Positions 1 through 12,237 are shown, counted from the stretch's first letter. The stretch: DNA of 12,237 nt from an archaeon (GCA_043797265.1 JAZDPV010000010.1:1-12237), one strand, 5' to 3'. Numbers and translations are program-made. The notes: a model not told the origin generated them from the letters alone.

Positions 1-1
1 A

Positions 2-94
2 TCAAAAGGCGACACAATAAAATTCCAAGGAAGACGCGACACCTACAAAAACAAAGAACAAATCATCGTCGACAAATTAATATGCTCAACCTAA
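2..94 (+). CDS. 3' end of an OB-fold nucleic-acid-binding domain protein (partial, runs off the left edge)
   Basis: Frame 2 reads SKGDTIKFQGRRDTYKNKEQIIVDKLICST*, with TAA at 92-94. The G-D-x-I-x-x-x-G...Y...Q-I-x-x-x-x-L pattern is typical of OB-fold C-terminal strands. It overlaps the next ATG at 82 and is not in the supplied ORF track. Confidence 0.55.
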   Translation, partial: SKGDTIKFQGRRDTYKNKEQIIVDKLICST

Positions 95-1272
95 TCCTCC
101 CTCTGCTCCTTGGTGTGCTTTCCGGAACCCTAACAGGCCTCACCCCCGGCATCCACATCAACCTCATCGCCATATTCCTCCTCTCTCTCGCAACCATCTC
201 TCAATTCCAACCAATCACCCTAATTATTTTCATTGTGGCGATGGCGACAACTCACACATTCCTCGACTTCATCCCCGCAATTTTTCTTGGCGCTCCCGAC
301 GAAGACACCGGGCTCGGAACCCTCCCTGGCCACGAACTCCTTCTCGCCGGCAACGGACACCACGCCCTAAAACTCACGCTCATCGGCTCGACCATCGCGA
401 CGATTTCCCTTTTCCTAATCGTCCCCATCTTCCTAATTATCATCCCAAAAATTTTCCCGTTCCTCCAGCGCATGATGGCGTTCATCCTCGTCTGGGCCGT
501 TATTTTTCTAATCTACAGCGAAAAACAATCCAAAATAAAAGCAATACTCATATTCATTCTCGCCGGCTTCGTCGGTCTCGCCACTTTAAACCTTGATATC
601 AAACAACCCCTCCTCCCGCTCCTTACCGGACTCTTCGGAACCTCGACGATAATCCACTCAATCAAATCCAAAACAATAATCCCAAAACAAAAAATCCAAA
701 AACTAAACCTCGACAAAAAAGAACTAATCAAGCCAACCCTTGCAACAATTCTCGTCTCGCCAATTTGTTCTTTCTTCCCCGGTCTCGGCTCATCCCAGGC
801 CGCAATCATCGGCTCCGAAATCACTGGCAAACTAAACCGCGAACAATTCCTCGTCCTCCTCGGCTCAGTCAACACAATCGTCATGTCAATCTCCTTCGTC
901 ACGCTATTCCTCATCCAAAAATCCCGGACCGGCGCCGCGTTCGCCATCTCCCAAATCACAACACTATCGACGACAATTCTAATCACAATCTTCATCACAA
1001 TAATTCTATCAACAATTCTCGCAATCCCCATCGCCATCACAATCTCAAAACTCATCGCCAAAAACATCCACAAAATCCCCTACGCAAAAATATCGACAAC
1101 AATCCTCATCTTCCTAATTATAATTATATTCTTCCTCACCGGACCACTCGGGCTAATCACCCTCGCTGTCACAACAACAATCGGGCTGACCTGCATCGAA
1201 TTTCAAACCCGCCGAAGTTTCCTTATGGGCGCAATCCTTATCCCAACAATAATTTTTTATCTGCCATTCTAA
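82..1272 (+). CDS. TctA-family (archaeal DUF112/COG1784-type) multi-pass membrane protein, tripartite tricarboxylate transporter permease-like; substrate unknown
   Basis: 396 aa and very hydrophobic. Family motifs include GLTPGIHIN, THTFLDFIPAIFLGAPD, LPGH, GLFG, PGLGSS and SRTGA. The two halves echo each other (PGIH / PGLG). Confidence 0.8.
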   Translation: MLNLILPLLLGVLSGTLTGLTPGIHINLIAIFLLSLATISQFQPITLIIFIVAMATTHTFLDFIPAIFLGAPDEDTGLGTLPGHELLLAGNGHHALKLTLIGSTIATISLFLIVPIFLIIIPKIFPFLQRMMAFILVWAVIFLIYSEKQSKIKAILIFILAGFVGLATLNLDIKQPLLPLLTGLFGTSTIIHSIKSKTIIPKQKIQKLNLDKKELIKPTLATILVSPICSFFPGLGSSQAAIIGSEITGKLNREQFLVLLGSVNTIVMSISFVTLFLIQKSRTGAAFAISQITTLSTTILITIFITIILSTILAIPIAITISKLIAKNIHKIPYAKISTTILIFLIIIIFFLTGPLGLITLAVTTTIGLTCIEFQTRRSFLMGAILIPTIIFYLPF

Positions 1273-1283
1273 AAATATATAAA
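1271..1283 (+). promoter_or_regulatory. Putative archaeal BRE/TATA promoter for 1306..1518 and ybjQ (leaderless)
   Basis: AAAAA followed by TATATAAA (1276-1283), 23-30 nt upstream of the ATG at 1306. No Shine-Dalgarno sequence. Confidence 0.55.
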
Positions 1284-1305
1284 CATCGTCAAACTAAATA
1301 CTAAT

Positions 1306-1518
1306 ATGGTAAAAAGCGCAACAATAACCGGAATAGCAATAATCATCTTCGGCGTTTGGATATCTCTCGAAATTCTCGCCAGCAAAGACGCACCCCTCTG
1401 GGTTCAAATCTACCCAACAATAATAATAATCGTGGGCATCACACTAATTGCCCTCCGTAAAAAAGAAAATGAAATAGAACAAAGGAAAGATATTAAAACA
1501 AAAAAATCCAACCACTAA
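1306..1518 (+). CDS. Small hypothetical membrane protein (two transmembrane helices, basic C-terminal tail)
   Basis: 70 aa with two hydrophobic segments (ITGIAIIIFGVWISL and IYPTIIIIVGITLIAL). A TATA box lies upstream, and the stop is 1 nt before the ybjQ ATG. Confidence 0.7.
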   Translation: MVKSATITGIAIIIFGVWISLEILASKDAPLWVQIYPTIIIIVGITLIALRKKENEIEQRKDIKTKKSNH

Positions 1519-1519
1519 C

Positions 1520-1843
1520 ATGAAAGAACTAATCACTACAACCACAATGGAAATCCCAGGAAGACAAATTATAAAAATCCTTGGCGTCGCAAAAGGCAAT
1601 ACAATCCGGGCAAGACACGTCGGACGAGACATCGCAGCCGGATTCAAAAACCTCGTCGGTGGCGAAATAAAATCTTATACCGAAATGACAACTCAAGCAC
1701 GAGAAGAAGCATTCAACCGGATGGTAAACGACGCAATCTCGATGGGCGCCGACGCAATCGTCGGAATCCGCTACTCAACCTCAATGATTATGACTGGCGC
1801 CGCCGAAATGCTCGCTTATGGCACAGCAGTAAAGTTAAAATAA
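1520..1843 (+). CDS. ybjQ: YbjQ/UPF0145 family protein (putative heavy-metal binding)
   Basis: 107 aa with the family motifs TTxxIPG, GRDIAAGFKNLVGGEIKSY, AREEAFNRM, GADAIVGIRY and AYGTAV. Confidence 0.92.
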   Translation: MKELITTTTMEIPGRQIIKILGVAKGNTIRARHVGRDIAAGFKNLVGGEIKSYTEMTTQAREEAFNRMVNDAISMGADAIVGIRYSTSMIMTGAAEMLAYGTAVKLK

Positions 1844-1908
1844 ACACAATTCCCAATCCATGCCATACCATCCTTTTTCTATTCAGTCAAACCCCAAAAA
1901 TTTTTCTT

Positions 1909-1944
1909 ATCCGCGAAATCCACAAAATCCTTCTCATCCGTGTT
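1909..1944. repeat. Degenerate 9-bp-period repeat (ATCC-N5) x4
   Basis: atccgcgaa atccacaaa atccttctc atccgtgtt. ATCC recurs at 1909, 1918, 1927 and 1936 in the ybjQ/dnaE convergent spacer. Confidence 0.5.
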
Positions 1945-2053
1945 GCCCCATCTTCAACCAAACTCCCAGCACAAATAAACTTTGCTCAACCAAATTCTTC
2001 TCATCCAATCAACATCTCACCCAAAACCCCCCTCAATAAAATCACTTCCAAAA

Positions 2054-5000
2054 TCAAACCGCCTCGCACACAAGCACACTCTTCGCAATAAACGCATTCC
2101 CAAATTCCTCACTCTCTTTAAACTTCCCCGCAATCCTAACACCGTCCCCCTCCTTCACCATCCTGCCTCCAAAACATTCCGCAAAATCCCTCGGGAAAAT
2201 CGTCACCTTCAACTCCCCACTCTTGTTAACAATATCCATGAACGCCATGTCGTCCCCGCTCTTCGTAACAATCTGGCTAAACCTTTTCACTATCCCAAAA
2301 ACTTCCGTCTCCATATCTTCCTTCAAACTATCAAACGAACTATAATCCCCATTCTTCGACTCAATATAAGCATCAATCGGATGCCCCGAAACACAAACTC
2401 CCAAAAGCTCCGACTCCAAAGCCAGCATATCCTTCAACGCCATCTGTGGCAAATCCGGATACTCGACCTTCTTCGCGACACCGCCAAACAAAGTCATCTG
2501 CTTCTCCGCCGAACTAACCTCCTTCCCGACGCTCTCATAAACTTTCAACAAACTCGCCCGATTTATCCCCAACTCATCAAAACACCCGACCGAAATCAAA
2601 TTATGGCAAATCCTTTTATTCACCTTCGACAAATCAACCCTATTAATAAAATCCTGATAAGAAGAATATGGCCTCCCCGCCATAATCCTCGCCAACGCCT
2701 CCGCCCCGACATTCTTAATCCCAGACAACCCAACACGAATAACCCTCTCCCCATCCTTTTCCTCGACGCTAAACGACTCCTCCGAAGTATTAATATCCGG
2801 ATGCAAAATCCTAATCCCCTCGCCCCTCGCCGCCCCCAAATAAAACGCCAATTTATCCGGGTCTCCAACCGCCGAAGAAATCGTCGCCGCATAAAACTCA
2901 ACCGGATAATACTTCTTCAAATACGCCGTCCGATAAGAAATTAAAGCATACGCCGCCGCATGCGACTTATTAAAAGAATACGCCGCAAACTTCACAATAT
3001 CATCCCACAATTTATCAACATCCTCTCGCTTCATCCCCGAATACTCAACACACCCATCCCTAAACTGCCTCTCCATCTTCTCCATCAAATCCAACTTCTT
3101 CTTCCCAATCGCCTTCCTCAAAACATCCGAGTCCCCTGCGCTAAAACCAGCCAACGCCCTCGACAACTGCATCACCTGTTCCTGATAAACCATAATCCCA
3201 TAAGTCGACGCCAAAATTTCCTTCGCCTTCGAATGCGGATAAGTCACACTCTCGCGCCCATGCTTCCGATTCGCATAAGTCTCCAAATATTGCATCGGCC
3301 CCGGACGATACAACGCAACAATCGCAATTATATCATCAAAGCAAGTCGGCTGAATCATTCTCAATGTCTTCCTCATCCCCTCGCTTTCAATCTGAAAAAC
3401 CCCGACGCTCTTCGCCTCCCTCAACATCTTATAAACCCCGTCGTCGTCCAGCGGAATATTCTCAAGCCACTCGCCATCTTTCCCAATCACATCCAAAACT
3501 TTCTTAATTACATTCAGCGTCTCAAGCCCCAGCATGTCAAACTTAACCAAGCCATACCTCTCAATATCCGGGCCCTCCACCTGCGTAATCATATTCCCGT
3601 CCTTCACGTACGTCGGTATATATTCATTAATCCCCTCCCTCCCCCAAACAACCCCGCAAGCATGAACCCCCTTGTGCCGCACGCACCCCTCCAGCCTCAT
3701 CGCAACCTCAAACAACTTCTCATTCCTCCTCCTAAATTCCCGCAACTGCTCGGCCCCGGCCGTCAACCTCCCGTCTCTCTCCGCATCCAAACTTTCCTGA
3801 ATCGTCTTCTCACTAACCAGCTTTGTAATCGCATTCGCCTCTTCAAACGGCACACGAAAAACTCTCATCACATCCTTCAAAACCGCCTTCGCCGACATCG
3901 TCCCAAACGTCCCAATCAACGACACTTTCTCCTCGCCATACTTCTTCTTCACATAACCCAAAACTATATCCTTGTCCCCAAAGTCAACATCAAAATCCGG
4001 CAACGAAATTCTATCGGGATTCAAAAACCTTTCAAATAACAATCCCAACGCCAATGGATCCAGTTGGGTAATCCCAAGCGAATAAGCAACAATCGAACCC
4101 GCACCCGAACCACGCCCCGGCCCAACCTGGCAAAACTTTTTTGCCTCCCGGATAAAATCAGCGACGATAAGGAAATACGCCTCGAACCCCATCTTCTCAA
4201 TTACCCCAAGTTCATACTCCATCCGCGCAACCGCCTCGCCGTAATTTTCCCGCCCGCCATAAATCCTGTCAACCCCCTCCCTGCACAACTTATACAAATA
4301 ATCTTTATGACTCATCCCCCCCGGCAACTCAAAATGCGGAAAAATCGTCTCACCCATCTCCAGCTCAACATTACACCGCTCAGCAATCTCCGTCGACAAA
4401 TCAACCCACTCCGGATTATCCAGGAACAAATCCCTAACCTCCTCCTCGCTCTTAATCCAATACCCCGCCCCATCAAACTTAAACCGCTCCTCCTGATTCA
4501 TATCTCCATTCGTCTGAATCGCCAACATCACCTCGTGTGAATAAGCATCCTCCTCTTTCAAGAAATGCGAATCTACCGTCGCCACGATTTTAATTCCCAT
4601 CTCATTCGCAACTTTCTTGTAAAAAATCCTGACAACTTCCTCCTCGGCAATCCCGTGATTCTGCGCCTCTAAATAAAAATTCTCCTTTCCAAAAATATCA
4701 ACATACTCGCCAATCAACTCCCTCGCCTTATTTTCGTCCCCGTCGATAACCGCCTGCGCGACATCATTCGCGATACACGCGCTCATGCAAATCAATCCCT
4801 TCGAATATTTTCTCAACGTTTCCTTGTCTAATCTTGGACGATAATAAAACCCCTCGCCATTCGCAATCGAAACCAATTTAATCAAATTCTTGTAACCCTC
4901 AAAATCCCTCGCCAACAAATTCAAATGATAATTCTTCACGTCCTTATCCCTCGCCCTCATATCGTCGGTAATATACGCCTCAAACCCAAAAATCAATTTC

Positions 5001-5176
5001 ACCCCCGCCTTCTTCGCCAAATCATATTTCTTAATCACCGCCCCCATGTTCCCGTGCTCGGTAATCGCGACCGCGCTCTGCCCCAACTCCTTCACCCTCT
5101 CAAACAACTCCTCAATCTTCGTCGCCCCATCCAACAACGAATACTCCGTATGCAAATGCAAATGACAAAACCCCAT
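2054..5176 (-). CDS. dnaE: DNA polymerase III alpha subunit (family C, DnaE-type) with PHP domain, palm, HhH, clamp-binding motif and OB fold; no C-terminal tau-binding domain
   Basis: Motifs HLHLHTEYSLLDG, TEHG, GFYYRPRLD, VGPGRGSGAGS, LLFERFLNPDR, catalytic PDFDVD (3983-4000) and KFD (3536-3544), ALYRPGP, YGIMVYQEQ, FNKSHAAAY, IKNVG and QMTLF (2486-2500). The start is placed at ATG 5176 (MGFCHLH, about 1040 aa) rather than TTG 5194. Confidence 0.96.
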   Translation of the reverse strand: MGFCHLHLHTEYSLLDGATKIEELFERVKELGQSAVAITEHGNMGAVIKKYDLAKKAGVKLIFGFEAYITDDMRARDKDVKNYHLNLLARDFEGYKNLIKLVSIANGEGFYYRPRLDKETLRKYSKGLICMSACIANDVAQAVIDGDENKARELIGEYVDIFGKENFYLEAQNHGIAEEEVVRIFYKKVANEMGIKIVATVDSHFLKEEDAYSHEVMLAIQTNGDMNQEERFKFDGAGYWIKSEEEVRDLFLDNPEWVDLSTEIAERCNVELEMGETIFPHFELPGGMSHKDYLYKLCREGVDRIYGGRENYGEAVARMEYELGVIEKMGFEAYFLIVADFIREAKKFCQVGPGRGSGAGSIVAYSLGITQLDPLALGLLFERFLNPDRISLPDFDVDFGDKDIVLGYVKKKYGEEKVSLIGTFGTMSAKAVLKDVMRVFRVPFEEANAITKLVSEKTIQESLDAERDGRLTAGAEQLREFRRRNEKLFEVAMRLEGCVRHKGVHACGVVWGREGINEYIPTYVKDGNMITQVEGPDIERYGLVKFDMLGLETLNVIKKVLDVIGKDGEWLENIPLDDDGVYKMLREAKSVGVFQIESEGMRKTLRMIQPTCFDDIIAIVALYRPGPMQYLETYANRKHGRESVTYPHSKAKEILASTYGIMVYQEQVMQLSRALAGFSAGDSDVLRKAIGKKKLDLMEKMERQFRDGCVEYSGMKREDVDKLWDDIVKFAAYSFNKSHAAAYALISYRTAYLKKYYPVEFYAATISSAVGDPDKLAFYLGAARGEGIRILHPDINTSEESFSVEEKDGERVIRVGLSGIKNVGAEALARIMAGRPYSSYQDFINRVDLSKVNKRICHNLISVGCFDELGINRASLLKVYESVGKEVSSAEKQMTLFGGVAKKVEYPDLPQMALKDMLALESELLGVCVSGHPIDAYIESKNGDYSSFDSLKEDMETEVFGIVKRFSQIVTKSGDDMAFMDIVNKSGELKVTIFPRDFAECFGGRMVKEGDGVRIAGKFKESEEFGNAFIAKSVLVCEAV

Positions 5177-5197
5177 GAAGAAAAAAATTCCCAACCC

Positions 5198-5212
5198 TTT
5201 ATATTTATTATT
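5198..5212 (-). promoter_or_regulatory. Putative archaeal TATA promoter of dnaE (leaderless)
   Basis: The minus strand reads AATAATAAATATAAA. AATATAAA (5205-5198) lies 22-29 nt upstream of ATG 5176, and the DNA just before the ATG is T-rich with no Shine-Dalgarno sequence. Confidence 0.5.
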
Positions 5213-5226
5213 ATACTATTCTAAAA

Positions 5227-5553
5227 TTACCTTTGTTCTTCCACTACAAAATAAGTATTAGTCCAAGAACCCCCAACATAAACCTTACTTCCATTATCAG
5301 TCTTAAATGGCCCATTAGTATTATAAATCCTATTTTCACCTAATTGAATCCAGTACTTATCCTCAGCTAAAATTCTATCATCTCGTTTAACGCTCGCAGG
5401 AGCCCCTTGAAGCTTAAATTTATACACATCACTTATTCCCCTTGACCCCCAAAAATCACCAATTGCACCAGCAAATAATGTGGCACATCCAATAATCACA
5501 CCACCAACTGCCGTGATTAAAGCACCCTTGCCTATTTTTTCTAAACTTCCCAT
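5227..5553 (-). CDS. Hypothetical protein with an N-terminal transmembrane/signal segment
   Basis: 108 aa with an ATG start and its own BRE-TATA promoter. A hydrophobic segment (ALITAVGGVIIGCATLFAGAI) precedes a beta-rich soluble region. Confidence 0.7.
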   Translation of the reverse strand: MGSLEKIGKGALITAVGGVIIGCATLFAGAIGDFWGSRGISDVYKFKLQGAPASVKRDDRILAEDKYWIQLGENRIYNTNGPFKTDNGSKVYVGGSWTNTYFVVEEQR

Positions 5554-5575
5554 AAAAATAACACAAATCCATTAG

Positions 5576-5590
5576 TTATAAAACTTTTCC
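5576..5590 (-). promoter_or_regulatory. Archaeal BRE-TATA promoter for 5227..5553
   Basis: The minus strand reads GGAAAAG-TTTTATAA, a canonical purine-rich BRE plus TATA box, with the TATA 23-30 nt upstream of ATG 5553. Confidence 0.7.
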
Positions 5591-5619
5591 TAAAATTTCA
5601 CCACCAACCAACAAAAACA

Positions 5620-5663
5620 TCCACAAGAAATACGGCGTCGAAGACGACGTAATTTTTTGTGGA
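5620..5663. repeat. Imperfect inverted repeat (about 20-bp stem, GAA loop)
   Basis: TCCACAAGAAATACGGCGTC-GAA-GACGACGTAATTTTTTGTGGA, with two mismatches and one bulge. Confidence 0.75.
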
Positions 5664-5750
5664 ATAAAATCGAATCAATAACTCAACTAGAAATCCTATT
5701 CATCCTACTTTTTACCATACTAATCAAAACTCAACTTCAACTAAATGAAA

Positions 5751-5777
5751 TCCGTGTTTGTCCGTGTTTGTCCGTGT
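5751..5777. repeat. 10-bp tandem repeat TCCGTGTTTG x2.7
   Basis: tccgtgtttg tccgtgtttg tccgtgt, intergenic and downstream of DP2. Confidence 0.85.
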
Positions 5778-5830
5778 GCCATTATTCTTAAAATAAAAGT
5801 CACACAAATCAAAAACTAACATCCTTATTC

Positions 5831-5851
5831 TAAAAATCCTAAAGATAAAAA
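5831..5851 (-). terminator. Possible oligo-T archaeal terminator after DP2
   Basis: The minus strand directly after the TAG reads TTTTTATCTTTAGGATTTTTA. Confidence 0.35.
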
Positions 5852-8800
5852 CTAATCCTCAATCCCAAAAATCCCCCCAACATATTCCTCCAACAACTCA
5901 AAAACTTCCCACGTATACGACGGAATATTATAATTCTTCACCAACTCCCTCGCCATCGGCAAATACTTTTTTATCGAGCCCTCCGAAATTGTAAAAATAA
6001 TTTTCCCCTTGCACTTATGACAAACCCCCGCCAACGGCGGCCGCCTAAACTTCTCATTGCAATTCGCACATCTAAATCCCTGCCTCCCAAACTTCCTCAA
6101 ATTCCCTCCAATATCCCGAATAAAATGCCTCTCTAAAATCAACCTCGCGACGTCATCCTTGTCAACCGCCCGAATCTTCCCGACCAACTCCATCTCCGCC
6201 GCAACCTTATCTTTCATCGTCGGCAAACTCTTGTAAACCCCATTTGCATTCCCCAAATTAATATCACTCGTATCATGACTAAACCCCGCCCCCACGAACG
6301 GCTCGACCCCCATCTTCAACCTATCCTTAACCAACTCAACCCGGCACTCACTCGAATGCTCCCCTCTCTCAGCAACCTCATAAAACTCCAAAGAATATTT
6401 ACCCCCGCTCTCCAAAGACAAAATCTGGTCATCAACTTCCCCCGCCCGAATCCTCGCATTCAAAACCAAGGGCGCATCCTGATTCCCACCGCGATGCCCC
6501 GGCAAAAATTTCCTCGAAAAATTCAACAACACATCCATCAACAACATCACCGCCGCCTCATCCCCGTCGCAATCACGCCTCATCGCCGCATGCATATATG
6601 GCGACGCAATCACCCCCTGCATCCTGCCAAATCCAATAATCCGCCCAACAACCCCCGCACAATTATGCGGCGCCATACAAACAACCAACTGCCCAACCAA
6701 ATCCCCCCTCGACTTCAAATTATAAAATCTCTTCATCCCATAAAACCTACTCAACTCCTCATCAACAAAATTCGCCACATTAAAAAAAACATCGCCACCC
6801 CTCTCCGCCATCTCAGAACAATTAGGCAAAACAATATCGTGCGGTCTCAACTCCAAAATCTGATCATCCCCAACCAAATCGCTCCCATAAATATCCCTCT
6901 CGTACCCCAAGATCTTCAATTTTTCAACCCCCACGCCAACTTCCCTCGGCTTAAAATGCGTCAACGGAATTTCCGTCCCATCATATCTCACCGTCCCATC
7001 TTTATTGACACACAAACCAAACTTCGCCCTCAAAACCCCCTTCCCTAAATCCTCAACATCCTTCCCCTCACTCACCATCCCAGAAATCCCCTTAATCAAG
7101 GGCGGCACCTCATACAACTCAAGCCCTAATTTCTTACACGCCCCCTCAAAATAATCTTTAACCCCAATCTTTCTCCTAAAAAATCCAAAACAATTATTAT
7201 GTAACTTACAAAAATCACTTTTCACCCCACAACATTCTCGACAATAAAAACCCCTTTTCGACTTCACCCCACATTTTTCACAGGTTAAATAAATCCCCTC
7301 ATTACCACACCCACATTTATAAATCGGAAAATCAGCGTCGATAAAACCAACACCAACCGCATCTTGTATACTCTTCAACCTCCCGCCCTGCTTTCCAACC
7401 GGGAACAAAACATTCGGGCTCCCGCCGATATCCCTCAATTTCGCCTTCTCCGGCCGCCCCATCCTCGCCCCAATAAATGTCCCAGCCTTATCCTTAATCT
7501 CAAACTCGCACAACCCATTCACAATTTCCAAAACGCCTTTAACACCCGTCCCCCCAATCTCTAAATCCAAACCCTCCCCCTCTTTTATTTTGTCAATCCC
7601 AAGATTAATCAAAAAAGCCCGCGCATCTTTATCAACAACAACATCCCCGCCCACAACATCATGCTCAACTCCCAAAATTTCCAAAGCCCTCTTGCCAACC
7701 TTAAACTCATCCGCAAAAGGCAATATTAATTTCCCATTCTCCCAAGCCGATTTGTTCAACCACCCAACCAATCCAAAAAAATCCTCGACGCCAATCTGGC
7801 TCCAATAAAAAATATATTTAGGATGCAATGGCAAACCAAACTTCCGGCTTAATTCAATCGCCTCATCCAAACCAACATTCTCCGGATCCTGAATCCTGAA
7901 TCCTGAATCCTCGGCGACTAAAGACGCCGCCCACCACTCCTCAACATACCCCGGCTTCAACAAATCAAAATTCCTATCAACCACATCCCCCATCGGGAAC
8001 AACATGTCCCCAAGATAAATAATCTCGTCGACATCTTTGTAAATCCGCCTCGCCTCCTCATAATCATAAACTCTCTTGACACTCCCATTCTTCATTTTCA
8101 CAATCGGCCCATCAATAGAATCACAAGAAGTAATAATACAGCCCTTCGTCGGCTTCTCAATTTTCAACTGAGTCCCATGCGACAAAAACCCATTCGTAAT
8201 CCCCATCGTCGCTGGATGAACCGAAACCGCGCTAAACCCCGACGTCCGCCCGCGTCCATATCTCAACCTAAACCCACCACTCCGAGACGGATGCCCATAA
8301 ACCGGCCGCCCCGCAACCAAATCTTTAATATAAGTCGCCTCGATATTTTTCTCGCCGGCCTCACGCTTTTTATGCAAAACAGTATAATCCTCCAACCAAT
8401 CAAACCCTGTACACTTCAACCCATTCTTTTTGCAAGACCTCAATCGCCCCACCGCCTTCTCCGCTTTCTGCGCCAGCCCCTCTGAAAAAATCAAGCACAT
8501 CCCGCCCCGAATAAAATTTGTCCCCACCCTCGGCAAATCCCTATAACTCGAAACCTCTTTCCTACTCGTTGGCTCACCATCAATCTGAATCGGCAACCGC
8601 GCCGCCAAAAATCTCATCTCCTCTTCCGTCGGCAAATACGCTAAATTCGCAACCCTCTCATGATAATCCTTGTTCTCAACAACATATCTTTTAATCTCGT
8701 CCTCGCTCACATCATACTTCGCATAACCAAAATATTCCCTCAAATAATCAATCAACATCAAAACAACACAAGTCGCCGTCGTCCCCGCCGACCGAATCGG

Positions 8801-9253
8801 GCCACTAAAACTCGCAATAAAATAATACTTATCCTCTCGCGTCTTCCCCAACTTCAAACCAGTATAACCCTCAATCGGCGACGAAACAACACCCAAAGTC
8901 ATATAGGCAAACCCAACCCGAATCCCCACATCAATCGCCTCCAACTTATCTTTAAATTTACAAAACTTCTCCTCGGCAATTTCCCGTGCAATCACAAAAC
9001 TAACAGTCGTATCCAACTGCCCATACTTCTTTTCTAACTCCTCCATCCTCCTCACAATTTTCTCAACCGGCAAATCCGGATAAACAACACAAACCAACCT
9101 CACCGCCTTCTCAACCATCGTCGCCGCCAAAGAAACCTCAACATCGGCAACCGGATCCAAACCCAATGCCCGCGCCCTCCTCGCAACCCCATACGCGCGA
9201 ACAACCCCGCTACTTAAATCTTCAAAATAACCATCAACATCCCACTTAAACAT
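5852..9253 (-). CDS. polC: DNA polymerase D large subunit (DP2, DNA polymerase II large subunit), no intein
   Basis: Motifs GPIRSAGTTA, RGGMCL, YIKDLVAGRP, FRLRYGR, GYVEEWW, IGARMGRPEKA, KDGTVRYD, APHNCAGVVGRIIGF and catalytic RRDCDGDE (6557-6580), plus Cys zinc modules including C-terminal CANC...CHKC. The start is placed at ATG 9253 (MFKW, 1133 aa) after the G-rich RBS-like GGGGGGGGAGA; it overlaps the DP1 end by 8 nt. polC here is the archaeal symbol for DP2. Confidence 0.96.
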   Translation of the reverse strand: MFKWDVDGYFEDLSSGVVRAYGVARRARALGLDPVADVEVSLAATMVEKAVRLVCVVYPDLPVEKIVRRMEELEKKYGQLDTTVSFVIAREIAEEKFCKFKDKLEAIDVGIRVGFAYMTLGVVSSPIEGYTGLKLGKTREDKYYFIASFSGPIRSAGTTATCVVLMLIDYLREYFGYAKYDVSEDEIKRYVVENKDYHERVANLAYLPTEEEMRFLAARLPIQIDGEPTSRKEVSSYRDLPRVGTNFIRGGMCLIFSEGLAQKAEKAVGRLRSCKKNGLKCTGFDWLEDYTVLHKKREAGEKNIEATYIKDLVAGRPVYGHPSRSGGFRLRYGRGRTSGFSAVSVHPATMGITNGFLSHGTQLKIEKPTKGCIITSCDSIDGPIVKMKNGSVKRVYDYEEARRIYKDVDEIIYLGDMLFPMGDVVDRNFDLLKPGYVEEWWAASLVAEDSGFRIQDPENVGLDEAIELSRKFGLPLHPKYIFYWSQIGVEDFFGLVGWLNKSAWENGKLILPFADEFKVGKRALEILGVEHDVVGGDVVVDKDARAFLINLGIDKIKEGEGLDLEIGGTGVKGVLEIVNGLCEFEIKDKAGTFIGARMGRPEKAKLRDIGGSPNVLFPVGKQGGRLKSIQDAVGVGFIDADFPIYKCGCGNEGIYLTCEKCGVKSKRGFYCRECCGVKSDFCKLHNNCFGFFRRKIGVKDYFEGACKKLGLELYEVPPLIKGISGMVSEGKDVEDLGKGVLRAKFGLCVNKDGTVRYDGTEIPLTHFKPREVGVGVEKLKILGYERDIYGSDLVGDDQILELRPHDIVLPNCSEMAERGGDVFFNVANFVDEELSRFYGMKRFYNLKSRGDLVGQLVVCMAPHNCAGVVGRIIGFGRMQGVIASPYMHAAMRRDCDGDEAAVMLLMDVLLNFSRKFLPGHRGGNQDAPLVLNARIRAGEVDDQILSLESGGKYSLEFYEVAERGEHSSECRVELVKDRLKMGVEPFVGAGFSHDTSDINLGNANGVYKSLPTMKDKVAAEMELVGKIRAVDKDDVARLILERHFIRDIGGNLRKFGRQGFRCANCNEKFRRPPLAGVCHKCKGKIIFTISEGSIKKYLPMARELVKNYNIPSYTWEVFELLEEYVGGIFGIED
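7886..7911. repeat. Heptamer tandem repeat ATCCTGA x3.7 inside the DP2 coding sequence
   Basis: atcctga atcctga atcctga atcct, encoding EDSGFRIQD just after YVEEWW. Confidence 0.85.
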
Positions 9254-10727
9254 TCTCCCCCCCCAACTTGCAAACCAAATCATCACCTTCTTCCCATTTA
9301 ATTTTGTCTTCACTAAAATCAACAATTTTAATTTCCCGAGTTTTCAAATTAAACAACGGCACCCGACATGGCTCCGGCACATTACCAACCCTCTCTTCAA
9401 ATGGAGTCGTCGACTGCCAACACGAACTCGCAACCATCAAAATATTATTATAACAATCAACCTCTGCCCGATGCTGATCACCCGTCGCAACAATATCCGG
9501 CACAATGTCAATCACCATCGGGTCCACCTCACATAAAACATAATCCATCAACCCATACATCGGCGCCAAATGACCACACCTCAACATTTCCCTAACAACT
9601 CTCGTCGGAGACCTGTGCCCAAAATTAACCCTAATATTTTCAGTCTCATCTACAAACCTATTAATACTCGCCCCGTGATACATCAATATCCTAAACCCGC
9701 CCACATCCACCAAAGCCGGACTAGTAACCAACTTTAAATTCTTCATCTTATACAACTCACCCGCCCACTTTTCTGGAATCACTTTTTGCGGCTCCCCTAC
9801 CCAAACAGCATCATGCTGCCCGGCACACATCGCAATCTCTAAATCCTTTCTTATCTTCCCAAAAATCTCGCCCAACTTTTTATACTGCCCCTTAATGTCT
9901 TTAATATTCAACCAACCCTCCTGCCCCGAATAAACCCCGACACCATCAACCATATCCCCGACTAAAACCAAATACTTAACCTTCCGCGCAATCGCCCTCT
10001 GCCTCTCATCCCCAACCTCACCATTTAACCAATCAACAAATCTCAAAACATCCTTCTCTAAAAAATTCCTCGAACCAACGTGAAAATCCCCACTAAAAGC
10101 GATATACTCATCAACGTCCCCGTATTTTTCCTTTTCTAAACCAACATCCGGGAAAATAATATCATTAACAAACAACATCTCACCAGAACCCGAAACCCGG
10201 AACAAAACAACATCGTCCAGCATTAAATTCTTCGCCTTGTCAAATAAATCCCTCCTGTCCTGATTCACTAAAACAACAACCCTCCCCGTCAAATCTTCCA
10301 CTTCAATCAATAAATTTTTATTTTTTGTAATATTTTTTTTAACCACCATCGCAACAATATTATAAACCCCACCACCTCCCCCAATCCTCCGAATCGAACT
10401 CATGTTTTCAACCCCCGTCGCCAACATCCCACTCAACACCTCATACCTCGAACGAAAATACCGAACAAAATCTCCAACCCCAATTTTTCTTGATAAAAAC
10501 TTTGGCGTCGACAACAATTTAATATTTAACCCGTCCCTCTTTCTTTCTAATTTTAAAATATACTCATCAAAAATCTTTTTTGTGATTACCCTTTCCTTAA
10601 CACCAGATTTAACTAGCCCATTAATAATTTCAGTAACCTCATCGTCGCTCTTCTTAGATAAAATCCCAAAAACATCTCTATCTAAAAAAAATCCCCTACT
10701 CGCAAACAATTCCAACATCCCTATCAT
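9246..10727 (-). CDS. polB: DNA polymerase D small subunit (DP1; OB fold plus calcineurin-like phosphoesterase/proofreading exonuclease)
   Basis: OB region with TKNKNLLIEVEDLTG, then DFHVGS, GDMVDGVGVY, GQHDA, YHG, HLAPMYG, TGDQH and SCWQ..T.FE. It lies between cdc6 and DP2, as in the conserved euryarchaeal-type cluster. The start is uncertain (ATG 10748, 10727 or 10718). polB here is the archaeal symbol for DP1. Confidence 0.92.
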   Translation of the reverse strand: MIGMLELFASRGFFLDRDVFGILSKKSDDEVTEIINGLVKSGVKERVITKKIFDEYILKLERKRDGLNIKLLSTPKFLSRKIGVGDFVRYFRSRYEVLSGMLATGVENMSSIRRIGGGGGVYNIVAMVVKKNITKNKNLLIEVEDLTGRVVVLVNQDRRDLFDKAKNLMLDDVVLFRVSGSGEMLFVNDIIFPDVGLEKEKYGDVDEYIAFSGDFHVGSRNFLEKDVLRFVDWLNGEVGDERQRAIARKVKYLVLVGDMVDGVGVYSGQEGWLNIKDIKGQYKKLGEIFGKIRKDLEIAMCAGQHDAVWVGEPQKVIPEKWAGELYKMKNLKLVTSPALVDVGGFRILMYHGASINRFVDETENIRVNFGHRSPTRVVREMLRCGHLAPMYGLMDYVLCEVDPMVIDIVPDIVATGDQHRAEVDCYNNILMVASSCWQSTTPFEERVGNVPEPCRVPLFNLKTREIKIVDFSEDKIKWEEGDDLVCKLGGENV

Positions 10728-10736
10728 ATTAAAATC

Positions 10737-10767
10737 GAGGAACCACATTCCGACGGGAATTATCCTC
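10737..10767. other. Small intergenic stem-loop between cdc6 and DP1
   Basis: Outer stem GAGGA (10737-41) / TCCTC (10763-67) and inner stem ATTCC (10747-51) / GGAAT (10756-60) around a 4-nt loop. Confidence 0.45.
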
Positions 10768-10775
10768 AGTTTATT

Positions 10776-11984
10776 CTAAAGCCCCAACGAATCAACAAGA
10801 ATCGCCTCAGCCTTATCAAATAAATTATTAGGAATCGACAACTTAATCTCTCGGGTCCTGCCATGCCGCCCCTTTGAAATAACCTTAGCATTAATCAGTC
10901 CCAACATATCTATTTCCGCCAAAATATCAGAAATCCTCCTCTGTGTCAAAACATCAGCCCTAACCCGCGCACAAATATCTTGATAATAATTATAAACATC
11001 TCCCGTAAAAAATCTATCCTTCTCTCCTCTCTCTCTTGTTAATCTCATAATCGAATACATCACTAACTGAAACTGCTTCGGCTCACCCTCAATAATATCC
11101 AAAATTTTGTCTCTCTCTATTTTCAAATTTGCCAAATCAATATATTCCTCCTCTATTTTTTTCTTCCCGTCTCTTTCACTTAATTCCCCCGCAATCCTCA
11201 ATAAATCCAGGGCTCTCCTAGCGTCCCCATGCTCCCTAGCCGCATAAGCCGCACATTTAGCTATAACACCATCAATAACAACATCTTTCTTAAACGCCTC
11301 AACACAACGCTCCCTTAAAATATCCTGTAATTGAATCGCATTATAAGGATGAAAAATAAACTCCTCCTCCCCTAAACTCGACCTTACCCTTGGATCAATA
11401 TTTTCCAAAAAAGTTACCTCATTCGAAATACCAATCAATGAAATCTGCGCCTGACTCAATTCCTGATTTAACCTCGTCAACGAATACAAAAAACCATCAC
11501 TCATTTTTTTTACCGCATGGTCAATTTCATCAAAAATAAAAACAATTAACTGTTTCTTTTTATCAACCAACTCTATAAATTTAGACCAAACTTTATCCGT
11601 CGGCAACCCCGTCGCCGGGACATCTCCACCAAGCTGCCCAATTAATGCAGCCAAAATCCTATACTCAGTATCAGCAACCTTCTTTAATTTACAATTTAAA
11701 TATTCAAATCTTACATCCACCCCTAATATCTCAGATTTCTTAATTAATTGATCTCGAACATATAAAACCGACAAAGTTTTTCCCGTACCTGTTTTACCAT
11801 AAACAAATAAATTACTCGGCCGTTCACCCCTTAATGTCGAAGCCAAAATTGAAGCAATTGATTTTATTTGTTTATCTCTATGTGGAATAGACCCTGGTGT
11901 ATAACGAACCTGTAAAACCCCCTTATTCCTAAATAAACTATTATTCAAAGCCGAATCAAAAATTTCTCCTAATTCAACACCCAT
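10776..11984 (-). CDS. cdc6: Orc1/Cdc6 replication initiator (AAA+ ATPase plus winged helix)
   Basis: Motifs YTPGSIPHRD, Walker A GKTGTGKT, Walker B IFDEID, ISN, RVRSSL, GDARRALDLLR and winged-helix wing SKGRHGRTR. The start is placed at ATG 11984 (402 aa), about 25 nt downstream of a TATA box. Confidence 0.96.
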   Translation of the reverse strand: MGVELGEIFDSALNNSLFRNKGVLQVRYTPGSIPHRDKQIKSIASILASTLRGERPSNLFVYGKTGTGKTLSVLYVRDQLIKKSEILGVDVRFEYLNCKLKKVADTEYRILAALIGQLGGDVPATGLPTDKVWSKFIELVDKKKQLIVFIFDEIDHAVKKMSDGFLYSLTRLNQELSQAQISLIGISNEVTFLENIDPRVRSSLGEEEFIFHPYNAIQLQDILRERCVEAFKKDVVIDGVIAKCAAYAAREHGDARRALDLLRIAGELSERDGKKKIEEEYIDLANLKIERDKILDIIEGEPKQFQLVMYSIMRLTRERGEKDRFFTGDVYNYYQDICARVRADVLTQRRISDILAEIDMLGLINAKVISKGRHGRTREIKLSIPNNLFDKAEAILVDSLGL

Positions 11985-12008
11985 TTCATACAACAAACAA
12001 ATCAAAAC

Positions 12009-12022
12009 TATTTAAACCTTCA
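12009..12022 (-). promoter_or_regulatory. Archaeal BRE-TATA promoter of the cdc6-DP1-DP2 cluster (leaderless)
   Basis: The minus strand reads TGAAGG-TTTAAATA, with the TATA (12016-12009) 25-32 nt upstream of ATG 11984. Confidence 0.65.
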
Positions 12023-12046
12023 TATACACGAAAACATATTTTATAT

Positions 12047-12237
12047 ACCCCTATTTCATTTCCACTAACTATAATATAATAATACAAATTTTAAACAAAA
12101 ACAAAAATTTTCTTCGATAAATATAACCATTATAAAAACACTCACACCCTTATTTCATTTCCAAAAGAAATAAATTCTAAAACAAATTATGTTAAAAAAT
12201 AAACATCTTATAAAACATATACTTTATTATATATATT
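12047..12237. other. Putative chromosomal replication origin (oriC): two ORB-like repeats and AT-rich DNA; probably continues beyond the window
   Basis: Direct repeats ACCCCTATTTCATTTCCA (12047-12064) and ACCCTTATTTCATTTCCA (12146-12163) are 17/18 identical. On the minus strand they read TGGAAATGAAATA(G/A)GGGT, resembling the ORB TGGAAA...G-string. The DNA is non-coding, very AT-rich and directly upstream of cdc6. Confidence 0.75.

What the first reader, a model, noticed from the sequence alone, without database searches (positions are those of the whole stretch)
2054..12237. Bacterial-type DnaE beside the archaeal oriC-cdc6-PolD cluster: a possible dual-polymerase replication system
Seen: a full-length, uninterrupted family C polymerase lies co-oriented about 0.7 kb downstream of DP2, giving the order ori-cdc6-DP1-DP2-(small ORF)-dnaE. 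Established: family C polymerases are the bacterial (and some phage) replicases, while archaea replicate with PolD and PolB, so DnaE is not part of the standard archaeal toolkit. Inference: an archaeon acquired dnaE horizontally, and its position beside the origin and PolD may reflect a role in replication or repair, perhaps replacing a lost PolB. The proximity could also be coincidental. I cannot confirm whether this arrangement has been described.
Basis: partly seen in the sequence, partly recalled or inferred. Interest (0 to 1): 0.92.

Follow-up and report, generated by a model that had tools for sequence, protein, structure and literature searches.

The report
Bacterial DnaE wired into archaeal PolD
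A group of tiny Woesearchaeota-type archaea has inherited a bacterial-type DNA polymerase gene (dnaE) placed directly after the genes of their own replicative polymerase PolD, and in some species the two polymerases are fused into one giant protein, which suggests a hybrid replication enzyme.

Summary
The minus strand reads cdc6, DP1, DP2, a 108-aa ORF, then a complete DnaE1-type family C polymerase.

It is not a chimera. dnaE occurs in 29 of 49 genomes of the genus. In 26 of those 29 it lies next to DP2, as it does in six genomes of four sister genera. The archaeal DnaEs form one clade, and their tree mirrors the DP2 tree. dN/dS is 0.10-0.17.

The arrangement is already in print for two Pacearchaeota (PMC8204110).

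I found none of the following in print:
- DP2 and DnaE form one 2157-2266 aa reading frame in five species.
- DP2's C-terminal PCNA hook is intact in 19 of 19 DnaE-less genomes but only 3 of 27 unfused DnaE-bearing ones.
- DP1's essential exonuclease histidine is replaced in 5 of 5 fused species. That histidine or the H497 metal ligand is replaced in 6 of 22 unfused DnaE-bearing species, and in 0 of 22 DnaE-less ones.
- DnaE keeps its catalytic, PHP and clamp-binding residues, although no beta clamp is found.

PolB is present in 48 of 49 genomes, so dnaE does not replace a lost PolB. The genome also has an extreme GC skew that keeps one sign along every contig.

The parts
12006..12237 (.). A+T-rich spacer upstream of cdc6, running to the contig end. 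It holds two 18-nt direct repeats (12047-12064, 12146-12163). This is a putative ORB-type origin region and has not been verified.
   Evidence: The spacer is 81% A+T and the repeat copies are 94% alike. The same repeat is found upstream of cdc6 in the closest relative tested (L104). No skew switch is seen at this locus in relatives.
10776..12005 (-). orc1/cdc6 replication initiator (409 aa).
   Evidence: Pfam Cdc6_C, Cdc6_lid and AAA domains. TIGR02928 scores 409 bits against a cut-off of 181.
9246..10748 (-). PolD small subunit DP1 (500 aa), the Mre11-like proofreading exonuclease. Its catalytic and metal-binding motifs are intact in this genome.
   Evidence: The residues are named from P. 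abyssi in PMC10721889.
5852..9325 (-). PolD large subunit DP2 (1157 aa). The catalytic CDGDE motif is present. The protein ends at ...GIFGIED and lacks the C-terminal PIP box that DnaE-less relatives carry.
5227..5553 (-). 108-aa ORF in the DP2-dnaE spacer. It is not a conserved part of the cluster.
   Evidence: No Pfam or NCBIfam match. No tblastn match in any of the 60 related loci examined. One relative, 56% identical, among 5.8 billion proteins.
2054..5194 (-). dnaE: a DnaE1-type family C DNA polymerase (1046 aa) with PHP, palm, fingers, HhH and OB domains. It has no tau-binding C-terminal domain.
4655..5164 (-). PHP domain of DnaE (aa 11-180) with the metal-ligand residues preserved. It may be an intrinsic 3'-5' exonuclease.
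   Evidence: Alignment to Thermus aquaticus Pol III alpha. The motif residues (His/Glu/Cys/Asp ligands) are kept in all archaeal copies whose assembly covers them; G061 lacks the first motif at a contig end.
3989..3997 (-). Catalytic aspartates D400 and D402 of DnaE. The third lies in the KFDMLGL motif further on.
   Evidence: They align to D463, D465 and D618 of the T. aquaticus enzyme; those numbers were counted from the alignment. They are invariant in 29 of 29 archaeal copies.
2486..2500 (-). Clamp-binding motif QMTLF (aa 899-903) of DnaE.
   Evidence: It aligns with the clamp-binding pentapeptide of the E. coli and M. tuberculosis alpha subunits. Q..LF is kept in 27 of 28 copies of the genus and 5 of 5 in sister genera.
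82..1843 (+). Flanking genes tctA (82-1272), a small LiaF-TM protein (1306-1518) and ybjQ (1520-1843). They mark the far side of the dnaE site.
   Evidence: In DnaE-less relatives DP2 is followed directly by ybjQ and/or tctA.

Best explanation
The dnaE gene is a real, functional, vertically inherited gene of bacterial origin. It has been built into the archaeal PolD replication module.

Shown:
- It entered the ancestor of a group of genera once.
- It sits directly downstream of the DP2 gene in the cdc6-DP1-DP2 cluster.
- It has co-diverged with DP2 and evolves under stronger constraint than either PolD subunit.
- Its polymerase aspartates, PHP metal ligands and clamp-binding motif are kept.
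- No bacterial clamp, clamp-loader or tau partner is found.
- In one clade it is translated as one polypeptide with DP2.

Inferred:
- DnaE works at the replication fork as a second polymerase tethered to PolD through the C-terminal end of DP2.
- It rides on the archaeal PCNA through its QxTLF motif.
- It supplies proofreading through its PHP domain.
- This would explain why DnaE-bearing lineages could lose DP2's own C-terminal PCNA hook and, repeatedly, the DP1 exonuclease active site.

PolD keeps its polymerase centre in every species. I therefore read this as division of labour, not replacement. PolD might work at primers and DnaE on bulk synthesis, or each might serve one strand.
For: 1. 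Real and inherited.
- dnaE is found in 29 of 49 genomes of the genus and lies next to DP2 in 26 of those 29.
- The same cluster occurs in six genomes of four sister genera, with DnaE 68-71% identical.
- The whole genome shares the contig's extreme GC skew.
- The 29 archaeal DnaEs are one clade (support 100) whose branching mirrors the DP2 tree.

2. Constrained. dN/dS in six species pairs is 0.10-0.17 for DnaE, 0.15-0.29 for DP2, 0.19-0.33 for DP1 and 0.04-0.10 for Cdc6.

3. Active-site features.
- The three catalytic aspartates are invariant in 29 of 29, and the PHP ligands are kept in every copy whose assembly covers them.
- Q..LF aligns with the bacterial clamp-binding motif and is kept in 27 of 28 copies.

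4. No bacterial partners.
- The beta clamp (TIGR00663) is found in 0 of the 29 DnaE-bearing genomes. The only hit in the genus is below the cut-off and lies in a DnaE-less genome.
- In the window's own genome there is no PF00712 (beta clamp), no PF12169 (tau/gamma) and no PF06144 (delta).
- MCM and PCNA are present.

5. Fusion.
- Five species have one open frame of 2157-2266 aa covering DP2 and DnaE, joined by a 30-77 aa Lys/Glu-rich linker.
- Eight protein clusters of 2153-2367 aa with both domain sets exist in JGI, NCBI, ENA and Logan gene calls.
- Pfam confirms the domain order in three of them.

6. Co-evolution of DP2. The C-terminal PIP motif Qxx[LIMV]xx[FWY] is present in 14 of 14 DnaE-less genomes of the genus and 5 of 5 outgroups, but in only 3 of 27 unfused DnaE-bearing genomes. 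Of the others, 4 of 27 keep the hydrophobic part without the Q and 20 of 27 keep neither. The role of this motif in PCNA binding is taken from PMC7594292.

7. Co-evolution of DP1.
- The histidine equivalent to P. abyssi H451, called catalytically essential in PMC10721889, is His in 22 of 22 DnaE-less and outgroup sequences.
- It is Arg in 5 of 5 fused species and Tyr or Asn in 4 of 22 unfused DnaE-bearing species.
- H451 or the metal ligand H497 is replaced in 6 of those 22.
- Independent alignments to solved DP1 structures confirm this for G059 and G001.

8. Complex prediction, PCNA with DnaE aa 860-1046: weak support. The score was 0.59 and the best of 3 controls 0.00. That mark was reached by 58 of 80 solved complexes and 2 of 110 mismatched pairs. 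At 0.60 or under it was reached by only 7 of those 80 and by both mismatches. The runs agree in at least 93% of contacts and the partner's pLDDT is at least 72. My own alignments were used. PIP-PCNA complexes are solved, so the pass may reflect likeness alone.
Against: - There is no biochemical, proteomic or firm expression evidence.
- All genomes are metagenome-assembled (69-100% complete), so every absence means 'not found'.
- dnaE has been lost, leaving a clean empty site (DP2-ybjQ-tctA), in a 12-species clade and in G017/G048. It is therefore dispensable in a background that kept the DP2 PIP box and the DP1 active site.
- The DP2 polymerase motif CDGDE is kept in all species, so PolD has not handed over synthesis entirely.
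- In the window's own genome DP1 is intact. The exonuclease argument therefore applies to relatives, not to this organism.
- The co-evolution counts come from related species. The independent events are few: about three for DP1. DP2 tails decayed in several different ways.
- The sister genera were chosen because they carry dnaE, so the gain-then-loss history is not fully tested.
- The PCNA prediction is only weak support, and no interface was returned.
Confidence: 0.62

Rival explanations
1. DnaE has become the main replicase. PolD is retained mainly as a scaffold or primer-handling module that connects to primase, GINS and MCM. This is replacement, not division of labour.
For: - DnaE is the most conserved polymerase of the cluster. 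It has the lowest dN/dS. Across genera it is 68-71% identical, against 53-60% for DP2 and 35-50% for DP1.
- In DnaE-bearing lineages PolD loses its C-terminal PCNA hook and, in several, its proofreading site.
- Four of five fused species also lack the Cys-rich Zn module of DP2.
Against: - The DP2 catalytic motif CDGDE is kept in every species examined, including the fused ones.
- DP2 is still under purifying selection, with dN/dS 0.15-0.29.
- In the window's genome DP1 is intact.
Confidence: 0.15
2. DnaE is a repair or damage-tolerance polymerase, in the manner of bacterial DnaE2/ImuC or non-essential archaeal PolB. It is merely co-transcribed with the replication genes.
For: - The gene can be lost without loss of the lineage.
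- The genomes keep both PolD and PolB, so replication does not obviously need a third polymerase.
Against: - The error-prone DnaE2 model NF004225 scores 568 bits against a cut-off of 939, while the DnaE model NF004226 passes.
- The PHP metal ligands are complete.
- Fusion to the replicative subunit DP2, and decay of the PolD PCNA hook and exonuclease only where dnaE is present, are hard to explain for an occasional repair enzyme.
- imuA and imuB were not searched for.
Confidence: 0.12
3. dnaE is a passenger from a virus or mobile element, lodged near the origin with no cellular role. Alternatively, the contig is an assembly chimera or contamination.
For: - PMC8204110 mentions phage-like genes near DNA polymerase III genes of DPANN genomes (passage read).
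- Some bins of this group do hold unrelated DnaE genes away from PolD. These are G020:C9, G276, G317 and G096, at 27-41% identity, and they look like contamination or separate events.
Against: - The same position in 26 genomes of the genus and six of sister genera.
- One clade that co-diverges with DP2.
- dN/dS of 0.10-0.17.
- The contig shares the genome-wide extreme skew.
- No mobile-element genes lie in the window.
Confidence: 0.02

Closest known systems
DNA polymerase III genes in DPANN archaea, reported by Castelle and co-workers, Front Microbiol 2021 (PMC8204110; passages read)
   Same: A bacterial-type DNA polymerase III gene in DPANN genomes. In two Pacearchaeota it lies next to the small and large subunit genes of PolD ('DNA polymerase II'). 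It is highly divergent from bacterial sequences, and horizontal transfer was proposed.
   Different: That report covers three verified sequences in one paragraph. It does not mention fusion with DP2, loss of the DP2 PIP box, decay of the DP1 exonuclease, the missing beta clamp, the empty-site polymorphism or strand skew. Its Supplementary Table 6 could not be opened, so I cannot say whether its two genomes belong to the clade studied here.
Bacterial DnaE1 (Pol III alpha) with an active PHP proofreader, as in Thermus aquaticus (2HPI) and Mycobacterium tuberculosis (7PU7)
   Same: The same domain order and catalytic aspartates, a full set of PHP metal ligands and an internal clamp-binding pentapeptide. 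Matches run from E = 2e-224 to 3e-194. That the PHP domain proofreads in M. tuberculosis is recalled, not checked here.
   Different: No beta clamp, tau/gamma or delta is found. The protein ends after the OB fold, with no counterpart of the last 90-130 residues of the bacterial enzymes. It is encoded in an archaeal PolD cluster.
Two-polymerase replisomes: PolC plus DnaE in Bacillota, and Pol epsilon plus Pol delta in eukaryotes (recalled knowledge)
   Same: This is what the system may work like: two different replicative polymerases share the fork, with hand-off or strand specialisation.
   Different: Here the pair would be a family D and a family C enzyme from two domains of life. In five species they form one polypeptide. 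Nothing about which strand or which step each serves has been shown.
Canonical archaeal PolD (DP1-DP2) with PCNA, as in Pyrococcus abyssi and Thermococcus kodakarensis (PMC4996933, PMC10721889, PMC7594292; passages read)
   Same: DP2 has its N-terminal, central and catalytic domains and the catalytic Asp-Gly-Asp. DP1 has the Mre11-like phosphodiesterase motifs. The genes lie next to cdc6.
   Different: In the window's genome DP2 lacks the C-terminal PIP box. In related DnaE-bearing species the DP1 catalytic histidine and metal ligands are replaced. In four of five fused species the Zn modules ahead of the catalytic barrel are missing.
Whole-chromosome G/C strand disparity in Microgenomates bacteria, order UBA1400 (PMC7143001; passages read)
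   Same: One strand is strongly G-poor along its whole length and independently of gene orientation. The cumulative skew has no turning point. Unidirectional replication was proposed there.
   Different: That case is bacterial. Here the trait is in archaea and is stronger: contig skews reach 0.53 and third-position skew about 0.6. I found no paper holding both 'Pacearchaeota' and 'GC skew'. Of the 15 papers listed for 'GC skew', 'DPANN' and 'extreme', none by its title or abstract start describes this.

Membership tests
DnaE1-type family C DNA polymerase (Pol III alpha) | Domain order PHP, palm (DNA_pol3_alpha), fingers, HhH, OB | tested here: met
   Pfam finds PHP at aa 11-180, DNA_pol3_alpha at 299-556, finger at 559-717 and HHH_6 at 793-882. 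A weak OB fold is found at 965-1028.
DnaE1-type family C DNA polymerase (Pol III alpha) | Curated full-length model above its cut-off, and not the DnaE2 or PolC models | tested here: met
   NF004226 scores 1124 bits against a cut-off of 1002. DnaE2 NF004225 scores 568 against 939. PolC NF001688 scores 184 against 873.
DnaE1-type family C DNA polymerase (Pol III alpha) | Three catalytic aspartates of the palm | tested here: met
   D400, D402 and the Asp of KFDMLGL align to the T. aquaticus catalytic positions. They are invariant in 29 of 29 archaeal copies.
Bacterial Pol III holoenzyme | Beta sliding clamp (DnaN) as partner of the clamp-binding motif | tested here: not met
   The motif QMTLF is present. 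DnaN is not found in the window's genome (PF00712). It is found in none of the 29 DnaE-bearing genomes of the genus (TIGR00663). The genomes are 69-100% complete.
Bacterial Pol III holoenzyme | Clamp-loader and tau subunits, and the tau-binding C-terminal domain of alpha | tested here: not met
   PF12169 and PF06144 are not found in the window's genome. DnaE alignments stop at residue 1033 of 1160 in E. coli alpha, 1074 of 1184 in M. tuberculosis and 1087 of 1220 in T. aquaticus. That the missing part binds tau is recalled.
Error-prone DnaE2/ImuC | Match to the DnaE2 subfamily model; imuA-imuB partners | tested here: not met
   NF004225 is below its cut-off. imuA and imuB were not searched for.
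Archaeal PolD (DP1-DP2) | DP2 two-barrel catalytic domain with the Asp-Gly-Asp motif (P. abyssi D956, D958) | tested here: met
   CDGDE at aa 919 aligns to NCDGDED of P. abyssi DP2 (residue numbers from PMC4996933). It is kept in all genomes with that region. The one apparent exception, G054, lies at an intein boundary.
Archaeal PolD (DP1-DP2) | DP1 phosphodiesterase active site (P. abyssi D360, H362, D404, N450, H451, H497, H560, H562) | tested here: met
   In the window's DP1 the DxH, GD, GxHD and H motifs are present. N450 is Gln and H560 is Asp, as in the DnaE-less members of the genus. The site is not met in the five fused species and in six unfused relatives.
Archaeal PolD (DP1-DP2) | C-terminal PIP box of DP2 | tested here: not met
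   The window's DP2 ends at GIFGIED, 2 residues after the conserved FG. DnaE-less relatives carry 13 more residues ending in QxxLxxWF.
Natural DP2-DnaE fusion polymerase | DP2 and DnaE in one reading frame | tested here: not met
   In the window the two genes are separate, 657 nt apart. They are fused in five related species and in eight public protein clusters.

The most novel reading that the evidence does not exclude
These archaea replicate with a hybrid holoenzyme. A family D polymerase (PolD) and a family C polymerase (DnaE) are physically joined: covalently in one clade, and through the DP2 C-terminus in the others. Both ride on PCNA. Each serves a different strand or step. PHP-based proofreading replaces the Mre11-like proofreading of DP1. 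This asymmetric fork, possibly moving in one direction round the chromosome, would produce the extreme one-sign G/C strand bias of the genomes.
Probability: 0.25. Interest if true: 0.95.

Novelty: new variant of a known kind. Interest (0 to 1): 0.85.

Why it matters
The replicative polymerases of bacteria (family C) and archaea (families D and B) are unrelated. That split is a main argument that DNA replication evolved twice. Here a bacterial replicase has been inherited for a long time inside an archaeal replication module, without any of its bacterial partners.

In some species it is fused to the archaeal catalytic subunit. At the same time the archaeal enzyme has shed its own clamp hook and proofreading site. 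If the two act together, this is a natural experiment in swapping core replisome parts between domains. It would also be a rare protein with two unrelated polymerase active sites, and a tractable case for asking how a foreign polymerase is fitted to PCNA.

The fused proteins are ready-made targets for expression and structure work. The extreme single-sign strand bias in the same genomes offers a way to link polymerase usage to mutation patterns.

Tried and rejected
Chimerism or contamination: rejected (see the rival explanations).

'Replacing a lost PolB': rejected.

A strict link between dnaE and the strand skew: not upheld.
- The median strand-intrinsic third-position skew is 0.51 in 19 unfused DnaE-bearing genomes, 0.36 in 3 fused, 0.23 in 16 DnaE-less genomes of the genus and 0.05 in 13 genomes of other families.
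- However, DnaE-less G008 reaches 0.72 and DnaE-bearing G020 only 0.08.
- The samples are 3.5-20 kb per locus, and the species are related.

The cdc6 spacer as a skew switch: not seen.
- G005:C5 (181 kb), G023:C4 and G012:C3 keep one sign on both sides of the cluster.
- In G062:C1 (635 kb) the strand-intrinsic skew is positive from about 509 kb, where the cluster lies, to the contig end, and again from 32 to 160 kb. It is near zero at 190-480 kb and never clearly negative.
- I could not decide between unidirectional replication, an origin elsewhere, or another cause.

Donor of dnaE: unresolved. In a FastTree of 29 archaeal rows, 79 bacterial rows and G020:C9, the nearest rows are a Saccharimonadales sequence and the second copy in G020. 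Both sit on long branches. The bacterial rows were the best 80 of a pattern scan and are mostly Clostridia.

Expression and read linkage: inconclusive. The one run search found two runs with small word shares, 0.08 (DNA) and 0.05 (metatranscriptome). Laid on the window, they give only 150-270 nt contigs of relatives at about 88-99% identity, scattered over dnaE, DP2, DP1 and cdc6. None bridges a junction, and RNA-library contigs do not prove transcription.

The 108-aa ORF: not part of the system.

Rfam: no family in the window.

RFC (PF08542) was not found in the window's genome, and DnaB_C gave only sub-threshold matches, as it does in archaeal controls.

The first dN/dS run gave false values above 1 for five gene pairs. 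Stop codons inside tblastn ranges had shifted the codon register. It was corrected.

Literature:
- No paper on a DP2-DnaE fusion was found with the terms PolD+DnaE+fusion+archaea or DP2+DnaE.
- No further paper on DnaE in these archaea was found.
- Supplements of PMC8204110 are closed and may hold the accessions and gene neighbourhoods of its DPANN polymerase III genes.

Full report
**What is in the window**

The 12,237-base window is one whole contig (C10) of a 625-kb, 18-contig genome rated 83% complete and 0.08% contaminated. The minus strand carries, in order:
- orc1/cdc6 (10776-12005)
- PolD small subunit DP1 (9246-10748)
- PolD large subunit DP2 (5852-9325)
- a 108-aa ORF (5227-5553)
- an uninterrupted 1046-aa DnaE (2054-5194)

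The plus strand carries tctA, a small membrane protein and ybjQ.

DnaE has the full family C architecture. It passes NCBI's curated model for DNA polymerase III subunit alpha (1124 bits, cut-off 1002). It fails the models for error-prone DnaE2 and for PolC.

Upstream of cdc6 lies an 81% A+T spacer with two 18-nt direct repeats, running to the contig end. That fits an archaeal origin but does not prove one.

**Is the linkage real?**

The nearest named record is a 'Candidatus Woesearchaeota archaeon' genome, with DnaE 78% identical. The best bacterial proteins are only about 37-46% identical, so this is not fresh contamination.

The DnaE palm domain is found in 29 of the 49 genomes of the same genus.
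- In 26 of these 29 the gene lies on the same contig directly downstream of DP2, in the order cdc6-DP1-DP2-dnaE-(ybjQ)-tctA.
- In the other three, DP2 and dnaE sit at contig ends.

Nine DnaE-less species show the same neighbourhood with an empty site: DP2 is followed at once by ybjQ and/or tctA.

An order-wide sample of 401 genomes found DnaE in 32. I fetched the nine hits outside the genus. Six of them, from four other genera of the family, have the same cluster with DnaE 68-71% identical. The other three are unrelated DnaEs, 27-39% identical, and do not lie near PolD.

Every contig of the window's genome, including this one, shares an extreme GC skew. A misjoin with foreign DNA is excluded for practical purposes.

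**History and selection**

All 29 archaeal DnaEs form one clade with full support, on a long stem. Their internal branching repeats that of DP2.

The DP2 tree was rooted on five genomes of other families. In it the DnaE-bearing sister genera branch first. The genus then splits into four lineages:
- a 20-species DnaE-bearing clade
- G020 with G057
- G012
- a 12-species DnaE-less clade, and a clade that joins five fused species to two DnaE-less ones

The simplest reading is one ancient gain, followed by at least two losses. One caveat applies: I chose the sister genera because they carry dnaE.

Nei-Gojobori dN/dS in six species pairs is 0.10-0.17 for DnaE. That is lower than for DP2 (0.15-0.29) and DP1 (0.19-0.33), and higher than for Cdc6 (0.04-0.10). 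dS is 0.6-1.3, and composition is skewed, so these values are approximate. The donor lineage is unresolved.

**What the protein keeps and lacks**

Alignment to solved bacterial enzymes shows the three catalytic aspartates and the His, Asp, Glu and Cys ligands of the PHP domain. The aspartates are kept in all 29 archaeal copies. The PHP ligands are kept in every copy whose assembly covers them; G061 lacks the first motif at a contig end.

The internal clamp-binding pentapeptide is present as QMTLF, exactly where the E. coli and M. tuberculosis motifs lie. Q..LF is kept in 27 of 28 copies of the genus and in 5 of 5 from sister genera.

The protein ends after the OB fold. It has no counterpart of the last 90-130 residues of bacterial alpha subunits.

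The bacterial partners are not found:
- No beta clamp in any of the 29 DnaE-bearing genomes.
- No beta clamp, tau/gamma or delta in the window's genome.

The rest of the machinery is archaeal: MCM, PCNA and PolB. PolB is present in 48 of 49 genomes of the genus, so dnaE does not stand in for a lost PolB.

**Fusion with DP2**

In five species (G006, G059, G060, G062, G064) DP2 and DnaE lie in a single open frame of 2157-2266 codons with no stop. These genomes are 25-29% G+C, and stop codons are frequent in such sequence.

The linker has 30-77 residues, is rich in Lys and Glu, and differs between species. It begins right after the DP2 C-terminus with KQLSLF, KQLELF or a close variant.

Independent gene calls in JGI, NCBI, ENA and Logan data contain eight clusters of 2153-2367 aa proteins with both domain sets. 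Pfam confirms the order DP2_N, DP2_central, DP2_cat, PHP, Pol III alpha, fingers and HhH in the three scanned, with an OB fold found in two of them.

The five fused species form one clade. By the usual logic of gene fusions, the two proteins are likely to act together where they are separate, as in the window.

I found no paper that mentions this fusion.

**PolD changes where dnaE is present**

DP2's C-terminal PIP box. In Thermococcales this motif contacts PCNA (PMC7594292).
- In all 14 DnaE-less genomes of the genus and all 5 outgroups with this region, DP2 ends 13-14 residues after a conserved FG with Qxx[LIMV]xx[FWY], typically ...EKQxxLKKWF.
- Among 27 unfused DnaE-bearing genomes only 3 keep that pattern, 4 keep the hydrophobic part without the Gln, and 20 have neither.
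- The tails are cut at different lengths, 2 to 19 residues, which points to several separate decays.
- The window's DP2 stops 2 residues after the FG.

DP1's active site. DP1 is the Mre11-like proofreading exonuclease. In P. abyssi the metals are held by D360, H362, D404, N450, H497, H560 and H562. H451 is described as catalytically essential, and H451A is the standard exonuclease-dead mutant (PMC10721889).
- The H451 position is His in 22 of 22 DnaE-less and outgroup sequences.
- It is Arg in 5 of 5 fused species.
- It is Tyr or Asn in 4 of 22 unfused DnaE-bearing species.
- H497 is replaced in 4 of 22, and one or the other in 6 of 22.
- Direct alignment to solved DP1 chains confirms this. 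In G059 it shows D404N, N450D, H451R and H560N. In G001 it shows changes at five or more of these positions.
- The window's own DP1 is intact, as are the six from sister genera.

DP2's polymerase motif, the Asp-Gly-Asp of P. abyssi D956 and D958 (PMC4996933), is kept everywhere. Four of the five fused species lack the Cys-rich Zn module ahead of the catalytic barrel.

**How it most likely works**

Shown: a constrained, catalytically complete bacterial-type polymerase with a clamp motif but no bacterial clamp. It is genetically welded to DP2. The PolD features for clamp binding and proofreading decay in parallel with its presence.

Inferred: DnaE is a second fork polymerase held near PolD through the DP2 C-terminus. 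It uses PCNA through QxTLF and proofreads with its PHP domain. PolD keeps a polymerase role, perhaps at primers or on one strand.

A complex prediction of PCNA with DnaE residues 860-1046 gave only weak support. The score was 0.59 and the best of 3 controls 0.00. That mark was reached by 58 of 80 solved complexes and 2 of 110 mismatches, but at 0.60 or under by only 7 of the 80 and by both mismatches. The runs agreed in at least 93% of contacts, and the partner's pLDDT was at least 72. My own alignments were used, and similar complexes are solved.

Against the model: dnaE was lost twice without harm to the lineage, no expression or biochemical data exist, and the comparative counts rest on few independent events.

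**Strand bias**

All 18 contigs of the window's genome have a GC skew of 0.29-0.53 in absolute value, with no reversal to the opposite sign inside any contig.

Third codon positions have a skew of +0.67 in ORFs on the G-rich strand and -0.57 in ORFs on the C-rich strand. There are 323 ORFs on the G-rich strand and 187 on the C-rich strand. The bias therefore belongs to the DNA strand, not to transcription.

In relatives whose contigs span the cluster the sign does not change at cdc6. This includes a 181-kb contig.

The bias is strongest in DnaE-bearing species but is also high in some DnaE-less ones. In a 635-kb contig of a fused species it starts near the cluster and fades, and never reverses.

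A similar whole-chromosome disparity was described in Microgenomates bacteria and ascribed to possible unidirectional replication (PMC7143001). I leave the cause open.

**Comparison with what is known, and verdict**

The bare arrangement is in print. PMC8204110 reports DNA polymerase III in DPANN archaea, lying next to both PolD subunit genes in two Pacearchaeota. I found none of the following in my searches:
- the breadth and age of the association
- the empty-site polymorphism
- the fusion protein
- the missing bacterial partners
- the coupled decay of PolD's clamp hook and proofreader
- the strand bias

By membership the protein is a DnaE1-type polymerase, but it is not part of a bacterial Pol III holoenzyme. 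The system may work like the two-polymerase forks of Bacillota or eukaryotes, but it is not a member of either.

I rate the finding real, partly known, and of high interest because of the new evidence for a hybrid family D plus family C replicase.

Noticed in passing
window 1-12237 and all 18 contigs of the genome; L108 and L171-L178 (G005:C5); L104 and L179-L180 (G023:C4); L250-L269 (G062:C1): The GC skew is extreme and keeps one sign per contig: 0.29-0.53 in absolute value, with third-position skew about 0.6 whatever the gene orientation. It does not switch at the cdc6-PolD locus in relatives. Unidirectional replication or another strand-specific process is possible.
   Followed up: partly
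L202 (G013:C7), L209 (G043:C28), L187 (G054:C106), L109 (G024:C18): DP2 open frames of 1609-1649 aa (1262 aa in G024) have an insertion of about 450 aa at or near the catalytic CDGDE motif. These are most likely inteins. They make the query-anchored alignment unreliable at that spot; the G054 'CFGDE' reading is an artefact.
   Followed up: partly
L096 (G020:C9:16001-36000): This bin holds a second DnaE, only 28-42% identical to the window's. It lies on a contig with weak skew (-0.09) and is not near PolD. It is probably a contaminant contig or a separate acquisition. G276, G317 and G096 hold similar unrelated copies.
   Followed up: partly
L250 (G062:C1:1-20000): The whole 20 kb lies in one open frame (at least 6,666 codons without a stop) that begins with 24-nt tandem repeats. 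This is a giant repetitive protein gene.
   Followed up: partly
L100, L193, L196, L197 (DP2 columns 667-709 of the window's DP2): Four of the five fused species lack the eight-Cys/His Zn module that precedes the DP2 catalytic barrel. G059 keeps it.
   Followed up: partly
L099 (G004:C20) 10599-13789: About 3.2 kb is inserted between dnaE and DP2 in this species. The gap is 40-1040 nt in the other unfused species. The content was not examined.
   Followed up: no
L186 (G050:C15) 3431-3780: Two short stretches just upstream of dnaE resemble its first 60 residues (44-47% identity). They look like partial tandem duplicates of the gene's start.
   Followed up: no
window 5227-5553: The 108-aa ORF between DP2 and dnaE has a single relative (56% identity, on a 1-kb contig) among 5.8 billion proteins, and no family match.
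   Followed up: yes
G017:C32:838-1839: This is the only DnaN-like match in the genus (70.6 bits, below the cut-off of 137.65). It lies in a genome without dnaE.
   Followed up: no
genome G000: The RFC C-terminal domain (PF08542) was not found in the window's genome, although PCNA and MCM are present. The genome is 83% complete, and the clamp loader may be divergent.
   Followed up: no
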